Part shown: positions 1-64,000 of the stretch, piece after piece
How the letters are laid out: every line of letters begins with the position of its first letter
Position numbering within the stretch: position 1 is the stretch's first letter
Assembly: GCA_964594965.1 (NCBI GenBank)
Contig: CAZQMX010000001.1
Coordinates: 25,667 to 89,666 of the forward strand
Source: an uncultured Candidatus Saccharibacteria bacterium
Lineage (GTDB): Bacteria; Patescibacteriota; Minisyncoccia; Portnoybacterales; UBA2143
Direction: 5' to 3'
Length of the DNA: 64,000 nt
Made by a program: the position numbers and the translations under genes
The notes under the pieces: generated by a model
The model's database searches: none
Told to the model about the DNA's origin: nothing
The model's input: the letters and a program-made list of their open reading frames with translations, nothing else

Positions 1-16
1 TTTAATCAAAGTCCTA

Positions 17-457
17 ATGGCAATTGCTGCCGGGTTAATTCTGATTTATCTTTTGAAGGGTGTAAGCGAGAAAGTCATTAGAGGAGGCCTGACCCGTTTC
101 TGGAAGAGTTTAGGTTTTGGATTCTCAGCCTTGATTCTGACTCCAATCGCAGCTCTGATTATCTTAATCACGGTCATTGGCGCCTGGCTTTCTGGATTAA
201 TTATGGTCGCATACATCTTGATGCTTCTTTTGGCTGGAACTCTGGCTAATGTTGCCTTTGGTAGTTGGCTGATTAAAATAGTCAAGAAAAAAGAGGGATA
301 TCCGATTAATTGGCAGGCAGTTGTTATCGGCGTTATTAGCTTAAAGATTATTACCCTAATTCCGTTTGTTGGCTGGCTGGTTGGATTAGTTTTCTGTCTG
401 ATTGCCTTAGGTGCTCTTTATAGAATGATTTATCAGAATCTTATTATCAGGAAGTAG
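17..457 (+). CDS. hypothetical polytopic membrane protein
   Basis: ORF-track ORF with about 4 hydrophobic helices. No catalytic motif recognised. May begin upstream of the window. Confidence 0.3.
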   Translation: MAIAAGLILIYLLKGVSEKVIRGGLTRFWKSLGFGFSALILTPIAALIILITVIGAWLSGLIMVAYILMLLLAGTLANVAFGSWLIKIVKKKEGYPINWQAVVIGVISLKIITLIPFVGWLVGLVFCLIALGALYRMIYQNLIIRK

Positions 458-476
458 GGGATATTGAATTAAAGGA

Positions 477-507
477 AACAACCGCTCTTCGGCGGTTGTT
501 TTCTATT
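477..507 (+). terminator. rho-independent terminator hairpin
   Basis: AACAACCGC / GCGGTTGTT 9-bp stem with a short loop, followed by a T-rich tract. Confidence 0.5.
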
Positions 508-532
508 CTCGATTAAGATATAATCAGGGTAT

Positions 533-844
533 ATGAAAAACTCTAAATTAATATTAACGGCTTTCTTAAATTCAATCGCTGTTTTTGTCTATGTTTCCAG
601 TATTGCCTGGCTTTTATTCAACGGCGAAAGGTTTTTTGGCCAAGCAAGTAATTTCTGGATGCCAACAGCATTACTCCTGGTTTTTATTGTTTCAGCAACA
701 ATTACCGGATTACTGGTTTTGGGCCGACCAATTTACCTCTATCTTAATAATCTTAGATCCGAAGCGGTTAAATTACTGATTTATACGGTTGTATTTCTAC
801 TAATTATTACTGCTCTTGCCCTGATGGTCAATGTTTTTATTTAG
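533..844 (+). CDS. hypothetical small membrane protein (3 TM)
   Basis: ORF-track ORF, hydrophobic throughout, no motif recognised. Confidence 0.3.
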   Translation: MKNSKLILTAFLNSIAVFVYVSSIAWLLFNGERFFGQASNFWMPTALLLVFIVSATITGLLVLGRPIYLYLNNLRSEAVKLLIYTVVFLLIITALALMVNVFI

Positions 845-898
845 GATAGTTTTTGCTTAATAAAAAAAAGGATACCTGCTGTCCTTTTTTAATTTCGG

Positions 899-2260
899 TT
901 ATTTTATCCCCATTTTCTTAAAAAGAAAGTCTTCAATAACCCTATACCCATGATATTTTTTTCCAATCCTAAAATTCTTTTCCATCTTTTTATTTAATCC
1001 AGGATCAGTCAGCCATTTGATTGTTTTTCTTACAGCTTTATCCATATTTTTCTGAGGAATCTGGTAAAGCCCGGTTTTATCATTTTTTCTAATTTTATCT
1101 CCCAAAGAAATTAAACTATATTTTTCTTTAACAATATCCTTTTTAAAGACCGGGTATTCAAAAATAACAACCGGTTTTTTAGCAAAAACAGCTTCAATTA
1201 ACTGGTTACCCCAGCCTTCCCAGATACTTGGAAAGGTAATCAAATCAGCATGGACATAGGCGTCCCATAAAGACAGAGTTTTAACGCCGCCATTATAGTG
1301 TCTTTCTGCCTTGATATGTTCGGAAACAAATCTGACTCTAATTCGTTCATCAAAGGCCTTGGTTTTTAATTTAAAAAGATAATCTCTTTTTTCATCTTCA
1401 GTATAGCCGGCCATAACCAGAATAACATTAGAGCGGGAATTGAGTTTCTTGCCGTTATACAATTCCTGTCCTCTTAATTTTGAAATATTTTCCTGAAGAG
1501 CGTTAGCAAAGTCAACCGCTATTTCAATCCCTTTCCTTGGAATAATTCGGGTTGCCTGGAGAATGACTAAATCGTGTTGACCAATATCAAATTGTCTTAA
1601 AAAATCTTTGTTGAATTTATCTTTTTTCCACTCTTTTTGCCCAAAGTCAAAAGTGTCCGGAAGAACTTCTGCTTTAATGCCACTTCTTTTTTTAAGTTCG
1701 CGCTGGGTAATTGAATTAATGACAATATGTTTAATGTATTCGCTTTCTGGCGGCATATACTGATCAATGTACTTTTTGAGATAAGAATTGCGGGGGAGAT
1801 GGAATTCTCTTCTTTCCCAGAAAAAATCATGATGAGTAGCAATAGTTTTGAGTTTGAATTTTTCAATCCAATTAAAAAATCCTCTGGCAGCGGCAATGTG
1901 ACCACCAAAGGAAAAAATATTGTGAATCAAAACCAGGTCAAATTTTTCTTTTCTCTGAATTCGAGTTAATTCTTTTTCAATCGCGTTAGAAAGTTTCCTG
2001 ATTTTCCTCTTTATCTCAATATCTTCCAAATCCCAGCGCCGGAAATGAAGAAATCCGTTTTCTTTAACAATTGGAACAATGCCGTCATCCCATTCTAATT
2101 CTTTGATAATATAGTTAGCTCCTTTACTCCGGGAGCCGGCAATCAATTTAACATTAAAACCATGCTCTTTTAAAATTTGCTCTCTTTTCTCTATTTCAAG
2201 AGACACCCCATCTGTTCCTCCAACGCGATAATGACAGATAGCAATCTTGGTTTTAGGCAT
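899..2260 (-). CDS. glycosyltransferase, GT-B fold family 4
   Basis: C-terminal EX7E motif (EGWGNQLIEA) typical of GT4. 453 aa. Sugar specificity unknown. Confidence 0.55.
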   Translation of the reverse strand: MPKTKIAICHYRVGGTDGVSLEIEKREQILKEHGFNVKLIAGSRSKGANYIIKELEWDDGIVPIVKENGFLHFRRWDLEDIEIKRKIRKLSNAIEKELTRIQRKEKFDLVLIHNIFSFGGHIAAARGFFNWIEKFKLKTIATHHDFFWERREFHLPRNSYLKKYIDQYMPPESEYIKHIVINSITQRELKKRSGIKAEVLPDTFDFGQKEWKKDKFNKDFLRQFDIGQHDLVILQATRIIPRKGIEIAVDFANALQENISKLRGQELYNGKKLNSRSNVILVMAGYTEDEKRDYLFKLKTKAFDERIRVRFVSEHIKAERHYNGGVKTLSLWDAYVHADLITFPSIWEGWGNQLIEAVFAKKPVVIFEYPVFKKDIVKEKYSLISLGDKIRKNDKTGLYQIPQKNMDKAVRKTIKWLTDPGLNKKMEKNFRIGKKYHGYRVIEDFLFKKMGIK

Positions 2261-2284
2261 TACTTATATGGTATAATAAAATGG

Positions 2285-3043
2285 ATGATTGAGCAAGTTA
2301 TATTGGGGATTATTCAAGGAATAGCCGAATGGCTGCCAGTCAGTTCAGAAGGACTGATTGTTTTGGTTAAGAATAATTTTTTTGAAAGTGGGGGAATAGA
2401 AAATATTATCAGGCAGGCCTTGTTTTTACATTTAGGCACATTTTTGGCCGCCCTGCTCTATTTCAGAAAAGAAGTCTTATCTTTAACCAAGGATAAAGAA
2501 CTTTTGAAATTTTTAATCATTGCCACTTTAATCAGCGGCATTTTCGGATACGGCTTAATTAAAGTTTTTCTTAATTTAGAAAATGAATTATCTCTTTCAA
2601 CAAAAGCCATTACCTTAATTATTGGTTTGTTTTTGCTTTTAACCGCTCTATTTCAACTAAAGGCTAAAATGGGGGAGTATAAGGAAAGGAAAGACTTAAA
2701 CACCAAGGATGGAATTCTTTTGGGCTTGGTTCAAGCGATAGCCGTGCTACCGGGCCTGTCCCGTTCCGGCTTGACCGTCTCAACTCTGCTTTTAAGAAAA
2801 TTCAAAAGCAGGGAAGCCTTGACTTTAAGTTTTTTAATGAGTTTGCCCATTGTTCTAGGCGGTAATATTATTCTTAATTTTAATCAGTTTAGTTTTAATT
2901 CAGGAAATTTATTAGGATTATTTTTTTCTTTTATTTTCGGACTTTTGACAATTGGTTTGTTATTAAAAATAGCCGGAAGAATTAACTTCGGCTACTTCGT
3001 CCTAATTTTCGGTCTCTTGGTTATTATCTCTGTTTTTGTGTAA
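2285..3043 (+). CDS. uppP: undecaprenyl-diphosphatase UppP/BacA
   Basis: GIAEWLPVSSEG and PGLSRSG signatures. Start trimmed to the internal ATG (MIEQVILG), which is preceded by a TGgTATAAT extended -10. The track start overlaps the upstream minus-strand gene. Confidence 0.8.
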   Translation: MIEQVILGIIQGIAEWLPVSSEGLIVLVKNNFFESGGIENIIRQALFLHLGTFLAALLYFRKEVLSLTKDKELLKFLIIATLISGIFGYGLIKVFLNLENELSLSTKAITLIIGLFLLLTALFQLKAKMGEYKERKDLNTKDGILLGLVQAIAVLPGLSRSGLTVSTLLLRKFKSREALTLSFLMSLPIVLGGNIILNFNQFSFNSGNLLGLFFSFIFGLLTIGLLLKIAGRINFGYFVLIFGLLVIISVFV

Positions 3044-3080
3044 AAGAAAAAAGGACATCGCTCTTGGGTGAGAGATGTCC
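3041..3080 (-). terminator. hairpin GGACATCgCTCT...AGAGaTGTCC with T-tract on the minus strand
   Basis: Perfect nested stem. On the minus strand it is followed by a T-run, so it ends the 3101..3343 gene. Confidence 0.45.
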
Positions 3081-3100
3081 TTGAAGGGGGATGAACAAGA

Positions 3101-3343
3101 CTAGAGATCGCCGTACAGTTTTTCGAGGCACTTCGGACAAACGCCATGGCTGAATTGCATTTCAAGATGTTCTTTGAGAAGGTCTCTGAAGAATTGTTCT
3201 GGTATTATCCAGTGATCTTTGTTTCCCCGAATCTTTTTACATTGTGCGCAGATGGGGAATAACTGGGAAAGGATTTTTTTGAGCTCGGCTAATTTTTTTT
3301 CGGTCTTTCTTAATTTCCTTTTTATTCTTTTAGTTTTGTTCAA
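3101..3343 (-). CDS. small basic zinc-ribbon protein (CxxC...CxxC), function unknown
   Basis: 80 aa with a K/R-rich N-terminus and two CxxC pairs (CAQC, CPKC). Confidence 0.35.
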   Translation of the reverse strand: MNKTKRIKRKLRKTEKKLAELKKILSQLFPICAQCKKIRGNKDHWIIPEQFFRDLLKEHLEMQFSHGVCPKCLEKLYGDL

Positions 3344-3457
3344 ATTAAAAATTCCTCCTTTTTGAATTTCCCATATTCTACCACCATATATTCAATTTGT
3401 CAATATTTTTATCAACAATTTCTTTTGTTTTTCCCTTTTCTATGATAAAATATTTCT

Positions 3458-3955
3458 ATGGCTTCAAAGAAAAAAATTGCTAAAGACTTAGGAAAAGCTT
3501 CTAAAGAATTCCTTAATAAGGAAAAGAGAAAGGCGCTTTTAGATTCTTTGAAAAAAGATAAAACCAAATGGTTTTTATGGGTTTCCCAGATAAAAGGAAT
3601 TTTGAAGAATCTTAGCCGGGCTGATATGGTCGGTTTTGCCGGTTTGGTTTTACTTCTGGAACAGAGACCAAAAAGCAGATTTCACAGAGATAATCTAAAA
3701 AGATTTTTAATTAACAAAACCGAGTATTACAAACACTATGATTTTTCCCTGGAAAAGGAATTAAGAAAAGAAAAAAGGAAAAGAGGAAATTTATGGATAA
3801 GCAAAGTTCTGCGCCTTTTTATCAGCCGTTCTTTTCTTGGAATTTTAATCTTAATTCTAATCCTTGGCTTTGTCATTTGGTTTTATCTTGACCGGGAAAG
3901 TTGTTTGGAATTTGTCCAAAAAGTAATTGAACCCTTTTTAAAGGCAATTAGATAA
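3458..3955 (+). CDS. hypothetical protein, K-rich with a C-terminal TM helix
   Basis: ORF only. Confidence 0.25.
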   Translation: MASKKKIAKDLGKASKEFLNKEKRKALLDSLKKDKTKWFLWVSQIKGILKNLSRADMVGFAGLVLLLEQRPKSRFHRDNLKRFLINKTEYYKHYDFSLEKELRKEKRKRGNLWISKVLRLFISRSFLGILILILILGFVIWFYLDRESCLEFVQKVIEPFLKAIR

Positions 3956-3973
3956 ATAAAGGAAAATAAATAT

Positions 3974-4759
3974 ATGGAATTTTTAAAATCAGAGCATAAA
4001 CATAAGAATTTGGACCTTTTAATTAAGGTTTTGGTTGTTTTTCTGGTTGTTTTTGCTTTTTCCGGCCTGGTTGGAGCGATTAATAAAATTAGGGAAAGTA
4101 AATACATTGGCCAGGATGCCATAATGAAGAATACAATTTCTGCGACGGGAAAGGGAGAAGTTTATGCTAAGCCTGATTTAGGCATAGTTACTTTTTCAGT
4201 TAAAACAGAAGACAGAACTGTTTCCGGAGCAATGGAAGAAAATACTGAACAGATGAATAATGTAATTGAAGCGGTTAAAAATGCCGGAGTCGAAGAAAAA
4301 GATTTGAAAACAACTAATTTCAGTATTTATCCCCGTTATGAATTCCCTGAACCAGCCAGGAAAAGAATTCTAGTTGGATATGAAGTCTCCCAGTCGCTTC
4401 AGGTTAAAATCAGGGAATTAGAAAAAGCCGGTCAAATTATTCAGGAAGCAACCAAGGTTGGGTCAAACCAGGTTGATGATTTGGCTTTTACTATTGACAA
4501 CGAAGACGAACTTAAAAAACAGGCCAGGGAAGAAGCAATTAAAGAAGCCAAGGATAAGGCCAAGGAAATTGCCAAACAATTAGGAGTTAATCTAGTCAGG
4601 ATAATTAATTTTAATGAGAATACTTTTTCACCGGAGTCTGTTGAATTTATGAGAGCTCAAGGCGGCGGCGGAGGCATTGGCGGAGCTGGCGCACCTGAAA
4701 TTGAAACCGGGGAAAACAAAATTGAAAGCAATGTTAATATTGTCTACGAGATTAATTGA
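3974..4759 (+). CDS. SIMPL/DUF541 domain periplasmic protein (BP26-like)
   Basis: N-terminal TM or signal sequence. SIMPL-type motifs (GxGxV..KPD...V..V, NFSIYP, A/K-rich helix). Gly-rich C-terminus. Confidence 0.6.
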   Translation: MEFLKSEHKHKNLDLLIKVLVVFLVVFAFSGLVGAINKIRESKYIGQDAIMKNTISATGKGEVYAKPDLGIVTFSVKTEDRTVSGAMEENTEQMNNVIEAVKNAGVEEKDLKTTNFSIYPRYEFPEPARKRILVGYEVSQSLQVKIRELEKAGQIIQEATKVGSNQVDDLAFTIDNEDELKKQAREEAIKEAKDKAKEIAKQLGVNLVRIINFNENTFSPESVEFMRAQGGGGGIGGAGAPEIETGENKIESNVNIVYEIN

Positions 4760-6381
4760 TAAGAAATATGACTAATAAAAAGATAATTGTAATTGCCAGT
4801 ATCATCATCATTATTATCGGAGGATACTTTGCTATTCGAGGAATTCTTAACAGAGGAACAACCTATTCAACGGTTGCCGTTGAAAGGAGCAATGTTGAAG
4901 AAAATGTTTCTGTCACCGGAACAGTCATTTCCGCCAAAAAAATTGATTTGGAATTTGAAAAAGCCGGTAAAATTAGAAGTATTAATGTCAGAGTTAATGA
5001 CAAGGTTTCTGTTGGACAAACTTTGGTTAGGTTAGATACCTCAGAATTGGGCGCCCAGCTTTTATCCTACCAGGCAGCCTTGGAAGTTGCCCAGGCTAAA
5101 TTATCCAAGGCCTTGGCCGGAACAAGAGAAGAGGATGTCCAGATTTACCGGACAGCGGTTGAAAAAGCCCAGGTTGATGTGACTAATAAGGAGAGGGCTT
5201 TGGCTGATGCCCAGGCCGATGCCGACAATGACTTGGAAGCCGCTTATGAAGACGCCCTGGATTCAGTTAGAACTTCATATACCAAGGCTGACCAAGCCCT
5301 TTTGATTACTTACACTAATATGAGGGATAGCTATTTCGGCGGAAGCAGTGCCCTTGACGTTGGCGTCAAAGACAAAGAAAATGGCGCTAAGCAGGATTTG
5401 GCAGTTGCCGATGCCTATATCGAAGCAGCCGAATTGGATTCAACAGAGAATAATATTGATACAGCCATTGAAAAAATGCAGCACGCTCTTTCGTCAATTA
5501 GGGATGCTTTGGCTTATCTTCGCTCAGCAATGGATGATCCAAGCGAATCTTCAGTTTCTTCTGTTGATAAAACCAGCGTTGATACTGAAAGAACAAACAT
5601 TGACACTGAAATTGTCAGTGTTACCTCAGCCAAGCAGGCAATTTCTTCGACAAAAATCACTAATCAGACCAATATTAATACTGCTCAGTCTAATCTTGAT
5701 ACAGCTAAAACCAGCCTTAAGAAAGCCCAGGATGAATTAGCTTCGGAAGAAGCCGCTCCTCGCCAGGAAGATATTGATTTAGCCCAGGCAGAAGTTAAAC
5801 AAGCCCAAGCCAATGTTTTGGAAGCCCAGGCAAAAATAGCTAAATCAATTTTAAGAGCGCCGGTCGCCGGAACAATTACCGCCATAGAAAAAGAAGTTGG
5901 CGAAACGGTCCAAAGCAATACTTTAGTTGTCTCAATGATTAGCCAGGGTAATTTCCAGATTGAAGCCAATGTTTCTGAAACAGAGATTGCCAAGGTTAAA
6001 TTAGACGACCAGGTTGAAATGACCCTTGATGCTCTTGGTCCGGATGAAAAGTTTTTCGGAAAGATAATTAAGATTGACCCGGCTGAAACGGTTGTCTCGG
6101 GCGTTATCTATTACCAGGTTAACTCTGTTTTTGACGCTGAAGACGAAAGAATCAGACCGGGCATGACGGTTAATCTTGATATTAGAACGGATAAAAAAGA
6201 AAATGTTTTAGCAATTCCGTTTTTCATTGTCAGAGAAAAAAATGGAGAGAGATATGTTGAAATTCTAAAGGACGGCCAGAAAGAAAAACAGGATATTAAG
6301 ACCGGATTAGAAGGAGAAACCATGATAGAAGTTATTGAGGGACTTAAAGAGGGCGACGAGGTAATTGTTTCAGAGGAATAA
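4756..6381 (+). CDS. HlyD/MacA-family periplasmic adaptor with an unusually long coiled-coil hairpin
   Basis: N-terminal TM, split biotin-lipoyl half-motifs (VTGTV..., ILRAPVAGTI), a long A/D/S-rich coiled coil and a C-terminal beta-barrel. Overlaps the start of the downstream ABC genes. Confidence 0.65.
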   Translation: MIRNMTNKKIIVIASIIIIIIGGYFAIRGILNRGTTYSTVAVERSNVEENVSVTGTVISAKKIDLEFEKAGKIRSINVRVNDKVSVGQTLVRLDTSELGAQLLSYQAALEVAQAKLSKALAGTREEDVQIYRTAVEKAQVDVTNKERALADAQADADNDLEAAYEDALDSVRTSYTKADQALLITYTNMRDSYFGGSSALDVGVKDKENGAKQDLAVADAYIEAAELDSTENNIDTAIEKMQHALSSIRDALAYLRSAMDDPSESSVSSVDKTSVDTERTNIDTEIVSVTSAKQAISSTKITNQTNINTAQSNLDTAKTSLKKAQDELASEEAAPRQEDIDLAQAEVKQAQANVLEAQAKIAKSILRAPVAGTITAIEKEVGETVQSNTLVVSMISQGNFQIEANVSETEIAKVKLDDQVEMTLDALGPDEKFFGKIIKIDPAETVVSGVIYYQVNSVFDAEDERIRPGMTVNLDIRTDKKENVLAIPFFIVREKNGERYVEILKDGQKEKQDIKTGLEGETMIEVIEGLKEGDEVIVSEE

Positions 6382-6390
6382 AGACTTCTT

Positions 6391-7107
6391 ATGCTGATTA
6401 AAATTGAAAATCTTAATAAGGATTATGTTAATGAGGAATTGGTTACCCCGGCTTTACGCGGGGTTTCTTTTGATGTTGAAAAAGGCGAGTTTGCTGCGGT
6501 CATGGGTTCCTCCGGCTCGGGTAAATCAACCCTGATGCATATTATTGGTTTCTTAGATAAGTCAACTTCAGGAAGCTACTTTTTTGAAGAAGAAGACACC
6601 AGCCAATTCGACGACAACAAATTAGCAGAAATCAGGAATGAAAAAATTGGTTTTGTCTTCCAATTCTATAATCTCCTTCCCCGGACTTCTGTTCTGGATA
6701 ATGTCCTTTTACCAACCATTTATACGCCCAATCTTGATAAATCAAGAGCAGAAGTCCTGGCTAAAAAACTTTTAGAGGAAGTTGGCCTGAGTCACCGGAT
6801 AGGTCACCGGCCCAATCAATTATCCGGCGGCGAACAGCAAAGAGTTGCCATTGTCCGGGCTTTAATAAACAAGCCCCGTCTTATTCTGGCTGATGAGCCA
6901 ACTGGAAATCTTGACAGCAAATCCGGCCAGGAAGTTATTGAAATTCTTCAAAAGCTTAATCAGGAGGGCAATACTATTCTGATGGTTACTCATGAAAAGG
7001 AGGTCGCTGAATGCGCCCGCCGGATTATTGAATTTAAGGACGGTTCGGTTATCTCCGATAGAAAAGTTGAGAACCAACGCCGGGCAGAAGATGGAATAGT
7101 CAAGTAA
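6391..7107 (+). CDS. ABC transporter ATP-binding protein, MacB/LolD family
   Basis: Walker [13 protein letters not shown] signature LSGGEQQRV, Walker [12 protein letters not shown]. Confidence 0.8.
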
Positions 7108-7115
7108 CTATTCCT

Positions 7116-7168
7116 CCAAATCTTTGATTTGGTTAGGAACAGTTATCCTGAGCGAAGTCGAAGGATCT
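7116..7168 (+). repeat. CCAAATCTTTGATTTGG hairpin plus the left arm of the MITE-like element (copy A, truncated)
   Basis: GTTATCCTGAGCGAAGTCGAAGGATCT matches the left arm of the other five copies. The right arm is absent. Confidence 0.5.
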
Positions 7169-7176
7169 TATCCAAT

Positions 7177-8409
7177 ATGTATTTAGTTAATACATTAAAA
7201 CTAGCTTTAAGAAATTTGACCTTGCAGAGGAGCAGGTCTTTTTTGACTATGCTCGGAATCATTATTGGTGTTGCTGCCGTTATTTCAATCATTGCCGTTG
7301 GAGCCAGCGCCCAGGATTTGCTTTTAGCCCAGGTTAGGGCAATGGGAAGTAATTTAATTGGTATTCTTCCCGGAGCGAGCGATGAATCCGGACCGCCGGC
7401 CAGTGTCCTTGGTATTGAAGTCACAACTTTGAAATATGAGGATGCTTTGGCTTTGGAAAAAATTCCTCAGATTGAAGCCGTTGCTGCCTATTCCAAGGGA
7501 CGGGGGACAATGAGTTTTTTTAATAAATCAAATGATTTTGACTATACCGGGGTAACGCCAAGTTATCTTAATGTTGAAGATACTGAACTGGAATCAGGCC
7601 GTTTTTTCAGACAAGAAGAAGTTGATAGTTTGGCCCGGGTGGTTGTTTTAGGCAGCAAAGTCAGAGAAGAACTTTTTGGCCAGAACAACCCAATAGATGA
7701 GAGAATTAAGATTAATCAGATTAGTTTTAAAGTTATTGGAGTAATGGAGGAAAGAGGTTCGGCCGCTTTTCAAAATCAGGATGAACAGGTCTTTATTCCA
7801 TTAAAAACAGCCCAGAAAATTATGCTAGGAGTAGACCACCTGGCTTTTATCCGGGCTAAAGTAGACCAGACCAAAAATATTGATCTGGTCATTCCTCAAA
7901 TTAAAAACATTCTTCGCTTCCGCCATAATATTAAAGACCCAACCAAGGATGATTTCTCTGTTAGGAGTACTGATCAGGCCCTTGACCTGCTTGGTTCAAT
8001 CACCCAGGCCTTAAAAGTATTTCTAGGCATGGTTGCCGCTATTTCGTTAATTGTCGGCGGTATCGGCATTATGAATATTATGTTTGTTGCTGTTAATGAA
8101 AGAACCAAGGAAATTGGTCTTCGAAAAGCAATTGGCGCCAAACGAAGAGATATTTTAATCCAGTTTTTAATTGAAAGCGCGACCATGACTTTAATCGGCG
8201 GAATCATCGGTATTATTGTTGGTATTATCATTTCTTTCCTAATTTTCATTGGTGTTAAATATTTTGGCTACGACTGGCGATTTATTGTCACTCCTTTTTC
8301 CATTTTTGTTTCAACTTTTATGGCTATTGCGGTCGGCCTAATTTTTGGCCTTTGGCCAGCTAACCGGGCTTCAAAGTTAAATCCAATTGAGGCGCTTAGG
8401 TATGAGTAA
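7177..8409 (+). CDS. ABC transporter permease, MacB/FtsX-like
   Basis: MacB-type periplasmic domain followed by an FtsX 4-TM domain (GGIGIMNIM). Start moved to the ATG after repeat copy A. The track start is a TTG that translates the repeat. Confidence 0.7.
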   Translation: MYLVNTLKLALRNLTLQRSRSFLTMLGIIIGVAAVISIIAVGASAQDLLLAQVRAMGSNLIGILPGASDESGPPASVLGIEVTTLKYEDALALEKIPQIEAVAAYSKGRGTMSFFNKSNDFDYTGVTPSYLNVEDTELESGRFFRQEEVDSLARVVVLGSKVREELFGQNNPIDERIKINQISFKVIGVMEERGSAAFQNQDEQVFIPLKTAQKIMLGVDHLAFIRAKVDQTKNIDLVIPQIKNILRFRHNIKDPTKDDFSVRSTDQALDLLGSITQALKVFLGMVAAISLIVGGIGIMNIMFVAVNERTKEIGLRKAIGAKRRDILIQFLIESATMTLIGGIIGIIVGIIISFLIFIGVKYFGYDWRFIVTPFSIFVSTFMAIAVGLIFGLWPANRASKLNPIEALRYE

Positions 8410-8529
8410 TGCCTCAGATACATTTTTTGCCGGAGGACACCATATTTGCCTGCTGACAAATTGGCTCGTTCTCGCGCCGTCGCGCTTCGAAGGCCTCCTG
8501 CAAAAAAGTATCTTTCGGCTTTTTAAAAG

Positions 8530-9792
8530 ATGGACCCAATCTCTGTTTTAAAACAATCTATTATTTCTCTTAAGGCCAATAAACTCCGAAGTATCTTTTC
8601 TATCCTCGGAATTGTTATTGGTGTTTCAGCCGTTGTCATAATTCTCTCTCTTGGACAGGGATTAAAAGGGTTGGTCACAAATGAAGTTGAATCTTTTGGT
8701 TCAAATATTTTAGCAATCAATGTCAAGATTCCTGGAGCTGGCCAGATAGGAACTCTTTTTTCAACTGCCCAGGGGATCAAAGTTACAACCTTAAGATTAA
8801 AAGATGTTCAGGATTTACAGAACAAAGAAAACTTTCCCTACATTGAAGCTGTTACCGGTCAGGTCTTTGGCCAGGAATGGGTTAGTTACGGTAATAAGGA
8901 TAAAAAGGTCTTACTTTACGGCGGCAGTCCTGATTTCCCACAAATATTTAAAACTCTTGGAATGGAAACCGGCCGCTATTTGAATAAAAATGAAGATGAT
9001 AGTTTGGCTAAAGTAACGGTTTTAGGCAACAATCTGAAAGAAAAACTTTTTGGCCAAACTGACCCAATTGGCAAGAAGATAAAATTAAATGGATTGAGTT
9101 TTAAGGTTATTGGTGTTTTTGAACCTTACGGCGGAATGTCTTTTGGCGGAATTGATATTAACGATTTTATGTATATTCCTCTCCAGACCGCCTTAAAAGA
9201 AGTTTTAGGTATTGACTATTTATCAGAAGTTGATGTTGTTGTTAAGGACGAATCATATTTCCCGAGAGCCATCAGCGATATTTCAAGATTACTCCGAAAG
9301 AATCATAATATTAAAGACCCGGAAAAAGACGATTTCCAGATTACAACCATGACCGAAGTTATTGAACAGGTTAATGAAGTCAGCGTTATTCTAAATCTTC
9401 TTTTAGGATTTTTAGCAGCGATCTCGCTTTTAGTTGGCGGAATTGGTATTATGAATATTATGTTGGTCTCTGTTAGCGAAAGAACAAAAGAGATTGGTTT
9501 GAGAAAAGCGCTCGGGGCGACGAATAAGGGGATTTTGTACCAATTTCTAATTGAGGCTATGGTTATTACCGGTCTGGGCGGAATAATCGGCATTATTATC
9601 GGAATAGGCAATTCGCTCATTACCAGTATTATTATCCGAACCCAAGGATTGCCTGGTTGGCCATTGACTATATCAGGAATGGCAATCATTATCGCATTCC
9701 TTGTTTCAATGTCTATTGGTTTAATCTTCGGTATCTATCCGGCGAGGAAAGCGTCTCAATTAAATCCAATTGAGGCGCTTAGAAAAGAATAG
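8530..9792 (+). CDS. ABC transporter permease, MacB/FtsX-like (second copy)
   Basis: Paralogous to 7177..8409 with the same GGIGIMNIM motif. Confidence 0.7.
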   Translation: MDPISVLKQSIISLKANKLRSIFSILGIVIGVSAVVIILSLGQGLKGLVTNEVESFGSNILAINVKIPGAGQIGTLFSTAQGIKVTTLRLKDVQDLQNKENFPYIEAVTGQVFGQEWVSYGNKDKKVLLYGGSPDFPQIFKTLGMETGRYLNKNEDDSLAKVTVLGNNLKEKLFGQTDPIGKKIKLNGLSFKVIGVFEPYGGMSFGGIDINDFMYIPLQTALKEVLGIDYLSEVDVVVKDESYFPRAISDISRLLRKNHNIKDPEKDDFQITTMTEVIEQVNEVSVILNLLLGFLAAISLLVGGIGIMNIMLVSVSERTKEIGLRKALGATNKGILYQFLIEAMVITGLGGIIGIIIGIGNSLITSIIIRTQGLPGWPLTISGMAIIIAFLVSMSIGLIFGIYPARKASQLNPIEALRKE

Positions 9793-9818
9793 GAACCTTA
9801 AAAAACAGGAGGTCACTA

Positions 9819-10349
9819 ATGAAAAGAAAAGGATTGTTTTTGGTCGTTTTGGTTATGTCGTTTTCGTTGATTCTGGGCTGTGGAACACTTGCTAAATTAA
9901 AACAGCCCAAAGGCCCGGAATTCGCAGAAGAGGTTGGAAAAAGATTGTTTACCCGCGAGGATAAAGAAACAGGCGAATATATACCCGTATCTAGAAAATG
10001 GGGTTACAAAGTGCTGGCTTACGGAAAAGGAATCTGGAGAAAGTTGGTAAAAACATCAGCTAACGGGAAAAAGGAGTTCAAAGATATAGAAATCGACTGG
10101 GGCGCCTATTCGATTGAAACAGAGGCTGGACAGACTCAAGTAGATATTTTCATGAATCAAAAGATTTCCCGGGGAAAAATAAGGGAGTTTATGAAAAAGA
10201 AAAAACCCGGAGATACATTTTATCATGGAGGGTACCCAAGTATCCCCAAATCAACTCTCTTTGTTTTCCGGGGAATAAGCGAACTACCGGGACCAATAGG
10301 AGAGTTGGCGGACAAAGGAATCAAATTAACGGTTAGCGAATATTTTTAA
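9819..10349 (+). CDS. lipoprotein, function unknown
   Basis: Signal peptide with a lipobox LILGC. Preceded by a GGAGG ribosome-binding site. Confidence 0.45.
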   Translation: MKRKGLFLVVLVMSFSLILGCGTLAKLKQPKGPEFAEEVGKRLFTREDKETGEYIPVSRKWGYKVLAYGKGIWRKLVKTSANGKKEFKDIEIDWGAYSIETEAGQTQVDIFMNQKISRGKIREFMKKKKPGDTFYHGGYPSIPKSTLFVFRGISELPGPIGELADKGIKLTVSEYF

Positions 10350-10412
10350 CAATTGACCAAGGCGGGTACTCTGTGTGTGGGTACCCGCTAAAAATTATCA
10401 AAGGAGCGACCA

Positions 10413-10580
10413 ATGAGAATCTTAAGGCGTTTCCTCTGGTTGGTGGTCTTGGCCGTAATCGTCTCTGGCTTCTATTTTTTTCTTTTTTCGAAGGCAAGGC
10501 CGTTCATGGAAATTATTGGGGAGACTATGACGGTTAAAGAAAAATACTGGAGGGAAGCAATAAGGCACTTTAAACCATAG
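10413..10580 (+). CDS. possible 55-aa membrane peptide (not in the ORF track)
   Basis: ATG preceded by AAAGGAG. One TM helix. Lies in a locally GC-richer island flanked by hairpins. Could be spurious. Confidence 0.2.
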   Translation: MRILRRFLWLVVLAVIVSGFYFFLFSKARPFMEIIGETMTVKEKYWREAIRHFKP

Positions 10581-10581
10581 A

Positions 10582-10616
10582 AGCAGGCGCTCAAAACAGG
10601 CGCCTGCTTTCACTTT
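10582..10616 (+). terminator. rho-independent terminator
   Basis: AAGCAGGCGC-tcaaaaca-GGCGCCTGCTT followed by T-rich sequence. Confidence 0.5.
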
Positions 10617-10648
10617 CAAGGAACATTTTTGTCTGATATAATCAGATA

Positions 10649-11236
10649 ATGAATAAGATTGATAAAAGATTAAAAAAAATAAAAGAAGAAGTTATTGAAT
10701 GCCAGAAATGTCCTTTATCTAAATCCAGAACTCTGCCTGTTATTGGACGGGGTAATCATCAGGCAAATATTGTTTTTATTGGCGAAGGCCCGGGATTTAA
10801 TGAGGATAAAACCGGTGTTCCTTTTTGCGGACAAGCCGGCAATATTTTGGATGAACTTTTTAATTCAATTAAATACCAGAGAAAAGATGCTTATGTCTGT
10901 AATATTCTAAAATGCCGACCGCCTAATAATCGCAACCCGGAGAAAAATGAAATTGAGGCCTGTACGCCATATTTAGAAAAACAGGTTAAGATTATTCAGC
11001 CAAAAGTAATTGCAACCATGGGTAATTACGCAACATCATTTATCCTTGAAAAATATGGATTAAAGGATAAGATAGAAGGCATTAGCAGAATTCACGGAAA
11101 AGTTTTTCAGACAGAAGGAATGAAAATTATTCCTCTTTATCATCCGGCGGTAGCAGTTTACAACGCTAATATGAAAGAAACGCTTAAAAAAGATTTTAAG
11201 ATTTTGTCTGAAACTTTGAGCGCGGAGCGCGAATAA
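10649..11236 (+). CDS. uracil-DNA glycosylase, family 4
   Basis: CxxCxL at the N-terminus and GEGPGxxED/GxPFxGxAG motifs. Confidence 0.7.
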   Translation: MNKIDKRLKKIKEEVIECQKCPLSKSRTLPVIGRGNHQANIVFIGEGPGFNEDKTGVPFCGQAGNILDELFNSIKYQRKDAYVCNILKCRPPNNRNPEKNEIEACTPYLEKQVKIIQPKVIATMGNYATSFILEKYGLKDKIEGISRIHGKVFQTEGMKIIPLYHPAVAVYNANMKETLKKDFKILSETLSAERE

Positions 11237-11471
11237 GGTTTTAGTAACAAAATCTTACCCCGTTGTATAACGGGGTAGTCAACTTTATTTAAACATGGTT
11301 AGACCAAGAAAAAGGCGATTAGGATAAATAAGAAATAGAGTTTGTCTAAAGCTCCGAAAATCAAATTTTTGAATCGCTTAGCCCTACCCTCGCTCTGCTC
11401 GGGCAGCGCGCCCACGCCTACTCTTCAAAAATTTATTTTCTGCGCTTTATATACAGGACATCTAGATTAAC

Positions 11472-12605
11472 ATGAGAAGAAATAACAAAAAAGTAGTTGT
11501 TGGATTATCAGGCGGAGTTGATTCCTCCGTCTCTTTATTATGCCTCAAAAAACAAGGGTATGAGCCAATCGGGGTTTCTTTTAAATATGATCTCTGGAAA
11601 AACAAAAAAAACAAACTTAAAGAGAATATCTGCTGTTCTGAAAAATCATTTGCCATTGCCAGAGAAATTTGTCAGAAATTAGATGTTCAATATCATATTA
11701 TTGACGATACGATTGATTTCAAAGATAAAGTCATTGGCTATTTTCTCAAAACCCTAAAAGATAAAAAAACGCCCAATCCTTGTTTAATTTGCAATCGCTT
11801 TGTTAAATTTGATAAATTAATTAAGTTTGCTCATAAAATGGATGTCCAATATATTGCCACTGGCCATTATGCTCGGGTAAAAAAACAAGGCAATTCATAT
11901 CAACTTTTGAAAGCAAAAGACAAAACCAAAGACCAAAGTTACTTTTTAGCCCTTTTGGGACAAAAAGAATTATCAAGAATAATTTTTCCTTTAGGGAATT
12001 ATACTAAAAAGCAAGTTTATCAAATTGCCAAAAAACAAGGTTTTGATGCTTTTGAAAAAACCAAACAGAGTCAGGATTTATGCTTTGTTGCCTCCCAATC
12101 AATCCCATTCTTTTTAGAAGAGAAACTTGGATTAGAGCCGGGGAAAATAGTTGATATTGATAACAATATTTTAGGCGAACACAAGGGTTTATATTTTTAT
12201 ACTATTGGCCAGAGAAAAGGATTAAATCTTTCAGGTGGCCCTTGGTATGTAATTGGCTTTGATAAAATCAAAAATTATCTTATAATAACTAATAAGGAAA
12301 AAGATCCAAATCTTTACAAAAAAGAAATTATTCTTTCTGATTTCAGTTTTGTTTCTGGTCAAATACCAAAGGAAGAAATTAAAGTTAAAGCCAAGACCAG
12401 ATTTAGCCAGAAGCCGGCTTTGGCTAAAATTTATCCTCCTAAAAAGAAAAAATTAAAATTAATTTTTGAGAAATCTCAAAAAGCAATTACCCCCGGCCAA
12501 TGGGCAGTTTTTTATAAAGGCGATGTCTGTCTCGGCGGAGGAATAATATTATCGGAGGTTCGACCTCCGATAGTAAAGTCGGAGGTTCGACCTCCGAAAG
12601 TCTAA
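11472..12605 (+). CDS. mnmA: tRNA-specific 2-thiouridylase MnmA
   Basis: PP-loop SGGVDSS with catalytic cysteines. The C-terminal 18 aa (SEVRPPIVKSEVRPPKV) are encoded by two copies of the 17-nt palindrome. Confidence 0.8.
   Translation: MRRNNKKVVVGLSGGVDSSVSLLCLKKQGYEPIGVSFKYDLWKNKKNKLKENICCSEKSFAIAREICQKLDVQYHIIDDTIDFKDKVIGYFLKTLKDKKTPNPCLICNRFVKFDKLIKFAHKMDVQYIATGHYARVKKQGNSYQLLKAKDKTKDQSYFLALLGQKELSRIIFPLGNYTKKQVYQIAKKQGFDAFEKTKQSQDLCFVASQSIPFFLEEKLGLEPGKIVDIDNNILGEHKGLYFYTIGQRKGLNLSGGPWYVIGFDKIKNYLIITNKEKDPNLYKKEIILSDFSFVSGQIPKEEIKVKAKTRFSQKPALAKIYPPKKKKLKLIFEKSQKAITPGQWAVFYKGDVCLGGGIILSEVRPPIVKSEVRPPKV
12553..12596 (+). repeat. two tandem copies of the 17-nt palindrome CGGAGGTTCGACCTCCG
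   Basis: Exact copies at 12553-12569 and 12580-12596. The same 17-mer occurs at 36234 and, on the other strand, at 51870. Confidence 0.8.
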
Positions 12606-13727
12606 ATGAAGAAAATAATTAGTCTAGTTTTAATATCTTTTGTTTTTCTCGGGCTTTTTAGTTTTGCCCTGGCTCAGGGAGAAACAACCAGAATTGACTA
12701 TTTCTACGCCAGCACCTGTCCCAACTGCGAAAAAGCCAGTGCTTTTTTGGATGAGCTTGAGGATAAATATCCGGACTTGGAAATCATCCGCTATGAAATT
12801 TTATCAAGCCAGGAGAATGCCGAATTGCTTTTAAGTTTTTTCAAAGAAAGGGGAGAACTCTCGATTATTCAGGTCCCGGCTATTTTTATCGGCCAGGAAT
12901 CAATCATTGGTTATCTAAACGACGAAACCACCGGTAAAAAAATTAAAGGTTTAATCAAAGGAAATGGCAAAGAAGAAATTATTAAATACCCTCTTATTGG
13001 AGAAATTAATTTATCAAAATTATCTTTGCCGGTTTTGACTGTTGTTGTTGCGGCTCTGGACGGATTTAATCCCTGCGCCATGTGGGTTCTTTTGTTTTTA
13101 ATCGCTCTTTTGATTAATGTTAAATCAAGGAAGAGAATGTGGCTGGTCGGCGGAACCTTTATTGCTGCTTCTGGAATCGTCTATTTTCTTTTGCTTTCTG
13201 CCTGGCTCAACTTATTTTTATTCATTAGTTATGTTAGTTTAACCAGAATCATTATCGGAATTTTAGCCATCGGAGTTGGAACCTGGCAATTAAGAAAGTT
13301 TGCCACTTACCAGTCCGGGGTTTGCGAAGTTGCGCCGGTTGGAAGTAAATGGCATGAGCGGCTAACTAATAGGGCCAAGCAAGTAGTCCAATCAAATGCC
13401 TTGCCGGCCACGTTTCTTGGTGTTATCTTTTTAGCCCTTGGAGTTAATTTAGTTGAATTTTTCTGTTCAGCCGGACTACCAGCAATTTATACCCGGATAT
13501 TATCCCTAAATCAATTAAATTCTTTAGGTTATTATCTCTACCTTCTTTTATACACTTTCATCTTTATGCTTGACGACCTGATTATATTCGCCATTGCTAT
13601 TATTACTCTTTCTAAAATTGGATTTACCGAGAAGTATAATCGGTGGGCGACTCTGATTGGGGGACTGGTAATTCTGATTTTAGGAATTCTTTTAATTTTC
13701 AAACCTGATTTTCTGGCATTTGGGTAA
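12606..13727 (+). CDS. thioredoxin-fold domain (CPNC) fused to a DsbD/CcdA-like transmembrane disulfide-transfer domain
   Basis: Signal peptide, a CPNC thioredoxin motif, then a polytopic domain with membrane-embedded Cys (NPCAMW, FFCSAG). Confidence 0.45.
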   Translation: MKKIISLVLISFVFLGLFSFALAQGETTRIDYFYASTCPNCEKASAFLDELEDKYPDLEIIRYEILSSQENAELLLSFFKERGELSIIQVPAIFIGQESIIGYLNDETTGKKIKGLIKGNGKEEIIKYPLIGEINLSKLSLPVLTVVVAALDGFNPCAMWVLLFLIALLINVKSRKRMWLVGGTFIAASGIVYFLLLSAWLNLFLFISYVSLTRIIIGILAIGVGTWQLRKFATYQSGVCEVAPVGSKWHERLTNRAKQVVQSNALPATFLGVIFLALGVNLVEFFCSAGLPAIYTRILSLNQLNSLGYYLYLLLYTFIFMLDDLIIFAIAIITLSKIGFTEKYNRWATLIGGLVILILGILLIFKPDFLAFG

Positions 13728-13733
13728 AAACCC

Positions 13734-13757
13734 TTGACAAGGAATTCCAGCTATAAT
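13734..13757 (+). promoter_or_regulatory. consensus TTGACA and TATAAT hexamers with only ~12-nt spacing
   Basis: Both hexamers are perfect but the spacer is too short for a canonical sigma-70 promoter, so this is uncertain. A long hairpin and a terminator lie downstream. Confidence 0.25.
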
Positions 13758-13917
13758 ACGCTTTATTCAACGGACTGGATAGAAGACTGTTTTCGAGGGT
13801 GGTCTTTATCTGGCGTCCAGTCCGTTCGTTCTAACTCCTTTGAAAAAAAACATAGCCGTAGGCAACAGAACAGTCCTGCGGCTTTTTTATTTCTTAAATT
13901 TCTTGTATAATAAAAAC

Positions 13918-14703
13918 ATGAAAAACATAAAGGAAATTACAAAAGAAGAATTAGATAATTTGAAAGCTATCACCTTTGATATCGACGGAGTCATTGCTCC
14001 GATTGGGACGAAAATAAAGGAAACTATTGACGAAGATAGTATTGATTTATACATGGAATCAAAGAAACTTTCTGACAAATTTATCCAAACCCTTAAAAAA
14101 CTTGAAAAGCATCTTCGTCTTAATTTCTCATCCGGGAGAAACATTTTGTATCTCAAAAGCTTGGTTAATGAAATTTTTGACGAAAAAACAGTTCTTCAGG
14201 CAGAAAATGGCAATATTACCTGGGTTGATAACCAGATTACTCATCCAAAATATCCAAACGAATATTTTAACCTTTTAAGAGATTTAAAAGAGAAAATCAG
14301 GCAAATGAAAAAAACCGACGAAAGAATTCGCGGTTTTGAACCAAAGTTATTCATTTTAACTGTTCATTCTGAGCAAATGGAAGAAATTCCTAATTTAGTC
14401 AAAGAAATAGGGGGAGAGCAGCTTTATTGCCTTTGGACAAACGAGGGCTATGATATTGGCAGTCTTGATATGTCAAAAGGAAAGGGGATTGAAATTTTAG
14501 CCAAGGCTATGGGGATTAATCCAAAACAGATTATGACAACAGGGAATAATTACAATGACCAGCCCATGCTTGATGTTGGCAAAGGAGTATCAGTTAATCC
14601 TGAAAGAGTTAAAGGAGAATATTTTGTTGAGCATAAAAAAGAAGAACTCGGCGGAGAATTATTAGCCGAGTTCCTCTTAAAACATTTTGAAAATAAAAGT
14701 TAG
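13918..14703 (+). CDS. HAD-superfamily hydrolase (Cof/IIB-like phosphatase)
   Basis: FDIDGV motif I and a C-terminal GNNYNDQPM motif. Start moved to the ATG just after a TGTATAAT element, so the mRNA may be leaderless. Confidence 0.55.
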   Translation: MKNIKEITKEELDNLKAITFDIDGVIAPIGTKIKETIDEDSIDLYMESKKLSDKFIQTLKKLEKHLRLNFSSGRNILYLKSLVNEIFDEKTVLQAENGNITWVDNQITHPKYPNEYFNLLRDLKEKIRQMKKTDERIRGFEPKLFILTVHSEQMEEIPNLVKEIGGEQLYCLWTNEGYDIGSLDMSKGKGIEILAKAMGINPKQIMTTGNNYNDQPMLDVGKGVSVNPERVKGEYFVEHKKEELGGELLAEFLLKHFENKS

Positions 14704-15695
14704 ATTAATCCCATTTTCTGTTTGACTTTCTTTAATGTCTCTCCGGAAATCTTTTGAGCATCCTTGGCACCCTGGTCAAGGATTTTTTTAACCTGAGTCG
14801 GGTCTAGTTCCTTCATTTTTTTCTGAATGGGCTCTAATCCTTTAATAACAAGATCGGCCAGGTCTTTTTTGAATTGAGCATAACCCTTGCCCTTATATTT
14901 CTTTTCAATTCCTTCATAAGACAAACCAGAAAAACAATGATAAATTGTCATTAAATTGGCCACAGCAGGCTTTTTGGGAATATATTCAATTTCTTTTCCC
15001 GAATCTGTCACAGCTCTTTTAATCTTATTCTTAATTTCATCGGGAGAATCAGTCATAAACAGACAGCCCTGGGGAACGCTTTTAGACATCTTTTCAGAGG
15101 GGTCTGCCAAGGACATTATTCTTGCTCCGGCCCCGTAAACGAGGGCCTCGGGTATAATAAAAGTTTTTCCAAATTGATTGTTAAATTTTCGGGCAACTAT
15201 TCTGGTTAGTTCAATGTGTTGTTTTTGATCTTCGCCAACCGGAACAGCGTTGGTATTGTAAAGAAGGATATCCGAAGCCATCAAAACAGGATAACCGAAA
15301 AGCCCCATATTAATATTTTGCTTAAACTGGGCGGCTTTTTCTTTAAATTGAGTCATCCTTTCTAATTCAGAAACAGGAGTTATTGTATTTAAAAGCCAGG
15401 TTAGTTCGGTATGCTCCGGGACGTGGGATTGAACAAAAAGAGTGCATTTTTTAGGGTCTAGACCTGCGGCCAGATAAGTAGTAGCTAGGTCAAGAATATT
15501 TTTTTGCATTCCTTGAACGCTTTCAGGATTAGTTAAGGCGTGTAAATCCACAACACAAAAAATACAATCGTATTGGGACTGTAGTTCTACCCAGTTTTTA
15601 ATTGCACCCAAATAGTTGCCGATATGAATAGAACCAGTTGGCTGGATGCCGCTAAAAATTCTTCTTCGACTTTGCTCAGAATAAATTTTTTTCAT
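14700..15695 (-). CDS. trpS: tryptophan--tRNA ligase
   Basis: HIGH-type HIGN and KMSKS motifs, 331 aa. Confidence 0.85.
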   Translation of the reverse strand: MKKIYSEQSRRRIFSGIQPTGSIHIGNYLGAIKNWVELQSQYDCIFCVVDLHALTNPESVQGMQKNILDLATTYLAAGLDPKKCTLFVQSHVPEHTELTWLLNTITPVSELERMTQFKEKAAQFKQNINMGLFGYPVLMASDILLYNTNAVPVGEDQKQHIELTRIVARKFNNQFGKTFIIPEALVYGAGARIMSLADPSEKMSKSVPQGCLFMTDSPDEIKNKIKRAVTDSGKEIEYIPKKPAVANLMTIYHCFSGLSYEGIEKKYKGKGYAQFKKDLADLVIKGLEPIQKKMKELDPTQVKKILDQGAKDAQKISGETLKKVKQKMGLI

Positions 15696-15708
15696 CTAGA
15701 AATACTTA

Positions 15709-15778
15709 GTCATTCTGAACGAAACGAAGTGGAGTGAAGAATCTTTTTTACAGATCCTTCGCTAACGCTCAGGATGAC
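15709..15778 (-). repeat. MITE-like palindromic element, copy B (minus orientation)
   Basis: GTCATTCTGAAC...GAAGAATCT / AGATCCTTCGCT...CTCAGGATGAC. Sits 14 nt upstream of the trpS start. Confidence 0.7.
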
Positions 15779-15787
15779 AAAATAAGT

Positions 15788-16516
15788 TTATTTTTTATCT
15801 AATTTTTTAAAAGTTTTGATAATAGGTGAGAGATCACCGTCAATAATTTTATCCAAATTATGCCAGGATTTCTTAATCCGATGGTCAGTAATCCTGTTTT
15901 GCGGAAAATTGTATGTTCTGATTTTCTCTGCCCGCATGGCCATACCAATCTGTCCCTTTCTTTCATCGCCCCGTAGGGCCAGATCTTCTTCTCTTTTTTT
16001 AGCCAAAAGGCGAGCCCGCAGAACATTCATTGCTCTTTCCTTGTTTTGTTGTTGGGATCTTTCTTCCTGACAAGTAACCATTATTCCGGTCGGAGTATGA
16101 ATAATTCTAACAGCTGATTCAGTCTTATTAACATGCTGGCCACCCGGCCCAGAAGCTCTTAAAACATCGATCCTAACATCCTTTGGATTAATCTTTATTT
16201 CAGTTTCAGTTGCTTCTTCTAAAACAGCGACCGAAGCAGTTGAAGTATGGACTCGGCCTGATTTCTCTGTAGTTGGAACGCGCTGGACCCGATGAACTCC
16301 GCCTTCGTATTTTAACTCTTGATAAGCATTTTCTCCCTTTATTTCAAAAACAATTTCCTTGTAGCCGTTTAATTCAGATTGACTACTATTAATTAAAAGA
16401 GTTTTCCAGTTTTCCTTTTCAGCAAAGCGGGAATACATTCTAAAGAGGTCGCCAGCGAAAATGGCTGCTTCTTGTCCGCCGGCACCAGCTCTGATTTCAA
16501 TAATTACACCCTTCAT
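15788..16516 (-). CDS. prfA: peptide chain release factor 1, lacking the N-terminal domain 1
   Basis: GGQ motif and an RF1-type PxT tripeptide (PTT). 242 aa, beginning at the domain-2 sequence [11 protein letters not shown]. The upstream sequence encodes L31, not the missing domain. Confidence 0.7.
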
Positions 16517-16749
16517 TTTTTCTTTTTAGTTTTTAAGCCAAGTTTCTTTTCTCTTTTAGCCAATCTTTGCCTGAATTTTTCAACCTGGCCGGTTTCAATA
16601 ATTTTTTCCTTGCCGGTATAAAATGGATGGCATTGAGAACAGATTTCAACTTCCATATTTTCCTGAGTTGAACCAATTTCAAAGACTGCGCCGCAAGCGC
16701 ATTTAATCTTGGTGTCAGGATAATATTTCGGGTGGATATCTTTTTTCAT
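16513..16749 (-). CDS. rpmE: ribosomal protein L31
   Basis: [10 protein letters not shown]...CACG...[10 protein letters not shown]. The track ORF is trimmed to this internal Met. Confidence 0.8.
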
Positions 16750-17029
16750 TAGGGATATCATAACAAACATTGATTTATTTTTCAAGATAGTATAGGATAA
16801 TGTTGTAAATAGGGGAGGGAGAAAGGCCTTTTCAAAAAAGGCGTTTTTTAAGAGTTTATGCCCGGTAGTAGAATTTCGATAATCGCCAAGAGCGATAAAA
16901 TACCGGAGCATAGTGTTAAAGCTAAGATTATTAATTTATTTCGATAGTAATCATAGAAATTCTATTATTAAAATCGAAATTTCACTACCGGGTATGGCAG
17001 AGAAGAAGACAAAAAAAACAAAGAAAAAA

Positions 17030-17710
17030 ATGGATCTGGAAAAGATTCTTCCCAGTTTGGAAGAAATGCTTAAGGCCGGAGTTCATTTTGGTCATCGGAC
17101 TTCAAGGAAAAATCCCAAAATGGACCCCTATGTCTTTACTTCCCGAAACAATGTCCATGTACTTGATTTAGAGAAATCAAGAGAAAAGTTCAAACAAGCC
17201 CTTGAATTCCTTTTGGAATTGAAAGAAAAGAATGGGATAATTGTTTTTGTCGGAACCAAGGTTTCTGCCAAGCAGATTACCAAAGATTCAGCCGAAGAAG
17301 TCAAAATGCCCTATGTGACAGAGAGATGGATTGGCGGAACCCTAACCAATTTTAAGGTTATCTCTAATAGATTAGAGTATTACCGCGATTTGGAAGAGAA
17401 AAGAAAAAGCGGGGAGTTAAAGAAATATACCAAGAAAGAACAGCATGAATTTAGTGTTGAACTTCAGAAATTAGAAAGGCAGTTTGGCGGGATCAAGAAT
17501 TTGGTTAAAACTCCAGATGCTCTTCTGGTTATTGATATCCAGAAGGAAAAACTGGCAGTCAAGGAAGCCGGAATGAAGAATATTCCGGTCGTCGGCCTCT
17601 GCGACACCAATGCCGATCCAACCCTAATTGATTACCCAATTCCATCCAATGATGATGCTATTTCATCTCTTAAATTAATCTTATCTACAATTGTTAAAGT
17701 ATTAAAATGA
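17030..17710 (+). CDS. rpsB: ribosomal protein S2
   Basis: LKAGVHFGH signature. Start chosen at MDLEKIL. Alternative ATG at 16994 and a track GTG at 16913. Ends with a TGA stop overlapping the tsf ATG. Confidence 0.8.
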   Translation: MDLEKILPSLEEMLKAGVHFGHRTSRKNPKMDPYVFTSRNNVHVLDLEKSREKFKQALEFLLELKEKNGIIVFVGTKVSAKQITKDSAEEVKMPYVTERWIGGTLTNFKVISNRLEYYRDLEEKRKSGELKKYTKKEQHEFSVELQKLERQFGGIKNLVKTPDALLVIDIQKEKLAVKEAGMKNIPVVGLCDTNADPTLIDYPIPSNDDAISSLKLILSTIVKVLK

Positions 17711-18165
17711 AAAATATGATATCAACTGAACAAATTAAAAATCTTCGCCAAAAAACAAATCTTTCTGTTATGGAATGTAAAAAAGCATTAACAGAAGCCA
17801 AGGGCGATGAGAAAAGAGCTCTTCAGATTTTAAGCAAAAGAGGGGCAGAAAAAGCAATTAAGAAATCCGAAAGAGAAACCAAACAGGGATTAATCGAATC
17901 ATACATCCACAACAATGGCAAAATCGGAGTAATTTTAGAACTCAACTGCGAAACAGACTTTGTTGCCAGAAATGAAGAGTTTAAGAATTTAGCTCATGAT
18001 TTAGCCATGCATACTGCTGCCCTGGAACCCAAGGATGAAAAAGAACTGCTTGAACAGCCTTTTATCAAGGACGAAAGCAAAACAGTCAAGGATTTAATTA
18101 CCGAAGCCGTTGCCAAACTGGGCGAGAATATTAAAGTTGGCAAATTTGTTCGGATAGAGATATGA
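17707..18165 (+). CDS. tsf: elongation factor Ts (short form, 152 aa)
   Basis: N-terminal UBA-like LSVMECKKAL and core TDFVARNEEF. Confidence 0.7.
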   Translation: MKNMISTEQIKNLRQKTNLSVMECKKALTEAKGDEKRALQILSKRGAEKAIKKSERETKQGLIESYIHNNGKIGVILELNCETDFVARNEEFKNLAHDLAMHTAALEPKDEKELLEQPFIKDESKTVKDLITEAVAKLGENIKVGKFVRIEI

Positions 18166-18848
18166 GTATTTTATCCTACATCTTCATCGGATTAGTTGGG
18201 TCAAGTTTAATTGGTCTGGGAATTGTTGTTTACCGCAAGATTCCTGTTTTAGCTAATCTCTCAGAAGAGGAGATGATGATTTTAATCAAGAAAAGGGGAT
18301 TGGTTGAAAAAACCAGAGAGGTTAATTACAAACAGCATTGGCTTAATTTAATTGTCACTCTCCAGAAGTTTTTAATGCGGGTCAGAATTATCTTCCTTAA
18401 AACCGAGAGTATCCTCGGAAAATGGATCGGCGGATTAAGAGGTAGTTCAAAAACAATGACCCAAAAATCAAAAGAATGGATTAGACAGAGGGAAATAAGG
18501 AGAAAAGAAAGACACAGCAAGTTAAATGGGAAAATAAATGGGAAGGAGCCGGAAGAATTTATTCTCCAGATAAACAAAGAAAAAACAAAACCCAAACCGG
18601 AAAAAGAAGAAGACGAAATTACTCTTGATGAATTAAATAAACCAATCAAAGAAGAACAGCAATGGATTGACCTGATTGTTGAGAATCCAAAAAATATTAC
18701 TGCTTACAAATTCCTGGGATTGTTTTACCATAAACAGCATAACTATTCTGATGCCAAAGCATCATTGGAAATGGCAGTCAAACTTGGCTCCAAAGACAAA
18801 AAAGTCAAAGATATCCTCAAGGAATTAAAAGAAATGGAAATAGAGTAG
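18162..18848 (+). CDS. hypothetical protein with an N-terminal TM helix and a TPR-like C-terminus
   Basis: ORF only. Confidence 0.3.
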   Translation: MSILSYIFIGLVGSSLIGLGIVVYRKIPVLANLSEEEMMILIKKRGLVEKTREVNYKQHWLNLIVTLQKFLMRVRIIFLKTESILGKWIGGLRGSSKTMTQKSKEWIRQREIRRKERHSKLNGKINGKEPEEFILQINKEKTKPKPEKEEDEITLDELNKPIKEEQQWIDLIVENPKNITAYKFLGLFYHKQHNYSDAKASLEMAVKLGSKDKKVKDILKELKEMEIE

Positions 18849-18966
18849 GCCAGTGTAGTCCCGATTTTGTTCAAATCTCTGATTTGAATACAAAACCGCG
18901 GATCCTCGAAAATTATAAAATCAAAAGATTTTTAATTTTCGGGACTCAATGAGGTAACATATTCTA

Positions 18967-19038
18967 GCCCATCTAGCTCAACGGTAGAGCAACGCTCTTG
19001 TAAAGCGTAGGTTGTCAGTTCGACTCTGACGATGGGCT
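18967..19038 (+). tRNA. tRNA-Thr (anticodon TGT)
   Basis: Manual cloverleaf: acceptor GCCCATC/GATGGGC, D arm GCTC/GAGC, anticodon loop CTTGTAA, T loop TTCGACT. Confidence 0.8.
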
Positions 19039-19119
19039 CTGGGAGTTCGGGTGGGTTCGCCCTGTCATCCGACAGGGCGCCCCGTCGAATGACGGGGCGA
19101 ATCCTCCCACTGGCTCCAG

Positions 19120-19201
19120 GGGCGGTTCGCATAGCGGCAATTGCTCGAGACTGTAAATCTCGCGTCTTCGGACTTCGCAGGTTCGAGTCCTGCACCGCCC
19201 A
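19120..19201 (+). tRNA. tRNA-Tyr (anticodon GTA), class II with a long variable arm
   Basis: Acceptor GGGCGGT/ACCGCCC, anticodon stem CGAGA/TCTCG with loop CTGTAAA, T loop TTCGAGT. Confidence 0.8.
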
Positions 19202-19267
19202 CGCGTTTTTTATCCAAAACTTGTTTTGGGTATAAAAAAGAGCGTCCCGTCGGATGACGGGACTCAC

Positions 19268-19340
19268 GCCGATGTAGCTCAGTTGGTAGAGCACCTCCAT
19301 GGTAAGGAGTAGGTCGTCGGTTCAAGTCCGACCATCGGCT
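19268..19340 (+). tRNA. tRNA-Thr (anticodon GGT)
   Basis: Acceptor GCCGATG/CATCGGC, D arm GCTC/GAGC, anticodon loop ATGGTAA. Confidence 0.8.
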
Positions 19341-19357
19341 CAGGAAAAGAAAATACT

Positions 19358-19516
19358 ATGCCACAGGATAATATGGTAAAATTTCAGTGCGATGTTTGTA
19401 AGAGAATTAATTATCATTCTCGGAAAAACAGAAAAACAGTTCAAAAGAAATTAGAACTGAAGAAGTTTTGTCGTTGGTGTAAAAAACATACAATTCATAA
19501 AGAGATGAAGAAATAA
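19358..19516 (+). CDS. rpmG: ribosomal protein L33 (not in the ORF track; under 60 aa)
   Basis: [52 protein letters not shown]. Zinc ribbon CxxC...CxxC with the typical L33 motifs. Confidence 0.7.
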
Positions 19517-19523
19517 TAAGAAA

Positions 19524-19868
19524 ATGACTCCAAACGAATATCAAAAACTTTGTAAAAAACCTGCCAAGAAATATCGCAATAAAGAAAAAGAGATAATGAC
19601 TTGGGGATTGGGCATTGCCGGAGAAGCCGGCGATGTCGCCGGATGTATTAAGAAAACCTATAGCCATGGTCGGGGCAGCGATGAAAAGAAAGGCACCAGA
19701 GAAAACCTTGGTGATACCTTCTGGTATATTGCCATGATTTGTAACTTTTACGGCTGGGACATGGAAAATATTATGAAGGAGAATATTAAGAAACTCCAAA
19801 AAAGACATCCCAAAGGATTCTCCTTAAAAGGATACGGGAAAGTGACAAGAAAAGATTGGAATGAATAA
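19524..19868 (+). CDS. MazG-like nucleoside-triphosphate pyrophosphohydrolase
   Basis: Small all-alpha NTP-PPase with an EAGE-type metal-binding motif (GIAGEAGD...E). Confidence 0.55.
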   Translation: MTPNEYQKLCKKPAKKYRNKEKEIMTWGLGIAGEAGDVAGCIKKTYSHGRGSDEKKGTRENLGDTFWYIAMICNFYGWDMENIMKENIKKLQKRHPKGFSLKGYGKVTRKDWNE

Positions 19869-19872
19869 TATT

Positions 19873-19943
19873 GGGCGCGTCCGTTAATGGTAAACGGCTG
19901 GTCTCCAAAACCAGTCCTGCAGGTTCGAATCCTGCCGCGCCTG
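19873..19943 (+). tRNA. tRNA-Trp (anticodon CCA)
   Basis: Acceptor GGGCGCG/CGCGCCT, anticodon stem CTGGT/ACCAG with loop CTCCAAA, T loop TTCGAAT. Confidence 0.75.
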
Positions 19944-19952
19944 CTGCGTCAA

Positions 19953-19978
19953 GAACCGCTTCGTCAAGCGGTTTTTGA
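19953..19978 (+). terminator. rho-independent terminator after tRNA-Trp
   Basis: AACCGCTT-cgtc-AAGCGGTT followed by TTTTGATTTT. Confidence 0.5.
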
Positions 19979-19984
19979 TTTTAA

Positions 19985-20012
19985 TTTACGAAAATTGACA
20001 AAAGATTATAAT
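19985..20012 (+). promoter_or_regulatory. putative sigma-70 promoter (TTTACG, 16-nt spacer, TATAAT)
   Basis: The hexamers sit 60 nt upstream of the 20075 ATG. A strong GGGAGGTGA ribosome-binding site follows. Confidence 0.35.
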
Positions 20013-20074
20013 AAGATACACTTGTTGTAATCAGTAACTTAACAAAATAATCTTCAGAGGGAGGTGATGAAGGT

Positions 20075-21142
20075 ATGGCTGGTAAACGGAAGCGAAAAAA
20101 ATACACTATCCATTTTGATTGGATTAAAGCCAAGGAAGTTTTCCAAATTATAGCGTCGGAATGGAATAAAAGAGAGAAATCAGGTGTTTATTATGGATTG
20201 GTTCTACCGCAGGATAACTACATATCCTCAGGCCTATCCGAAAAAGAATTAGCCCTTTTCTTTTTTTATGCTGTTCTACCACAACGGGGTAGTATTGACA
20301 GTGAAAGCCCAATGAAAGTTTGGTGGCGTTTCAGAGAAAGAACGCCTGAAGCATTTGATCCCGCCGTAGCGGTAAGAGACTTTTCTCCAGAAACGATTTT
20401 ATTTGGATTAAGAAAGACCATTGGTATAGAAAAAACAAATAAACGCGGTTTTAAACTGGAAGAACTGTCGAGGTTCTGGATTTACAACTCAGCAGAACTT
20501 CTAAAATTCTGGGACGGTGATCCAAGAAATATTTTTTCTAAAGTTAAAGACTTCAAAGAGGCCTTTAAGAGAATCGAGCGTAAGGCAGGCAAAACAATGT
20601 TTAAGGGTATGGGCATGAAAGTTTTTGCCCTACTAACCATTTATTTACAGGAAAGAAATTTAATTCCAATTTTTCCTACACCCTTGCCGCCGGATTTTCA
20701 CACTTTAAGAATATTATGGACGACTGGGATAATAAGGAGGAGTGATTGGATCAAACCTTGTTCTGCGACCAAATATCGTCCAGAACAACTAATTGGCAAG
20801 CCAGCAATTAATGTTGGTCATGGCTTTACAGACATAGTTGCTCTTTGGTCTCAAGGATTTATGGAAAAAAACGGATTTTTTCCCCTGGATATGAATCCGG
20901 CTATCTGGTTCTTGGGCAGGAGATGTAGTAAAAATTTCCAAAATCGCTCAAGAAAAAAAGCCAGTCAATACGCTGATCTGGCTAAATTAAGAAGAAATCC
21001 GAATCTATGGCCCAAGAGTTATAAAGATCTGTGCGCCGCTTGCCCAATTGAGAGGTATTGCAAATGGGCGATTCCCTCAATTCCATATTGGAGGTGGGGA
21101 CTATTAGTTAAACTAGGAAGAGGGGTTCCTTATCAGAAATAG
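20075..21142 (+). CDS. hypothetical protein with a C-terminal Cys cluster (CAACPIERYC)
   Basis: 355 aa, somewhat GC-richer than its neighbours. A C-x2-C-x5-C motif resembles part of an Fe-S cluster loop. No confident family assignment. Confidence 0.3.
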   Translation: MAGKRKRKKYTIHFDWIKAKEVFQIIASEWNKREKSGVYYGLVLPQDNYISSGLSEKELALFFFYAVLPQRGSIDSESPMKVWWRFRERTPEAFDPAVAVRDFSPETILFGLRKTIGIEKTNKRGFKLEELSRFWIYNSAELLKFWDGDPRNIFSKVKDFKEAFKRIERKAGKTMFKGMGMKVFALLTIYLQERNLIPIFPTPLPPDFHTLRILWTTGIIRRSDWIKPCSATKYRPEQLIGKPAINVGHGFTDIVALWSQGFMEKNGFFPLDMNPAIWFLGRRCSKNFQNRSRKKASQYADLAKLRRNPNLWPKSYKDLCAACPIERYCKWAIPSIPYWRWGLLVKLGRGVPYQK

Positions 21143-21175
21143 AGGCTGTTCTGTGAAATTGCAGGACAGCCTTTT
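21143..21175 (+). terminator. hairpin terminator
   Basis: AGGCTGTTCTG...CAGGACAGCCT followed by a T-tract. Confidence 0.4.
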
Positions 21176-21177
21176 AT

Positions 21178-21205
21178 TTGATTCAAAAAACAAGTGTGGT
21201 ATAAT
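21178..21205 (+). promoter_or_regulatory. putative promoter TTGATT, 16-nt spacer, TGgTATAAT
   Basis: Extended -10 element 28 nt upstream of the 21233 ATG. Confidence 0.4.
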
Positions 21206-21232
21206 AAGGGAAATAATTAACCAAATAAAAAC

Positions 21233-22156
21233 ATGGAAACAAACAATCACAATTCACCCAAATACGCCTTTTTATACATGCTTTCTTTAGCAGCCCTGAT
21301 GTTCACCGGCTTTTCAGTCGGCATGATTGCTTTTCAGATAATTAATAAATATGTCCCGGACGCTATTAATCAGTTCAGGCCCAGCTTTGATACCGGAGCG
21401 CTTCGTTTTGCCCTTTCAGCTTTACTAGTAGCAGCGCCGGTATTCTTTATCGTTAACTATTTCATCAACAAAGGTCTTTACAAAGGAGTCCTAACAAAAG
21501 ATTCCGGAGTCAGAAAATGGCTGACATATTTTATTCTCCTGGTCTCTTCGGTTGTTATTCTGGGCTGGTTTATTGGATTGATTAACACTTTTTTGGGAGG
21601 AGAACTAACCCTCAAATTTGCTCTGAAAGCTTTAATTTCAATTATTCTCTCAGCCCTGGCTTTTAGTTTCTATCTCTATGATATCCGTCGTGAAGGCATA
21701 GCAGGGAAGAAAGATGGTGTCGTTAGGATATATTTCTATATCGCCCTGATTATTGTCATCAGCGCCCTATCTTCGGCTTTGGTTTTCGGAGAAAGCCCAA
21801 TGGAAGCCAGAAACAAGAAACTGGACAGCGCAATTTTAAACGACTTCAGCAGCATTAAAAACGCCATAGACCAATATTATAATAGCAATGAGAGCCTGCC
21901 GAAAAATCTATCTGTCTTAGAAGGGGAAGTTGAATTTATGACCCAAGATAGATTAACTGATCCGGAAACGGATTCAAATTACCAATATAATATTTTGAGT
22001 GAAAGTGAATACGAATTATGCGCTAACTTTAGAACTTCCAATCTGGAAGATGACGATGGAATGAACGAATTTTATAGAGAAACCTGGCCGCATCAGAAAG
22101 GCAGGCAGTGCATTGAAAAGAGTGTTGAAGATCCAAAACCCACACCAATCAGATAA
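21233..22156 (+). CDS. hypothetical membrane protein (4 TM N-terminal domain, DUF5671-like) with a soluble Cys-containing C-terminal domain
   Basis: ORF and hydropathy only. N-terminus SPKYAFLYMLSLAAL. Confidence 0.3.
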   Translation: METNNHNSPKYAFLYMLSLAALMFTGFSVGMIAFQIINKYVPDAINQFRPSFDTGALRFALSALLVAAPVFFIVNYFINKGLYKGVLTKDSGVRKWLTYFILLVSSVVILGWFIGLINTFLGGELTLKFALKALISIILSALAFSFYLYDIRREGIAGKKDGVVRIYFYIALIIVISALSSALVFGESPMEARNKKLDSAILNDFSSIKNAIDQYYNSNESLPKNLSVLEGEVEFMTQDRLTDPETDSNYQYNILSESEYELCANFRTSNLEDDDGMNEFYRETWPHQKGRQCIEKSVEDPKPTPIR

Positions 22157-22162
22157 TTAGAA

Positions 22163-22193
22163 AACACCCCGCAGTACTGCGGGGTGTTTTTTG
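22163..22193 (+). terminator. strong rho-independent terminator
   Basis: ACACCCCGCAGTACTGCGGGGTGT followed by TTTTTTG. Confidence 0.6.
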
Positions 22194-22202
22194 TTTCTCC
22201 AC

Positions 22203-22232
22203 TTGTCATTTTCCCTTTACCCATGCTATATT
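22203..22232 (+). promoter_or_regulatory. putative sigma-70 promoter (TTGTCA, 18-nt spacer, TATATT)
   Basis: Hexamers read directly, 11 nt upstream of the uppS ATG. Confidence 0.4.
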
Positions 22233-22242
22233 AAAATAGTTT

Positions 22243-22959
22243 ATGGAAAAAAATCTACCAAAACATATTGTTATTGTCCCGGATGGCAATCGCCGCTGGG
22301 CAAAAAAAAGAAATCTCTCTCCCTGGCGGGGTCATCTGGAAGGAGCTAAAAGGACTGAAGAGTTGGTTCAGGCGGCTTTTGATCTGGGGATTGAATGCCT
22401 TTCTATCTGGGGTGGCTCATTAAATAATTTAACTAAAAGGCCCCGAAGAGAAGTTAACGCTCTGGTCGGGATATATGACAGGTATTTCAAAAAACTAACC
22501 AAAGAGAAGAAAATACATCAGAATAGAGTCAAAATTAATGTCATTGGTCGTTGGCAGAAAGTTTTACCCAAAAAGACTATCGGGATAATCAAGGAATTAA
22601 TTCAGGCAACGAAGGACTATAATCAGTATTCTCTCAATTTTTTCATCGCCTATAACGGTACCGATGAAATGATAGCTGCTATTAAAGGCATAGCCAAAGA
22701 AGGAGGAGAGAATAAAGGTTTGAAGATTACCCCAAAGACCCTGGAAAAACATCTTTGGTCTGGCCACTTGCCACCAGTTGACTTTCTAATCCGGACTGGC
22801 AGCGGCGGAGACCCCCATAACAGCGCTGGCTTTATGATGTGGCACTGCGCCAACAGCCAATTGTATTTTACTGATACTTGTTACCCCGGTTTTAATAAGA
22901 AGGAATTAACTAAAGCAATAAACGATTTTGTTAGGAGACAGAGGCGTTTTGGGAAATAA
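22243..22959 (+). CDS. uppS: undecaprenyl diphosphate synthase (cis-isoprenyl transferase)
   Basis: HIVIVPDGNRRWA signature. Confidence 0.85.
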   Translation: MEKNLPKHIVIVPDGNRRWAKKRNLSPWRGHLEGAKRTEELVQAAFDLGIECLSIWGGSLNNLTKRPRREVNALVGIYDRYFKKLTKEKKIHQNRVKINVIGRWQKVLPKKTIGIIKELIQATKDYNQYSLNFFIAYNGTDEMIAAIKGIAKEGGENKGLKITPKTLEKHLWSGHLPPVDFLIRTGSGGDPHNSAGFMMWHCANSQLYFTDTCYPGFNKKELTKAINDFVRRQRRFGK

Positions 22960-24020
22960 TGGACGGATTTAAACCTTTTTACAAAGTTCTTTCTCAATAT
23001 CAGAAGAAAATAGATTCTGAAATAGAAGTTTTTTTTAGAGAAAAAATTAGGGAAAGTCGATCAGTTTTTAGAGAGGCGACCGAGACAATTAAGATACTGA
23101 GAGATATCAATCTAGGCGGCGGTAAAAGAATCAGGCCGATTTTAGTCAATACCGGATATTTCTTAGCTGGCGGAAAAAACAAGAAAGCTATTTTAGAAGC
23201 GTCTTTGTCTGTAGAATTTATCCATAATTGGTTTTTGATCCACGACGATATTATTGATCAGGACGAATTAAGAAGAGGCAAGCCGTCGCTCCACACTTTT
23301 TATCGGAAAAAGACAGACAATGCTCATATGGGGATTTCTTTGGCAATAGTCGCTGGAGATATTAGCGCGGCCTTAGGGTACCAGGCACTAATCAGTAGCA
23401 GATTCCCAGAAAGACCAAAAGCCAAGGCTCTAAGCATTTTTCATCAGGCAGTGGTCAATACCTGTCACGGCGAAATGTTGGAATTATTTATCAAGGAAAA
23501 CAAAGAGGGACTGACTGAAAGAGATGTCTTGGATGTTTGTAGATATAAGACGGCATATTATACCTTTGTTAATCCTTTGAAAATTGGCGCAGCTTTGGCG
23601 GGGGCGGATAATAAGTTCTTAGAATTGATTGAAAAGTTTGCTCTGCCAATAGGAATCGCTTTTCAAATACAGGATGATATTTTAGGATTGTTTGCCTCTG
23701 AGGAAAAACTAGGCAAACCAATTGCTTCTGATATAGAAGAGAATCAACCCAACCTTTTAATTCTAAAGACTTTAGCCTTGGCTAGTCCCAAAGACAGAAA
23801 AATATTTAGAAAATATTTAGGCAAGGAAGGCGCGAATCAGAAAGATATTAAGGAAATAAGAAGGATAGTCAAAGAAAGCGGAGCTTTGGATTATTGTCAG
23901 AACAAGGCTAGGAAGCTGGTTGAGGGAGCTAAGCCCATGATTTTGAAAATAAAAGCAGCCCAAAAGCAAAAAGAATTCCTCTTAGAGTTGGCAGATTATA
24001 TGGTGGAAAGAAAGTTTTAA
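22959..24020 (+). CDS. trans-polyprenyl diphosphate synthase (IspA/IspB family)
   Basis: First Asp-rich motif IHDDIIDQD and second FQIQDDILG. Confidence 0.75.
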   Translation: MDGFKPFYKVLSQYQKKIDSEIEVFFREKIRESRSVFREATETIKILRDINLGGGKRIRPILVNTGYFLAGGKNKKAILEASLSVEFIHNWFLIHDDIIDQDELRRGKPSLHTFYRKKTDNAHMGISLAIVAGDISAALGYQALISSRFPERPKAKALSIFHQAVVNTCHGEMLELFIKENKEGLTERDVLDVCRYKTAYYTFVNPLKIGAALAGADNKFLELIEKFALPIGIAFQIQDDILGLFASEEKLGKPIASDIEENQPNLLILKTLALASPKDRKIFRKYLGKEGANQKDIKEIRRIVKESGALDYCQNKARKLVEGAKPMILKIKAAQKQKEFLLELADYMVERKF

Positions 24021-24022
24021 TA

Positions 24023-24649
24023 ATGAAGAAATTAATTGACCAGTTAATAGAAGAGAAATATCTTAAAAGCCAGAATATTATTGAGGCCTTCAAAAAAATC
24101 AATCGGGCTGATTTTGTTCCGGATGAGATTATTAACGAAAAAGGAAAGGAATTTGTTCAGGAATACAACGCTCCTTTATCAATTAACCATAATCAAACAA
24201 TTTCCCAACCCTTAACCGTTGCTTTTATGCTTGAGCTCCTGAAGCCAAAAAAAGGGGATAAAATCTTAGACATTGGTTCCGGTTCCGGTTGGCAAACAGC
24301 CATGCTTTGCCAAATTGTCGGAAAAGATGGTTTTGTTTACGCTATCGAAAGAATCAGGGAATTAAAAGAGTTTGGTCAAAAAAATGTTGGCAAGTATGAT
24401 TTTAATAATGTTGAATTCATTTGCGGCGACGGCTCCAAAGGATTAAAAGAAAAAGCTCCTTTTGATAAAATTATTGCCGCCGCCTCGGCAGAAGAAATTC
24501 CGAATTCCTGGAAAGAGCAATTAAAAATTAAAGGGCGACTAGTGACGCCGATTAAATCAAGTATCTGGCTTTTAGTTAAAAAAGGCGAAGATGAATTTGA
24601 AGAAAAGGAATATCCGGGATTTGCCTTTGTCCCGCTAATCAGGGATTAG
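24023..24649 (+). CDS. pcm: protein-L-isoaspartate O-methyltransferase
   Basis: TISQP motif and the SAM-binding motif LDIGSGSGW. Confidence 0.8.
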   Translation: MKKLIDQLIEEKYLKSQNIIEAFKKINRADFVPDEIINEKGKEFVQEYNAPLSINHNQTISQPLTVAFMLELLKPKKGDKILDIGSGSGWQTAMLCQIVGKDGFVYAIERIRELKEFGQKNVGKYDFNNVEFICGDGSKGLKEKAPFDKIIAAASAEEIPNSWKEQLKIKGRLVTPIKSSIWLLVKKGEDEFEEKEYPGFAFVPLIRD

Positions 24650-24688
24650 ACCTCTTCCAAAACAATCCTTTCTACTCCAGATTAAATA

Positions 24689-24794
24689 TTTTGGCTGCAA
24701 ATTGTTCAAACCTCGTCGCCTATACACTAGTATAAGCTCCTCCCTTTTCACAATTTTCGCTCAAAATCTTTAATCTTCGTAACGAAAAATTATC
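24689..24794 (+). promoter_or_regulatory. conserved promoter/leader module upstream of mltG (paralogous to 54797..54902)
   Basis: ATATTTTGGCT...TATACACTAGTATAAG...TTTTCGCTCAAAATCTTTAATCTTCGTAACGAAAAATTATC. An imperfect palindrome can form an AATTTTCG/CGAAAAATT stem. Confidence 0.5.
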
Positions 24795-24808
24795 TTGAAA
24801 GAGGTCTT

Positions 24809-25795
24809 ATGAAAAAACTAATTATCGCCAATAAAAAGAAATTTATCTTTTTTTTCATTTCCGTTTTTCTATTCTCCTTCCTTTTAATTGGTGGGATTTT
24901 GTATGTTAATCTCCAGATTAATATTCCTTTAAGTAATCAAGAGAATCAAAAGAATTTTCTTATTGAAAAAGGCGAAGGATTAAAAGAAGTTGCTCTACAT
25001 TTGGAAGAAAAGGAAATAATCAAAGATGATCTTTGGTTTGTAATTTATGTCTTTTCCAAAGGCCGGGCAGGGAATTTAATGGCAGGGGAATATTTATTAA
25101 GCCCTTCCTTGACTATTCCTGAAATAACTCAGAAGATTACTTACGGAAACGCTCTTTCAACTGAAATTGAAGTTGTTATTCCAGAAGGGTTTACTCTAAG
25201 AAAAATTGATGCTCGTCTGGCTGCTAATGGTCTAATTAAGGAAGGCAATCTAATGGCTTCTTCAAGAAAACTAGAAGGATATTTATTCCCTGACACTTAT
25301 CGATTTGAAAAGGAATCCACTCTAAATGAAATTATTGATAAAATGACCGATAATTTTAACAAGAAGGTTAATCAGGAATTAAGGGATGAAATCACCAGAC
25401 AAGGAAAAACACTAGACGAGATAATCATTATGGCCAGTTTAATTGAAAAGGAAGTTCCGATTTACGAAGACAGGCGAATTGTTTCAGGAATATTCTGGAA
25501 TCGGATTAGAGATAATTATCCGCTTCAATCCTGCGCTACAATTGCCTACATCCTAGATATTGATAAATGGAAATATTCAACTGAGGATACCAAGGTTGAT
25601 TCGCCTTATAATACGTATAAATACAAAGGGCTACCGCCTAATCCAATTAACAATCCGGGACTTTCGGCAATTAAAGCCGCGATTTATCCAACAGAAACAG
25701 ATTACTATTTCTTCCTCTCCGCTCCGGACGGAACAACTATCTTTTCGAAAACAAACGAAGAACATAATGAGAATAAGGCCAAGTATTTGAATTAG
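24809..25795 (+). CDS. mltG: endolytic murein transglycosylase MltG (YceG family)
   Basis: N-terminal TM helix and YceG motifs EGYLFPDTYRF, YNTYKYKGLPP.PI.NPG. Confidence 0.75.
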   Translation: MKKLIIANKKKFIFFFISVFLFSFLLIGGILYVNLQINIPLSNQENQKNFLIEKGEGLKEVALHLEEKEIIKDDLWFVIYVFSKGRAGNLMAGEYLLSPSLTIPEITQKITYGNALSTEIEVVIPEGFTLRKIDARLAANGLIKEGNLMASSRKLEGYLFPDTYRFEKESTLNEIIDKMTDNFNKKVNQELRDEITRQGKTLDEIIIMASLIEKEVPIYEDRRIVSGIFWNRIRDNYPLQSCATIAYILDIDKWKYSTEDTKVDSPYNTYKYKGLPPNPINNPGLSAIKAAIYPTETDYYFFLSAPDGTTIFSKTNEEHNENKAKYLN

Positions 25796-25824
25796 TTCGA
25801 GTCCGGTTAGAGGAGCCCTGATAC

Positions 25825-25850
25825 AAACCGCACGGTTGCGCGGTTTTTTT
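25825..25850 (+). terminator. rho-independent terminator after mltG
   Basis: AACCGC-acggttgc-GCGGTT followed by TTTTT. Confidence 0.45.
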
Positions 25851-26290
25851 CGTACCGAGGGCAGGACATTTCGGGGGTGTTCGAACCTATTGAATTTTAA
25901 TTGAAAATAGATTATCTTTTTATTAAGAAATAGATATCTTGTATAAAATCCGGTAACTTTGAGCAACGTCATAGCCTCAAAAGAGGACTGGCGAAAAGTA
26001 CGAATTCTTTTTGTGGTCTATGCGACTTTGAAAAAGTTTATGGGCTTTCCAAAAGTGGTCACGAAAATTTAAGGGGGTGCTACCATAAATAGCTCGTTGA
26101 TATAGTTGTCCGGAAACCAAATCCCTCCTGGATATCTATTTCTTAAAATCAAAGAAGAGAGATTGCGTTTTTCTCTCTTCTTTTCTGTTCAACAAATAAG
26201 TTCGAAAGTCGTCCCATCGGGGGAGCCAGATTATCAAGATTCAAACCGAGACTTGACAAGGCCCTATAAATGAAATAAGATTTATGTAGC

Positions 26291-26352
26291 TGTAGACAAT
26301 AGGTGGCTTTGGCGGAAATCCTATCGAGGCGAGTGCCTTTTAATTGTCTACA
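26291..26352 (+). ncRNA. candidate structured RNA element: 10-bp stem TGTAGACAAT/ATTGTCTACA enclosing 42 nt
   Basis: Perfect inverted repeat inside the ~730-bp ORF-free region. Identity unknown. Confidence 0.25.
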
Positions 26353-26426
26353 TATTCGTAGGCATTTTTAATTTTTTGTCTGAATTTTAGAGCCGTAGGC
26401 GAATAAAATTTAGGAACAAAACATTA

Positions 26427-26506
26427 ACCCGCCCAAATTTTCGCGGAGCGAAAAATTGTGGCGGGTGCTCAATTCTGATAACTAAAAATTCTTCTTCGCC
26501 CAGGGC
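26427..26506 (+). promoter_or_regulatory. candidate rplJ (L10) leader: long hairpin CCCGCCCAAATTTTCGC-GGAG-GCGAAAAATTGTGGCGGG, then a TTCGCCC-AG-GGCGAA hairpin with a T-tract
   Basis: Two strong hairpins read directly, 25-105 nt upstream of the rplJ ATG. L10-L12 autoregulatory leaders are known in many bacteria. Assignment is an inference. Confidence 0.35.
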
Positions 26507-26532
26507 GAATTGAATTTTTAGACACAATTGGC

Positions 26533-27045
26533 ATGATTACCAAAGAAAAGAAAAAAGAAATAGTTAAGGATTTAATCGACAAACTATCCCGCCAGAAATC
26601 GGTTGTCTTTTTTGACTATACCGGCCTGAAGGTTAATCAAAGCCAGGAATTAAGAAGCAAATTAAGAGAAGAAGAAATTGATTGCCAGATTAGTAAAAAA
26701 ACCCTAATTGATTTGGCTTTAGAAAAAGCCGGTTTAAAAGATATTAAGGTCAAGGAATTAGCCGGTCGGATTGGTTTGGTTTTTGGATACAAGGACGAAG
26801 TTTTACCAGCCAAGATTCTATATGATTTTTCAAAGGAAAATAAGGATCTTAAAATTATTTCCGGTTTAATTGACGGCGAATTCTTAGGAAACGAGGCTAT
26901 TCTTGAATTAGCCAAATTACCCTCTAAACAGGAATTACTTTCAAAACTGGTTGGCAGTATTTCATCTCCAATCTTCGGATTACATAATACCTTACAAGGT
27001 AATTTACAAAAGTTGATTTATATATTAAAGTCGTGTAAAGTATAA
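26533..27045 (+). CDS. rplJ: ribosomal protein L10
   Basis: [12 protein letters not shown]...VVFFDYTGL, a typical L10 N-terminus. Confidence 0.8.
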
Positions 27046-27064
27046 TTTAAGAAAGGGCAAAACT

Positions 27065-27559
27065 ATGGCAGAAGAAAACAAGAAGGAAGAAACTCCTAAA
27101 GAGGAGGCTCCTAAAAAAGAAGAGGCGCCAACACCTGAGAAAAAAGAAAAGGAAGTTCCCGCCCCGTCGGCGGACAAGGAGGTGCCAAAGAAATTCAAAG
27201 ACTTAGTCAAACAAATTGAAGAACTAAGTGTTTTGGAATTAGCCGAATTGGTTAAAGTTCTAGAGGATAAGTTTGGTGTCAGTGTCCCGCAGTACAGCGG
27301 GATTGCTCCGGCTGCCGGAGGCGCTCCAGCTGAAGGCGGAGAAGAAAAAAGCATCTTTGACATCGAGCTCAAAAGCTCTGGTGACCAGAAAATCAGTGTT
27401 ATTAAGGTGGTTAAAGAAATTACAGACCAAGGATTAAAAGAAGCTAAAGAAATTGTTGATAGCGCTCCGAAAGTTATCAAACAGGGCGTTAAAAAAGAAG
27501 AAGCCGAAGAAATCAAAAAGAAACTAGAAGAAGCCGGCGCAACAGTAGAATTAAAATAA
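27065..27559 (+). CDS. rplL: ribosomal protein L7/L12 with an E/K/P-rich N-terminal extension
   Basis: C-terminal domain KFGVSVP...[56 protein letters not shown]. Confidence 0.8.
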
Positions 27560-27567
27560 CTATTTAT

Positions 27568-27660
27568 CCAAATCTTGATTTGGTAGTAAATAGTTATCCT
27601 GAGGAGCAAAGCGACGAAGGATCTATAACTAACAGATTCTTCGCTAACGCTCAGAATGAC
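27568..27660 (+). repeat. CCAAATCTTGATTTGG hairpin plus MITE-like element, copy C
   Basis: GTTATCCTGAGGAGCAAAGCGACGAAGGATCT / AGATTCTTCGCTAACGCTCAGAATGAC. Between the rplL stop and the ATG at 27680. Confidence 0.7.
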
Positions 27661-27679
27661 GGAGGGACTATCATTATCC

Positions 27680-28255
27680 ATGGCTAAAGAAATTTTAGAA
27701 CAACTTTTCGACTCACCAGTTAAAGTTAAATTACTTAAGCTATTCCTAAGGAATACAAGCGATTCTTTTGAATTAAAAGATATTATCAGACGAACCAGAA
27801 GCAATCCTTCTATTTGCCGCAATCAGATAAAGAAGTTAGAAAATATTAAACTGATAAAAGGTAAATTCAAAGGAAGAGCCAAGGCCTATAGTGTTAACTC
27901 TGACTTTGACTTTTACAATGAGCTCAAAACATTGATTTTGAAATCCAGCCCAGCTTCGAAGAATAAGCTGACTGGCCGGATAAAATCAATTGGAAGAATT
28001 AAATTAGGAATTATTTCTGGTATCTTTATTGACAGCGATAATTCAAGGGCAGATCTTTTAATAGTCGGAGACGCAATTAAAAGGAAGAAATTATCAGATT
28101 TTCTAAGAGAATTGGAAGCTGAAGTTGGTAAGGAAATTGATTATGTTGTTTTATCAACAGCTGAGTTTAAATATCGTTATGATATGTTTGATCGGTTTAT
28201 CCGTGATTTTCTGGAAAAACCGCATGAAAAATTAATCAACAGATTAAAGGTTTAG
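27680..28255 (+). CDS. winged-helix DNA-binding domain fused to a minimal nucleotidyltransferase-like domain; function unknown
   Basis: wHTH-like N-terminus. C-terminal GIISGIFIDSDNSRADLLIV resembles the pol-beta NTase GS...DxD motif. Start trimmed to the ATG after the repeat. Confidence 0.35.
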   Translation: MAKEILEQLFDSPVKVKLLKLFLRNTSDSFELKDIIRRTRSNPSICRNQIKKLENIKLIKGKFKGRAKAYSVNSDFDFYNELKTLILKSSPASKNKLTGRIKSIGRIKLGIISGIFIDSDNSRADLLIVGDAIKRKKLSDFLRELEAEVGKEIDYVVLSTAEFKYRYDMFDRFIRDFLEKPHEKLINRLKV

Positions 28256-28262
28256 TTCATCT

Positions 28263-28721
28263 TTGGCAGGCCACGCCTTGTTGTATATGATTATTATTCC
28301 GCACATGCTAGTTGGAACAGCGATTGGCGTCCATTCGAATAATATTGGAATGGCTTTTTTGTTTGGTTTAATTAGTCACTATCTGCTTGATCTTTTACCT
28401 CATTGGGAATATGTGGATGATATCGGAATAAGCAAGAGAAAAGACCTTATAAAAATACTCATCGATTTCATTATTGGCCTGATAATTGTTTCCTTTTTAA
28501 TCTGGGATCAACCAGAAAAGATAATAATAGTTGGGTTTGCTCTTTTGGGTTCGCTTTTACCTGATTTCCTTATCTTCGGATACAAAGCCTTTGGAATAAA
28601 GATTCTAGAGGGTCATTACGATCTTCACCATAAGATCCATTACTTTAAATACCTTTCTTTTTGGCAGGGATTACCAGCAACTTTGATTATCATAATATTA
28701 TCTATTTTCCTAATAATCTGA
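28263..28721 (+). CDS. membrane-bound metal-dependent hydrolase, YdjM/DUF457-like
   Basis: Small polytopic protein with conserved His residues (PHMLVG...HYLLDLLPHWEY...HHKIH). Confidence 0.4.
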   Translation: MAGHALLYMIIIPHMLVGTAIGVHSNNIGMAFLFGLISHYLLDLLPHWEYVDDIGISKRKDLIKILIDFIIGLIIVSFLIWDQPEKIIIVGFALLGSLLPDFLIFGYKAFGIKILEGHYDLHHKIHYFKYLSFWQGLPATLIIIILSIFLII

Positions 28722-28861
28722 CTTGTGGAAAACTAAAAAACACATTACCTAAGAGCGTCTGGGGATAAAATGTGGACAGGAAATAGGGGATTTTAATTAA
28801 TTTGGCTTTAATAAGCCATTTTTTATTTTACCCCATTAGAAATAAGGGTAATTTTAAGTGT

Positions 28862-28890
28862 TTGACATGCCTAATAAAGTAGCATAAAAT
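28862..28890 (+). promoter_or_regulatory. putative sigma-70 promoter of the mraZ/dcw operon (TTGACA, 17-nt spacer, TAAAAT)
   Basis: Consensus -35 with canonical spacing, about 200 nt upstream of mraZ. Confidence 0.5.
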
Positions 28891-28988
28891 GGGTATGAAG
28901 TGAATGATTGTGGATAAAAGTGGGGATAAGTATATAAAATTGTGGATAACTGACTATTTTGTCTTAATCTTTGATTCAGATACAAAAT

Positions 28989-29055
28989 ATCATCCTGAGG
29001 AGCGAAGCGATCGAAGGATCTGTACAAACAGATTCTTCGCTTTGCTCAGAATGAC
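28989..29055 (+). repeat. MITE-like palindromic element, copy D
   Basis: ATCATCCTGAGGAGCGAAGCGATCGAAGGATCT / AGATTCTTCGCTTTGCTCAGAATGAC. 38 nt upstream of mraZ, inside the operon leader. Confidence 0.7.
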
Positions 29056-29092
29056 AATTCTAAAAAACAAAAGTAATAAAATAATAATTGGC

Positions 29093-29524
29093 ATGCTCAT
29101 TGGGGAATACAAACACATACTTGATGCTAAAAAAAGATTGGCTATTCCAGTCAAATTCAGGCGTTTTTTCAGCCAAGGAGCAGTCATTACCCGCGGAATT
29201 GATAATTGTTTGATTCTTTATCCGCTTAAGGAATGGGAAAGTATGGCTGGTAAATTAGGTCAGTTGCCAGCCAGCCAGATTGAAGCAAGGAGTTTTGCTA
29301 GAATTATGCTGGCTGGGGCTATGGCAGTAAAATTTGACCGATTGGGTCGAATTCTTGTTCCGGACTATCTGAAAAAATATGCTTTTTTGAAAAAGGGCGC
29401 TGTCATTATCGGCTTATACAATCGTCTTGAAATCTGGGCAGAAGAGAAATGGGAGACCTATCGAGGAAAGGCTGAAAAGGAGGTCGGCGACTTAGCTGCT
29501 AAACTAGGGGAATTGGGCTTGTAA
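29093..29524 (+). CDS. mraZ: transcriptional regulator MraZ
   Basis: MLIGEYKHILDAKKRLAIPVKFR, a typical MraZ N-terminus. Start trimmed from the track ORF, which translated the repeat. Confidence 0.75.
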   Translation: MLIGEYKHILDAKKRLAIPVKFRRFFSQGAVITRGIDNCLILYPLKEWESMAGKLGQLPASQIEARSFARIMLAGAMAVKFDRLGRILVPDYLKKYAFLKKGAVIIGLYNRLEIWAEEKWETYRGKAEKEVGDLAAKLGELGL

Positions 29525-29525
29525 T

Positions 29526-30443
29526 ATGCACCAGCCTGTCCTTCTAAACGAAGTTCTAAAATATCTTAATCCAGAATCAAACCAGGACTTTATTGACTGC
29601 ACTTTTGGCTGGGGAGGCCATTCTTTAGAAATACTAAAAAGAAACAAACCCAATGGTAAGGTTTTAGGAATAGAACGAGACAAAAAAGTTTTAGAGATTC
29701 TAGAAAAGGAAAGAAATGAAAAAAGATTAATTTTGGTTAATAATAATTTTTCTGACTTAGAGAGAATTGTTCAGGAAAATGAATTTCTGTCGGTTAACGG
29801 AATTCTCTTTGACCTGGGATTATCTTCCTGGCAAATAGAGAAAAGCGGAAAGGGATTTAGTTTTATGAGAGATGAACCACTTTTAATGAATTATGAATCA
29901 GGAATTAGGAATCAAGAATTAACAGCCGCGACAATCATCAACCAGTGGAGTAAAGAAGATTTAGAACAAATACTAAAAGAATACGGAGAAGAAAGATATG
30001 CCAGAAGAATAGCCCGAAAAATACATCAGAGCAGACAAAAACAGAAAATTGAAACAACTGGCCAATTAGTTGAAATTATTAAAAAAGCAGTTCCAATTAA
30101 TTATCAAAGAAGAAGAATCCCCCGAAAAAAAGCAAGCTTTTCACGGGGCAGGCATTTTGCAACTAAGACATTTCAGGCGTTAAGAATTGCGGTTAATGAC
30201 GAATTAAATAATCTGGAAAAAGCTCTTCCCCAAGCATTAAAGATTTTGAATAAGAAAGGTCGAATAGTAATTATCTCTTTCCACTCTTTAGAAGACAGAA
30301 TTGCTAAAAACTTTTTTCGTCAGAAAGCCAGAGAAGGGGAATTAGAAATTTTAATAAAAAAGCCCATTAGGCCAAGTCAGGAAGAAATTAAATTAAATCC
30401 TCGCAGCCGAAGCGCTAAATTAAGAGCGGCTGTGAAAATATAA
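29526..30443 (+). CDS. rsmH: 16S rRNA (cytosine1402-N4)-methyltransferase RsmH (MraW)
   Basis: HQPVLLNEVL...DCTFGWGGHS signature. Confidence 0.85.
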   Translation: MHQPVLLNEVLKYLNPESNQDFIDCTFGWGGHSLEILKRNKPNGKVLGIERDKKVLEILEKERNEKRLILVNNNFSDLERIVQENEFLSVNGILFDLGLSSWQIEKSGKGFSFMRDEPLLMNYESGIRNQELTAATIINQWSKEDLEQILKEYGEERYARRIARKIHQSRQKQKIETTGQLVEIIKKAVPINYQRRRIPRKKASFSRGRHFATKTFQALRIAVNDELNNLEKALPQALKILNKKGRIVIISFHSLEDRIAKNFFRQKAREGELEILIKKPIRPSQEEIKLNPRSRSAKLRAAVKI

Positions 30444-30444
30444 A

Positions 30445-30774
30445 ATGTTCTCGCACTACGCCAAATCAAAAAAATTCAGGAGGGGGCACAATCGCGGCTT
30501 GGCTCTTTTAAGCGTTTTAGTTTTTTTCTCAGTAATTTGTCTGGGATTTTTTTATTTAATCCAGACTAATAGTTTGGTTGGCCAGAGCTATAAGATCAGA
30601 GAACAGAAAAAGTATCTCGGAGAACTTGAAAACCAAAGGCATGATTTAGAAATTGAAATTGCCAGGATGCAATCACCAGCCAGCCTGGAAGAAATGATTC
30701 AATCATTGGATTTAATTGAAATCGGGCAAGTAATTTATCTTGAGAGTGAAAAGGCCATGGCAACGATAAGATGA
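30445..30774 (+). CDS. ftsL: cell division protein FtsL-like (single TM plus coiled coil)
   Basis: Position between rsmH and ftsI. 109 aa with a TM helix then a heptad-rich segment. Confidence 0.4.
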   Translation: MFSHYAKSKKFRRGHNRGLALLSVLVFFSVICLGFFYLIQTNSLVGQSYKIREQKKYLGELENQRHDLEIEIARMQSPASLEEMIQSLDLIEIGQVIYLESEKAMATIR

Positions 30775-32495
30775 AAAAAGATTGGCGGATTCATCTTCTA
30801 GTTATTATCATTTTCCTGATTGGGAGCGGGGTATTAACCCGCTTGTTTTCTCTCCAGATTTTTCGTTATGACTATTACAGCGCCTGGGCCAAAGACCAGC
30901 ATGAACTTTATCAAGAATTGGTTCCTCAACGGGGAGAAATCTTTATGCAGGATTTCTCAGCCAAGAAGAGAAATAATCAGAACCAGTATTATCCTTTGGC
31001 AATTAACAAGGAATTCCAACAAGTCTATGCTATTCCCCAGGATATTGACCAGGACAAAACAGAGGAAATATCCGAGAAACTCTCTTCTCTTATTGATTTA
31101 GATAAGGAAATAATCTTGAGCCGGATTAGCAAGCCAGATGATCCCTATGAACCATTAAAACATAAAATTAGTCAGGAGATTGCCAATCAGGTAGAAGAAC
31201 TTAATATTTCCGGAATAAAATTAGGGCCGGAAATCTGGCGGTATTATCCCAATGACGAATCAACCTGTCATTTAATCGGTTTTGTTGGCATGAGCGAAAA
31301 AGGAGACATTGGCCAATATGGATTAGAAAGATATTATCAGGATGAATTAGGAGGCAAGGCTGGTTTTATTGCCGGGCAAAAAGATACTGCCGGCTATTGG
31401 ATTCCTTCTTTGAGAGAAGATTTAGAACCAGCCGAAGACGGAGCCGATATTATCCTGACCATTGACCAAAATATCCAATTCAGGGCAGAAAGAGAATTAG
31501 AGAGAGTTATAGAAAGATGGCAGGCAGAAGCCGGGACAATTATTGTCCTTGAACCGGAAACCGGGGCAATCAGAGCAATGGCCAATTGGCCAACCTTTAA
31601 CCCAAACCAATACATGAAGGTTGAAGAAATTGATTCTTTTCTTAACCCTTCGGTCCAGAAAGTTTATGAACCAGGTTCTGTTTTTAAGGCCATTACCATG
31701 GCAGCCGGATTGGACAGCGGTAAAATTACTCCGGAAACAACCTATTACGATAAGGGAAGAATAACAATTAAAGGAAGTTTTATCAGTAATGTTGATGGCA
31801 GAACCTATGATTACCAAAATATGACTCAAGTTCTTGAAAAATCAATTAATACCGGGGCAGTTTTTGTCCAACAAGAAATTGGTCAGGAGATTTTCGCTGA
31901 CTATGTCCAGAGATTCGGCTTTGGCCAGACAACCGGAGCCGATTTAATCGGAGAAGTCAACGGCAATATCTCCAATCTTTTTACTGGTCGGGAAATCAAT
32001 TTAGCCACAATTTCATTTGGCCAGGGAATTACCGCTACGCCCTTGGGAATGCTTTCTGCTGTTGGGGCAATTGCTAATCAGGGAAAACTAATGCGTCCTT
32101 TTGTTGTTGAAAAGACAATCTGGCCGGATGGCAAGGAAGAAACCACCCAACCAGAAGTATTAAGGGAAACAATTTCTTCTCAATCAGCCAGGGAATTAAC
32201 CAAAATGCTTGTCAGCGCCGTTGAAAACGGCTATGGTAGACCTGCCCGGATTAGCGGCTATGATATTGCCGGCAAGACCGGTACAGCCCAGATAGCTGAT
32301 TTGGAAAAGGGCGGCTATACCGAAGAAACCATTCATAGCTTTATTGGTTACGCCCCTGCTTTTGACCCTAAGTTTGCTATTTTAATAAAGATTGATAAGC
32401 CCCAGGGTATTCGCTTTGCTTCTGATTCAGTTGGTCCGGTTTTCAGGGAATTAGCTGAGTATATTATTAACTATTTAGAAATACCTCCAGAGTAA
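30771..32495 (+). CDS. ftsI: penicillin-binding protein (FtsI/PBP2-type transpeptidase)
   Basis: SxxK (GSVFK), SxN-like and KTGT motifs, with an N-terminal TM helix. Confidence 0.8.
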   Translation: MKKDWRIHLLVIIIFLIGSGVLTRLFSLQIFRYDYYSAWAKDQHELYQELVPQRGEIFMQDFSAKKRNNQNQYYPLAINKEFQQVYAIPQDIDQDKTEEISEKLSSLIDLDKEIILSRISKPDDPYEPLKHKISQEIANQVEELNISGIKLGPEIWRYYPNDESTCHLIGFVGMSEKGDIGQYGLERYYQDELGGKAGFIAGQKDTAGYWIPSLREDLEPAEDGADIILTIDQNIQFRAERELERVIERWQAEAGTIIVLEPETGAIRAMANWPTFNPNQYMKVEEIDSFLNPSVQKVYEPGSVFKAITMAAGLDSGKITPETTYYDKGRITIKGSFISNVDGRTYDYQNMTQVLEKSINTGAVFVQQEIGQEIFADYVQRFGFGQTTGADLIGEVNGNISNLFTGREINLATISFGQGITATPLGMLSAVGAIANQGKLMRPFVVEKTIWPDGKEETTQPEVLRETISSQSARELTKMLVSAVENGYGRPARISGYDIAGKTGTAQIADLEKGGYTEETIHSFIGYAPAFDPKFAILIKIDKPQGIRFASDSVGPVFRELAEYIINYLEIPPE

Positions 32496-32626
32496 AAAAA
32501 TAACCAATCACCAAGATACAAGATACAAACAAATCTCAAACATCAATAATCAATCACCAAAAATTAATTTATTTGATTATTGATTATTATTTGGTTATTG
32601 TTTCTTGTTTCTTGATTATTTGAAAA
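32496..32626. repeat. AT-rich imperfect palindrome built from 7-nt periodic repeats (CAAGATA... / ...TTTCTTG)
   Basis: The left arm has heptamers ending in CAA. The right arm has heptamers TTGATTA/TTTCTTG, which are their reverse complement. Confidence 0.55.
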
Positions 32627-33895
32627 ATGCGTAGCATTTTACAATATATTCTAAAAATTCTGGCTAAAGTAGTCCTATATCGGTACAAACCGGAAATTGT
32701 TGCTGTAACCGGTAACGTTGGCAAAACCAGCACCAAAGAAGCTATTGCCCAGGTTTTAGAAAAATTCTTTCGGGTCAGACAAAACAAGAGGAATTACAAT
32801 AATGAGATTGGAGTGCCTTTAACAATAATTGGCTTAGAGACCGGCGGGAGTTCATTAATTGCCTGGTTGAAAAATTTTTTACTCGCTCTTAGAACAATTT
32901 TATGGAGAGGTGATTATCCGGAAATTCTGATTCTGGAGATGGGCATTGATAAGCCCGGAGATATGGAATATTTAATGAGTTTTATCCCGGTTGACGTCGC
33001 CGTTATCACCGCTATTGGAGAATTTCCTGTTCATCTTGAATTTTTCCCTGGAAAAGGAAAATTGGTTCAAGAAAAAGCCCTTTTGGCTAAATCACTTGAC
33101 GGAGAAGGCCAGGTGGTTCTAAATTACGATGATTTATCTGTTCGGGCGATTGGCGATGAGTTGCCCGAGGGATTAAAAAAGATTCAATACGGATTTGGTC
33201 AGGCAGCGAATTTAAGAATTATGAATTATGAATTAGGAATTAGGAATTTAGAAAAAAAAGATTTTGGCATAAGTTTCAAATTAGAATATGGAGGAAGTAT
33301 TGTCCCGGCCCAGATAAAGGGGGCAACCGGAAAACAACATGCCTTTGCCCTTGCCGCTGCCGCCGGAGTTGGATTGTATTTCGGCCTTAATCTGGTTGAG
33401 ATTTCAGGAGCTTTCAAAAAACATAGATCCTTACCCGGCCGAACCAACCTCTAAAAAGGAATTAAACAAACCTGGATTATTGATGATAGTTACAATGCTT
33501 CGCCTTTGGCAACTTTAGCTTCTCTGGAAATTCTAAACCAATTTTCAGAAGGAAAAAGAAGGAGAATTGCAGTCCTGGGTGATATGCTTGAATTAGGGAG
33601 CAAAACCGAAGAAGGTCATCGCCAAGTTGGAAAAAAAGTAAAAGAAACTGCTGATTTGCTTTTTACTGTTGGCAGCCGGGCTATCTTTATCGCTGACCAA
33701 GCCAGAAAAGCAGGAATGAAAAAAGAAAATATTTTTGAGTTCCAGACCTCAAAACAAGCCGGACTAGCAGTCCAAAAACAACTAATCAGCCAGGATATTA
33801 TTCTAGTTAAAGGGTCGCGCTCAATCCATACGGAAGAAGTTACCAGAGAAATTATGGCTCATCCGGAAAAAGCCGATGAATTGTTGGTAAAATAA
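32627..33895 (+). pseudogene. murF: UDP-MurNAc-tripeptide--D-Ala-D-Ala ligase MurF interrupted by a single in-frame TAA at 33452-33454
   Basis: Mur ligase P-loop TGNVGKTSTKE in ORF 1. DDSYNASP and the C-terminal domain are in ORF 2, which is in the same frame. The spacing GR-(14 aa)-DDSYNA matches intact MurF if the stop is read as sense. This may be a sequencing error or a genuine nonsense codon. Confidence 0.6.
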
Positions 33896-33967
33896 GATTG
33901 GACAAAACCGATGACTTGTGGTAAGTTAAAGATGTGGCCTTGCCATTCCGGAGCCTTAGCGAAGGAT

Positions 33968-34039
33968 GGCCCTATCGTCTAGTGGTTAGGACGCCGCTTT
34001 CTCAAGGCGGTAACACGGGTTCGACTCCCGTTGGGGCTA
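33968..34039 (+). tRNA. tRNA-Glu (anticodon CTC)
   Basis: Acceptor GGCCCTA/TGGGGCT with G.U wobbles at both ends, D arm GTCT/GGAC, anticodon stem CCGCT/GGCGG with loop TTCTCAA, T loop TTCGACT. Confidence 0.7.
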
Positions 34040-34104
34040 CAAGCCTAGACGGGTTCGCCCCGTCGGATGACGGGACGGTAGTCCATCGAAAGGAGGTGAT
34101 AAAA

Positions 34105-34362
34105 ATGGCGGAAGAAAAACCAATTGGTAAAGTTACTCACTACTTTACAAATATCGGAGTAGCTGTTGTTGAAATTACCAATGGTCAATTAAAAGTAGGC
34201 GACAAGATTCATATCAAGGGAGCAACAAGCGATTTTGAGCAAAAAATTGATTCAATGCAGATAGAACATGAAAGTGTTGAGAAAGCCAAAAAAGGACAAT
34301 CAATCGGCCTTAAGGTTGAACAACAGGTACGAGAAGGCGATGAAGTTTTTGTAGCTGAGTAG
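34105..34362 (+). CDS. small beta-barrel protein, EF-Tu domain-2-like fold; function unknown
   Basis: Strong ribosome-binding site AAGGAGGTG. 85 aa. The track ORF's N-terminus is a translated tRNA-Glu and was trimmed. Confidence 0.35.
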   Translation: MAEEKPIGKVTHYFTNIGVAVVEITNGQLKVGDKIHIKGATSDFEQKIDSMQIEHESVEKAKKGQSIGLKVEQQVREGDEVFVAE

Positions 34363-34365
34363 TTT

Positions 34366-35331
34366 TTGAATAATATGAAAAAGAAAAGGACCAAAACAAA
34401 GGGTCTGGCGCTTTTGTCTGGCGGCTTGGATTCTATTTTGGCAATAAAGATTTTACAAGAGCAGGGAATTGAGGTAACTGGCTTATGTTTTGTCAGTTAT
34501 TTTTTTAATTCAGCCGCAGCTGAAAAAGCAGCTAAGAAACTTAAAATTAAATTAAAGATTATTGATTTTTCAGAAGAGCATCTGGAAGTTGTTAAAAAAC
34601 CTCGCCACGGCCATGGTAAGGCTATCAATCCCTGTATTGACTGCCATCTTTTGATGATTAAAAAAGCCGGTGAAATTATGAAGAAAGAGAAATTTGATTT
34701 TGTTGCTACCGGCGAAGTTTTAGGCGAAAGACCAATGTCCCAGAACAAACAAGCCCTCGAATTGATTGAAAGAGAATCCGGCCTGAAAGGATATTTGCTC
34801 CGACCCTTATCAGCCAAACTTTTTAAACCAACAATTCTGGAAGAAAAAGGATTAATTAAAAGAGAACAACTTTTGGATATTTCCGGAAGAAGCCGGAAAA
34901 GACAAATGGCTTTGGCTGAAGAATATGGAATAAGGGATTATCCAACCCCGGCTGGCGGATGCCTTTTAACCGATCTTCAATTCGGCGACAGATTAAAAGA
35001 AATGCTTTCTCATTGGCCAAAAGCCAAAGGAAGTGATGTTAAGTTATTAAGGTTCGGTCGTCACTTCTGGATCGAAGAAAATTTAATTGTTGTTGGCAGG
35101 AATAAGGGGGATAATAATAGAATAAAGGAATTGGCGCAAAAAGGAGATGTTTTGATTGAGCCGAAAGAATTTCCTGGTCCAACAATTCTAATCAGGGGCA
35201 AACCCGCCCGCCATGCTTCGCAAGGCGAAGCGGGCAGGGAAAAAATTTTGGAAAAAAGCTTAATCCAGGCCAAGGATTTAATGATTAAATATTCGCCAAA
35301 GCTGAGAAAGAAATCTAGCTCCGAAAACTAA
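34366..35331 (+). CDS. ThiI-like PP-loop ATPase (tRNA sulfurtransferase catalytic domain without THUMP)
   Basis: SGGLDSILA PP-loop and GEVLGERPMSQNKQALELIE, ThiI-like. CxxC pairs (CIDCH). Confidence 0.45.
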   Translation: MNNMKKKRTKTKGLALLSGGLDSILAIKILQEQGIEVTGLCFVSYFFNSAAAEKAAKKLKIKLKIIDFSEEHLEVVKKPRHGHGKAINPCIDCHLLMIKKAGEIMKKEKFDFVATGEVLGERPMSQNKQALELIERESGLKGYLLRPLSAKLFKPTILEEKGLIKREQLLDISGRSRKRQMALAEEYGIRDYPTPAGGCLLTDLQFGDRLKEMLSHWPKAKGSDVKLLRFGRHFWIEENLIVVGRNKGDNNRIKELAQKGDVLIEPKEFPGPTILIRGKPARHASQGEAGREKILEKSLIQAKDLMIKYSPKLRKKSSSEN

Positions 35332-35483
35332 ATTTTTGAATCGGTTCAGTCAAGCTCAATAATCATCTTTTTTTAAAAATCTTCCCCTCCATCCCGCCCG
35401 CAATGCAGGCGGGACGGCCACGCCCCCTCCCTGATTTTAAAAAAAGAGATTATCTTCGCTTCTTTATAGATGTCTTTAAAAGT

Positions 35484-36230
35484 ATGATTCCATATTTCTC
35501 GTACAATCAGGTTGAAATATTTGGGATAACTCTTTATCCCTGGGGGTTTTTTATTGGTCTGGCTTTTCTTTCCGGCTATTTATTGATTTTAAATCAATCC
35601 AAAAAACAGGGAATAAGGGAAAAAAATGTTTTCTGGCTTTTTATCTGGATTTTTATCGGGGTAATGATTGGTTCTCGTTTGGGATATATTCTTCAATTCC
35701 CAGGAAGATTTTTTGATAATCCAATAGATATTTTTAAATTCAGCGCCGGGGGATTGATGCTTTATGGTGGACTTATCGGAGCTTTAATTACCGGAGGACT
35801 TTATTTAAAAAAAGCCAAGCTTAATTTTTTAAAAACAGCTGATATTTTAGCGCCGGCTATTGCTTTGGGTATCTTTATCGGTCGGATTGGCTGTTTTTTA
35901 ATTAATGACCACCAGGGGGCAGTAACAAGTTTGCCTTGGGCAATTCAATGGGCGGACGGCAGTTTGCGTCACCCCATTGCCCTTTATTTATCTCTTAATG
36001 GATTAATTCTATTTTTTGTCTTATTAAAATTAAGAAAGAAATTAATTAAACCAGGCCAATTATTTTTTATTTTTCTAGCTTGGTACGCCATTTCCCGCTT
36101 TTTCCTTGATTTTCTGAGAGCAAGTGATACAGTATTAGCAGACCCTCATTACTGGGGTTTGACAATTAGCCAGTGGTTCAGTTTGTTAATTCCTATCATA
36201 CTATTTGCGTGTTTAAAATTTCGGAGATAA
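35484..36230 (+). CDS. lgt: prolipoprotein diacylglyceryl transferase
   Basis: Polytopic protein with a GRIGCFLINDHQG signature region. Start trimmed to MIPYF. Confidence 0.75.
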   Translation: MIPYFSYNQVEIFGITLYPWGFFIGLAFLSGYLLILNQSKKQGIREKNVFWLFIWIFIGVMIGSRLGYILQFPGRFFDNPIDIFKFSAGGLMLYGGLIGALITGGLYLKKAKLNFLKTADILAPAIALGIFIGRIGCFLINDHQGAVTSLPWAIQWADGSLRHPIALYLSLNGLILFFVLLKLRKKLIKPGQLFFIFLAWYAISRFFLDFLRASDTVLADPHYWGLTISQWFSLLIPIILFACLKFRR

Positions 36231-36233
36231 TTT

Positions 36234-36260
36234 CGGAGGTTCGACCTCCGATTTTTTTTA
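36234..36260 (+). terminator. 17-nt palindrome CGGAGGTTCGACCTCCG followed by T8, an intrinsic terminator after lgt
   Basis: 7-bp GC stem with a 3-nt loop, then TTTTTTTT. Confidence 0.6.
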
Positions 36261-36300
36261 TTCACTTAATCAATATTTTTCTTTATGATATAATATCAGT

Positions 36301-38976
36301 ATGGCGAAAGCATGGCATAGTTTTTCAATTGAGCATATTTTTCAAGAGGTTAATTCGGGGCTTGACGGATTGAGCCAAAAAGAATCTGAAAGAAGATTAG
36401 AAAAGTTTGGCTTAAATGAACTTCCTGAGAAAAAGCCAGTTTCTAAATTGGAACTACTTTTTGAACAGATAAAAAGTCCTCTGGTCTATATTCTTCTTAT
36501 TGCCGGAGTTGTCACTTTGGTTTTGGGAGAGAACACTGATACAATTGTCATTTTCGGCGCCGTCATCTTAAACGCCCTAGTCGGTTATTTTCAGGAAGTT
36601 AAGGCTAATCAATCACTCGATAAATTAAGAAAAGTTCTAAAAACAAAGGCGATTGCTATTAGAGACGGAGATGAAAAAGAGATTCCTCAGGGAAAACTTG
36701 TTCCTGGGGATGTTATTTTTTTAAGAGCAGGCAATAAGGTTCCGGCTGACGGAAGAGTAATTGAAAATTGCGATTTAAGAATTAACGAGGCTCCTTTGAC
36801 CGGCGAATGGCTGTCAGCGGCTAAAACAATCAAGATTTTCCCGGAGAAAACCTCTTTAGCCGACAGGGATAATATGGTCTATATGGGAACAGTTGTTGAA
36901 AGCGGCTGGGGTAAAGCGGTTGTGGTCAGTACCGGGCTTGGCGCTCAGATCGGTCGAGTGGCAGAAGTAATCAAAGAGACCAAAGAAAAAAAGACGCCTT
37001 ATCAGAGGAAATTATCCCATTTCAGCAAAATTGTTGGTTTAGTTATTCTTGCTATTGCTTCAGCTATCTTTATAGAAGGATTAGTAACCAAGCATAATTT
37101 TGTTGAAATGTTTACTACTTCTGTTGCGGTTGCGGTTGCGGCAATTCCAGAGGGATTACCCGTTGCCATGACCGTCATTTTGGCCCTGGGCATGCAAAGA
37201 ATTCTGAAGAAAAGGGGATTGGTCAGAAAACTGGCTTCGGCCGAAACCCTAGGCAGTACTTCCGTTATTTTAACCGATAAGACCGGAACGCTAACCGAAG
37301 CTAAAATGGAAGTTGCCGGTGTTTATACCGGGACAAAGGAACTTTTAGGCGATCAATTAAATCATAGATTTGACGGAGAAAGCAATCATTCTCATGTCCG
37401 GCTTTTGAAAATTGCCATGATTTGCAACGAGGCCTTTATTGAAAACCTTGAAGAACCAACTGAGAAATGGGTTATCCGGGGAAGGCCAACCGAGAAAGCC
37501 CTGCTTTTAGCGGGAATCCAGTTTGGCTTGTCTAAAAAAGAAATCTTAAAAAGGGAAGCCTTAATTGACCGTTTTCTTTTTGATCCAATTTACAAATACG
37601 CGGCTTGCCTTCATAGGTTAGACGATGAAAATAATGTTCTATACGCCGTTGGCTCGCCAGAGGTTATCCTTTCCTCTTCAACCTATTTGGATAGCGATGG
37701 CCAGGAAAAAGAGTTACTTCTATCTGATTTTGATAAAATTAAGAAGAAAATAGATAATTTGACTAATAGCGGTCTAAGGGTTGTTGCAATTGCCTACAAA
37801 AAAACAAGGGAAAAAGAGATAAAGAAAGAAGGGGAGAATAAACTGGGAGACATGGTTTTTGTTGGTTTTCTTTCTCTTCATGACCCGATTAGAAAGGGGA
37901 CTAAAGAAGTAATGGATGTCTGTCGTCGGGCAGGAATGAAGCCGATTATTGTTACCGGCGATCATAGATTAACAGCCAAGAAGGTAGCGGAGAAACTTGG
38001 CTTTCCGGTTGAAGATAAAAACATCCTCGAAGGAAAAGAACTTGAACAAATGAACGAGAAGGAATTTGAAAGAAGAATTAGAGAGATTCATGTCTATGCT
38101 CGGGTTGAACCAAAACAGAAATTAAGAATTGTTCAGGCCTGGCAGAAAAGGGGAGAGGTTGTTGCTATGACCGGTGATGGCATCAATGACGCCCCGGCTC
38201 TTTCCCAGGCGGATATTGGCGTCGCTCTCGGCTCTGGCACCGATGTTGCCAAAGAGGTCTCCGATATGGTTCTTTTAACAGATAACTTTCATGTTATTGT
38301 TGCTGCTATTGAAGAAGGCAGGGCAATTATTGACAATATTAGGAAGGTCATTACTTATCTATTGTCCGATAGTTTTGCCGAAGTCGTATTGGTCGGAGTT
38401 AGTTTGCTTTTTGGTTTGCCCTTGCCGATTCTGGCCGCCCAGATTTTATGGGTTAATTTGATTGAGGATGGACCAATGAGCATTGCTCTGGCTTTTGAAA
38501 AAAAGGAGAAAGACACCATGAGGCAGAAACCAAGGAATTACAGTTTATTCCTCTTGACCAATGAAATGAAAGTCCTGATATTTATTATCGGCTTTCTGAC
38601 GGATGTCTTTCTGCTTGGTCTCTTTTTCTGGCTTTTGAAATATTCTAATTACGATATTGTTCATATTAGGTCGGTTATCTTTGCCGGTTTAACAATTGAT
38701 TCGCTTTTCTACATCTTCTCCTGTAAGAGTTTAAGAAAGAATATCTGGCAGATTAATCCATTTTCAAATAAGTTTCTAATTTTATCCTGGGTTTTTGGCA
38801 TCTTTATGCTCTCAATTGCCATCTATGTTCCGTTTTTCCAAAATCTTTTAAAGACAGTCCCACTAAACCTATTTGACTGGGGCTTGGTTTTGGCTCTCGG
38901 AGCAATTAATATATTATTAATTGAAGTAACTAAATACTTTTTTATCTCTCGGAAAATTGAAAAGAAAAAAATATGA
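36301..38976 (+). CDS. cation-transporting P-type ATPase (Ca2+/PMCA-SERCA-like)
   Basis: DKTGTLT phosphorylation site and TGDGINDAPAL hinge. 891 aa with 10 TM helices. Confidence 0.85.
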   Translation: MAKAWHSFSIEHIFQEVNSGLDGLSQKESERRLEKFGLNELPEKKPVSKLELLFEQIKSPLVYILLIAGVVTLVLGENTDTIVIFGAVILNALVGYFQEVKANQSLDKLRKVLKTKAIAIRDGDEKEIPQGKLVPGDVIFLRAGNKVPADGRVIENCDLRINEAPLTGEWLSAAKTIKIFPEKTSLADRDNMVYMGTVVESGWGKAVVVSTGLGAQIGRVAEVIKETKEKKTPYQRKLSHFSKIVGLVILAIASAIFIEGLVTKHNFVEMFTTSVAVAVAAIPEGLPVAMTVILALGMQRILKKRGLVRKLASAETLGSTSVILTDKTGTLTEAKMEVAGVYTGTKELLGDQLNHRFDGESNHSHVRLLKIAMICNEAFIENLEEPTEKWVIRGRPTEKALLLAGIQFGLSKKEILKREALIDRFLFDPIYKYAACLHRLDDENNVLYAVGSPEVILSSSTYLDSDGQEKELLLSDFDKIKKKIDNLTNSGLRVVAIAYKKTREKEIKKEGENKLGDMVFVGFLSLHDPIRKGTKEVMDVCRRAGMKPIIVTGDHRLTAKKVAEKLGFPVEDKNILEGKELEQMNEKEFERRIREIHVYARVEPKQKLRIVQAWQKRGEVVAMTGDGINDAPALSQADIGVALGSGTDVAKEVSDMVLLTDNFHVIVAAIEEGRAIIDNIRKVITYLLSDSFAEVVLVGVSLLFGLPLPILAAQILWVNLIEDGPMSIALAFEKKEKDTMRQKPRNYSLFLLTNEMKVLIFIIGFLTDVFLLGLFFWLLKYSNYDIVHIRSVIFAGLTIDSLFYIFSCKSLRKNIWQINPFSNKFLILSWVFGIFMLSIAIYVPFFQNLLKTVPLNLFDWGLVLALGAINILLIEVTKYFFISRKIEKKKI

Positions 38977-39923
38977 TTTTTCTCTATATTACTATCTTTA
39001 TTCTTTCCTTTTTCACTTTAACCTTTTCAAGTGGATGGCTGGTCAAGTCATTGACCAAAGTCGCCAAGTTTTTGGGTTGGAAAGAATTTGTTGTTGCTTT
39101 TTTTACTATGGCTTTGGCCAGTTCTATTCCTAATCTTTCGGTTGGAATAAGTTCGGCTCTGCATAAAATTCCTTCTCTGGCTTTTGGAGAAATCGTTGGC
39201 AACAATATTATTGATTTATCTCTGGCCGTCGCTTTAGCCGCCTTGGTTGCCAAAGGGGGATTAAGTTTGTCCAGTCGGACTGTTCAGGGAAGCGGAATAT
39301 TCACCATTTTTATTGCAGTTCTGCCGTTGTTTTTAGCCATGGATGGGGAAATCACCAAATCAGATGGTTTTGTCCTGATTCTAACTTTTCTTGTCTATAT
39401 CTCCTGGCTTTTTAGCAAAAAGGAAAGATTTAGCAAGATTTATGACCATACAGCCAGAATGAGCCTGAGCAGGTTTTTTAAAAACATTGTTAATATGATC
39501 CTGGCAGTTTCTCTTCTGGTTTTAGCCGCCGAAGGAATTGTTCGTTCAGCAATATATTTTTCAGAAATCTTCTTCTTGCCGATTGCCTTGGTTGGTATTT
39601 TGGTCGTTGGATTAGGCAACGCTCTACCCGAAATTTTCTTTAGTGTTCAAGCAGCCAAAAGGGGAGAAGATTGGGTTGTTATCGGAAACCTGATGGGTTC
39701 GGTCATTATTACCGCTACTCTTGTCTTGGGGACGGTTGCCCTGATTGAACCAATAGTTATTAAGACAATTTCTCCCTTTGCTATTGCCCGATTTTTCATG
39801 ATAGTTTCAGCTATCTTTTTTCTCTTATTCCTTAGAACCGGCAGAAAGATTGATAAAAAAGAAGCTGCCTTTCTGCTCCTTATTTACATTAGTTTTGTCC
39901 TGGCCGAAATTTGCTTTTTCTAA
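38973..39923 (+). CDS. Na+/Ca2+ exchanger family (CaCA/YrbG-like) membrane protein
   Basis: Two alpha-repeats (GEIVGNNIIDL, GNALPEIFFSV). Confidence 0.65.
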   Translation: MIFLYITIFILSFFTLTFSSGWLVKSLTKVAKFLGWKEFVVAFFTMALASSIPNLSVGISSALHKIPSLAFGEIVGNNIIDLSLAVALAALVAKGGLSLSSRTVQGSGIFTIFIAVLPLFLAMDGEITKSDGFVLILTFLVYISWLFSKKERFSKIYDHTARMSLSRFFKNIVNMILAVSLLVLAAEGIVRSAIYFSEIFFLPIALVGILVVGLGNALPEIFFSVQAAKRGEDWVVIGNLMGSVIITATLVLGTVALIEPIVIKTISPFAIARFFMIVSAIFFLLFLRTGRKIDKKEAAFLLLIYISFVLAEICFF

Positions 39924-39946
39924 TTTTCTGTGCTAAATTAGTTTTC

Positions 39947-40978
39947 ATGGAATACTTGGTTATTCTACTTTTGTTTGTTGTTGTTATCAGTTCCTCCCTG
40001 ATTATATTTTTGCTGTTAAGAAGAAAACCAAAACAAGAAGATAGTCAATCGCTTTTAATGCTTCAGGAACAGATTGGTCAATTAAACCAGGCGGTTGATA
40101 ACAAACTATCCGAATCAGCCAGGGCAATGCAGACCCAATTTGGCCAAAGCGCTAAAATTGTCCGGGACGTAACAGAAAGATTAACTAAATTAGATGATAC
40201 TAATAAGCGGGTGGTTGATTTTGCCAAGCAGATGCAGTCCTTAGAGAATATTCTAACCAATCCAAAACAAAGAGGTGTTTTAGGAGAATATTTTTTAGAA
40301 ACAGTTTTAAAAAATGTCCTGCCTCCTGATTCCTACAAGGTCCAATATTCTTTTAAGGACGGGACTATAGTTGACGCGGTCGTATTTATTGATAAGCAGA
40401 TTATTCCAATTGATTCAAAGTTTTCTCTGGAGAATTATAATAGGATTTTAGATAGCCAGAGCTCCGAAGAGAAAAAAAGATACGAGACCGCTTTTATTAA
40501 TGACTTAAAATTCAGGATTGACGAAACTTCAAAATATGTTAAACCAGAAGAAAAGACAATGGACTTTGCCTTTATGTATATCCCTTCAGAAGCCGTTTAT
40601 TATGACCTTTTGATTAATAAGGTTGGGGCGGTTACAGGCGATACTAATAATCTGGTTTCTTACGCCGGGAGAAAGAAAGTAATAATAGTTTCCCCAACCT
40701 CTTTTCTGGCCTATTTACAAACCGTTTTACAGGGATTAAGAAGACAAAAGATTTCTGAACAGGCGATGGGGATAGTAAAGGAAGTTGAGAGACTCGGAAA
40801 ACACTTGGGAGCATACAATCAGCACATGCAGAAACTGGGAAATCACTTGACAACAACCGTTGGAAGTTATAATAAGGCTAATAAGGAACTTAAAAAAGTT
40901 GATAAAGATGTGGTTAAAATTACAGACGGAAAACCACAAATAGAAGTAGAAGAAATAGAAAAACCATTACTAGAATAA
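39947..40978 (+). CDS. rmuC: DNA recombination protein RmuC
   Basis: N-terminal TM helix, a long coiled coil, and a C-terminal RmuC nuclease-like domain (FAFMYIPSEAVYYDL). Confidence 0.65.
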   Translation: MEYLVILLLFVVVISSSLIIFLLLRRKPKQEDSQSLLMLQEQIGQLNQAVDNKLSESARAMQTQFGQSAKIVRDVTERLTKLDDTNKRVVDFAKQMQSLENILTNPKQRGVLGEYFLETVLKNVLPPDSYKVQYSFKDGTIVDAVVFIDKQIIPIDSKFSLENYNRILDSQSSEEKKRYETAFINDLKFRIDETSKYVKPEEKTMDFAFMYIPSEAVYYDLLINKVGAVTGDTNNLVSYAGRKKVIIVSPTSFLAYLQTVLQGLRRQKISEQAMGIVKEVERLGKHLGAYNQHMQKLGNHLTTTVGSYNKANKELKKVDKDVVKITDGKPQIEVEEIEKPLLE

Positions 40979-40979
40979 T

Positions 40980-41336
40980 ATGTTTGCAGTCATAAAGACC
41001 GGGGGAAAACAATATTTGGTTTCTCCAGGCGATAAAATCAAAATAGAGAAGATTGAAAAAGAAGAAGGTAAAGAAATTACCTTCAACGATATTTTATTAC
41101 TCGACCCTTCGACAAACTCAGGGCAAGAAAAGGGAAAATCAATTAAAATTGGAACACCTTTTGTTAAGGGCGCCAAAGTAACAGCAAAAGTTTTAAAACA
41201 AGATAAAGCCAAGAAGGTTATCATTTTAAAATACAAACCCAAGAAACGTTCTCAAACAAAAAAAGGGCATCGACAGCCCTTTACCGAGGTAGAGATTTTA
41301 AAGATCTCACTTTCTTCCCAAAAGAGCGCTGCTTAG
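40980..41336 (+). CDS. rplU: ribosomal protein L21
   Basis: MFAVIKTGGKQY.V..GD. Confidence 0.8.
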   Translation: MFAVIKTGGKQYLVSPGDKIKIEKIEKEEGKEITFNDILLLDPSTNSGQEKGKSIKIGTPFVKGAKVTAKVLKQDKAKKVIILKYKPKKRSQTKKGHRQPFTEVEILKISLSSQKSAA

Positions 41337-41906
41337 GGTGTTTTCGTCAATGTATTCCAAATCTGAGCCGGTTGATAGGCCTCGCGCTAACCGGCTCGTT
41401 TTAATTTCCAGCCCCCCAAGCAATCGTTCAATATACAAAGCGGTGGTGTCGCCCTCGGTCGTCGGGCTAAAAGCGAATATAATTTCCTTTATCCCTGGTT
41501 GGGATTTTTTAATTCTAGCAATTAATTGATTAATTTTCAGGCTTTCCGGACCAATGCCATTTCCCGGAGAAATTAATCCGCCTAAAACATGATAAAGCCC
41601 GTGATATTGTTTGGTTTTTTCAATTGGAATAATATTCAATAGATTTTCAACCAAGCAAAGAATTGATTTATCTCTTTTTCCATCAAGACAAATTGGACAG
41701 AATTTCTTGCTTTTTTCAGTCAGGTTATAGCATTGAGGACAGAGATTGATTTCGGTTTTAAGGTTTTTAATAGCAAAAGAAAAATTATCCAATTCTTTTT
41801 GATTCTGATTAAGCAAATGAAAAACCATCCGGGTGGCGGATCTTGGCCCGATTTCCGGTAGTTTAGATAATTCATTAATAAGTTTTTGAACTGATTTGGG
41901 AAACAT
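41307..41906 (-). CDS. recR: recombination protein RecR
   Basis: HhH N-terminus, a C4 zinc finger (CPQC...CPIC) and a Toprim domain. Confidence 0.85.
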   Translation of the reverse strand: MFPKSVQKLINELSKLPEIGPRSATRMVFHLLNQNQKELDNFSFAIKNLKTEINLCPQCYNLTEKSKKFCPICLDGKRDKSILCLVENLLNIIPIEKTKQYHGLYHVLGGLISPGNGIGPESLKINQLIARIKKSQPGIKEIIFAFSPTTEGDTTALYIERLLGGLEIKTSRLARGLSTGSDLEYIDENTLSSALLGRK

Positions 41907-41929
41907 GCCAATTTTTTCTAAATTTTAAT

Positions 41930-41967
41930 TTAGATAAAAAATTGAGCATCCCGCAGTATTGCGGGAT
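41930..41967 (-). terminator. hairpin ATCCCGCAGTATTGCGGGAT with T-tracts on both sides
   Basis: Perfect 8-bp stem lying between the dnaB stop and the recR start. Confidence 0.45.
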
Positions 41968-41976
41968 CACTCTTTT

Positions 41977-43338
41977 TTATTCCTCTAATCTCTTTTCCAG
42001 GTTTCTGAAACTAGCCTGACTTTCATTAAAATATAGTTCGGCTCGGCCAGTCGGTCCGTTTCGATGTTTGGCGATAATAATATCAGCAATATTCTTCCTG
42101 TCGGTATTAGGCCTTTCTTTGTCTTCTCGATAGATAAATAGAACAACATCGGCATCTTGTTCCAAACTTCCACTTTCTCTTAAATCAGAAAGTTTAGGAA
42201 TAGCCGGGGAACGGGATTCAACCGAGCGGTTGAGTTGGGAAAGAGCCAGGACCGGAACCTTAAGTTCTCTAGCCAAGGATTTCAAACTCCGGGATATTTC
42301 TGTCATTTGCTGAACAGGGGAATCAAAATTATTCCTCGGTTGAATCATTTGGATGTAATCGATAATAATTAAACCAAGATTATTCTGAGCCTGAAGCCGG
42401 CGAGCCATGGTTCTCATTTGTAAAATAGTCGGAGAAGGAGTGTCATCAATATAAATCGAGGCATCGGATAATTCATCCAACGCTCTTTGGATTTTTTCAA
42501 AATCGTTATCCGGCCCTTCGCCTGATAATCTTCCTGTTCTAATTCTCCATGAATCAACTTCTGCCTGAGAACTAATTAACCGGTCAACCAATTGTTCCTT
42601 GGACATTTCAATACTAAAAACAGCAACTGGTGTTTTTTCTTTAATCGAGGCATGTCGGGCAATATTTAAAGCGAGAGAAGTTTTTCCAAGAGAAGGACGA
42701 GCGCCTAAAATGATTAAATCGGACTTCTGGAAACCAGAAAGATAATTATCAATATCAGCGAATCCGGTTGGAATGCCCCGGGTTGCTTCTTCGCCCCGGT
42801 GTAATTTATCAATTCTTTCAAAAGCGCCTTCAAGGGCCTCTTTAACAGGCATGAATTTCTGACTAATTGATCTTTGGGAAACGCTAAATATTTTCTGTTC
42901 AGATTCATCAATCAGGGTTTCAACATCATCCGGCTCTTGGTAACTTAATTGATTAATTTCATCAGAAGCTCCGATTAAATCGCGAAGGGCTTTTTTGTTT
43001 TTAATAATTTTGGCGTAGTGGGTGATATGGGCAGCAGTTGGAACAGAATTAACCAAATCGGTTAAATAACTTGCTCCGCCAATTTCTTTTAATTTCTTTT
43101 TCTCTTCTAATCGGTTGGTTAAGCTTAATAAATCAATTGGTTCGTTCTTTTCATAAAGATCTACCATGGCCTGATAAATATTCCCATGAATTCCCCGGTA
43201 GAAATCATCAGCAATCAGAACATCCGCTATTTTAATAATAGCGTCCTTATCCAACATTAAAGCTCCCAGAACTGATTGTTCGGCTTCAATATTCTGGGGA
43301 GGTATTTTGCCTTCTATTTTAACTTTTTGGTCAGCCAT
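41977..43338 (-). CDS. dnaB: replicative DNA helicase DnaB
   Basis: Walker A GARPSLGKTS and the DnaB N-terminal domain. Confidence 0.85.
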   Translation of the reverse strand: MADQKVKIEGKIPPQNIEAEQSVLGALMLDKDAIIKIADVLIADDFYRGIHGNIYQAMVDLYEKNEPIDLLSLTNRLEEKKKLKEIGGASYLTDLVNSVPTAAHITHYAKIIKNKKALRDLIGASDEINQLSYQEPDDVETLIDESEQKIFSVSQRSISQKFMPVKEALEGAFERIDKLHRGEEATRGIPTGFADIDNYLSGFQKSDLIILGARPSLGKTSLALNIARHASIKEKTPVAVFSIEMSKEQLVDRLISSQAEVDSWRIRTGRLSGEGPDNDFEKIQRALDELSDASIYIDDTPSPTILQMRTMARRLQAQNNLGLIIIDYIQMIQPRNNFDSPVQQMTEISRSLKSLARELKVPVLALSQLNRSVESRSPAIPKLSDLRESGSLEQDADVVLFIYREDKERPNTDRKNIADIIIAKHRNGPTGRAELYFNESQASFRNLEKRLEE

Positions 43339-43423
43339 TTTTTTGGAATAAATAACAGGAGGCTATCCTCCTGTTTGAAAGTATATATTTTTTACCTGCC
43401 CCGGGCAAGGGAAGATTCTGTTA

Positions 43424-44827
43424 CTATTTTGGGGACAATTCTGAACCGCTGGGAGTGTCCTTGATTTTCCATCCTTTTTCTTCAATTTCTTTTCTAATCT
43501 TATCAGATTGATTAAAATCTTTTTCTTTCCTGGCTTTTTCTCTTTGCTCGGCCAGATCTTTAATTTCTTGAGGAATTTCTTCCATTTTAATCTTATCCAG
43601 TTTTAAGCCAAGAACCTGATCAAAATCCAGAAGAGTAGCTAGTTTATCTTGATTATCCAAATCTGATTTTAAAACCTCCTGGACAATAGTTAAAGCCAAG
43701 GGAGAATTAAAGTCATCCGATATTTTTTCAATAAATTTATCTTTGTATTCATGGCTAATCCCGCCCTTCTCATTGCCTAATTCTCTAATCTGAGAAATTA
43801 GATGTTCAAAACCCTTTTGGGCGGATTCCATTGCTTCAAAAGTAAAATTTTGTTTGGAGCGGTAATGGGCTTGTAAAAATAAATAGCGGAGAGATAGAGG
43901 GCTGAAGTTCTTTTCTTTAATTTCAGACAAATTGTATCCCGTTCCTTCTGATTTGCCCATCTTTTTGTTATCAACCAATAAGTGTTCATTGTGGAGCCAG
44001 TAATCAACAAACTCGGCATCATTGGCTGATTCGCTTTGGGCAATCTCATTGGTGTGATGAACCGGGATATGTTCAATGCCGCCCATATGAATATCTATGG
44101 TTTTTCCAAGGAATTTTTTACTCATAACCGAGCATTCGATATGCCAGCCGGGAAAACCCTGACCGTTTTCAACCAAATCAGATTTAAAAGGAGATGGCCA
44201 TGTTTGAAGAGCGTTTTTATGCTTTCCAGCCCTGAAAAACCAAAGAGCAAAATCAGCTGGATTTTTTTTATCCGGGTCAGTCACATCAGCCTTGCCAGCG
44301 CCCTTAATTTGTTCTTCCAAATTTTGGCCGGAAAGGGCAGTATAGTTTTTGGCTTTGGAGGTGTTGAAATAGACGGCGAGGGGAGTTGTGTAAGCAAATC
44401 CCTTATCAATTAATGTCTGGGCCATTTCAGTCATTTCTTCAATACATTCGGTTGCTTTTGGTTTGTGGGTCGGTTCAAGCATATTCAAATCTTTAGCATC
44501 CTGTTCATAAATCTTAATATATTTCTCCGATATTTCTTTGGGGGTCTTTTTTTCCTGCTTGGCAGCTTTTTCAACCTTATCTTCACCCTCATCCTGATCG
44601 CTGGTTAAATGACCAACATCAGTATAGTTTCTAACATAATTAACCTGATAACCTAAATATTTCAAAGTCCTAACAACTAAATCAGCGCAGAAAAGACCGC
44701 GCATATTACCAATGTGCTGAGTCCAGTAAACAGTTGGCCCGCAGTAATAGAAAGAAACTACACCTTTTTTAATCGGTTTGAATTCCTCCTTTTGACGAGT
44801 GAGGGTATTGTATAATCTTAGAGCCAT
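43424..44827 (-). CDS. cysS: cysteine--tRNA ligase
   Basis: CGPTVY...HIGN and a KMGKS motif. Confidence 0.85.
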   Translation of the reverse strand: MALRLYNTLTRQKEEFKPIKKGVVSFYYCGPTVYWTQHIGNMRGLFCADLVVRTLKYLGYQVNYVRNYTDVGHLTSDQDEGEDKVEKAAKQEKKTPKEISEKYIKIYEQDAKDLNMLEPTHKPKATECIEEMTEMAQTLIDKGFAYTTPLAVYFNTSKAKNYTALSGQNLEEQIKGAGKADVTDPDKKNPADFALWFFRAGKHKNALQTWPSPFKSDLVENGQGFPGWHIECSVMSKKFLGKTIDIHMGGIEHIPVHHTNEIAQSESANDAEFVDYWLHNEHLLVDNKKMGKSEGTGYNLSEIKEKNFSPLSLRYLFLQAHYRSKQNFTFEAMESAQKGFEHLISQIRELGNEKGGISHEYKDKFIEKISDDFNSPLALTIVQEVLKSDLDNQDKLATLLDFDQVLGLKLDKIKMEEIPQEIKDLAEQREKARKEKDFNQSDKIRKEIEEKGWKIKDTPSGSELSPK

Positions 44828-45771
44828 TTTTTCTTCTTAAAATAGGCGACCATGATGGTGCTAGTAACAGCCATAAAGATAAGAATAATTACCCAAGTAT
44901 AAGGGTGTTCTCTGACAATAGAGATGCCGCCGAAAACGTTCATTCCAAAAAAGCCGACAATAACACTGAGGGGGAAAGTAATGAACGAGACTACAGTCAG
45001 GAATTTCATAATATCGCTTAATTTATAGGAAAGAAGCGAATTATTGGTTTCTTCTATTGAATTAATTAATTCCCGATGGCTTTCCAAAACATTCCAGACT
45101 CGGATAACCGAACCAACAACTTCCTGAGATAATGACCTGACTTCCGGATTAAAGAGCCGACGGGACTTTTTCTCTAGGATATCCAGAACCGAACGCTGGG
45201 GTTTAATCGCTCTTCTAAAATCAATTAAATCTCTTTTAATTAAAGCAATCTCCATGAGCATTTCTTTTTCCTTTCCCTCGAAAACATCGTTTTCAATCTT
45301 TTCAATATTCTCTCCGATGTGGTCAAGCATGGGCAGGCATCGGTCAATTAACCAGTCAAGGACACTCATTAAAACATGACCATTGCTTCTAAAAACTTTT
45401 TTCTGATGGTAATCCTGGACTTCGCAATCCTTGAAAAGAGCTTCCAATTCATGAATTTTTTCAGTATGGCTAGTAATCAAAGTATCAGAAGTCAGAATCA
45501 GATCAAGTTCAACTGGTTTTGTTTGTTTGGTCTTTGAATTGTAAACCGGAAAATGAAGGACAATAAAAAGCTGTTCCGGATATTCTTCGATTTTAGGACG
45601 ATGGATTGGCGGAAGGAATTGCTGGGCGATATATGGATGAAGGTTGAATTTCTCTTTTAATTCTTCCAGATTGTTTTCATCTGGTTTTTCAATATCAATC
45701 CAGCTAATATTATTAAAAGTAATCTTTTTCATAAATAGGTCCCTTCTTTTAATTTTCTTCCATTCTATCAT
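44818..45771 (-). CDS. corA: Mg2+/Co2+ transporter CorA
   Basis: C-terminal 2 TM helices with a GMNVFGG (GMN) motif. The start may be the second Met (MKKITF). Confidence 0.65.
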   Translation of the reverse strand: MIEWKKIKRRDLFMKKITFNNISWIDIEKPDENNLEELKEKFNLHPYIAQQFLPPIHRPKIEEYPEQLFIVLHFPVYNSKTKQTKPVELDLILTSDTLITSHTEKIHELEALFKDCEVQDYHQKKVFRSNGHVLMSVLDWLIDRCLPMLDHIGENIEKIENDVFEGKEKEMLMEIALIKRDLIDFRRAIKPQRSVLDILEKKSRRLFNPEVRSLSQEVVGSVIRVWNVLESHRELINSIEETNNSLLSYKLSDIMKFLTVVSFITFPLSVIVGFFGMNVFGGISIVREHPYTWVIILIFMAVTSTIMVAYFKKKKWL

Positions 45772-45784
45772 ACTCTTTCTTTGT

Positions 45785-45812
45785 TTGACAACTTCTAGAA
45801 AAATGATACAAT
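45785..45812 (+). promoter_or_regulatory. putative sigma-70 promoter of grpE (TTGACA, 16-nt spacer, TACAAT)
   Basis: Consensus hexamers read directly. No CIRCE operator found. Confidence 0.5.
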
Positions 45813-45819
45813 GATATAA

Positions 45820-46308
45820 ATGCTTAAAAAGAAAAAGATTAGTTATTTATCCGAAGAATCAGAAAGACCGGAAGGAAGAATTAAAGGACTCAAAGATAAA
45901 CTTAAGGAATGCCAAAAAGAAAAGGAGGAGTATTTAACCCAGGCGCAGCGCGCCCGGGCTGATTTGATTAACTATCAAAGAAGACAGGAAGAAATGAAAG
46001 GCAGTCTGAAAGCCGATCTGGAAGCAACCATAACCAGAGACTTTCTTCCAATCCTGGATAGCTTAAAAGCCGGGGCTAAAAAAGACAAAGGAATAGAACA
46101 GATTTTAAATCAGTTTCAACAAGAATTAATTAAAAAAGGATTAGAAGAAATTAAATCTCTCGGTCAGAAATTTAATCCTGAAATGCACGAAGCGGTTGAG
46201 GAAATAGAATCCAAAGAAGAATCCGGAATAATTATTCAAGTAATCCAGGACGGATACAAAATAGATGGTTTGATTCTAAGACCAAGTAAAGTTAAAATTA
46301 GTAAATAG
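45820..46308 (+). CDS. grpE: nucleotide exchange factor GrpE
   Basis: Coiled-coil N-terminus and a GrpE core (ADLINYQRR). Confidence 0.75.
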   Translation: MLKKKKISYLSEESERPEGRIKGLKDKLKECQKEKEEYLTQAQRARADLINYQRRQEEMKGSLKADLEATITRDFLPILDSLKAGAKKDKGIEQILNQFQQELIKKGLEEIKSLGQKFNPEMHEAVEEIESKEESGIIIQVIQDGYKIDGLILRPSKVKISK

Positions 46309-46321
46309 AAAGGAACATATT

Positions 46322-46759
46322 ATGCCCATTAAATGGCAACCATTTAAAGATTTAAATAGACGACCTCATCTTCCTGATGTTTTTGAAGAAGATGACCGGA
46401 TGCCTTTTTCTCCACATTTCCGACAGGAAGAACCGACAATTGACATTTATCAGGATAGAAATAATCTCTACATTGAACTTCCTTTAATTGGCATTAAAGC
46501 CAAGGATGTTAGTATTTCTATAGAGAATAGTGTTTTAATTATTGAAGGGAAAATACAGGAAAAGAAAGAAGCCAAAGAAAAGGACTATATCAGAAAAGAA
46601 ATCAGAAAAGGTTCTTTCCATCGGGCAATCAGATTGCCGGTTGAAGTTAAAGGGAACCAGGCCAGCGCTGAAACATCTGAAGGCATGCTTAAAATCACTC
46701 TTCCCAAAGCAGTTAAAGGGGCTCCTAAAGCTAACCGAGTCCCAATTAAGATTAAGTGA
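46322..46759 (+). CDS. Hsp20/alpha-crystallin small heat-shock protein
   Basis: Alpha-crystallin domain (IDIYQDRNNLYIELPLIG...GSFHRAIRLP). Confidence 0.8.
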   Translation: MPIKWQPFKDLNRRPHLPDVFEEDDRMPFSPHFRQEEPTIDIYQDRNNLYIELPLIGIKAKDVSISIENSVLIIEGKIQEKKEAKEKDYIRKEIRKGSFHRAIRLPVEVKGNQASAETSEGMLKITLPKAVKGAPKANRVPIKIK

Positions 46760-46767
46760 GTATTTTT

Positions 46768-46865
46768 CTAAATCTCTGATTTAGTTTAAAATAGTCATCC
46801 TGAGGGCGAAGCCCGAAGGATCTATGGCAAAGAAAAGATAGATTCTTCGCTTCACTCAGAATGAC
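46768..46865 (+). repeat. CTAAATCTCTGATTTAG hairpin plus MITE-like element, copy E
   Basis: GTCATCCTGAGGGCGAAGCCCGAAGGATCT / AGATTCTTCGCTTCACTCAGAATGAC, ending 9 nt before the dnaK ATG. Confidence 0.7.
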
Positions 46866-46874
46866 ATCGGCAAT

Positions 46875-48707
46875 ATGAGTAAAGTAATTGGTATTGATTT
46901 AGGAACCTCTAATTCTGCAGCCGCAGTTGTTGAGGCCGGAAAACCAACCATAATTCCTTCAGCCGAAGGAACAGTTATTGGCGGAGGCAAAGCCTTTCCG
47001 TCCTATGTTGCCTTTGATAAAGAAGGCAATCTTTTAGTTGGCGAACCAGCCAGAAGGCAGGCAGTCAGTAATCCGGAAAACACGATTTCTGCTTTCAAAC
47101 GGAAAATGGGGACAAAGGAAAAATATGCTATTAATGGCAAGGAATATACGCCGGAACAACTTTCTGCTTTTGTCCTGCAGAAAATTAAAAAAGATGCCGA
47201 GGCCTTTTTAGGCGAACCAATTCAAAAAGCCGTCATTACTGTCCCAGCCTATTTCAATGATTCCCAGAGACAGGCAACCAAAGATGCTGGTTCAATTGCC
47301 GGGCTGGAAGTTGTCCGGATTATTAACGAACCAACTGCAGCTTCTCTTTCTTACGGAATTGACAAAGCCGGCCAAGAAGAAAAGATTCTTGTTTTTGACT
47401 TTGGCGGCGGAACTCTTGATGTCACGATTATGGACTTTGGCGAGGGTGTTTTTGAGGTCAAATCAACTTCAGGCGACACTCAATTAGGCGGAACAGATAT
47501 GGATGAAGTTCTGGTTAATTACATTCTGGAAGAATTTAAAAACCAAAACAATGTTGATTTGAAAGAAGACCGGACGGCCTTGGAACGGGTTAAAGATGCG
47601 GCTGAAAAAGCCAAGATTGAGTTATCAAGTACTCTTGAAACCAATATTATTATTCCTTTTATCAGCCAATCAAAGGAATTAAACATGAAAATTACCCGGG
47701 CGAAATTAGAAGAATTAGTTAAGCCTATTGTTGAAAAATGCCGCGGTCCATTAGAACAGGCCCTAAATGATTCTAAACTAACTCCTAATGATATTACTAA
47801 AATAATTTTGGTTGGTGGACCAACCCGAATGCCATTGGTTCAGAAATTTGTTGAAGATTATGCCGGTAAAAAAATTGAAAGGGGAGTTGATCCAATGGAA
47901 TGTGTTGCTCTTGGAGCAGCAATTCAGGGCGGAATTCTAACTGGAGAAACAAAAGATGTTCTTTTGCTTGATGTTACTCCGCTGACTTTAGGAATTGAAA
48001 CCCTTGGTCAGGTCATGACCCCTTTAATTGAAAGAAATACGACCATACCAACTTCTAAGAGTCAGATTTTTTCAACGGCGGCTGATAATCAGCCGGCAGT
48101 TGATGTTCATGTTCTTCAGGGAGAAAGGCCAATGGCAACCGATAACCGAACCCTGGGTAGATTTATTCTTGATGGCATTCCGCCTGCTCCGCGGGGCGTT
48201 CCTCAGATTGAAGTTACTTTTGATATTGATGCTAATGGAATTCTTAATGTCAAAGCTAAAGATAAAGCAACGAACAAAGAACAGAAAATTACTATTACCG
48301 ATTCTTCATCTCTTTCTAAAGAAGATATTGAAAAGATGAAAAAAGAAGCTGAAGCTCATTCAGCCGAAGACCGAAAGAAAAAGGAATTAATTGAAACCAG
48401 AAATCAGGCTGATACTTTAATCTCTTCAACCGAGAAAGCCATGAAAGAAGCCGGAGATAAAGTTAAACCGGAGGATAAAAAAGAAGTTGAAGAAAAATTA
48501 GAATCTCTTAAGAAACTTAAAGATTCTAATGAAATTGAACCGCTTAAAAAAGCGATTGATGAATTATCCCAGGTTATTCAGAAAATCGGCGCTCAATTGT
48601 ATCAATCCGCCTCCGCTAAAGCTGCGGCGGACAAGAAAGTCTCAGAAGACAAGCCGGTGGACAAGACGGTTGAAGGAGAATACGAAGAAATTAAAAAGGA
48701 GGAATAA
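46875..48707 (+). CDS. dnaK: chaperone DnaK (Hsp70)
   Basis: [18 protein letters not shown], 610 aa. Confidence 0.9.
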
Positions 48708-49483
48708 TGAAGATAAACAAGAATCAAATAACTAATTCTGTAATTATTGGTCTGGCGACTTTGGTCGCGGCGATTACCTGGGCCGGACTAAAAGGAGTGT
48801 TATTCAATGATGGTTCTTGGATTTTTCCAAGTATTGGCTTTTTAATCTTATCAGTCTTTTTGAGCTTAAACTGGCTCTTGACCAAATCAAGGACAATTAT
48901 TTTAACAACCCTTGTCTTTATCTTGATTACTTTTTTGCTGACTTTTGGGCTTAAGATTGAATTTTTTGCAGTTCTTCTTTTGGCTTTGCTTTTCTTTGTT
49001 TTTGGCTCATTTCGGTCAATTTCTGAAAAAGAGGACAGAATTAAAATTAACTCAATTAAAATTGTTAAAAGGGGACTGCCATATATTATGACCGGCCTTT
49101 CCCTTGTTATTGCCTCGGCCTACTATTTCTCCCCCCTCTCTATGATTGGTCAGGAAAAAATTGAAATTCCCCGTCCTTTTTTTAATACCATTATCAGTCC
49201 GGTAATCGAAGTTTTTGAAGGACAGACCGGTTTCGATCTAAGAGAAACGCGAGATACCCTTTATCAGACAATTAACGGAGAGATTAATAAACGGAGCGAA
49301 CCTTACAAAGGATTCATTCCAATTAGTTTATCCGTTGGTGTCTTTTTCGCTCTTAAAGTTATTAGTATTCCTTTTATCTGGCTGACAATTCTCTTAGCCT
49401 CCCTCATTTTCAAAATCCTGGTTTGGACAAAGGCAATCCATATTCATGAAAAGTCTGTCTTGAGGGAGGTAATTGAAATTTAA
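48707..49483 (+). CDS. hypothetical polytopic membrane protein
   Basis: ORF and hydropathy only. Confidence 0.3.
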
Positions 49484-49485
49484 CC

Positions 49486-50571
49486 ATGGCTCAAGATTAC
49501 TACGAAGTTCTCGGCGTTGATAAAGGCGCTGAGGAGGGGGAAATTAAAAAGGCCTATCGGAAACTAGCTCTTAAATACCATCCTGACCGGGCGCCGGAAA
49601 GCAAGAAAAAGGAATACGAGGAAAAGTTCAAGGAAATTAGCCAGGCCTACCGAATTTTATCCGATAAAGAGAAAAAAGCCCAATATGACCAATTCGGCCA
49701 GACCTTTGAAGGGCAAGCGCCATTTGGACAAGGGTTTTCCCAACAGGACTTTCATTCTTTTTATGATGCCTTTGGCGGAGAGGATATTTTTGAAGACCTA
49801 GGTTTTAGCAGGATTTTTGAAGAAATCTTTGGCCGAAGAACCAGAGCAACTGCCCAGGCCGGCGATGATATTTCCATTGATATGGAAATTAGTTTAGAAG
49901 ATGCTTATCATGGTTTAGAAAAAGAAGTTGATTTGAGAAAATTAGTTTCCTGTTCAGAATGCCAGGGCAAAGGCGGAAAGAAATTGAAAAAATGCTCAGT
50001 TTGCCAGGGAAGCGGATACCAACAAATTCAAAGCAGAAGTATTCTTGGATATTTTATCCAGCAAAGACCCTGTTCTGAATGCCAGGGCAGAGGAGAGGTT
50101 CCAGAGGAAGAATGCAGTCATTGCCGTGGACAAGGCCGAATTAAAGAAAACAAAAAGATTAAAGTCATTGTTCCCCAGGGAATTGAAAATGGCCAGACTT
50201 TAAGATTAAGCGGACAGGGCCAGGCCGGGAAACACGGCAGTCAATCAGGCGACCTCTTTGTTAGTATTCATATCAAAGAACACAAGTATTTTAAACGCCA
50301 ATCAGATAATCTTTTCTATGAATTAGTTGTTAACTTTACCCAGGCAAGTTTGGGTGATAGAATAGAAATACCGACAATCGACGGGGAAATTAATTTAAAA
50401 ATTCCATCAGGAACACAGCCCGGAGAATTAATTGAATTAAAAGGCAAAGGCATGCCCCGGCTCTATGGAAGAGGAAAAGGGGATATGATTATCAGAATTC
50501 GGGTTGAAGTTCCCAAGAAACTATCCCGTCAACAAAAGAAATTAATTAAAGAATTAAGTAAAAGTAGTTAA
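49486..50571 (+). CDS. dnaJ: chaperone DnaJ
   Basis: J-domain with HPD (KYHPDR) and four CxxCxG zinc-finger repeats. Confidence 0.85.
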
Positions 50572-50574
50572 TAT

Positions 50575-51123
50575 ATGGAAATCCGTTCATTTCTGGCAAA
50601 CCTCCATGTTGGCGCTGCCTCGGGCTGGGATTTATTCATCGCCCTGGTTTTTTTAATTGCTGTTCTAATTTATGGATTTTTTCTTGGCCGCAACCGAATG
50701 ATAATTCTTTTAATCAGCAGTTATTTTTCTCTTTTAATTGTTAAATCTCTGCCTTGGCAGAAATTATCATCTTTTGGTTGGCTGGGAATAGACAACGGGC
50801 CGTCGGGATCTTCTCAAATCCTGATTTTTATCGGAGTTATTCTTTTACTCTATTTCCTTATCCCTCGCAGTCTTTTAAGTTCACCTCTCCGAATCAGGAA
50901 AAGAGGGGATGCTTCCTGGATTCAATTATTCATTCTTAGCGTTGTCCAGGTTGGATTACTGGCTATGATTATTCTTTCATTTCTTCCACCAGATGCGGTT
51001 TCAAATCTTGGCTCGGTTATTAAAAAAATATTCATTGGGCCGGAAGCTGAATTTGTCTGGGTGACTATTCCGATATTAGCCGTGGTTTTAATGCGAAGGA
51101 AGAAGGAAATAGGGAAGAAGTAA
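50575..51123 (+). CDS. CvpA-like small membrane protein
   Basis: 4 TM helices. The N-terminal topology resembles the colicin V production protein family. Weak call. Confidence 0.3.
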   Translation: MEIRSFLANLHVGAASGWDLFIALVFLIAVLIYGFFLGRNRMIILLISSYFSLLIVKSLPWQKLSSFGWLGIDNGPSGSSQILIFIGVILLLYFLIPRSLLSSPLRIRKRGDASWIQLFILSVVQVGLLAMIILSFLPPDAVSNLGSVIKKIFIGPEAEFVWVTIPILAVVLMRRKKEIGKK

Positions 51124-51190
51124 GGGGTAAACAAAATTTATCAAGCTTCTGGCTTGATTTTTATTTGGAAAGAAGATATAATGTGTGTAT

Positions 51191-51264
51191 GCGCCGTTAG
51201 CTCAGTCCGGTAGAGCAACTCCCTTTTAAGGAGATGGTCGGGGGTTCGAATCCCTCACGGCGTA
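51191..51264 (+). tRNA. tRNA-Lys (anticodon TTT)
   Basis: Acceptor GCGCCGT/ACGGCGT, D arm GCTC/GAGC, anticodon stem CTCC/GGAG with loop CTTTTAA, T loop TTCGAAT. Confidence 0.8.
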
Positions 51265-51349
51265 CTGAAATTTATTACGGGTTCGCCCTGTCATCCGACG
51301 GGGCGCCCTATCGGATGATAGGGCGATTCCCTCTACCCCTACCATGATA

Positions 51350-51392
51350 AAAACCCGCTTGTCTGTTTTTCCAGACAGGCGGGTTTTTGTAT
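51350..51392 (+). terminator. strong rho-independent terminator
   Basis: CCCGCTTGTCTG-tttttc-CAGACAGGCGGG followed by TTTTTG. Confidence 0.6.
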
Positions 51393-51444
51393 TCTCTCAA
51401 TGGTGTTTATTCATCTTATTTATGCTAAAATATTGGATAAGAAA

Positions 51445-52347
51445 ATGCATCACATAGCGATAATGAGAAAATCCTGGGGTCTCTTGCCCAAGATTTTAAC
51501 CAAAGAAAAGACAATTGAATCACGCTGGTATATGAATAAATATTCCCCCTGGGACAGAATTAAAAAAGGGGATATTGTCTATTTTAAAAACTCTGGCGAG
51601 CCGATCAGCGTTAAAACAGAAGTTTCAAAGATTATTCAGTATTCAGATTTAACATCAGTTAAAGTTAAACAAATTCTTGAAGAATATGGCGCTAAAGATG
51701 GTTTGGGCATTAATGAAATTGACAAATATTATCAGATGTTTAAAGATAAAAAGTATTGTTTATTAATTTTTCTTAAAAATCCGCAGAAAATTAAATCTTT
51801 TGATATAGACAAAACCGGATTTGGAGCCATGGCGGCCTGGATAACAGTTGATAATATAAAAAGAATTATCGGAGGTCGAACCTCCGACAGTCCCAATATG
51901 ACTAATTTAATGACAAAAGAACAATTTAATAAGAAAAAGAAGGAACTGGATAAATTAAAGAAAGAATATGAGAAATTGGGTAAAAAGATTTCTGGAGAAG
52001 CCAAAGACAGCGGTTCTTTTCTTCATAATATCCCAGGCTATGTTGGATTAATGGATAGAATGGAAGCCCTCTCTTTAAAGATTGCTCAGTTAGAAAAAGA
52101 ATTGGACTCTGTTCAAATGATTAGCCCGAAGGAGATTCCTTCTGGTGTTGTCTCGGTTTTATCCTGTGTTTTGGTTTTAGATATTCTGAAAAACAAAAAA
52201 GAGAAATATTGTTTCGGGGAAAATATTAGCCAGGATTCCTTAATTGGCAAAGCGCTGATTAATAAGAAGGTTGGGGATAGAGTAAAAGTTAAAACCCCAA
52301 AAGGCGAAAGGGAATTGGAGATACTGGAAATAGAAGTTATGGCTTGA
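51445..52347 (+). CDS. fusion protein: N-terminal ASCH domain plus GreA/GreB-like coiled-coil and C-terminal FKBP-like domain
   Basis: ASCH motif LTKEKTIESRW...GD. GreA-like C-terminal domain SPKEIPSGVVS...IGKALINKKVGDRVKV. The 17-nt palindrome (51870-51886) lies in-frame at the junction. Start chosen after a TATGCTAAAAT element. Confidence 0.45.
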   Translation: MHHIAIMRKSWGLLPKILTKEKTIESRWYMNKYSPWDRIKKGDIVYFKNSGEPISVKTEVSKIIQYSDLTSVKVKQILEEYGAKDGLGINEIDKYYQMFKDKKYCLLIFLKNPQKIKSFDIDKTGFGAMAAWITVDNIKRIIGGRTSDSPNMTNLMTKEQFNKKKKELDKLKKEYEKLGKKISGEAKDSGSFLHNIPGYVGLMDRMEALSLKIAQLEKELDSVQMISPKEIPSGVVSVLSCVLVLDILKNKKEKYCFGENISQDSLIGKALINKKVGDRVKVKTPKGERELEILEIEVMA

Positions 52348-52380
52348 CTTATTTCTGGGTTGGATTAGAATAAGAGTATT

Positions 52381-52629
52381 ATGACAGATAAAGATGTTCA
52401 AAAAATTATAGAAGCTAATAAAGCGGTCTTTTATGATAAACAGGAAATGGACTCAAAGTTTAATGATTTGAGGGGTGATTTCAATAAACTTCAATCTTCT
52501 GTTGACAGATTGGCCGGAAATATTGCGGATTATGTTCAGGAAATGAAGATGCTTGGCAGTAAGATTGATCGACATGAAAAATGGATACAGCAACTTGCCC
52601 AAAAACTAGGAGTTAGTTTGGATTATTAA
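52381..52629 (+). CDS. hypothetical small coiled-coil protein
   Basis: ORF only. Confidence 0.2.
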   Translation: MTDKDVQKIIEANKAVFYDKQEMDSKFNDLRGDFNKLQSSVDRLAGNIADYVQEMKMLGSKIDRHEKWIQQLAQKLGVSLDY

Positions 52630-52742
52630 ATCAATTTTTATTTGGAAAATGGTTTGACAATGGCAGTGTATCGTGGTGCGCTGTTTTTTAATTACGATTT
52701 TAATTCAAGTTCACTAACAACAAACAGAAAGGGAGATAGGTA

Positions 52743-53234
52743 ATGGATGATTGTTTTTTGTGCAAAGAAGGAACATGTTTTTTAATGTATGCAGGGGATA
52801 CGGGGGATTGTCGGGTCTATTGCAGTATTAGACCAGACTTGGATCCCGAGTCAAAAAAGCCACTTCATGTATTGGTGGCGCCAAAGAAACATTTTGCTTC
52901 GGTTTCTGAGATGCCACGGGGGGATTATCTCAGATTTATGAACGCCGTACAACAGGTTAAAAACTTCTATCTGTCCAGGGGCTATGGACCGGCGGTAACT
53001 ATACTGATCCTTGAGCCCGGTCCTCATTCGCCCCATCCCCACGCTCATTTGGTTTTTTCGAGTAATCCACTTCGGCCCCTAAAAGAAGAAAAAAGAGATT
53101 TGGTTGAGGAGGACTTTCTGGACGAATTAAAAAGAGAGGCTGAGGCTTTACAAAAAAAGAACTGTCCGCGCTGTCGGGGCACCACTAAAGGGAATCGTAC
53201 ACATCAATATCAACGATGCCACCCGAAGACGTAA
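52743..53234 (+). CDS. HIT-family (histidine triad) hydrolase-like protein with Cys-rich termini
   Basis: HSPHPHAHLVF histidine-triad-like motif and HVLVAPKKH, plus CxxC pairs at both ends. Locally GC-richer. Confidence 0.4.
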   Translation: MDDCFLCKEGTCFLMYAGDTGDCRVYCSIRPDLDPESKKPLHVLVAPKKHFASVSEMPRGDYLRFMNAVQQVKNFYLSRGYGPAVTILILEPGPHSPHPHAHLVFSSNPLRPLKEEKRDLVEEDFLDELKREAEALQKKNCPRCRGTTKGNRTHQYQRCHPKT

Positions 53235-53358
53235 AAGAGAAGACGTAAAAGAGTCGTGGGGAGCAAAAAAAATAGGGCGGGGTGGAAAGTTAATCCATCC
53301 CGCTTTTTAATTTATCAACATTGCTTGTTTTTAGCCAAAATGATAATATATTAAAGAT

Positions 53359-54771
53359 ATGAAGCGGACTTTAGCGGGTAAAACAATTGAAAAAGTGGGG
53401 GAGGAAGTCAGATTAAATGGCTGGGTTCATAACCGAAGAGACCATGGTAAATTAATTTTCATTGACCTACGCGACAGAAGCGGGCTGGTTCAGCTTGTTT
53501 TTCTGCCGGAAAACGAGGAAGTTTATCAATTGGGTAATAAATTAAGAGGGGAATGGGTCATTGAAGTTGAGGGCAAGGTTAATAAAAGACCGGATAAAAT
53601 GGTTAATGATAAAATTCCAACCGGCAAGGTTGAAGTTGAAGTAGCCAAATTAAAAGTTTTAAACCAATCCAAAACCCCACCATTTGAAATCAGCGAAGAA
53701 GGGGCTAAAAGTGTTAATGAAGAAGTCAGATTAAGATATCGATATCTGGATTTGCGCCGCCAGCGAATGAGAAGAAATCTTTACATTCGTCATAAAGTTA
53801 TTAAATTAATCAGAGACTTCCTTGATAAAAGGGGATTTATTGAAATAGAGACACCAATTCTAACCAAGTCAACTCCGGAAGGAGCCAGGGATTACCTGGT
53901 TCCAAGTCGTCTTCATCCCGGCCAGTCCTATGCCCTGCCTCAATCTCCCCAGCAGTTCAAACAACTTTTAATGGTTGCCGGATTGGGAAGATACTTTCAA
54001 ATCGTCCGCTGTTTTCGGGACGAGGATTCAAGAGGAGACCGTCAGCCAGAATTTACCCAATTAGATTTGGAAATGTCTTTTATTAAACAGGAAGATATTT
54101 TAAGATTAACTGAAAAACTCTATACTAAAATTATTAAAGATTTAATTCTTTTTGATGAGGGCTTATCCAAAAAGCTGACCTCTAGTCCTTTTAAAAGAAT
54201 GGATTACCAGGAAGCCATAAAAAGTTACGGGACTGATAAGCCTGATTTGAGAAAAAATAAGAAGGACCCAAATGAACTGGCTTTTGTCTGGATTTTAAAC
54301 TGGCCTTTATTCGAATGGAATGAAAAGGAAAAAAGGTATGATTCGCATCACCATGTTTTCACCGCTCCCCAAAAAAGAGATTTGCCTCTGCTTGATAAAG
54401 AACCTCTAAAAGTCCGTTCCTGGCAGCATGATTTGGTTTTGAACGGCGTTGAAATAGGGGGCGGAAGTATTAGAATTCATCAGAGAGACATCCAGGAAAA
54501 GATATTTAAATTAGTTGGACTGACTCAGGAAGAAATTAATCAGAAATTCGGTCATTTATTAAAAGCTTTTGAATACGGAGCACCGCCTCATGGGGGAATT
54601 GCCCCGGGAATTGACCGCTTTCTAATGATTCTTTTGGGCGAGGAAAATATCAGAGAGGTTATGGCTTTTCCAAAAACAGGAGATGGCCGCGATTTAATGA
54701 TGGAAGCGCCCAGTCCGGTCAGCAAAGAACAATTAAGAGACCTTAGTATTAAACTGAGCCCTCTTAAATAA
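53359..54771 (+). CDS. aspS: aspartate--tRNA ligase, short form lacking the GAD insertion
   Basis: N-terminal OB fold. Motif 2 region QFKQLLMVAGLGRYFQIVRCFRDEDSRGDRQPEFTQLD matches AspRS. 470 aa. Confidence 0.8.
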   Translation: MKRTLAGKTIEKVGEEVRLNGWVHNRRDHGKLIFIDLRDRSGLVQLVFLPENEEVYQLGNKLRGEWVIEVEGKVNKRPDKMVNDKIPTGKVEVEVAKLKVLNQSKTPPFEISEEGAKSVNEEVRLRYRYLDLRRQRMRRNLYIRHKVIKLIRDFLDKRGFIEIETPILTKSTPEGARDYLVPSRLHPGQSYALPQSPQQFKQLLMVAGLGRYFQIVRCFRDEDSRGDRQPEFTQLDLEMSFIKQEDILRLTEKLYTKIIKDLILFDEGLSKKLTSSPFKRMDYQEAIKSYGTDKPDLRKNKKDPNELAFVWILNWPLFEWNEKEKRYDSHHHVFTAPQKRDLPLLDKEPLKVRSWQHDLVLNGVEIGGGSIRIHQRDIQEKIFKLVGLTQEEINQKFGHLLKAFEYGAPPHGGIAPGIDRFLMILLGEENIREVMAFPKTGDGRDLMMEAPSPVSKEQLRDLSIKLSPLK

Positions 54772-54796
54772 TAACCTTTCTACTACAATTCCCATA

Positions 54797-54902
54797 TTTT
54801 GGCTACGACTTTGCAAAAATTTCTTGATGTATAGTATACATCTGCGAAATTTCTGCTTCGTCTCGCTCAAAATCTGAAAATTTCGTAGCGAAAATTATTA
54901 TC
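54797..54902 (+). promoter_or_regulatory. conserved promoter/leader module upstream of the dacB-like gene (paralogous to 24689..24794)
   Basis: ATATTTTGGCT...TGTATAGTATACAT...TCTCGCTCAAAATCTGAAAATTTCGTAGCGAAAATTATTATC. Confidence 0.5.
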
Positions 54903-54923
54903 TAAAAGAGCTCAAGAGCAAAT

Positions 54924-55913
54924 ATGTTGCTTAAATTCATAATTGCCACCTCGGTTATTTTTAATTCCCTGACTTCTTTAATTGATAATGTTGCCCCTCC
55001 TCAGGTTTTTTCTGATTTACCCGAATATTATTCCAGGAAAGAAGTTAAAGTCAAAAAACTTCCCCTTTCACCGGACCCGCCTGTCGGCGAGACAGGTTGG
55101 CAGTTTCAAAAAGCTGCCCTTTCCGCCATTAAACAGGCCAAACCTAATTTTTATCCAATCCGGGACTGGGGGATTGAATCTCTTGAAGTCGAAGCCAAAG
55201 CAGCTTTAATCTTTGACTCAGCCAAAGATAAAGCCCTTTACCAAAAAGAATCAGATTTAGTTTTACCGATTGCCAGTTTAACTAAAATAATGACGGCTTT
55301 GGTTGTTCTGGAGAATATTGATACTGAAGAAATTGTCCTTATTTCTGAAAAAGCTATTGCCGGATATGGAGACAGGGGCGGATTGGTTCTTAATGAAGAA
55401 ATCAGTGTTGAAAATCTCTTACATGCTCTTTTAATGGAATCAAGCAATGATGCCGCTTATGCTTTGGCAGAAGCAGTTGAATTAAAAACAGAAAGAAACT
55501 TTATTAATTTAATGAATGAAAAAGCCAGTCAATTAGGTTTTGAAAAAACTAGTTTTACTGACCCGAGCGGATACGAATCAAGTAATGTCTCAACGGTTAA
55601 TGAATTAGTCCAATTGGTTGAGTATAGTTTTGGAGAATCCCTGATTTGGCAGATTATGAAAACACCGATGATTGAGAAATTTTCTGTTGATAGAGGAATC
55701 CGTCATTTCTGGACAAACACCGACAAATTATTGGCTCGTTTAGATAATGTTGTTGGAGGAAAAACCGGCTATACCGAAGAAGCCGGCGGTTGCCTGATTC
55801 TGGTTATTAATCATAATGGAGGGAATTTAATTAGTGTTGTCTTGGGAACAGAAGAAAGGTTTTTAGAAACCGAAAGATTAATTAATTGGGTCCAAGAGGC
55901 CTACTCCTGGTAA
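54924..55913 (+). CDS. D-alanyl-D-alanine carboxypeptidase (S11, PBP5/DacB-like)
   Basis: SxxK (ASLTK), SxN (SSND) and KTG (GKTGYT) motifs, with a signal-anchor N-terminus. Confidence 0.65.
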   Translation: MLLKFIIATSVIFNSLTSLIDNVAPPQVFSDLPEYYSRKEVKVKKLPLSPDPPVGETGWQFQKAALSAIKQAKPNFYPIRDWGIESLEVEAKAALIFDSAKDKALYQKESDLVLPIASLTKIMTALVVLENIDTEEIVLISEKAIAGYGDRGGLVLNEEISVENLLHALLMESSNDAAYALAEAVELKTERNFINLMNEKASQLGFEKTSFTDPSGYESSNVSTVNELVQLVEYSFGESLIWQIMKTPMIEKFSVDRGIRHFWTNTDKLLARLDNVVGGKTGYTEEAGGCLILVINHNGGNLISVVLGTEERFLETERLINWVQEAYSW

Positions 55914-56022
55914 AATTTCTAATTTTTAATTTCTAATTTCTAAACAATTTCTAATGATTTAATTATTAAATTAATAAATTAAAGAATTGTTTGAAAATTG
56001 AAAATTGATAATTGAAAATTAA
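55914..56022. repeat. inverted arrays of 7-nt periodic repeats (AATTTCT x4-5, then GAAAATT x4)
   Basis: Read directly. The left array is AATTTCTAATTTTTAATTTCTAATTTCT. The right array GAAAATTGAAAATTGATAATTGAAAATT is its approximate reverse complement. Confidence 0.6.
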
Positions 56023-57075
56023 ATGCTTATGCCTGATATATTTTTTATCTCAAGAATCATGGGATTAGGAGCAATTTCTTTTCTTTTTGCTTTGGCCTGG
56101 ACGCCCTTCTTGGTTCGTTTTCTTGAAAAGTACAAAATGGGCAAGCAAATCAGGACAGAGGGGGTCCCATACTTCGCCAAACATCACAGCAAGAAAGAGG
56201 GGACTCCAACCATGGGCGGAATCTTAATTTGGATGACAGTTTTGTTTTTAACCCTGCTTTTCTGGATTTTAGCTAAAGCCGGGGACGGAACAATTCTTCA
56301 AAACTTTGATTTCTTGACAAGGAAAGAAACTCTTCTTCCTTTGGGCGCCCTGATCGCCTCGGCCTTAGTTGGTTTAGGGGATGATTTGCTGGGAATTTTT
56401 AAGATTGGTTCTAGTGGCGGCGGGCTTAAAATCCGCCATCGTCTTTTAATCTATACCGCTATTGCCGTTTTCGGCGCCTGGTGGTTTTTTGTTAAGTTGG
56501 AATGGGATTTGGTCCATGTTCCTTTTCTGGGAGATTTTAATATCGGTCTTTGGTATATTCTCGTTTTTATCTTTGTTTTAGTTGCGACTGCTTTTTCAAC
56601 AAATCAAACCGATGGACTTGATGGATTAGCCGGCGGGATTCTTTTAATTGGTTTTGCTTCTTACGGGGCGATTGCCTTTTCCCAGGGCAAAATGGATTTA
56701 GCTGCTTTTTGCGGAGTAATTATTGGGGCCCTATTGGCCTTCCTCTGGTTTAATATTTACCCAGCCAGATTTTTTATGGGTGATACCGGGTCAATGTCAT
56801 TGGGAATTACCCTGGGCATTATTGCCATGCTGACAAACTATTTTCTTCTTCTTCCTTTAATCTTTTTTATTCCGGTAGTAGAATCGGTTTCGACTGCAGT
56901 CCAGATGCTTTCAAAAAAAATCAGAAAGAAAAAAATATTTCTTTCGGCGCCTATTCATCATCATTTTGAAGCTAAAGGATGGCATGAGACAAAGGTGACT
57001 ATGCGTTTCTGGATGATTAATGGAACCATGGCGGTGATAGGATTAATTCTTGTTTTTATTGAAGTAATCATTTAG
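56023..57075 (+). CDS. mraY: phospho-N-acetylmuramoyl-pentapeptide transferase MraY
   Basis: DGLDGLAGG and PIHHHFE motifs. Confidence 0.85.
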   Translation: MLMPDIFFISRIMGLGAISFLFALAWTPFLVRFLEKYKMGKQIRTEGVPYFAKHHSKKEGTPTMGGILIWMTVLFLTLLFWILAKAGDGTILQNFDFLTRKETLLPLGALIASALVGLGDDLLGIFKIGSSGGGLKIRHRLLIYTAIAVFGAWWFFVKLEWDLVHVPFLGDFNIGLWYILVFIFVLVATAFSTNQTDGLDGLAGGILLIGFASYGAIAFSQGKMDLAAFCGVIIGALLAFLWFNIYPARFFMGDTGSMSLGITLGIIAMLTNYFLLLPLIFFIPVVESVSTAVQMLSKKIRKKKIFLSAPIHHHFEAKGWHETKVTMRFWMINGTMAVIGLILVFIEVII

Positions 57076-57120
57076 GGCTTTCTCTAAAATTTCTGCGAAA
57101 TTTTAGCTAGAAAACCTTTA

Positions 57121-57219
57121 CCCCGCCCCCTATACTCTGACTCAATCATTAGAGAATTATACATAGAAACAGATTATCCGTATTATCAAACAAGAAATCA
57201 GAGTAAAGGGGGCGGGGTG
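57121..57219. repeat. 99-bp element bounded by 20-bp GC-rich terminal inverted repeats (CCCCGCCCCCTWTACTCTGA)
   Basis: Left arm 57121-57140, right arm 57198-57219, one mismatch in 20. The only C5GC5 run in the window. Confidence 0.55.
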
Positions 57220-57286
57220 CTCAATGTTGTAGCTAAATTTATTTCGCTACACTTGAGTTTCGCTCATAAATTTAGACAACATTCGC

Positions 57287-58381
57287 ATGAAAGTCCATCA
57301 ACCAGACTATTTTTTCATCTCAGCTGTTTTTGTTCTGGTTGTTTTTGGTTTAGTTGTTTTATCAAGCGCTTCGGTTGTCATTTCCCAGGAAACCTTTGGA
57401 GAAAATTACTATTTCCTCAAGCACCAGCTTATTTACGGCCTTTTAATTGGATTAGTTGCTTTTTTTGTTGTTCAGAGAATTAATTACCGCTTTTGGCAGA
57501 AACTAGCTTTTCCTTTAATGATTTTGGGTTTAATTCTTTTGGCGCTGGTTTTTCTGCCGGGAATAGGATATGGCCATGGAGAAGCCAAACGTTGGATAAG
57601 TTTAGGTCCCTTTTCTCTTCAGCCCTTTGAATTTATTAAATTAAGTTTTGTTCTTTACTTGGCAGCGCTCTTGAGTAGAAGAGGGGAAAGCAAAGAGGTA
57701 ATTAAAGAGAGTTTAATTCCTTTTCTGGTCAGCTTTGTTGTTATTAGCATCCTGGTTCTTTTCCAGCCCAATATGAGCGCTTTTATCTTAATTTCTTTAA
57801 TTGCCGGCCTAGTATATTTCCTGGCCGGAGTTAAGTTTTCCTATTTAATATCATTAGGGGTATTGGCTTTATCCAGTTTTTTTGTTTTAATAAAGGTAAC
57901 ACCTTATCGGATGAGAAGGTTAACGGTATTCCTCCATCCGGAGATTGATCCGCAGGGGATTGGCTATCAGATTAATCAGGCCCTTTTGGCTATTGGTTCA
58001 GGCGGTCTTTTCGGATTAGGTCTGGGGCACAGCATCCAAAAATGGAAATACCTGCCGGAAGTTATTGGTGATTCCATTTTCGCCATTATCGCTGAAGAAC
58101 TTGGATTAATTGGGGCTGGTCTTCTGGTTGGTTTATTCATCTTTCTGTTCTGGCGGGGATTAAAAATTGCTAAAAACGCTCCTGATAAATTTGGCTATCT
58201 TTTAGCTGGTAGTATTACGGGCTGGCTCTTCTTTCAGGTTTTTATCAATATTATGGCAATCTGTGGAATGATTCCTTTAACCGGCATGCCCTTGCCTTTT
58301 ATCAGTTACGGCGGTTCTGCTTTAGCGATTTCTCTGGCAGCGGTTGGTATAGTAACTAATATTTCTAAGTATACAAACTAG
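57287..58381 (+). CDS. ftsW: cell division/peptidoglycan glycosyltransferase FtsW (SEDS family)
   Basis: 10 TM helices and SEDS motifs. Sits in the dcw cluster. Confidence 0.8.
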   Translation: MKVHQPDYFFISAVFVLVVFGLVVLSSASVVISQETFGENYYFLKHQLIYGLLIGLVAFFVVQRINYRFWQKLAFPLMILGLILLALVFLPGIGYGHGEAKRWISLGPFSLQPFEFIKLSFVLYLAALLSRRGESKEVIKESLIPFLVSFVVISILVLFQPNMSAFILISLIAGLVYFLAGVKFSYLISLGVLALSSFFVLIKVTPYRMRRLTVFLHPEIDPQGIGYQINQALLAIGSGGLFGLGLGHSIQKWKYLPEVIGDSIFAIIAEELGLIGAGLLVGLFIFLFWRGLKIAKNAPDKFGYLLAGSITGWLFFQVFINIMAICGMIPLTGMPLPFISYGGSALAISLAAVGIVTNISKYTN

Positions 58382-58460
58382 AATAATGAATAATGAATCA
58401 CGAATAAGGAATAGATTTAATTCTTGATTCCTAATTCTTAATTCTTAATTCTGATTCCTA
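58382..58460. repeat. inverted arrays of 7-nt periodic repeats (GAATAAT... / ...ATTCTTA)
   Basis: GAATAATGAATAATGAATCACGAATAAGGAAT | ATTCTTGATTCCTAATTCTTAATTCTTAATTCTGATTCC. Confidence 0.6.
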
Positions 58461-59567
58461 ATGAGAATAGTATTTGCCGGTGGCGGCACTGGCGGACATA
58501 TTTATCCGATTATTGCCGTAGCCAGACAATTAAAACAGGGACAAATACCCTTGGAAATGTTCTTTCTTGGACCAGTTGGTCCTTATCGTCAGGAACTGGA
58601 AAAAGAGGGGATTATTGTCAAGTCGGTCCTGGCCGGAAAATTAAGAAGATATTTTTCCATTTGGACAATTTTGGATATTTTAAAGTTTCCTCTTGGTCTA
58701 ATTCAATCTCTTTGGTATTTGTTTATCCTAATGCCGGACATTGTTTTTTCCAAAGGGGGATACGGCAGTGTTCCGATTACCCTGGTCTCCTGGACATATT
58801 TCATCCCAATCATTTCTCATGAATCAGATGCTGTTCCGGGTCTGGCTAATCGCATTGGAGCATTTTTTTCAAAAAGAATTGCTCTTTCATTTCAATCGGC
58901 CGGGAAGTATTTTTCTTCTAAAAAAACTGCTTTGGTTGGTAATCCAATCCGTTCAGAGATTGCCCAGATTTGTCTTTCAACTGATTCTCAAGAAAAAGAA
59001 AAAGGCAAACAACTTTTTAGCATTTCCGGTCAAAAGCCAATTATTTTGATTTTAGGCGGCAGTCAGGGGGCAGAGAAAATTAATCGATTGGTCTTATCCG
59101 TTTTGCCCAGTCTCTTGGAGAAATATGAGGTTATTCATCAATCCGGGCCAAAAAATTATGAGAAGATAAAAAGCTGGTTAAAGCAAATGCCGGTTAATTA
59201 CCATCTCTTTCCATTTTTGGATGAAAACCAGATTGCCCACGCCTATCTTGTTTCTAATCTAATCATTTCCCGGGCCGGAGCAGGAAGTATTTCAGAAATT
59301 GCCGCTTGCGGAAAGCCAAGCATTTTAATCCCAATTCCTAAATCAGCCTCTGACCATCAGAGAAAAAATGCTTTTGATTACGCTCGGGCCGGAGCAACAT
59401 CAGTTCTGGAACAGGATAATTTAACGCCTAATTTGCTCTTAAACGAAATATCAGAGATACTGGATAATCCGGAATTAGCCCAGAAAATGTCTTTGAATGC
59501 CAAGAATTTTTCCCGGCCCCGAGCCGCCCAAAAAATCGCAGAGGAAATAGTTGAGATGGGGAGGTAG
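58461..59567 (+). CDS. murG: UDP-GlcNAc--MurNAc-pentapeptide GlcNAc transferase MurG
   Basis: GGGTGGHIYP N-terminal motif and the GT28 C-terminal domain. Confidence 0.85.
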   Translation: MRIVFAGGGTGGHIYPIIAVARQLKQGQIPLEMFFLGPVGPYRQELEKEGIIVKSVLAGKLRRYFSIWTILDILKFPLGLIQSLWYLFILMPDIVFSKGGYGSVPITLVSWTYFIPIISHESDAVPGLANRIGAFFSKRIALSFQSAGKYFSSKKTALVGNPIRSEIAQICLSTDSQEKEKGKQLFSISGQKPIILILGGSQGAEKINRLVLSVLPSLLEKYEVIHQSGPKNYEKIKSWLKQMPVNYHLFPFLDENQIAHAYLVSNLIISRAGAGSISEIAACGKPSILIPIPKSASDHQRKNAFDYARAGATSVLEQDNLTPNLLLNEISEILDNPELAQKMSLNAKNFSRPRAAQKIAEEIVEMGR

Positions 59568-59570
59568 TAT

Positions 59571-61043
59571 ATGAAAAAAAATCAAGAAACACAAGTTAGG
59601 TTTGCGCCGAGTCCGACCGGGCTGTTTAGTATAGGCAATGCTCGGACGGCTCTTTTTAACTATTTATTCGCCAAACAGAACAAAGGTAAATTTATTCTTC
59701 GAATAGAAGATACTGATGAAGACCGCTCTGAAAAAAAATATGAGAAAGATATCATAGAGAATCTGAAATGGCTTGGATTAAATTGGGACGAAGGACCAAT
59801 AAAACAGAGTGAAAGAACAGAAATTTATCAGAAAGAAATTAAAAAACTCCTTGAACAAGGAGATGCTTTTTTCTGCGACCACACCAAAGAAGAATTAAAC
59901 GAAGAGAAAGAAGAGCAAAGTAAGAGAAAAGAGGCTCCCCGGCATATTTGCAATCGTCCTAATTATGTCATTCTGAAGGAGTCGAAGACGACTGAAGAAT
60001 CTGTTAACAGATCCTTCGCTGACGCTCAGGATGACAGAGGTAAAAAGGATACTAGAAACAAGAAGGGAATTATTCGATTCCGGACGCCCAAAGGAAAAAT
60101 TACTTTCAATGATTTAATTCGGGGGAAAGTTGAAATTAACGGAGAGCTATTAGGGGATTTCAGCATTGCCAAGGATGAAAAAACTCCTTTATATAATTTT
60201 AGCGCGGTTGTTGACGACGCCGAAATGAAAATATCTCATGTTATTAGAGGAGAAGACCATCTTCCCAATACGCCTAAACAAATCCTCCTATACAAAGCCC
60301 TTAAATTAGATGTGCCGGAATTTGCTCATTTGCCTTTAATTTTAGGTCCAGATAGGTCTAAAATGAGCAAAAGGCATGGATCAACCTCTGTTGGTCAATA
60401 CAAAAAAGAAGGGTATTTACCAGAGGCGATAAATAACTTTTTAGCGCTTTTAGGCTGGAATCCAGGAACGGAAAAAGAAATATTTTCAATGAATGAATTA
60501 ATCAAGGAATTTTCTCTTGAAAGAGTTCATAAAGGCGGAGCAATTTTTAACATTGAACGATTGGATTGGATTAATGGACAATATATTCGGCAGATGGATT
60601 TAGATGAATTAACCAAGAAATGCCTTGAATATTTACCAAAAGAAACAGATTTTGAATACGCTAAGAAAATAGTTAAATTAGAACAGGAAAGAATTAAGAG
60701 ATTGTCGGAAATAGGGGAGTTAAGTCAATTCTTTTTTAAGGATAAACTAGATTATGATAAAGAACTCTTAATTTGGAAGAAAATGTCTTTAGAACAAGTT
60801 AAGGAAAAACTGGAATTAATACTCAAAGAATTAGAAAAAGTAGGGGATTTTGATCAAGAAAACCTGGAATATCTAATGATGCCTCTGGCGGAAAAACACG
60901 GCCGAGGCGAGCTTCTATGGCCTCTGAGAGTGGCTTTAACAGGCCAAAAGGCCTCACCCGGACCTTTTGAGATAATGGAGGTTTTGGGTAAGGAAAAGAC
61001 CTTAGAAAGAGTGGAAGAAGCAATAAAAAAACTCCAAGAATAG
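59571..61043 (+). CDS. gltX: glutamate--tRNA ligase carrying an in-frame 23-aa insertion
   Basis: PSPTG...IGNARTA and KMSKR motifs. Insertion VILKESKTTEESVNRSFADAQDD is encoded by MITE copy F. Confidence 0.85.
   Translation: MKKNQETQVRFAPSPTGLFSIGNARTALFNYLFAKQNKGKFILRIEDTDEDRSEKKYEKDIIENLKWLGLNWDEGPIKQSERTEIYQKEIKKLLEQGDAFFCDHTKEELNEEKEEQSKRKEAPRHICNRPNYVILKESKTTEESVNRSFADAQDDRGKKDTRNKKGIIRFRTPKGKITFNDLIRGKVEINGELLGDFSIAKDEKTPLYNFSAVVDDAEMKISHVIRGEDHLPNTPKQILLYKALKLDVPEFAHLPLILGPDRSKMSKRHGSTSVGQYKKEGYLPEAINNFLALLGWNPGTEKEIFSMNELIKEFSLERVHKGGAIFNIERLDWINGQYIRQMDLDELTKKCLEYLPKETDFEYAKKIVKLEQERIKRLSEIGELSQFFFKDKLDYDKELLIWKKMSLEQVKEKLELILKELEKVGDFDQENLEYLMMPLAEKHGRGELLWPLRVALTGQKASPGPFEIMEVLGKEKTLERVEEAIKKLQE
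59967..60035 (-). repeat. MITE-like palindromic element, copy F (minus orientation), 69 nt, in-frame inside gltX
   Basis: GTCATTCTGAAGGAGTCGAAGACGACTGAAGAATCT / AGATCCTTCGCTGACGCTCAGGATGAC. Starts on a gltX codon boundary and is 23 codons long. Confidence 0.7.
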
Positions 61044-61082
61044 GACACGATGCCTATTCCCGGAGCGCGGTGATTCTTGTAC

Positions 61083-61346
61083 TTAAGGGTCGGGAAGCAT
61101 AGGTTGATCAGAGAATAGATCCTCTGCTCTTTTGAGGTGTTCCTTCGATGTTGATTTATCGAAGGTTCTATTGATGGTCGTTTTGAGGCAATAGGAAAGC
61201 GCTTTTATGAGAGCGTCTATCTCGCCGGGAGTGGAGGCAAAAAAAGTTTTTCTCTTTCGGTGACCCTCCTCAAGAGTCGCCAAGGTGACCCTAAAGCGAT
61301 TTATGCCATTTCTTCTACCAAACCCTATTACTGCAATAGCGTTCAT
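61083..61346 (-). CDS. hypothetical 87-aa protein, in the same frame as the upstream SpeH-like ORF
   Basis: ATG preceded by AGGAGA-N7. The N-terminal AIAVIGFG weakly resembles the SAM-decarboxylase alpha-chain segment AAIDLFTCG. Confidence 0.2.
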   Translation of the reverse strand: MNAIAVIGFGRRNGINRFRVTLATLEEGHRKRKTFFASTPGEIDALIKALSYCLKTTINRTFDKSTSKEHLKRAEDLFSDQPMLPDP

Positions 61347-61358
61347 TTTTTTTCTCCT

Positions 61359-61673
61359 TTATCTTTTTTTTCTGTAAAATTCGTAAACACAGGAAGGACC
61401 AACTTCTTCGTTTTTTATTTCTGGTTTCCGAATAGAAAGGTATTGGCTGGCAGCAATTATACTTGCCACCTTTTCAAATTCAAAGAGAGAAACTCTTTTA
61501 CAGCACTCGGCGCCGCTTTTTGCTAAACAGTGCCATCCCGGATTCTCTCTAACAAAGTCAATGCTGGTAAAGAAGTTGTGCCTGATTTTATCCCCAATTT
61601 TAATGGTGATTTTTTTTCTCTTTAGTAATGCTATTAGGACTCTTGCCGCTCTTTTCTTGGTTTCGTCAGACAA
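61359..61673 (-). CDS. S-adenosylmethionine decarboxylase (class I, SpeH)-like protein, possibly disrupted
   Basis: LAKSGAE...FEFEKVASIIAASQYLSIRKPE aligns to SpeH AxxSGA...FHxFxPxGVSGVVxISESHLTIHTxPE. The ES-H pyruvoyl-site residues are altered (AAS-Q). Followed by an in-frame TAA and then the 87-aa ORF. Confidence 0.3.
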   Translation of the reverse strand: MSDETKKRAARVLIALLKRKKITIKIGDKIRHNFFTSIDFVRENPGWHCLAKSGAECCKRVSLFEFEKVASIIAASQYLSIRKPEIKNEEVGPSCVYEFYRKKR

Positions 61674-61751
61674 TTCTACCCCCTTCCTTTTTCTTTCCTT
61701 AGATATATTTGTTAATATTATTAAGAACTAGTATAATAAACGTAAACTAGC

Positions 61752-63059
61752 ATGATTAATAGATTGAGTCAATTTAGTTGGCGGTTTTGGGTTTTGTCTT
61801 TAACCCCCCTTTTAATATTTCCTCTTCTGAGCCAGGCGGATTTAATTGACGAATTAAACCAACAGATTAAAGACCAGGAAAGCAAGAGAGAACAGTTAGA
61901 AAGACAAGCCCAGGAATACCAGGCCATTATTAACCAGAAAAGGGGAGAGATAAATACCTTTAGTAATCAGATTGCCATTTTCAATGCCCAGATTAATAAA
62001 TTACAGGTGGAAATAAATATTACTCAAGATGATGTTTCTCAGACCAAAGTAGAAATTATTCAATTAGAATACGGCATTGAGGAAACAGGGGAGGACATAA
62101 TTTACCAAAAAGATAATCTGGCTGTAATCATCCAATTAATTGCCGAATACGACCAAACTTCCCAATTAGAGATGATGCTTCAGAGCGATGATTTTTCTGA
62201 CTTTTTCAGCCAGATGACATATTTGGATAATCTTCAAAGCGGTGTCCGGGAAAAAGTTAATAGACTTAAAACTCTGAAAGTAAAATTAGGACAGGACAAA
62301 GAAACAAAAGAAGATAAGAAAGTTAATTTAGAAAATCTTAAAAGCCAATTAGATAATCAAAAATGGTCTTTAGCCAGCCAGAGGAATTCCAAAGAAGCTC
62401 TTTTAGGATATACCCGGGGGGAAGAAAAGAAATATCAACAAATGCTGGCTAATATTGAAGCCCAGAAAAAGTCATTATTAGGCGATTTAAGCAGATTACG
62501 CCAGCAGAAAGCAGAAGAATTAGCCAAATTAAAAGAATTACAGGAAAAACCACCATCTCAATACTGGGCTTCAACTAATTGGTATTATCAGCAGGATAAT
62601 CCGACCTGGGCTGAAACAACTATCGGTTTTAGTCGCTCTGAAATGGGGGACTACGGCTGCGCTGTTAGTAGCGTTGCTATGGTGGCAAGTTATCATGGTA
62701 GTTGGATTACGCCGGGGCAAATGGCCAAACAACCAATTTTCTATTACGACCTAATTGTCTGGCCGAGAAACTGGGGGAATATTAGCTGCACTAATTGTCC
62801 ACCGCCTCATGTTTCAACATTTGACTGGTTCCGCCTAGACAGGGAATTAGGAGCTGGCAACCCGGTTATTATCTTTGTCAGGGCTAATGGCCGGGGAGCA
62901 GGCCATTATGTTGTTGTTCATCATAAGACCGATGATGGCAGATATGTTGTCCATGATCCGCTCTTTGGAGCAAATATCTATTTGGACTCAACTCGGGTCT
63001 ATATTTCCAATCTTTACGAAACTAATACATCAATAGACCAAATGGTCATTTATCATTAA
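61752..63059 (+). CDS. secreted coiled-coil protein with a C-terminal C39-like (papain-fold) cysteine peptidase domain
   Basis: Signal peptide, ~250-aa heptad-rich region, then YGCAVSSVAMVASYHG (catalytic Cys) and GHYVVVHH (catalytic His), typical of Peptidase_C39_2. Confidence 0.5.
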   Translation: MINRLSQFSWRFWVLSLTPLLIFPLLSQADLIDELNQQIKDQESKREQLERQAQEYQAIINQKRGEINTFSNQIAIFNAQINKLQVEINITQDDVSQTKVEIIQLEYGIEETGEDIIYQKDNLAVIIQLIAEYDQTSQLEMMLQSDDFSDFFSQMTYLDNLQSGVREKVNRLKTLKVKLGQDKETKEDKKVNLENLKSQLDNQKWSLASQRNSKEALLGYTRGEEKKYQQMLANIEAQKKSLLGDLSRLRQQKAEELAKLKELQEKPPSQYWASTNWYYQQDNPTWAETTIGFSRSEMGDYGCAVSSVAMVASYHGSWITPGQMAKQPIFYYDLIVWPRNWGNISCTNCPPPHVSTFDWFRLDRELGAGNPVIIFVRANGRGAGHYVVVHHKTDDGRYVVHDPLFGANIYLDSTRVYISNLYETNTSIDQMVIYH

Positions 63060-63070
63060 ATATTAAAAAC

Positions 63071-63499
63071 ATGCGATACATCATTTTTTCAATAATGTTT
63101 TTCTTTGTTTCTGCTAATTTTTCTCTGGCAGAAGAGGTCACATCCCCGAAACTGCCGGGAGACATAGATAGCTTTTATCAGGAAGTTCAGAAAGTTAGTA
63201 ATAAGATTATTTTTCCAGTGAAACAGATATTTGAAACAATTCCTAAAAAAGCCAAAGAAAGCGCTGATAAAATTATGGAAAGGTTCCAGGATAAAGCAGA
63301 ACAGAAAAAAGAAGAGATAAAAGAGGAAATTAAAGAAGAAATCAAACAAGAAAGCAAAGAACAAGTTCAGAAAAAATCAAAATGGGCAGAGGGGACAATT
63401 AAAAAATGGCTCTCTCCCCTAAAAATTAAAATTGAGCAGGGGAGTCAGGTCTTGAGAGGATGGATGGAAAAAGGGATAGATTGGATTAAAAGTTTTTAA
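63071..63499 (+). CDS. secreted K/E-rich small protein
   Basis: Signal peptide plus a low-complexity EEIKEEIK region. Confidence 0.25.
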   Translation: MRYIIFSIMFFFVSANFSLAEEVTSPKLPGDIDSFYQEVQKVSNKIIFPVKQIFETIPKKAKESADKIMERFQDKAEQKKEEIKEEIKEEIKQESKEQVQKKSKWAEGTIKKWLSPLKIKIEQGSQVLRGWMEKGIDWIKSF

Positions 63500-63626
63500 T
63501 AAAAAAAACGATAACCAGAGTTAGGGAATAGGGGAGAGGTTGCCCACAGAAAAATTTGACGGCTATTTAGCCGTGTTATAAAATAGACATATAGTCGCAT
63601 AATATACCTTAATACACATTAGATAT

Positions 63627-64000
63627 ATGGAGAAAAGCAAAAAGCCACTAATTCAACATTTAACTGATTTTTTGGATTGGCTTGATATTGAAAAAGGTTT
63701 GTCAAATAAATCCCAGGAAAACTATTCCCGCTTCCTCAAAAAGTTTATTGGTTGGCTAGAAGAAAATAAATTAGAGGGCCTAAGGCCTCACGAGCTCTCC
63801 CCCGGCCATATTTGGGAATATCGGGTCTATCTATCACGCCACTCAAAGAAACCACTTAAAAAATCTACCCAGAACTATTACTTAATCGCTTTAAGGTCTT
63901 TTTTAAACTATTTTGCCAACCGGGATATTATTTCTCTCCCCGCCGAAAAAATTAAATTAGCCAAGGATAAAGGCGAAAAGAAGATACATTTTTTAACCAT
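63627..64000 (+). CDS. tyrosine recombinase XerC/XerD-family, N-terminal SAM-like domain; partial because it runs off the window
   Basis: MEKSKKPLIQHLTDFLDWL...LSNKSQENYSRFLKKF...IALRSFLNYF matches the integrase N-terminal core-binding domain. Not in the ORF track because the window ends before a stop. Confidence 0.55.
   Translation, partial: MEKSKKPLIQHLTDFLDWLDIEKGLSNKSQENYSRFLKKFIGWLEENKLEGLRPHELSPGHIWEYRVYLSRHSKKPLKKSTQNYYLIALRSFLNYFANRDIISLPAEKIKLAKDKGEKKIHFLT

Follow-up and report, generated by a model that had tools for sequence, protein, structure and literature searches.

The GC-rich trailers found directly downstream of four tRNA genes in a 64,000-nt stretch of DNA from an uncultured Candidatus Saccharibacteria bacterium (the window) are, judging by comparative sequence analysis, quite probably ORF-less copies of a 51-nt double-hairpin element, named P here, which would form the junction or terminal repeat of small selfish elements invading tRNA genes at the T-loop. 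The window harbors two complete and two degenerate P copies, each adjoining tRNA genes, and this is far beyond chance. We are highly confident that the window features belong to the P family, and consider it likely that they are what is left, without the ORF, of a nuclease-driven mobile element and do not represent a host signal.

The window has a G+C content of about 38% and contains six tRNA genes, none of which encodes CCA (ARAGORN; Rfam tRNA). The trailer sequences, positions and tRNA genes given in the original prediction were all located, including the lack of an encoded CCA. The prediction had also proposed a covariance model; such a model (R1), built from 38 P copies in other genomes, found all four sites and nothing else of significance across the 64 kb. 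The features are as follows.

18967-19039, plus strand: intact tRNA-Thr(TGT), CCA not encoded (ARAGORN; Rfam tRNA 69.7 bits); T-loop TTCGACT, which includes TCGA
19041-19053, plus strand: stub resembling a T-arm (GGGAGTTCG GGTG), recognized from its sequence; similar stubs of a T-stem 5' strand plus TTCG occur in other genomes
19054-19104, plus strand: complete P, 51 nt (R1 80.9 bits, E 4.7e-19)
19105-19118, plus strand: tail TCCCACTGGCTCCA resembling a tRNA 3' end (T-stem 3' strand, acceptor 3' strand, discriminator, CCA)
19120-19202, plus strand: tRNA-Tyr(GTA) (ARAGORN and Rfam), starting 1-2 nt past the tail of the first P copy
19243-19264, plus strand: solitary half-element, CG followed by TCCCGTC-GGAT-GACGGGA, of hairpin-2 type (R1 20.2 bits at 19243-19262, model positions 25-44)
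33968-34040, plus strand: intact tRNA-Glu(CTC), T-loop TTCGACT (ARAGORN and Rfam)
34050-34084, plus strand: degenerate P consisting of CGGGTTCG, one hairpin CCCCGTC-GGAT-GACGGG and then ACGGTAGTCC (R1 24.5 bits, match 34018-34084)
51191-51265, plus strand: intact tRNA-Lys(TTT) (ARAGORN and Rfam)
51280-51330, plus strand: complete P, 51 nt (R1 75.2 bits, E 1.5e-17)
51331-51344, plus strand: tail CTCTACCCCTACCA resembling a tRNA 3' end, CCA-ended, 55% identical to the tRNA-Lys 3' end
51357-51384, plus strand: canonical intrinsic terminator with a 12-bp stem and T-run (terminator scan), 3' of the Lys P copy and outside the element

Both complete copies begin 14 nt past their tRNA (Thr, Lys) and share the same anatomy. 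The first consists of GGTTCG, hairpin 1 (19060-19077, loop ATCC), CG, hairpin 2 (19080-19097, loop GAAT) and CGAATCC, and the second of GGTTCG, hairpin 1 (51286-51303, loop ATCC), CG, hairpin 2 (51306-51323, loop GGAT) and CGATTCC. As tRNA-Tyr starts almost immediately after the tail of the first copy, this copy lies inside a co-oriented tRNA cluster. The stub that precedes it is probably, from its sequence, the leftover of an earlier or partial tRNA copy. The tail that follows it has a Thr-like ending (GGCT) and 55% identity to the 3' end of the neighboring tRNA-Thr. The tail on the Lys side is not a recent copy of the tRNA-Lys end, given an identity of only 55%, and none of the tRNA types with which it was compared matched it. 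Because both tails are CCA-ended and CCA is encoded by no tRNA gene here, they appear to be old or imported rather than recent copies; for the window, reading them as tRNA fragments draws on their position and on resemblance to the rest of the family.

One or two hairpins had been described after each of the four tRNAs. They are indeed present, with only the Thr(TGT) and Lys trailers being complete and those of Glu and Tyr being single-hairpin relics. The relic next to tRNA-Tyr has lost its T-loop flanks and lies 41 nt past that tRNA and 4 nt ahead of tRNA-Thr(GGT), outside the spacing of 8-15 nt from the discriminator base that had been put forward for all trailers. In the Glu relic, CGGGTTCG is identical to the T-stem 5' strand plus TTCG of tRNA-Glu itself, and the relic overlaps the ribosome-binding site of the following gene. 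Its single hairpin has the form expected of a 20-nt slippage deletion between two CCCYGTC arms; slippage between repeated arms would produce single-hairpin forms of this kind. Extending the search to every tRNA gene of the window, as had been suggested, gave a complete copy at two of six and a relic at two more, with no P copy at tRNA-Trp and tRNA-Thr(GGT). All four tRNAs that have a downstream copy or relic carry TCGA in the T-loop; of the two without, tRNA-Thr(GGT) has the T-loop TTCAAGT and tRNA-Trp has TCGA.

When the window was searched with the hairpin pattern CCCYRTCNNNNGAYRGGG (at most one mismatch), six matches were obtained against 0.04 expected from shuffles. Five of these fall in the reported trailers, and the sixth, at 27162, lies within a coding region and was dismissed as a chance match. 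A further ~18 kb of the same genome contained neither tRNA nor P, and across ~82 kb of this genome P is thus confined to tRNA neighborhoods. A similar hairpin stands alone between two genes of the window, at 11258-11275. Searching the window with Rfam 15 at the gathering scores of the families returned the six tRNAs only, so that the trailers match no curated family, and exact-protein look-ups for the L33 gene and the 129-aa ORF preceding tRNA-Glu returned no record.

Over 54 nt the first P copy of the window has a perfect (100%) match in an unrelated metagenome contig (L127:828-881), where P adjoins a gene for a GIY-YIG nuclease. A search for such an ORF in the window by tblastn with two family members gave no match below E 0.1. 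As no nuclease gene is present, the window copies are regarded as ORF-less remnants, a form that was also found at four other loci (L005, L048, L071 and L082).

To place these copies in the family, a degenerate pattern derived from P was scanned over one genome per species. At least 118 stretches were obtained, and the first set of loci was thereby selected for P. Among the low-GC matches listed nearly all were from the ultra-small Patescibacteria, distributed over many lineages (Saccharibacteria, Paceibacterales, Falkow-, Nealson-, Niyogi-, Taylor-, Staskawicz-, Magasanik- and Moranbacteria). P was also present in a few MAGs with other labels, among them one 59% GC contig labeled Kiritimatiellae (L045), whose copy has GC-rich codons. 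High-GC pattern matches, with no tRNA gene nearby, were treated as chance.

Complete P copies (65 distinct copies) are all 51-52 nt long and follow one plan: GGTTCG, a hairpin of 7 bp and 4 nt (loop ATNC), CG, a second hairpin of 7 bp and 4 nt (loop GNAT), and CGAWTCC. Each hairpin is 18 nt long and the second is in inverse sense to the first. The loop order ATNC then GNAT is kept without exception and 62 of 65 copies have CG as the linker, which argues that P is one unit and not two random insertions. The two ends of P are the halves of a tRNA T-loop (GGTTCG|AATCC, the T-arm consensus), and P therefore resembles 40 nt (hairpin-CG-hairpin-CG) set into a T-loop with CG on either side. This also accounts for GGGTTCGCCC (core GGGTTCG), which had been taken for a possible UUCG-type tetraloop and is in fact the 5' T-loop half, its partner CGAWTCC being located at the other end of the element. 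No compensatory changes were detected in the outer helix GGTTCG/CGAATCC, and its variable base tracks the T-loop of the neighboring tRNA.

The two-hairpin structure is 99% paired in 38 copies, with compensatory changes at 12 of 14 hairpin pairs, values reached by none of 500 shuffles; for each copy the search pattern constrained one hairpin only, and the variation is mostly in the other. Conserved are the loops, the two adjoining pairs (TC/GA) and the outer CC/GG, while the three middle pairs are variable. Within a locus the P copies are identical in five of six loci, and overall 37 copies comprise 29 distinct sequences. The minimum-free-energy fold is a single long hairpin, in which hairpin 1 pairs with hairpin 2; in the comparative test this fold performed no better than shuffles and was discarded. 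A hammerhead-like three-way junction was likewise rejected, as no core motifs are present.

Among the hairpin pairs of the 65 distinct copies, 899 are Watson-Crick (98.8%), seven are G.T and four are A.C, and there is no G-U strand bias. Selection as RNA should leave room for G-U pairs on the strand that is transcribed. Pairing this close to perfect and equal on the two strands instead points to folding as DNA, or to one arm being recopied from its partner. The hairpins thus have a DNA-level character, and the pattern of substitutions points to selection as DNA rather than as RNA.

This bears on the function first proposed for the trailers, namely a host RNA signal that acts as a 3'-trailer structure in processing by RNase Z or exonucleases, in precursor stability or in stopping transcription. 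P is expected to be transcribed together with the tRNA, as no terminator separates tRNA-Lys from P and the first copy lies between co-oriented tRNAs. In addition, the hairpins fold with high stability (z about -6) and the stems covary. However, G.T pairs on the sense strand are no commoner than A.C pairs, the loops are not known stable RNA tetraloops, and Rfam gave no match. Moreover, P is also found upstream of tRNAs and always inside dead tRNA fragments, it travels with a GIY-YIG gene, and in the window itself two of six tRNAs lack it and two more have only a relic. A role as an intrinsic terminator was rejected in particular: no T-run follows the window copies on the plus strand, and the terminator scan flags 51357-51384, 3' of P, instead.

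A comparison of strains bears on the same question. The P copy on the Lys side is also present in L201/L202. A near-identical strain (L203) is identical through tRNA-Lys, diverges 3 nt past it, continues with different genes and has no P. L203 does not represent a clean empty site, because the whole downstream region is replaced relative to the window. Contigs from other samples bear the same sequence as the window, and a look-up of the tRNA cluster returned identical sequences only. A promoter-like site is located upstream of tRNA-Lys at 51154-51182. Given this site, the separate terminator 3' of P and the absence of P in L203, P is neither needed by tRNA-Lys nor its terminator. A host RNA signal is therefore a poor explanation for the trailers and we regard it as improbable. 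P may incidentally affect the processing or stability of transcripts.

The notion of a tRNA-associated repeat, the other reading offered in the original prediction, was correct, and the association is stronger and wider than had been noted, extending over many Patescibacteria lineages and tRNAs with at least 17 anticodons. At the low-GC loci, P lies from a few to ~135 nt 3' of a tRNA end or ~300-450 nt upstream of a tRNA. An intact tRNA is found within 150 nt for 34 of 50 P copies, and at a distance of 260-330 nt for a further 11. At related loci P always interrupts the T-loop of a dead tRNA fragment, next to an intact version of that tRNA, and is usually accompanied by a gene for a small GIY-YIG nuclease. 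The sequence 3' of P repeats the T-loop 3' half of the upstream tRNA, its T-stem and acceptor 3' strands and even its genomic trailer. Over the 11 nt that follow CGAWTCC, mean identity to the 3' end of the respective tRNA was 0.72, compared to 0.36 for tRNAs of other amino acids (58 cases), and an identity of at least 80% was reached in 47% of cases versus 0.6% of controls. On the 5' side, the flank equals the tRNA from position 1 to G57 with 100% identity in 10 of 22 cases. The fragments copy the genomic trailer of the gene (CAA, CAT etc.) and not the mature CCA end, with CCA occurring mainly where the gene encodes it. This indicates that the tRNA duplication is DNA-derived, and an RNA-mediated origin from mature tRNAs with CCA was rejected on the same grounds. 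A split-tRNA or intron reading was also rejected, since an intact tRNA is always adjacent. Rfam searches of 19 related loci gave tRNA matches only.

The ORF adjoining P encodes a single-domain protein of 83-98 aa, a GIY-YIG nuclease (Pfam PF01541, E 5e-15). Among solved structures it is closest to the UPF0213 proteins 1ywl (EF2693, E 1.5e-7) and 1zg2 (BH0048, E 4e-7). In an alignment of 14 sequences Y5, G17, R25, H29 and E61 are invariant, and the protein is a bare catalytic domain without a DNA-binding domain. The family comprises at least 7,178 protein clusters at E<=1e-10; where its members are named, they have generic labels, namely 'GIY-YIG nuclease family protein', 'putative endonuclease' or, in a few cases, 'excinuclease ABC subunit C' or 'hypothetical protein'. 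To remove the bias that comes from selecting loci by P, 80 metagenome loci were retrieved by the nuclease protein alone. P was detected by R1 (E<=1e-3) within ~100 nt of the nuclease gene in 69 of these 80 loci, and in 59 of 80 a tRNA on the same strand is found no farther than 60 nt ahead of the matched ORF stretch or 120 nt behind it, in some cases without any gap. P, the nuclease gene and tRNA genes are thus linked.

Three layouts recur at these loci: 5' fragment-P-ORF-tRNA, tRNA-ORF-P-3' fragment, and a combined form. Where P is upstream of the tRNA, it is preceded by a tRNA 5' part that ends exactly at TTCG, the ORF begins 10-25 nt after P, and the ORF end is located at, or no more than ~30 nt from, an intact copy of the same tRNA. 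The combined form is clearest at L194, which reads tRNA-Gln 1-56 (100% identical), P, 11 nt, an 84-aa ORF (L194:1501-1751), tRNA-Gln, ATAAA, an identical P, a 12-nt 3' fragment (100% identical), ATAAA and then another P. Tandem units are found as [5' fragment, P, ORF] twice at L160 and [ORF, P] twice at L059, and arrays of [spacer, P, 3' fragment] at L005, L082 and L189. Complete units measure ~0.4-0.5 kb and contain only the GIY-YIG ORF and the tRNA between their bounds, and 5' tRNA fragments are duplicated as often as 3' ones. We infer that all layouts could be derived from the combined form by recombination between duplicated tRNA segments.

Hairpin units also occur at the D-loop, the anticodon stem and the anticodon loop of dead tRNA copies. 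At two loci (L164, L181) a dead copy of tRNA-Ser(CGA) has its anticodon loop interrupted at CTCG|AAA by a variant double hairpin with the loops ATAAA and TTTAT. With its CG on either side this hairpin resembles P in the T-loop, which suggests TCGA with a 2-nt repeat as the common target. Hairpin units elsewhere in dead tRNA copies also mean that P could be a separate parasite and not a part of the nuclease element. According to this explanation P would be a miniature palindromic element, MITE- or REP-like, that inserts at TCGA with duplication of CG and accumulates in dead tRNA copies, with the GIY-YIG gene being a mere neighbor, e.g. a freestanding homing endonuclease that makes those copies. 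The single units and variant double hairpins, the lone spacer hairpin of the window and the frequency of ORF-less copies are in line with it. On the other hand, it does not account well for the presence of P beside 69 of 80 nuclease genes, the tRNA or tRNA-fragment context of 45 of 50 copies, or the identity of the left and right P of one element; the fixed loop order and 51-nt length also favor one unit over random hairpin insertions. We consider a separate element unlikely, if less so than a host RNA signal.

Breakpoints in the T-loop together with duplicated tRNA 3' ends could also be the att-site scars of integrative elements or prophages that target the T-loop, with P as part of the attachment site. 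Many integrative elements have integrases that recombine within the T-loop, so that the 3' end of the tRNA is duplicated, and a tyrosine integrase gene is present in the same genome ~10 kb beyond the window (L208). Complete P units of ~0.4-0.5 kb, however, encode a GIY-YIG nuclease and not an integrase, and duplication affects 5' fragments no less often than 3' fragments. A scan of 2.9 million viral contigs with the P-derived pattern gave just two matches, with no tRNA gene in either; both were read as chance, the one that was examined (L119) having 67% G+C. This origin is therefore very unlikely.

Even less probable is a REP/BIME-type element mobilized by a RAYT (Y1 HUH) transposase, although paired inverted GC-rich hairpins after genes in an AT-rich genome would fit such an element. 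The alignment of P lacks the GTAG/CTAC tetranucleotide, the linked protein is a GIY-YIG and not a Y1 enzyme, and P is not dispersed, as the four copies of the 64-kb window are all at tRNAs and none occurs in ~18 kb more. P is furthermore conserved over many Patescibacteria lineages, unlike the species-specific REPs.

For the nuclease-driven element, the layouts suggest the following course of events. A complete element, as found in related genomes, has the GIY-YIG gene immediately next to an intact tRNA and P copies as its bounds; every P splits the T-loop (TTCG | hairpin-CG-hairpin | CGAAT, with CG on either side) of a defunct piece of the same tRNA, either 5' or 3'. The nuclease would break T-loop DNA at TCGA with a 2-nt stagger, and repair off the element-bearing copy would bring in the element plus a functional tRNA. 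P, as folded DNA, would be what the nuclease or the repair step requires. The nuclease gene would be lost at a later time, when the duplicated tRNA segments recombine with each other: a deletion between the two copies of positions 1-57 would lose the left P and the ORF and would leave an intact tRNA, a short spacer, P and a tRNA 3' fragment, which is the form seen in the window. P could serve as a terminal repeat that is recognized as folded DNA, or it could block the recognition motif in the leftover fragment. The cleavage site, the role of P and the route of deletion are all inferred, and we place the specific mechanism of cutting at TCGA followed by repair somewhat below even chances.

The T-loops of neighboring tRNAs bear on this mechanism in two ways. 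TCGA is present in the T-loop of 82 of 102 tRNAs within 330 nt of P (80%), compared to 53 of 83 elsewhere (64%; odds ratio 2.3, p 0.013). Immunity through T-loop mutation of the resident tRNA was therefore rejected, since tRNAs near P are enriched and not depleted for TCGA. In the intact tRNA that adjoins an element the T-loop still has its normal TCGA and often does not differ from the fragments; an enzyme that cuts T-loops should cut this tRNA too, which counts against the mechanism. The bare catalytic domain of the nuclease, which has no DNA-binding domain to confer site specificity, speaks against it as well.

A bolder version of the nuclease-driven element is offered tentatively, with odds clearly lower than those of the cutting mechanism: P and the ~88-aa GIY-YIG protein might together be an unrecognized minimal mobile element, in which an SLX1-like domain obtains its specificity via folded DNA and acts as a TCGA-cutting 'cleave-and-rescue' cassette. 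The domain would recognize the double-hairpin (T-shaped) repeat and the hairpin-prone T-arm, and the cassette would destroy the resident tRNA gene and supply its own copy, rendering the host dependent on the element. UPF0213/YhbQ small GIY-YIG proteins are putative bacterial relatives of the SLX1 structure-specific nuclease domain. They are the best matches of the P-linked nuclease among solved structures and share its size and single domain, whereas the linkage to tRNA and P is specific to the P-linked family. To our knowledge, the UPF0213 proteins 1ywl and 1zg2 have no assigned genomic partner or target.

By analogy, P elements plausibly work like SegB of phage T4, which is a larger multidomain protein. 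SegB is a freestanding GIY-YIG homing endonuclease encoded in a tRNA cluster, and its 27-bp recognition site (PMC2330249; PMC13096335) contains GGTTCRANTCC and is cut to give 2-nt 3' overhangs (PMC2330249). It also causes segments that contain tRNAs to be amplified in tandem, whatever the isotype (PMC13096335). Similarly, the P breakpoints fall within GGTTCRANTCC and show a 2-nt repeat (CG), many kinds of tRNA are involved and tandem arrays are found; at related loci, not in the window, a GIY-YIG gene is located among tRNA genes and the nuclease keeps the GIY-YIG catalytic residues. In contrast to SegB, the P-linked protein of 83-98 aa is close to a catalytic domain alone and UPF0213-like, and its hosts are cellular Patescibacteria genomes, not phages. 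No sequence relationship was detected in the tests run: tblastn of the nuclease against 50,697 phage records gave only distant matches (identity at most 41%), and T4-like phages were absent among the best 15 of 22 phage records matched. Finally, a conserved palindrome and dead tRNA fragments split at the T-loop are not described for SegB (PMC2330249; PMC13096335).

Other known systems share individual features with P. As in REP/BIME/REPIN systems, short GC-rich hairpins occur in inverted pairs, ORF-less copies outnumber the enzyme gene, and loops and stem bases of the kind recognized by protein are combined with covarying stem middles; these systems differ in using a Y1 HUH enzyme instead of GIY-YIG, and P lacks GTAG, is tied to the tRNA T-loop, is present in few copies per genome and is conserved over many lineages. 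Mobile endonuclease genes can insert in a gene while bringing a partial replacement copy, as in Allomyces mitochondrial atp6/orf360, and fungal mitochondrial DNA has GC-rich double-hairpin elements and GC clusters. Here too a target gene is cleaved and then made functional again by a copy on the incoming DNA, with the old piece left behind as a pseudogene, and small GC-rich double hairpins lie near such insertions in AT-rich genomes. The likeness is one of logic, since the targets are protein-coding or rRNA genes in organelles and no fixed 51-nt unit sits in a defined tetranucleotide. With integrative elements of tRNA genes P shares the T-loop breakpoint and a duplicated tRNA 3' end beside an intact tRNA, whereas P units of ~0.4-0.5 kb have no integrase and show 5' duplications as well. 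Literature searches, whose scope excluded most subscription-journal papers, found no published description of P or of the nuclease element.

For the window the practical message is the smaller one: the trailers would be relics, and their annotation as RNA genes or processing signals is unwarranted. If the proposed explanation is true, a very large family of nucleases beside the tRNA genes of Patescibacteria would be one system of tRNA-gene parasites with a DNA signature. It would account for GC-rich islands, tRNA pseudo-fragments and tandem arrays near tRNA genes in these reduced genomes, and for some assembly and annotation artefacts near tRNA genes. Even symbiont genomes of ~1 Mb would then harbor active selfish elements that target essential genes. 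An 83-98 aa nuclease whose target seems to be defined and whose DNA partner measures 51 nt would be open to biochemistry, and the principle known from SegB, a GIY-YIG enzyme that reads the universal T-arm motif, would be extended from phages to cellular genomes.

Both complete copies of the 51-nt double-hairpin element P in the window are followed by tRNA-like tails that terminate in CCA (19116-19118 and 51342-51344), in contrast to the tRNA genes of the window, of which none of six encodes CCA.

In related loci from other genomes and metagenomes (L-numbers), the GIY-YIG nuclease ORF that accompanies P often abuts, and can overlap, the end of a tRNA gene. Where the tRNA comes first, the ATG of the ORF lies 0-2 nt past the last tRNA base in many loci (L134, L151, L163, L184, L188, L127 and others), while in the reverse order the stop codon of the ORF can fall within the first tRNA bases, e.g. 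in L026. With this arrangement, a leaderless or tightly trimmed nuclease mRNA would be set free once RNase Z or RNase P had cut the transcript. In the order tRNA-ORF-P, the 3' end of the reading frame continues into P (L013, L059, L065 and L045), encoding C-terminal residues such as ...GVRPIIR, so that the palindrome provides the last codons of the predicted protein.

A second flavour of double hairpin, with the loops ATAAA and TTTAT and the stems CCCCGAG and CCACGGG, was observed upstream of the ORF in L164/L181 and also in L190, L167 and L195. It interrupts a dead tRNA-Ser(CGA) copy, in which the insertion point is TCG|AAA of the anticodon loop. Dead tRNA-Arg copies in L137/L142 carry single hairpins in the D-loop and the anticodon stem. 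In the window, a lone GC-rich hairpin (CCCCGTT-GTAT-AACGGGG, 11258-11275) was found in an intergenic spacer, 22 nt past a stop codon and with no tRNA adjoining; similar variant units occur within P-like elements of L089 and L043. Two more hairpins with GTAY loops, at 22167 and 41949, look like ordinary terminators.

Several tRNAs of Patescibacteria have T-loops without the near-universal T54-T55-C56, e.g. TGCAAAT, TCCGATT and TGCAATT (loci L047, L038, L067, L001, L134 and L138). As some of these tRNAs are near P and others far from it, they are not obviously escape variants.

In many bacteria, the position after tRNA-Trp is occupied by secE-nusG. Around tRNA-Trp, the window contains:

19524-19868, MazG-like ORF between rpmG and tRNA-Trp
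20075-21142, 355-aa ORF of unassigned family after tRNA-Trp, in the secE-nusG position

Finally, L203 comes from a strain in a different sample and matches the window exactly up to and through tRNA-Lys, whereas beyond it (L203:2195 onward versus window 51268 onward) gene content is wholly different, with 169-aa and 55-aa ORFs in L203 and a GreA-like gene in the window. In this genome, the 3' end of tRNA-Lys is therefore a recombination breakpoint at the level of strains.

Follow-up and report, generated by a model that had tools for sequence, protein, structure and literature searches.

The spacer between mltG and rplJ

The window (the whole 64-kb stretch of DNA analysed here) carries a spacer between mltG and rplJ, at positions 25796-26532, that is rich in hairpins and lacks any credible ORF. 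The genes on either side and the first features of the spacer are as follows.

24809-25795: mltG/YceG (stop codon 25793-25795)
25825-25853, + strand: intrinsic terminator of mltG, AAACCGC-acggttgc-GCGGTTT followed by a T-run (terminator scan; fold -10.7 kcal/mol)
25853-26252, no strand assigned: piece A, apparently strain-specific non-coding filler (repeats, folds and negative searches)
26533-27045, + strand: rplJ, encoding L10 (Pfam Ribosomal_L10, 7.6e-24)
27065-27559, + strand: rplL, encoding L7/L12 (Pfam Ribosomal_L12 and L12_N)

The mltG terminator starts 30 nt past the mltG stop codon. An earlier note on this DNA had found no ORF of 60 aa or more in the spacer, other than an antisense ORF at 25631-25972 that it regarded as spurious. 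Both statements hold: the antisense ORF overlaps the end of the mltG coding sequence, has no Pfam match and was left uncalled in five independent assemblies, and the other spacer ORFs span 46-55 aa and have TTG starts. The reported lack of rplK and rplA is also borne out, as neither was found in the 64-kb window by tblastn with the L11 and L1 proteins of relatives as queries. The position of mltG before rplJ, which had been presented as a departure from the usual gene order, is confirmed but not peculiar to this genome: the order recurs in at least 14 related contigs and is normal for the clade.

The rplJ-rplL leader

Directly upstream of the last part of the spacer, we identified a promoter and a leader with three overlapping structures.

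26253-26281, + strand: sigma-70-type rplJL promoter, TTGACA-17 nt-TAAGAT (promoter scan, 10/12 matches)
26272-26380, + strand: extent of the match to L10_leader RF00557 (41.1 bits, E 4.9e-5, 951-nt search)
26289-26330, + strand: predicted L10(L12)4-binding hairpin, the anti-antiterminator (Rfam L10_leader alignment and covariation)
26291-26352, + strand: antiterminator, in which UGUAGACAAU (26291-26300) pairs with AUUGUCUACA (26343-26352)
26345-26377, + strand: attenuator terminator, UGUCUAC-auauuc-GUAGGCA and then UUUUUAAUUUUUU (terminator scan, fold and the terminator part of RF00557)

An L10 autoregulatory leader had been predicted to occupy the 3' 150 nt of the spacer. The leader is present, but it lies at 26272-26380, approximately 150 nt upstream of the ATG. 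The Rfam scan suggested at the time lists no leader here when run in gathering mode, and returns only the L10 leader in E-value mode (two runs). The score of the window leader is 3 bits below the gathering score of 44; for annotation purposes, the Rfam threshold thus narrowly misses it. Orthologous leaders reach the gathering score (L001, 44.6 bits; L066, 51.0 bits; L026, 46.2 bits), and nucleotide identity to the window leader is 94% for L001 and 87% for L066. On the basis of this orthology and of the structural features described below, we still file the window leader as a predicted member of RF00557 despite its sub-threshold score. The TTGACA...TAAGAT promoter also directly precedes the leader in L001, L002, L003, L063, L064 and L066.

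The binding hairpin has a lower stem (GCU/GGC), an upper stem (AUAGG/CCUAU), kink-turn strands AGACA (26294-26298) and CGAGG (26325-26329), and an unpaired GAAA with two conserved adenosines (26316-26317). Across 24 distinct leaders the two stems covary, with 98.4% of cells paired over 8 pairs (at most 46% in slid controls), and with 35 double changes, affecting 5 pairs, compared with 10.0±2.3 in shuffles (0 of 500 as high). Invariant positions among the leaders are A9, G10 and A11 in AGACA, the final A-G-G of CGAGG and adenosine 26316, and at least 90% of the leaders also keep A13, the initial G of CGAGG and adenosine 26317. All of the kink-turn hairpin features in the definition of PMC3616713, including the bulged C and the two unpaired adenosines, are found here. 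The unpaired motif in the window is GAA (within GGAAAU), which retains both adenosines; GAA also occurs in six other CPR leaders (7 of the 29 leaders tabulated, with the window), and most CPR leaders have UAA.

The 10-bp inverted repeat TGTAGACAAT/ATTGTCTACA described earlier was found at 26291-26300/26343-26352, the positions of the antiterminator stem. The antiterminator overlaps both of the other structures: AGACAAU is common to it and the binding hairpin, and UGUCUACA is common to it and the terminator. The minimum free energy through position 26353 is -22.5 kcal/mol, and that of the terminator alone is -8.1 kcal/mol. The overlapping arrangement of antiterminator and terminator recurs in relatives with altered sequences. 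The distance from the terminator U-run to the ATG is 168 nt in the window and 7-30 nt in its nearest relatives.

These pairings suggest the following mechanism. The nascent RNA would by default fold into the antiterminator (UGUAGACAAU:AUUGUCUACA). Free L10(L12)4 would bind the kink-turn hairpin, which appears to mimic the complex's own 23S rRNA site, and the AGACAAU strand would be withheld. With this strand withheld, the terminator UGUCUAC...GUAGGCA and its U-run would form, and transcription would stop before rplJ. The homology, the covariation and the alternative pairings are read directly from the sequences, whereas L10(L12)4 binding and attenuation at the window leader are what we infer.

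A three-structure attenuation model has been shown experimentally for the rplJL leader of B. subtilis (Yakhnin et al. 2015, PMC4538822). The window leader shares with it a promoter-proximal kink-turn hairpin whose unpaired adenosines mimic the 23S L10(L12)4 site; a binding hairpin, antiterminator and terminator with U-run that are mutually exclusive (in the window, as judged from sequence and folds); and the location of the element within the 5' UTR of rplJ-rplL. The two leaders differ in several respects. The unpaired motif is GAA in the window and UAA in Geobacillus/Bacillus (PMC4538822), and the antiterminator of the window encloses the binding hairpin, whereas in B. subtilis the hairpin lies ahead of it. 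Unlike the B. subtilis leader, the window leader has no recognisable leader peptide or Shine-Dalgarno sequence, and carries an extra 155 nt of apparently foreign hairpins between terminator and AUG. A cross-phylum survey of RNA that interacts with L10(L12)4 (Fu et al. 2013, PMC3616713, citing Iben & Draper 2008) did not cover CPR/Patescibacteria. The apical part of the surveyed leaders is variable in length and sometimes contains a second hairpin, as in L063, L009 and L035; the upstream gene in the clade of the window is mltG and not rplA. A feedback leader for L10(L12)4 with a Bacillus-like attenuator seems to have been kept in reduced CPR genomes in which rplJL is split from rplKA.

Three hairpins between attenuator and start codon

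The 155 nt that follow the attenuator (piece B) consist of three hairpins, for which a second, partial copy exists elsewhere in the window.

26369-26426, + strand: H1 hairpin (-15.2 kcal/mol; 87% identical to L066)
26427-26466, + strand: H2 hairpin (-24.6 kcal/mol; arms ACCCGCCCAAATT / AATTGTGGCGGGT)
26467-26532, + strand: linker and H3 (core 26482-26521, -19.7 kcal/mol; the tail ...UUUUUAGACACAAUUGGC abuts the rplJ AUG)
11192-11280, + strand: second, partial copy of H1 and H2 at the 3' end of a UDG-family gene (udg)

The fold z-scores of H1, H2 and H3 range from -4.0 to -5.7, and the leader together with the part downstream of it folds far more strongly than shuffles (z -6.0). The strong hairpin reported at what is now H2 is real (z -5.7), although its loop is GGA, one G having been counted twice. 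The smaller element TTCGCC-CAG-GGCGAA is likewise present (26495-26509), but the T-run after it, previously listed with it as a T-tract, is paired within the longer hairpin 26482-26521 and is not a free U-tract.

Piece B is missing from L001, L063 and L064 (L10 91%, 97% and 86% identical, respectively), in which only 11-12 nt separate the U-run from the ATG. A counterpart was found in L066, a Portnoybacteria MAG: window positions 26274-26430 align with L066 1040-1197 (87%), and 26457-26532 with L066 1474-1543 (87%). At the same site, where the window has the H2 arms, L066 carries ACCCCCACACCAATT-[84-aa GIY-YIG ORF]-AATTGGTGTGGGGGT (Pfam 1.1e-16 for the ORF, which occurs here in L066 only). The H2 arms of the window are mutually complementary and occupy the same position, but only about 10 of 15 positions match the consensus ACCCCCACACCAATT / AATTGGTGTGGGGGT. 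A second copy of the block lies in a different intergenic region of L066, where perfect arms enclose non-coding filler, and the 28-mer GCTCAATTCTGATAACTAAAAATTCTTC of piece B is identical in both L066 copies.

Within the 64 kb of the window, the only extra copy is the partial one at udg. Its H1' (11192-11253) is paralogous to H1, with a similarity score reached by 0 of 200 shuffles, and spans the udg stop codon (11234-11236); H2' is ACCCCG-uuguauaa-CGGGGU. In the inner H1 stem, both members of 3 of the 10 pairs differ between the window copies. Further H1 copies were sought with a fuzzy search, which proved too permissive; apart from the two known copies, nothing in it was convincing. A 17-nt identity at 15652-15668 falls within a coding start and probably reflects chance. 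We found no target-site duplication for piece B.

Judged from these alignments, piece B probably derives, with loss of the ORF, from a small cassette consisting of a GIY-YIG gene flanked by inverted repeats. Any read-through transcript into rplJ would carry its hairpins, and the end of the last one is 1-2 nt short of the AUG. Because the H2 arms agree with the cassette repeat at so few positions, the reverse order of events, in which the hairpin came first and a nuclease cassette later landed in it in the L066 lineage, is equally possible.

Piece B might instead be an extension of the rplJ 5' UTR selected by the host rather than a selfish remnant, with the GIY-YIG gene of L066 a later intruder in the middle hairpin, although we regard this as fairly unlikely. 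Such a domain could stabilize the mRNA, provide an RNase processing site or control translation, with the last hairpin gating the start codon. All three hairpins are indeed very stable, the pairing of H1 was kept through the three double changes between the window copies, and the H2 arms diverge from the cassette repeat yet stay complementary; these compensatory changes in H1 and H2 could reflect selection for host function rather than selfish persistence. The placement of H3 just before the AUG recurs in both L066 copies, and an unrelated insert in L002 likewise closes at the AUG. However, piece B is lacking in the nearest relatives (L001, L063 and L064), and the block also stands before an unrelated gene in L066 and, in part, after udg in the window. 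Recent spread is indicated by the 28-mer, which does not vary between copies even though L10 identity is only 82%. The cassette derivative is our preferred reading of piece B.

The L002 insert is about 120 nt long, lies at the same place and has 20-nt arms that close right at the AUG. It was rejected as a relative of piece B, as only short motifs are shared (TTCGCC-NNN-GGCGAAT and AAAATTCTTCT) and the BLAST match is not significant.

A family of GIY-YIG cassettes

The GIY-YIG ORF belongs to a family of 364 clusters (70-81% identity). In every context examined (about ten), the ORF is flanked by the 15-bp inverted repeat ACCCCCACACCAATT/AATTGGTGTGGGGGT; these contexts lie on contigs that are labelled Portnoybacteria, Moranbacteria or Omnitrophota or have no label. 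In one sample, two loci encode identical proteins. The inverted-repeat pair was not found in viral contigs, and a match to the repeat in L031 is in coding sequence and hence due to chance.

Free-standing GIY-YIG homing endonuclease genes are exemplified by the seg genes of phage T4. The cassette resembles genes of this kind, as well as the GIY-YIG-encoding non-intron insertions that occur in CPR rRNA genes (PMC11270868), in that a small ORF sits amid conserved genes and runs in the direction of the gene downstream, close relatives have it only patchily, and its flanks are mosaic; in L063, L10 is 97% identical yet the leader is of a different type. The cassette ORF differs from homing endonucleases in being only 84 aa long, with just the catalytic domain and nothing recognisable as a DNA-binding domain. 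Classical homing endonuclease genes are also not known to carry a conserved inverted repeat such as the 15-bp one that encloses this ORF, and the copy in the window is entirely without an ORF, unlike free-standing GIY-YIG genes.

REP/REPIN elements with their RAYT transposase, and bacterial MITEs, combine an enzyme gene amid inverted repeats with ORF-less intergenic hairpin derivatives. The cassette is similar in both respects, having an enzyme gene flanked by inverted repeats and ORF-less hairpins near gene ends. Its enzyme is a GIY-YIG nuclease, whereas RAYT is a tyrosine transposase, and the window differs from REP/REPIN/MITE systems in its very low copy number (one full and one partial), in having no identified target duplication and in that mobility is presumptive. 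We tentatively raise the possibility that piece B and its relatives represent a widespread miniature mobile cassette, undescribed in the searchable literature, that consists of an 84-aa catalytic-domain-only nuclease within a 15-bp inverted repeat, settles co-directionally just upstream of housekeeping genes and decays into ORF-less hairpins in a REPIN/RAYT-like manner. If this is true, a cassette remnant sits inside the autoregulated 5' UTR of a ribosomal protein operon and is transcribed under L10 control. The miniature GIY-YIG cassette is a candidate new small mobile element, one that would insert beside the start codons of essential genes.

The first 400 nt of the spacer

We consider the spacer as a whole likely to be a composite of the mltG terminator, about 400 nt of filler (piece A), the promoter and L10 leader, and the 155-nt ORF-less cassette derivative with its three hairpins. 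Piece A contains two 18-nt direct repeats (25895-25912 and 25918-25935). It also contains the largest repeat of the spacer, a perfect 16-nt inverted repeat, TTAAGAAATAGATATC, at 25923-25938/26131-26146, which encloses 192 nt and had been overlooked earlier, as had a perfect 12-bp hairpin at 26151-26183. A perfect inverted repeat and a perfect hairpin of these sizes are untypical of long-decayed DNA.

The suggestion that the remaining ~500 nt hold an unannotated ncRNA was not supported: no Rfam match beyond chance was obtained at E<=10 (951-nt and 321-nt searches), and the sequence is not conserved in the loci and collections searched. None of the curated covariance models, including those for RNase P, tmRNA, SRP RNA or 6S RNA, the candidates named earlier, matched piece A, and ARAGORN found no tmRNA. 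A comparison with the spacers of relatives, which had been put forward as a check, showed no similarity to piece A in 79 related or fetched loci, negative evidence that comes from one lineage; L001 has two protein genes in its place. Searches of phages, plasmids and viral contigs gave no match. The five assemblies are 100% identical and are thus uninformative on constraint in piece A.

A strain-specific small RNA, encoded on the + strand at approximately 25925-26190 or alternatively as a short minus-strand transcript, is in our view improbable. The + strand version would have a 224-nt body, a closing stem of 16-17 bp and, 4 nt later, the perfect hairpin as a terminator-like element, with a weak candidate promoter (TTGAAT-17-TATCTT, 25890-25918); the minus-strand version would start from TTGTCA-18-GATAAT (26259-26230). 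The closing stem, hairpin and U-rich tail do resemble structured sRNA genes, the minus-strand promoter-like site was picked up by the scan and the fold z-score is -3.2. However, the z-score is the same on both strands, which renders the strands indistinguishable and is what DNA palindromes would give. The + strand promoter was spotted by eye and, with only 8 of 12 positions matching, does not reach the threshold of the scan; promoter-like sites are not above shuffles (2 found, 2.6 expected). The lack of an Rfam match and of a homologue in any relative or collection searched also argues against an sRNA.

The repeats could alternatively delimit a mobile or invertible segment, that is, a 224-bp MITE with 16-nt terminal repeats or a switch with recombination sites. 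A perfect 16-nt inverted repeat with 192 nt between its arms goes far beyond what chance would give. Imperfect matching carries the arms on to about 48 nt, the left one is present as a tandem duplicate, and the slot is an insertion hotspot in relatives. We nevertheless give this explanation very little credence. The 16-mer has no second copy in the window or any locus, and no target-site duplication is visible; direct repeats on either flank of piece A (25790-25830 and 26195-26248), considered as att sites or a target duplication, were discarded as not significant, their score being reached by 46 of 1000 shuffles and by 129 of 1624 genomic tiles. The segment has the same orientation in 5 of 5 assemblies from different samples, contains no scan-passing promoter and has no strong outward promoter, and the hairpin at 26151-26183 would block read-out toward rplJ.

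In relatives, the slot between mltG and the rplJ promoter holds nothing, a DJ-1/PfpI gene, a methyltransferase gene with a membrane protein gene, or a Phd-like toxin-antitoxin pair. Neither tblastn nor tblastx gave any signal of piece A being a relic of these genes or a remnant of the GIY-YIG ORF. We regard piece A as most likely what is left of a decayed accessory or mobile insertion, apparently without conserved function. Long 'empty' CPR spacers can, on this reading, be built of selfish insertions rather than hidden RNA genes. A 47-aa minus-strand ORF in piece A, with AGGAGGG 4 nt before its TTG, was dismissed as a gene; an exhaustive HMMER search found only two long repeat proteins, and these matches involve a 33-residue repeat unit with summed weak scores only.

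Locus and gene-free spacer

The window comes from CPR/Patescibacteria and encodes a DUF5671 protein; its closest L10 homologues belong to MAGs labelled Portnoybacteria, Patescibacteria group or 'Saccharibacteria'. Five assemblies of different samples carry the 737-nt spacer between mltG and rplJ (25796-26532) without a single change (100% identity), and none of the five has a called gene within it. The spacer is a real observation whose meaning is mostly ordinary: a known autoregulatory leader, a probable remnant of a small nuclease cassette and orphan filler. Prenyltransferase, polyprenyl synthetase and PCMT genes, all on the plus strand, also surround it.

Features of the mltG–rplJ region
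24809-25795, +, YceG/MltG (mltG)
25825-25853, mltG terminator
25923-25938/26131-26146, perfect 16-nt inverted repeat
26151-26183, perfect 12-bp hairpin
26253-26281, promoter TTGACA-17-TAAGAT
26272-26380, L10 leader (RF00557)
26369-26426, hairpin H1, -15.2 kcal/mol
26427-26466, hairpin H2, -24.6 kcal/mol
26467-26532, hairpin H3, -19.7 kcal/mol
26533-27045, +, L10 (rplJ)
27065-27559, +, L7/L12 (rplL)

As an earlier note had stated, rplK and rplA are absent from the window, and the spacer lacks ORFs of at least 60 aa except for an antisense ORF (25631-25972). This ORF runs into the coding end of mltG and matched no family. The mltG–rplJ order is usual among related contigs: at least 14 have mltG immediately 5' of rplJ (gap, 114 to 2090 nt). 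Repeat and terminator scans recovered the repeats that the note quoted, with two small amendments: the loop of the 26427-26466 hairpin reads GGA, and the T-run that follows the 26495-26509 hairpin is itself paired within a longer one. The biggest repeat, the 16-nt inverted repeat, had been overlooked.

L10 leader and proposed attenuation

An L10 autoregulatory leader, previously placed at the 3' end of the spacer, is present but lies mid-spacer. A gathering-mode Rfam scan returned only tRNAs; in E-value mode, RF00557 matched at 41.1 bits (E 4.9e-5; gathering score 44). Among related loci (L numbers), orthologous leaders score 44.6 bits in L001 (94% identity over 101 nt) and 51.0 bits in L066 (87% over 158 nt), and the L026 leader scores 46.2 bits. 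The promoter, directly 5' of the leader, is kept in L001, L002, L003, L063, L064 and L066.

We took the leader core from 29 distinct CPR leaders and aligned 24 for pair counts. The binding hairpin (5-bp upper and 3-bp lower stem) was paired in 98.4% of cells, compared with at most 46% in slid controls, and showed 35 double changes versus 10.0±2.3 in shuffles (0 of 500 as high). A9, G10 and A11 of AGACA, the A-G-G ending CGAGG and unpaired adenosine 26316 are invariant; A13, the first G of CGAGG and the other unpaired adenosine, 26317, are at least 90% conserved. These features define L10(L12)4-binding RNA (kink-turn, bulged C and two adenosines; PMC3616713). Where Bacillus has UAA, the window reads GAA, a version common to six other leaders of the 29. 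The window leader adds a CPR member to a known class of autoregulatory leader.

The 10-bp stem described earlier (26291-26300 with 26343-26352) was borne out; it surrounds the binding hairpin and takes up its AGACAAU strand, and its 3' arm doubles as the 5' side of a terminator hairpin (26345-26364), after which comes UUUUUAAUUUUUU. In folding, free RNA favours the 10-bp stem (-22.5 kcal/mol versus -8.1 for the terminator alone), and when the binding hairpin is imposed, a hairpin that ends at the U-run forms. By analogy, the leader may follow the anti-antiterminator/antiterminator/terminator logic that rplJL of B. subtilis has been shown to use (PMC4538822). Relatives retain the pairing logic with changed sequences, as in L002 (antiterminator CCAUAGACAA:UUGUCUAUGG; terminator UCUAUGG-uuaau-CCAUAGA).

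The leader of L063 (79-222) belongs to the L064 sequence type and has an extra hairpin (CCGCC...GGCGG) inside the apical loop of the L10-binding stem, though the L10 of L063 is 97% identical to that of the window; the neighbourhood at the rplJ 5' end is therefore mosaic, pointing to recombination.

The 5' segment

Downstream of the mltG terminator, the segment 25853-26252 comprises, in order, a pair of 18-nt direct repeats, the 16-nt inverted repeat (its arms, 192 nt apart, extend further imperfectly), the 12-bp hairpin and approximately 70 nt up to the promoter. The slot that it occupies differs in content among relatives: empty in L002, L003 and L027; DJ-1/PfpI in L004, L026 and L028; a methyltransferase and a membrane protein in L001; and, between mltG and the rplJ promoter, a small-gene pair in L064 (2403-2859) and L066 (544-1000). 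This pair, conserved in both (a 70-aa weak Phd/YefM-like protein and a 78–80-aa protein without family), is probably a toxin–antitoxin module. The segment holds no trace of DJ-1/PfpI, methyltransferase, membrane or Phd-like proteins as a remnant of such genes.

The suggestion of an unannotated ncRNA here found no Rfam match, even in E-value mode. The segment has no similarity among 79 loci, phages, plasmids or viral contigs, no further copy of its inverted repeat was found, and for its best small ORF, of 47 aa on the minus strand, 1.84 billion representative proteins yielded no real homologue. It folds better than shuffles, equally on each strand (z -3.2 both). It is most economically read as an insertion that has decayed in a recombination hotspot; less likely alternatives are an sRNA specific to the strain, a MITE or an invertible segment, none of which gained positive support.

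The pyrimidine arm of the 12-bp hairpin (26170-26186) is 88% complementary to purine-rich codons 4–9 of rplJ (26544-26560), probably a low-complexity coincidence.

The hairpin block and the GIY-YIG cassette family

From terminator U-run to ATG, most relatives of the clade have 7–30 nt (L001, 12; L063, 12; L064, 11; L026, 7; L027, 8; L029, 11), and the long cases are the window (168), L002 (149) and L066 (413). The 3' 155 nt of the spacer are an insertion, folding into three stable hairpins (H1–H3), with the H3 base extending to the nucleotides just before AUG. L066, a Portnoybacteria MAG whose L10 is 82% identical to that of the window, carries H1 and H3-plus-tail at 87% identity, with an 84-aa GIY-YIG ORF (Pfam 1.1e-16) between H2-equivalent arms ACCCCCACACCAATT ... 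AATTGGTGTGGGGGT. L066 carries the block a second time, between rplL and its downstream neighbour; there the arms are perfect and enclose 75 nt of non-coding filler. The window and both L066 copies share an identical 28-mer. H1+H2 also has a paralogue within the window at 11192-11280, where a UDG-family gene has its 3' end (47.3 bits versus a maximum of 37.4 in 200 shuffles), in which three H1 pairs are changed on both sides relative to the rplJ copy. We conclude that the block is an ORF-less derivative of a GIY-YIG cassette, or possibly its empty landing hairpin.

The protein family comprises 364 clusters (70–81% identity). In every context examined (phosphomutase|Yip1, aconitase|IDH, HD|SurA, pilin-like|GT2, Wzz|HTH and Obg|TypA), the 84-aa stand-alone ORF is bracketed by a 15-bp inverted repeat, ACCCCCACACCAAT[TC] ... 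AATTGGTGTGGGGGT, and lies just 5' of, and co-directional with, the next (housekeeping) gene.

Positions of the GIY-YIG ORF
L066, 1209-1463
L069, L070 and L073, 1501-1755
L075, 1501-1755
L077 and L078, 601-855

The labels of the cassette contigs are Portnoybacteria, Moranbacteria or Omnitrophota; some contigs carry none. Identical GIY-YIG proteins occur at two loci of a single sample. The cassette may be mobile. GIY-YIG proteins have been noted in CPR rRNA insertions that are not introns (PMC11270868), and we found no description of this repeat-flanked GIY-YIG cassette in the literature searched. This family is the sole part of the finding that might repay further work.

In L002 (2856-3000), an unrelated insert of approximately 140 nt separates the L10 attenuator from the ATG of rplJ; its 20-nt closing arms (CCCTGTAGAGAAATTTTGAC / GTCAAAATTCTTCTACAGGG) end 1 nt before ATG, and a TTCGCC-AAA-GGCGAA hairpin within it resembles the tip of the window's H3. 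The sister contig L003 is without it.

Other repeats and tRNA differences

In five relatives, tRNA-Val(CAC) lies directly 3' of the 191-aa gene downstream of rplL (L001, 4564-4636; L064, 4629-4701; L066, 3357-3429; L026, 4098-4170; L004, 4657-4731); in the window, only 7 nt follow this gene (28255-28263) and the tRNA is absent. A REP-like motif, TTCGCTNNNGCTCAGRATGAC, occurs four times in the window versus 0.08 expected (15758-15778, 27640-27660, 60015-60035 and, with three mismatches, 7142-7162). It makes long hairpins, such as 27596-27660 between rplL and the next gene. The mechanical ORF start of this gene, 27656, falls inside that hairpin; gene callers place the start 24 nt later, giving the 191 aa. 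Directly 3' of tRNA genes, GC-rich tandem double hairpins (19049-19108 and 51283-51326; TCGCCCTGTCATCCGACAGGGCG / GGGCGCCCCGTCGAATGACGGGGCGA plus a close variant) look like a repeat family.

Follow-up and report, generated by a model that had tools for sequence, protein, structure and literature searches.

The murF gene of the window, by which we mean the whole 64,000-nucleotide stretch of DNA analyzed here, is interrupted by a single in-frame stop codon, TAA at positions 33452 to 33454 of the forward strand. This stop occupies codon 276 of a 422-codon gene for a MurF-type Mur ligase (32627 to 33895) and is a derived, assembly-private change of one base, T to A at 33453, that turns the leucine codon TTA into TAA. 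We give about an even chance to the reading that it is a recent, nonprogrammed point mutation carried by the genotype that one assembly captured. A real, recent nonsense allele is slightly favored over an error in the consensus, and we infer that real cells carried the A at 33453 and that it did not originate in sequencing or assembly. For annotation the two readings are equivalent, as in either case an intact gene shows one accidental base change. The annotation of murF in this metagenome-assembled genome (MAG) should describe an intact gene with a nonsense variant or a possible error; the TAA provides no evidence of recoding, of a lost capacity to make peptidoglycan, or of a split enzyme.

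The reading frame continues in phase on both sides of the stop. An upstream ORF (32627 to 33454; ATG start; 275 amino acids) and a downstream ORF (33506 to 33895; TTG start; 129 amino acids) share one frame, and the earlier note was right to describe murF as broken by one in-frame TAA with its downstream frame kept. On the forward strand, the gene is made up of its first 275 codons (32627 to 33451), delimited by the ORF list, Pfam Mur_ligase_M, and TIGR01143; the TAA that replaces the Leu276 codon of the intact allele (33452 to 33454, changed base 33453), placed by the sequence itself and by comparison with four sibling assemblies (L001 to L004) and a sister species (L005); and a remainder of 146 codons plus the genuine TAA stop (33455 to 33895), which encodes the C-terminal domain of the ligase with its DDSYNA motif, according to its translation and Pfam. 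The sequence around the stop reads CCG GGC CGA ACC AAC CTC TAA AAA GGA ATT, in the A-rich context already described for it, and the codons 3' of the stop are AAA GGA ATT AAA CAA ACC TGG ATT ATT GAT GAT AGT TAC AAT GCT TCG CCT TTG.

Translated straight through, positions 32627 to 33895 yield one continuous Mur ligase with a single stop symbol, ...LPGRTNL*KGIKQTWIIDDSYNASP.... This read-through product is 100% identical over 422 amino acids to intact database proteins, which places the interrupted ORF far beyond chance. Namely, the intact 422-residue protein P0001 is identical to the read-through sequence and has Leu at position 276, and P0002 (also 422 amino acids) shows one change; the translation of 33455 to 33895 is 100% identical to residues 277 to 422 of P0001. 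The spacing between GR and DDSYNA had been claimed to be exactly that of intact MurF, at 14 residues. The agreement with intact relatives stands, as the pattern GR-x13-(D/V)(D/G)(S/T)YN occurs in 118 of 120 homologs, but the spacer has 13 residues, not 14.

The assignment of the gene to murF and the intactness of the neighboring dcw genes, both asserted from the sequence beforehand, agree with Pfam, NCBIfam, and the gene tables of the sibling loci. Pfam Mur_ligase_M (PF08245) matches the first piece (E = 4.9e-20 to 1.5e-19), and a P-loop, TGNVGKTS, lies at residues 28 to 35 of the product, with the GxxGKT/S motif of Mur ligases. Pfam Mur_ligase_C (PF02875) spans the stop, covering residues 271 to 398 of the read-through sequence, in which the stop is residue 276 (E = 3.2e-18 to 8.8e-19; profile positions 11 to 127 of 127), and the IIDDSYNASP motif is present. 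The best NCBIfam family is TIGR01143 (murF), with 230.8 bits against a cutoff of 288.6, compared with at most 35 bits for MurE, MurD, and MurC; the shortfall fits the absence of an N-terminal domain. All PDB matches of the product are MurF proteins, and its alignments to 3ZM5 (Streptococcus pneumoniae MurF) and to 2AM1 start at chain residue 89, indicating that the MurF of this lineage lacks the classical N-terminal domain 1 of about 80 residues. Since the 120 closest homologs have a similarly short architecture (391 to 451 amino acids), this absence is a trait of the lineage and not a defect of the window copy. Judging from the names attached to these relatives, the host is a bacterium of the Patescibacteria/Parcubacteria type (candidate phyla radiation [CPR]).

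Next, we compared the window with four sibling assemblies, L001 (JGI 3300009105), L002 (ENA ERZ23499057/SAMN10231903), L003 (JGI 3300009374), and L004 (JGI 3300009405). These five assemblies may come from the same site, belong to a time series, or share reads. The siblings are 99.95 to 100% identical to the window, and all four have TTA (Leu) where the window has TAA, with the frame intact; the comparison with strain variants that had been proposed thus returned a sense codon in every same-population assembly. Base 33453 is A in the window and T in every other assembly, and it is the sole difference between L001 and the window in 19,202 nucleotides. JGI 3300009374 (L086, L003, and L089) covers positions 1472 to 64000 and differs from the window at three sites, all in murF and all within 59 nucleotides.

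The sister species L005 (CAZQUN010000004.1), with 90% protein and about 86% DNA identity, also carries TTA at the stop site, and therefore TAA is the derived state. More broadly, all 115 homologs, among the 120 nearest, that can be aligned at position 276 have I, L, V, or M there. A truncated MurF of 275 amino acids, P0017, exists on an NCBI-derived contig of 135,417 nucleotides and is presumably the window's own protein record, so the stop belongs to the deposited sequence. Three options had been listed for this codon in the earlier note, a sequencing error, a real nonsense allele, and readthrough of the stop; the single-base nature of the change and the TTA in all four siblings support the first two and count against the third. 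We also considered a decaying pseudogene and rejected it, as there is a single lesion and the rest of murF is 100% identical to the intact allele. A real lesion here would be very recent.

Could the window allele nevertheless produce a full-length MurF, with UAA decoded through programmed readthrough, a suppressor tRNA, or a reassignment of TAA? The perfectly kept frame and the solitary lesion would suit such decoding, yet we regard it as very improbable, above all because no other assembly of this population carries the stop. The in-frame stop is likewise missing from the sister species and from 118 homologs. TAA is the principal terminator of the window, since it closes 35 of 55 long, nonoverlapping ORFs (TAG closes 12 and TGA closes 8); with murF set aside, it still ends 34 of the 54 others, and every one of the three stop codons serves as a terminator. 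The six tRNAs of the window (Thr, Tyr, Thr, Trp, Glu, and Lys) include none with a stop-reading anticodon, and the check for suppressor tRNAs that had been suggested was thus negative among these six. Around the stop, the minimum free energy of RNA folding is no better than that of shuffled sequences (z = +0.74), arguing against a stimulatory structure, and Rfam finds nothing at the murF region beyond the downstream tRNA-Glu and a subthreshold RAGATH-8 match. Finally, of the three stop codons, UAA is generally the one least prone to leaky reading in bacteria.

The release factor of the window bears on both sides of this question. An RF1 gene with PxT and GGQ motifs is present (15788 to 16516, reverse strand; 242 amino acids; NF001859, 392 bits versus a cutoff of 400), and its presence counts against decoding. 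Its product matches RF1 profiles only from position 105 or 113 on, with a PTT motif of the PxT type and GGQ, and thus lacks the N-terminal domain. As this RF1, short of about 105 N-terminal profile residues, is the sole release factor seen in the window, one may speculate that leaky termination is conceivable.

An in-frame stop within a conserved CPR-type gene also recalls the stop recoding of Patescibacteria relatives and programmed readthrough in general. Genetic code 25, in which UGA is read as glycine, is used by Gracilibacteria and Absconditabacteria. Here, in contrast, the codon is TAA, the main terminator, and even the other assemblies of its population lack the in-frame stop. We rejected membership in a recoding system, since the features that define one (a conserved stop, an otherwise unused terminator, and a stimulatory structure) do not occur at this site. 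We regard the TAA as an ordinary nonsense variant, or possibly an error, in a MAG, and there is no recoding signal.

An even less probable scenario is that MurF is made as two polypeptides, with the central domain ending at the TAA and the C-terminal domain reinitiated downstream. In its favor, the stop (residue 276) lies where Mur_ligase_M gives way to Mur_ligase_C, whose profile begins at residue 271. Read directly, the sequence from 33455 to 33505 has no ATG, GTG, or TTG in frame, and the earlier statement that no ATG is available for a restart is correct. The earliest canonical start after the stop is the TTG at 33506, and a product begun there would lose the conserved strand and motif WIIDDSYNASP. 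The ATT codons at 33461, 33476, and 33479 could be imagined as restarts, and suitably spaced sequences resembling a Shine-Dalgarno element are absent upstream of them. The ATG of murF itself lacks an obvious Shine-Dalgarno sequence, so a missing one downstream is not decisive. Yet neither any relative nor any other assembly of this population has the split, and we know of no functional split Mur ligase.

With decoding and splitting set aside as improbable, the weight of the matter lies between a real allele and a consensus error, and here the surroundings of the stop are informative. A base-by-base comparison of the five assemblies reveals a cluster of three variable sites within 59 nucleotides (33453 to 33511). 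These are 33453 (T/A; Leu/stop at codon 276), 33483 (A/T; GAT to GTT, which replaces Asp286, the first D of DDSYNA, with Val), and 33511 (A/T; GCA/GCT, synonymous). In the order 33453-33483-33511, the window has A-A-A, L001 and the sister species have the ancestral T-A-A (the codons of L005 being TTA, GAT, and GCA), L002 has T-T-A, and L003 and L004 have T-T-T, so that the haplotypes form a stepwise series across the five assemblies. For 3 of 7 variable sites to fall within 59 nucleotides of 62.5 kb has a probability of 8.4e-5, and for three sites considered by themselves it is 3e-6. The derived alleles at 33483 and 33511 recur in three and two assemblies, respectively; these are therefore probably real polymorphisms, and A-to-T and T-to-A changes would accordingly be segregating in this population. 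Residue 286 is Asp in 117 of 118 relatives, and Val is confined to the population of the window. Asp is not universally required at this position, since S. pneumoniae MurF has Ser there.

The remaining four variants among the five assemblies are private to the ENA assembly L002: T>A at 8078 (Ile>Asn in an FtsX-type permease); G>T at 29979 (7353 in L002), a GAA>TAA nonsense change in rsmH/mraW that shortens RsmH to 151 amino acids; and A>T at both 40474 and 40476, 2 nucleotides apart, which cause Lys>Asn and Lys>Ile in rmuC. These private changes look error-like. Altogether, the seven microvariants are transversions without exception, six of them between A and T and one G>T. This spectrum differs sharply from the divergence between the window and the sister species, in which 79% of the changes are transitions and 6% are A-T exchanges (P = 1.8e-5 for seven transversions in seven; P = 4e-7 for at least six A-T exchanges). 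Two of the seven variants are nonsense, four are missense, and one is synonymous, a mix that resembles unselected changes. Such a transversion-only spectrum points to either a technical signature or a mutational process of the translesion type.

That the organism has TTA alone, and that the A at 33453 is a consensus error due to base calling, low local coverage, or amplification duplicates, is a serious possibility to which we give somewhat less than an even chance. The A is found in one of the five assemblies and in no second one, the TAA allele would be lethal if real, and the ENA assembly carries private changes of the same odd and damaging kind (GAA>TAA in rsmH and AAAAAAA>AATATAA in rmuC). 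The transversion-only, mostly A-T spectrum is unlike the natural substitutions of the lineage and could be of technical origin. Moreover, the change sits at the boundary of a T run and an A run (CTCTTAAAAGG > CTCTAAAAAGG). In being a private transversion at a homopolymer boundary, the change resembles a consensus or base-call error of a short-read assembly.

Several results argue in the opposite direction. Outside the three murF sites, the window and an independent assembly, JGI 3300009374, agree at every base over about 62.5 kb, and the random error rate of the window must therefore be very low; with no other private difference in that span, it lies under roughly 2e-5 per base. An error striking at random would also have had to land within 30 nucleotides of the other two variable sites (P of about 0.0014), which adjoin the stop as reproducible polymorphisms and recur in independent assemblies. 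The option of a simple error, as put forward in the earlier note, is thus kept as a rival, weakened by the clustering within 59 nucleotides. A systematic, locus-specific artifact would rescue it, and none was identified, as the site shows no repeat, no stable structure (the z score given above), and no phasing pattern. Transversion-only spectra can also be biological, for SOS-induced translesion synthesis is described in one preprint as a source of transversion-specific mutagenesis (bioRxiv 10.1101/2020.01.15.908301).

Two specific technical origins were tried and rejected. An Illumina phasing-type error downstream of CCCGGCCG does not account for the sites, because the substituted bases are not consistently equal to the neighboring base. 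A chimeric assembly with the murF of another species, joined through the conserved TGGATTATTGATGA, is contradicted by flanks that are identical on both sides and by the GTT at codon 286, which occurs in no relative.

The preferred reading, a real and recent nonsense allele, resembles other nonsense single-nucleotide variants in MAGs. The murF of the window differs by one base change from an intact allele that co-occurs in the population, with its frame preserved, no additional lesion, and intact neighboring genes. It departs from such variants in affecting a gene that is normally essential and in belonging to a significant 59-nucleotide cluster composed only of A-T transversions. Under this reading, the T>A change at 33453 would have arisen recently in a nearly clonal population of Patescibacteria whose murF is normally intact. 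The mutant gene would then give a 275-residue product consisting of the central ATP-binding domain alone. Without the whole C-terminal domain and its DDSYNA motif, this product is presumably inactive, judging from its domain content, and a null or near-null allele would be expected; nothing in the sequence appears to rescue it. As MurF is normally essential, one would not expect an assembler to report a null allele as the majority or plurality genotype, and this consideration weighs against a real allele. On the other hand, the 59-nucleotide stretch of murF would be the sole difference among otherwise identical genomes, which may suggest a local mutational or selective cause common to all three variants.

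Which local cause might this be? Repeats and quasi-palindromes near the cluster were sought as a mutational cause, and only chance matches of 9 to 11 nucleotides were found. A diversity-generating retroelement, considered on account of the A/T-only cluster, was rejected, since there is no second copy of 33380 to 33580 in the window (the best match is 17 nucleotides) and no reverse transcriptase domain in the gene tables of the identical loci. The "untargeted" mutagenesis of SOS-induced translesion synthesis offers a closer likeness. It induces transversions, as the preprint cited above describes, and all seven variants are transversions. The variants are also partly clustered (33453/33483/33511 and 40474/40476), although this is a resemblance only. 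In contrast, the spectrum observed here is one of seven events, and the gene tables of the sibling loci spanning the window list no gene for a translesion polymerase.

The cluster also overlaps a putative antisense promoter. The best sigma-70-like match in the region from 32400 to 34100 lies on the reverse strand, antisense to murF, at 33483 to 33512, with a -35 hexamer TTGCCA (33512 to 33507), an 18-nucleotide spacer, and a -10 hexamer TATCAT (33488 to 33483), agreeing at 10 of 12 positions. Variable site 33511 falls on the second T of the -35 hexamer and 33483 on the last T of the -10 hexamer; the derived alleles reduce the match from 10/12 to 8/12. A putative antisense transcript started there would reach the stop site after about 23 nucleotides. 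The probability that two random sites 28 nucleotides apart fall in both hexamers of one match is 4.4e-4, a value calculated post hoc after other features had been tried, and the whole window contains 36 sigma-70-like matches of equal quality. The variants private to the ENA assembly do not lie within any promoter-like match. The overlap may be a coincidence.

We consider it unlikely, though less so than decoding or splitting, that these 59 nucleotides of murF are a genuine hotspot of which the TAA is one real outcome, produced by repeated synthesis of the translesion type or by selection on the antisense promoter, whose -35 and -10 hexamers the two recurrent variants would destroy, or on its transcript, with leaky UAA termination, through an RF1 without its N-terminal domain, letting cells with the nonsense allele persist. 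If the cluster is real, it would offer a rare look at evolution inside a population of an uncultivated Patescibacteria lineage, whose genomes match over more than 60 kb with three transversions in 59 nucleotides of an essential gene as the sole exception. Such a pattern would suggest error-prone synthesis confined to this locus, or else selection on an antisense promoter within the gene.

Some features elsewhere in the window can be described briefly. The dcw cluster is split in two, with mraZ, rsmH, a 109-residue ftsL-like gene, ftsI, and murF at 28904 to 33895 and mraY, ftsW, and murG at 56023 to 59567; murC, murD, murE, and ddl do not appear within the window in the gene tables of the sibling loci. 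A tRNA-Glu(CTC) gene lies directly 3' of murF (33968 to 34040) and is followed by a call for an 85-amino-acid gene (34105 to 34362) whose sole match, in identical loci, is to EF-Tu domain 2 (PF03144). The ORF listed at 33934 to 34362 overlaps the tRNA gene, and its upstream part is probably spurious. The weak RAGATH-8 match (34653 to 34881, forward strand; 21.7 bits versus a gathering threshold of 86.7; E = 0.007) falls within a ThiI-like gene and is most likely due to chance. At the other end, a gene for a phage-type integrase begins at about 63627 and continues past the end of the window at 64000 (20269 to 21413 in the sibling contig L089), where it is followed by a PDDEXK/Cas4-like gene; this end of the window may be the edge of a mobile element.

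Follow-up and report, generated by a model that had tools for sequence, protein, structure and literature searches.

A likely deletion-derived, lineage-specific fusion of ASCH-like and Gre-like genes at an intercistronic palindrome

Background

The transcription factors GreA and GreB (E. coli structures 1GRJ and 2P4V) combine an N-terminal antiparallel coiled coil with a C-terminal globular domain in about 150 residues. [quoted passage not shown] The fold is shared by the non-cleaving, inhibitory Gre homologues Gfh1 of Thermus and Rv3788 of M. tuberculosis, which have conserved acidic tip residues (PMC4598747). A related C-terminal domain is found in Rnk, the regulator of nucleoside diphosphate kinase (PDB 3BMB), a secondary-channel binder with no known role in cleavage and a much shorter coiled coil (PMC4598747). 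In the long GreA proteins (NCBIfam NF011309/PRK14720, a 906-position model) the Gre module is C-terminal in a longer polypeptide, which shows that Gre can accommodate extra sequence at its N-terminus.

Stand-alone ASCH proteins, such as ZmASCH (5GUQ), YqfB (9KYF), TthASCH (2DP9) and the subgroup with a 'GKER' octapeptide, are PUA-like beta-barrels of about 140 residues. Their conserved octapeptide has the form GxKxx[E/T/S]xR, and TthASCH, EOLA1 and TRIP4 require its Lys and Glu to deacetylate ac4C (bioRxiv 10.64898/2026.02.27.708502). At the level of DNA, REP-type intergenic palindromes and the Rickettsia palindromic elements (RPE) are short, GC-rich, multicopy palindromes located at gene boundaries, and RPE lying inside open reading frames (ORFs) can be read through, thereby adding residues to proteins. 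RPE are about 100-150 bp long, and REP are imperfect palindromes of 20-40 nt.

Here we describe an ORF in which an ASCH-like and a Gre-like domain are joined at a palindrome of this general kind. It lies in a 64-kb window, i.e. the whole stretch of 64,000 nucleotides that was analysed. We conclude that it is very probably a lineage-specific, in-frame gene fusion made by a deletion. The fusion is real but looks like the accident of one lineage rather than a conserved new type of protein, and there is no evidence of selection for a joint ASCH-Gre function. A literature search on the ASCH domain together with GreA found no such fusion.

Results and discussion

Domain composition of the fused protein

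The ORF and its features are listed in Table 1. A longer ORF call from an ATG at 51400 was rejected, since homologues all begin at the MHH/MxH-IAIM position that corresponds to 51445. AF2 models were built from an alignment of ASCH sequences only (A4) and from one of ASCH sequences with four close Gre orthologues (A6); a third alignment, in which the full protein was combined with both ASCH and canonical GreA sequences (A3), was discarded because it placed the GreA sequences on the ASCH half. Both domains of the fused protein are modelled with high confidence (pLDDT 91.4), whereas the linker is of low confidence and modelled as disordered (block means of 62 for residues 141-150 and 75 for residues 151-160); together with a pTM of 0.59 this fits two independent domains. 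No further gene for Gre or ASCH occurs in the window.

Table 1. Features of the ASCH-Gre locus, in window coordinates
Feature	Position	Strand	Basis or remark
tRNA-Lys(UUU), context	51191..51265	+	ARAGORN, Rfam
Intrinsic-terminator-like hairpin and T-run, 3' of the tRNA and its two hairpins	51357..51392	+	
Upstream region of the ASCH gene, about 90% conserved relative to L006	51399..51444	+	blastn, alignment
Fused ORF, 300 aa and stop	51445..52347	+	open, continuous
ASCH/PUA-like beta-barrel domain, aa 1-141	51445..51867	+	Pfam, AF2, Foldseek, alignments
Linker, aa 142-151 (IGGRTSDSPN), 30 nt, former intergenic spacer	51868..51897	+	stop-free in frame
Perfect palindrome TCGGAGGTCGAACCTCCGA, 19 nt	51869..51887	+	8-bp stem, 3-nt loop
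Gre leader CAGTCCCAAT, 10 nt	51888..51897	+	L006 copy identical
Complete Gre-factor-like moiety, aa 152-300	51898..52347	+	from the ancestral start codon
Gre N-terminal antiparallel coiled coil, helices aa 158-188 and 199-222	51916..52110	+	AF2, Pfam GreA_GreB_N
Coiled-coil tip loop SGSFLHNIPG, aa 189-198	52009..52038	+	alignment, model
Gre C-terminal globular domain; compared with canonical GreA, 9 residues are deleted	52123..52338	+	Pfam, alignment, AF2

The first-pass annotation of this DNA, made from the sequence alone, had assigned an ASCH domain to the N-terminus and had suggested structure prediction of both halves, which indeed recovers the ASCH and Gre folds. The model of residues 1-151 (pLDDT 93.6) retrieves ZmASCH (5GUQ/5GUS/5Y6B) as the top eight Foldseek matches in the PDB (E 7e-8 to 8e-7, TM 0.62-0.70), with YqfB and other ASCH/DUF984 entries next in rank. 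The Pfam ASCH match (PF04266) is weak (E 0.003-0.012; 16.8-18.8 bits, below the gathering score of 21.2), a profile-to-PDB search reached PH0355 and PF0455, both of ASCH type, at no better than E 0.003-0.01, and identity to the solved ASCH structures is only 12-16%.

The octapeptide reads K20-E-K22-T-I-E25-S-R27. Its K22, E25 and R27 match the Lys, Glu and Arg of the stand-alone proteins, and the family alignments show no variation at K22 or E25 and almost none at R27. The first position is a Lys in place of the Gly that is found in all 46 of the more distant homologues compared; K20 is also present in the stand-alone close relatives P0247 and P0249 and is therefore a trait of this sub-lineage rather than a sign of decay after the fusion. 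We had initially read K20 and G33 of the Gre half as such decay, but the ratios of non-synonymous to synonymous substitution (dN/dS of 0.10 for the ASCH half and 0.21 for the Gre half) point instead to purifying selection, so that neither half is a decaying pseudogene. About 60 ASCH homologues stand alone and end 0-10 residues past the position equivalent to I141.

The same annotation had recognized a Gre C-terminal domain and a coiled coil, both of which are present; the C-terminal half is in fact a whole Gre factor and not only its C-terminal domain. Pfam GreA_GreB scores above its threshold (43.1 bits against 26.9), GreA_GreB_N falls just under its own (21.9 against 24.5), and the TIGR01462 match (E 1e-17; 64.6 bits against a cut-off of 139) covers profile positions 2-151 of 151. 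The Pfam C-terminal domain is the sole curated cut-off passed, the NF00126x equivalogs scoring 33-64 bits, far below cut-offs of 145-234. Foldseek matched full-length GreA, GreB and Gfh1, with TM to target of 0.64-0.72 for GreA/GreB and 0.75-0.77 for Gfh1 (3AOH/3AOI; E 2e-9 to 6e-9). Taken together, the Pfam matches, the profile coverage and the full-length structural matches establish that the Gre factor is complete. Hence the suggestion that the ASCH module replaces the Gre N-terminus has to be abandoned: the coiled-coil domain is intact, the alignment with GreA spans the entire N-terminal domain, and the ancestral ATG at 51898 yields exactly 149 residues, in line with the stand-alone orthologues, four further ones of which measure 145-155 residues. 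Compared with GreA/GreB, the fused protein thus bears a 151-residue N-terminal ASCH extension. NCBIfam NF004396 (Rnk) also matches the C-terminal domain (E 4e-8), but the helices of 31 and 24 residues are GreA-like and unlike the short coiled coil of Rnk. As regards the long GreA proteins, only the Gre part matches NF011309 (42.8 bits over profile positions 701-902, where the cut-off is 714), whose N-terminal part is unrelated to ASCH.

In alignments, the positions of E. coli GreA D41 and E44 are occupied by Ser and His here and by Ser and Ser/Asn/His in the orthologues. No acidic tip residue is conserved in five members of the clade or in two more distant representatives; as the stand-alone orthologues share the non-acidic tip, the change predates the fusion. 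The Gre half, which evolves fast, belongs to a small clade without the acidic tip. Judging from the fold, it may bind the RNAP secondary channel, and with both acidic tip residues missing its probable role is binding or competition, not the stimulation of transcript cleavage. By analogy, it is possibly a non-cleaving occupant of the channel like Gfh1 and Rv3788, from which it differs in that those factors have kept their acidic tip residues.

A 1,744-bp difference from a sister genome probably accounts for the junction

The origin of the ORF is best seen by comparison with the genome designated L006. It is identified as the sister of the window genome by identities of 93.6% for AspRS, 87.5% for the S11 peptidase and 90.8% for ASCH, the outgroup L009 standing at 80% and 69%. 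On one L006 contig the order is ASCH with its own stop (P0249, 148 residues, ending ...NIKRVKRNLFTV*), a 557-residue gene, a degenerate copy of the palindrome, the 10-nt leader and Gre (P0063, 149 residues). In blastn comparisons, window positions 51399-51868 correspond to L006 1758-2227 (90%) and window positions 51869-52338 to L006 3972-4441 (79.8%); therefore the 1,744 bp at L006 2228-3971 are absent from the window, and the 557-residue gene was not found elsewhere in the 64 kb. The deletion junction falls between 51868 and 51869, precisely where the palindrome begins on its left side. It reads ATT-a-TCGGAGGTCGAACCTCCGA-CAGTCCCAAT-ATG in the window and TAA-t-TCGGAGATTGAACTTCCGA-CAGTCCCAAT-ATG in L006, where a stop, of the sort that the first-pass annotation had proposed to look for in relatives, lies 5' of the palindrome copy. 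That copy forms no stable hairpin (z-score about 0), and we treat it as a decayed relic.

The state of the two genes in other orthologues, which had likewise been named as a check, is uniformly separate. Only in the window genome and L006 are ASCH and Gre close to each other; elsewhere in the family they are neither fused nor adjacent, and any other homologue of one or the other half either stands by itself or has a different fusion partner. Given one sister genome and this separate state elsewhere, parsimony favours deletion as the direction of the event, the insertion of 1,744 bp into an already fused ancestor being formally possible. The only fused sequences known are 100% identical copies of the window allele (an ENA/NCBI scaffold, a Logan assembly and a JGI metagenome contig), possibly from one or related samples.

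We propose that the common ancestor with L006 had three co-directional genes, encoding an ASCH protein of about 148 residues, a membrane-anchored protein of 557 residues and a Gre-like protein of 149 residues, the last preceded by the 19-nt intercistronic palindrome and the 10-nt leader. The window lineage would then have lost 1,744 bp comprising the last seven ASCH codons and the stop, the spacer and the whole 557-residue gene. With the right breakpoint at the left edge of the palindrome, the hairpin may have served as the end-point of the deletion, e.g. through slippage or recombination. The remaining palindrome and leader have no in-frame stop, and ribosomes translating ASCH would therefore continue into Gre. 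The expected product is the ASCH barrel, a flexible linker of about 10-15 residues and the full Gre-like factor, the two domains presumably folding and acting independently. If the Gre part docks in the secondary channel with its own N-terminus outside, the ASCH domain would be sterically tolerated and passively carried. A separate Gre protein could in addition be made from the internal ATG; a Shine-Dalgarno core precedes only 12 of the 55 window genes, so that the ribosome-binding site before this ATG is uninformative on internal initiation. For Gre, the branch leading to the window exceeds the L006 branch in length by a factor of about 1.8, which could reflect relaxed constraint or adaptation after the fusion.

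The palindrome is a dispersed intercistronic repeat

The first-pass annotation had correctly placed a 17-nt palindrome (CGGAGGTCGAACCTCCG, 51870-51886) in frame at the junction; the full perfect palindrome extends by one nucleotide on either side and encodes I142-G-G-R-T-S-D148. As RNA its hairpin has a predicted stability of about -14 kcal/mol, and the sequence is stop-free in all six frames. Three further exact copies are present in the window (at 12553, 12580 and 36234), making four in total against 0.04 expected by chance, and the element is multicopy in several low-GC Patescibacteria metagenome-assembled genomes. It is a dispersed repeat whose usual site is the short gap between co-directional genes, where 2-7 nt separate it from the preceding stop codon and 8-11 nt from the ATG that follows; the junction studied here has the same geometry minus the stop. 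As a multicopy, GC-rich palindrome between genes it qualifies as a REP-like intercistronic repeat and, like RPE, it can be read through and add residues to proteins: the MnmA ORF (11472-12605) has an 18-residue tail, past the end of its last Pfam domain, that is derived from two palindrome copies, and one ORF in L015 reads through a copy. It differs from REP and RPE in being only 19 nt long, identical across several Patescibacteria genomes, and strikingly regular in its distance of 8-11 nt to the start codon that follows.

Searches with Rfam returned no family at the palindrome or the junction, the sub-threshold matches reflecting only the terminator at 51349-51388. A metagenome-wide scan for hairpin arm, leader and ATG (CYTCCGACAGTCCCAATATG) gave only two chance matches on unrelated high-GC contigs and no new relatives. 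The palindrome was also considered as a plus-strand terminator inside the ORF and rejected, as no T-run follows it; a minus-strand 'terminator' call at the same place is a by-product of AAAAAG codons.

Alternative explanations

The junction might simply be a sequencing or assembly artefact, a one-nucleotide indel in the 30-nt spacer concealing a stop between genes that are really separate and overlapping. Simulated -1 or +1 shifts in the spacer do give an ASCH protein of 151 or 153 residues with a stop (TGA or TAA) overlapping the Gre ATG, which is a typical coupled-gene junction, and GC-rich hairpins can hamper sequencing. Even so, we regard an artefact as extremely unlikely, because three assemblies produced with different pipelines agree at 100% identity for 3.4-6.5 kb across the junction, homopolymers in the spacer never exceed three, and the spacer between the last ASCH codon and the ATG is, at 30 nt, as long as the stop-to-ATG spacer of L006. 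Also to be weighed is the earlier proposal that two genes became one when a mobile palindrome inserted in or across the stop codon of ASCH. That two genes were fused stands; the proposed cause does not. A repeat with several copies in 64 kb, open in every frame and elsewhere translated as C-terminal tails would be a plausible agent, but L006 has its degenerate copy followed by the same 10-nt leader before a stand-alone Gre gene, so that the palindrome is older than the fusion, and what sets the window apart is the missing 1,744 bp and not the presence of the palindrome. We therefore give insertion a very small chance.

A different question is whether the fusion, however made, has been selected as a bifunctional factor in which Gre docks and delivers an RNA-binding, RNase or deacetylase ASCH domain to the mouth of the secondary channel, to act on the extruded 3' ends of backtracked RNA and so offset the missing acidic tip. 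In its favour can be cited the two intact domains under purifying selection, a structural neighbour, ZmASCH, that is called a single-stranded RNA nuclease in the discussion of a preprint, the Gre tip without catalytic acidic residues, the external position of the Gre N-terminus (PMC4598747), the proximity of the ASCH and Gre genes in both sister genomes and the faster evolution of the Gre half on the fused branch. However, the architecture is a singleton, absent from the best 150 matches among 1.84e9 (1.84 billion) protein representatives; in L006 another gene separates the two; the partners of the ASCH subfamily elsewhere, by fusion or as neighbours, are nucleotide-metabolism and other enzymes (HAD, DUF402, GIY-YIG, GNAT-like, NUDIX) and never Gre; the non-acidic tip is common to stand-alone orthologues and older than the fusion; and the linker is plainly a co-opted untranslated spacer. 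Selection for such a factor is hence improbable in our view, and the original reading of the ORF as a transcription factor with an RNA-binding module finds no support, ASCH and Gre being unfused elsewhere.

Implications

The fusion by deletion offers a clean, datable case of a new multidomain protein arising in a reduced genome: one deletion ending at an intergenic hairpin turned a leftover spacer into a linker, and the split (ancestral) and fused (derived) states are kept in sister genomes. Should the fused protein prove active, it would show that a Gre-type factor tolerates an N-terminal cargo of 150 residues, and the protein would be a natural construct for probing the role of ASCH near RNA polymerase. 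For specialists two by-products may outweigh the fusion itself, namely a clade of Gre-like proteins whose coiled coil is full-length but has no acidic tip, and a 19-nt palindrome that several Patescibacteria genomes carry at a constant distance from start codons. One could go further and join the two, with a tipless Gre anchoring ASCH as a new secondary-channel factor and the palindrome as a genome-wide device or selfish element that makes fusions. We hold out little hope for this joint reading; were it true, an RNA-processing or deacetylating ASCH domain would be held at the mouth of the secondary channel by a Gre scaffold, and the palindrome, lying 8-11 nt before start codons and open in six frames, would remodel gene ends in candidate-phyla-radiation bacteria.

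Transcriptional context

The terminator-like hairpin and T-run downstream of the tRNA imply that the fused gene needs its own promoter. An extended -10-like box, TGcTAAAAT, can be read at 51423-51431 in the conserved region upstream of ASCH and is a candidate for this promoter. In L012, which is more distantly related, a stand-alone Gre gene follows 8 nt after this same tRNA-Lys(UUU).

Domain composition of the fused protein

The open reading frame joins two domains that are otherwise found in separate proteins. An alternative ATG at 51400, called by one pipeline, would yield 315 aa; we place the start at 51445 because the MxH-IAIM motif opens every homologue. For residues 1-141 the match to the Pfam ASCH profile is sub-threshold (16.8-18.8 bits versus 21.2). 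An AlphaFold model of residues 1-151 (pLDDT 93.6), confident up to residue ~141 and disordered thereafter, recovered ZmASCH as best PDB neighbor (E 7e-8, TM 0.65-0.70), followed by the ac4C amidohydrolase YqfB, other ASCH/DUF984 entries and PUA-like domains, which bears out the first-pass annotation of an N-terminal ASCH domain. About 60 homologues of this half were recovered, mostly stand-alone and 165-200 aa as called, with several calls carrying spurious N-terminal extensions across tRNA genes. Where source names are given, they point to Patescibacteria/Parcubacteria MAGs; the label 'ASC-1-like (ASCH) protein' is used by some sources. The stand-alone proteins terminate 0-10 residues beyond the position of I141. 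The ASCH octapeptide of the fused protein retains the catalytic Lys, Glu and Arg; it has an unusual Lys at the Gly position of the motif, which is shared by stand-alone relatives and is therefore no consequence of the fusion.

Residues 152-300 align with positions 2-151 of the 151 of TIGR01462 (E 1e-17), with the Pfam Gre C-terminal domain above threshold and the N-terminal one slightly below it. The modeled structure, with helices at 158-188 and 199-222 followed by a beta-rich domain, matches GreA, GreB and Gfh1 across 153-158 alignment columns. The predicted C-terminal Gre domain is thus part of a complete Gre factor, and the proposal that the ASCH module replaces the Gre N-terminus fails, as that N-terminus is intact. 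The closest relatives are stand-alone proteins of 149, 149, 145 and 155 aa (73-59% identity), matching in length the part of the fused protein from M152 onward, which identifies ATG 51898 as the start codon of the ancestral Gre gene. The full-length AlphaFold model (pLDDT 91.4, pTM 0.59) shows two confidently folded domains and a predicted disordered linker of 10-15 residues, which derives from the former spacer.

Features of the fused gene, the sister locus (L006) and related proteins
Feature	Source	Coordinates or members	Strand	Remarks
Fused ORF	window	51445-52347	+	uninterrupted, 300 aa
Gre-like clade without acidic tip	window; other genomes	51898-52347; P0063-P0066, P0110, P0196, P0234		tip about G-S/A-F/V-x-x-x-x-P-G/E-Y/F; full-length coiled coil
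Junction palindrome TCGGAGGTCGAACCTCCGA	window	51869-51887		19-nt perfect inverted repeat
Further exact palindrome copies	window	12552-12570, 12579-12597, 36233-36251
Second hairpin family	window	19058-19079, 19078-19099, 19244-19263, 51284-51305, 51304-51325
MnmA gene	window	11472-12605
ORF 3' of fused gene	window	52381-52629		82 aa, coiled-coil-like
HIT-family gene	window; L006	52743-53234; 4533-5018
Reverse-transcriptase gene (RVT_1)	L006	255-1322	-
GC-rich stretch	L006	1340-1700		apparently structured, non-coding
ASCH gene	L006	1804-2250		own stop
Membrane-anchored ORF	L006	2297-3970		557 aa
Region after 557-aa ORF	L006			TAA, t, degenerate palindrome copy TCGGAGATTGAACTTCCGA, leader CAGTCCCAAT, Gre ATG
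ASCH-fusion proteins	other genomes	P0018, P0026, P0031, P0043, P0045, P0052, P0105, P0122, P0183

Origin of the fusion

Two stand-alone ASCH proteins fall into the same 90%-identity cluster as the fused protein. One stand-alone ASCH protein, P0249 (148 aa), is encoded on the same 72-kb contig (locus L006) as the closest Gre orthologue, P0063, so that orthologues of each half occur on their own, with the ASCH gene ending at its own stop before a separate Gre gene. Sequence identities (AspRS 93.6%, S11 peptidase 87.5%, ASCH 90.8%; about 80% and 69% for the next relative, L009) indicate that the two genomes are sisters. In blastn comparisons, window 51399-51868 corresponds to L006 1758-2227 (90%) and window 51869-52338 to L006 3972-4441 (79.8%). 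As these blocks are collinear, L006 2228-3971 (1,744 bp) is exactly missing from the window. This segment comprises the final seven codons of ASCH plus the stop, 46 nt of spacer and the entire 557-aa gene. The junction coincides with the palindrome's left edge. The remaining 30-nt spacer is a multiple of three and has no stop in the fusion frame; the other two frames have stops overlapping the Gre start, and a simulated single-base indel in the spacer gives two overlapping genes again.

An assembler-specific error is unlikely, since the ENA/NCBI scaffold, a Logan assembly from SRR8062331 and a contig of a JGI metagenome agree at 100% identity over 3.4-6.5 kb spanning the fusion, although these may represent non-independent samples. 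The first-pass annotation had also envisaged two genes fused by insertion of the palindrome. That two genes were fused holds, and the palindrome is real, coding for most of IGGRTSD; its insertion as the cause does not hold, because a degenerate copy already precedes Gre in L006 and the deletion junction lies at its edge. The palindrome was rather already resident as an intercistronic element upstream of Gre, and marks the end-point of the deletion. It is absent before Gre in the more distant relatives L009, L011 and L012; in L012 a tRNA-Lys lies 8 nt upstream of the Gre start. Outside this gene, members of the two families are always separate, which makes a 1,744-bp deletion in the window's lineage the most parsimonious reading; insertion of the 1,744 bp into an already fused ancestor is the less parsimonious one.

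Immediately upstream of the L006 ASCH gene lie the reverse-transcriptase gene and the GC-rich stretch, where the window has a tRNA-Lys; the two may be parts of a retroelement (for example a DGR, retron or group II intron). L006 lacks a counterpart of the 82-aa ORF 3' of the fused gene, and the HIT-family genes, which lie at the same position, are just 19.5% identical, as against 93.6% for the flanking aspS. Gene turnover is thus concentrated locally around the Gre gene.

Functional implications of the two halves

The window protein and its stand-alone Gre orthologues form a small clade with the coiled-coil tip SGSF....PGY in place of GDLKENAEY, and alignment of its members shows the loss of both acidic tip residues, which act at the active center in Gre factors (PMC4598747). 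The clade is thereby distinct from every known kind of secondary-channel factor: in the tip from GreA/B, Gfh1 and Rv3788, all of which have acidic tips, and in its full-length coiled coil from Rnk, in which it is short. The C-terminal domain of the window protein and the closest members is short of nine residues. [quoted passage not shown] No canonical GreA was found within the 64-kb window. The Gre part of the fused protein probably docks on RNA polymerase such that its N-terminus stays outside the channel and the ASCH cargo would be tolerated; Gre proteins with a long N-terminal extension do exist (NCBIfam NF011309).

Elsewhere, ASCH genes of this subfamily adjoin unrelated genes (a cold-shock gene, ParE, NUDIX or NTPase; at L036, an ASCH locus, NUDIX and NTPase genes surround it) or sit directly 3' of tRNAs. 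Pfam identifies fusions to HAD, GIY-YIG, DUF402 and DUF1653, and reading of the sequences suggests fusions to a GNAT-like N-terminal domain and apparent SLOG-type domains. These associations suggest enzymes that act on nucleosides or nucleotides, not a part in transcription, and hint at a role in modified-nucleotide metabolism, which fits the ac4C amidohydrolase activity of ASCH proteins reported in recent work (bioRxiv 10.64898/2026.02.27.708502).

Both halves are under purifying selection (dN/dS 0.10 for ASCH, 0.21 for Gre). Between the sister genomes, dN of the Gre-like gene is 3-5 times that of neighboring genes, and its window branch is about 1.8 times the L006 branch in a simple three-taxon calculation from identities. 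The fused polypeptide is presumably made, with the two activities probably independent of each other; a separate Gre protein may also be initiated internally at ATG 51898. Among 1.84 billion representative proteins searched, none of the best 150 hits matched both halves. We thus see no evidence for ASCH-Gre as a selected architecture; this new combination is restricted to a single lineage and most likely arose by accident.

The palindrome and other elements

The three further exact palindrome copies in the window compare with 0.04 expected by chance. In these and in loci L014-L030 the dispersed form is TCGGAGGT(CGA/TCG)ACCTCCGA, and several Patescibacteria MAGs of low GC content carry this 19-mer in multiple copies. 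The palindrome typically occupies the gap between co-directional genes, 2-7 nt after the upstream stop and 8-11 nt before the next ATG. It is free of stop codons in all six frames, and some copies are translated, the stop of the upstream gene then lying just 3' of the copy. In MnmA, a tRNA 2-thiouridylase, Pfam domains extend no further than residue 359 of 377, the final 18 residues (SEVRPPIVKSEVRPPKV) are encoded by two tandem copies set in a 27-nt repeat, and the following gene begins 8 nt past the second. Another copy lies 3' of lgt and is followed by a T-run. The palindrome has no match in Rfam; a terminator or mRNA stabilizer, a translation-coupling element and selfish DNA are candidate functions. 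L018 (Patescibacteria MAG H43-bin147_1) and L019 (MAG CAYHOD01) are identical in the 45 nt compared on either side of the palindrome. MAG CAYHOD01, of 27-30% GC and with at least 9 palindrome copies, carries the label 'uncultured Gammaproteobacteria', which is probably wrong.

A second GC-rich hairpin family (CGCCCYRTC-4 nt-GAYRGGGCG), with no matching Rfam family, occurs often as tandem pairs directly 3' of tRNA genes (Thr, Tyr, Lys). A Shine-Dalgarno core is seen at -20 to -4 in just 12 of the 55 long window ORFs, and many genes have a TATAAT-like box 5-12 nt upstream of the ATG (e.g. 36301, 3458, 10649, 13918, 45820), suggesting leaderless or very short-leader mRNAs.
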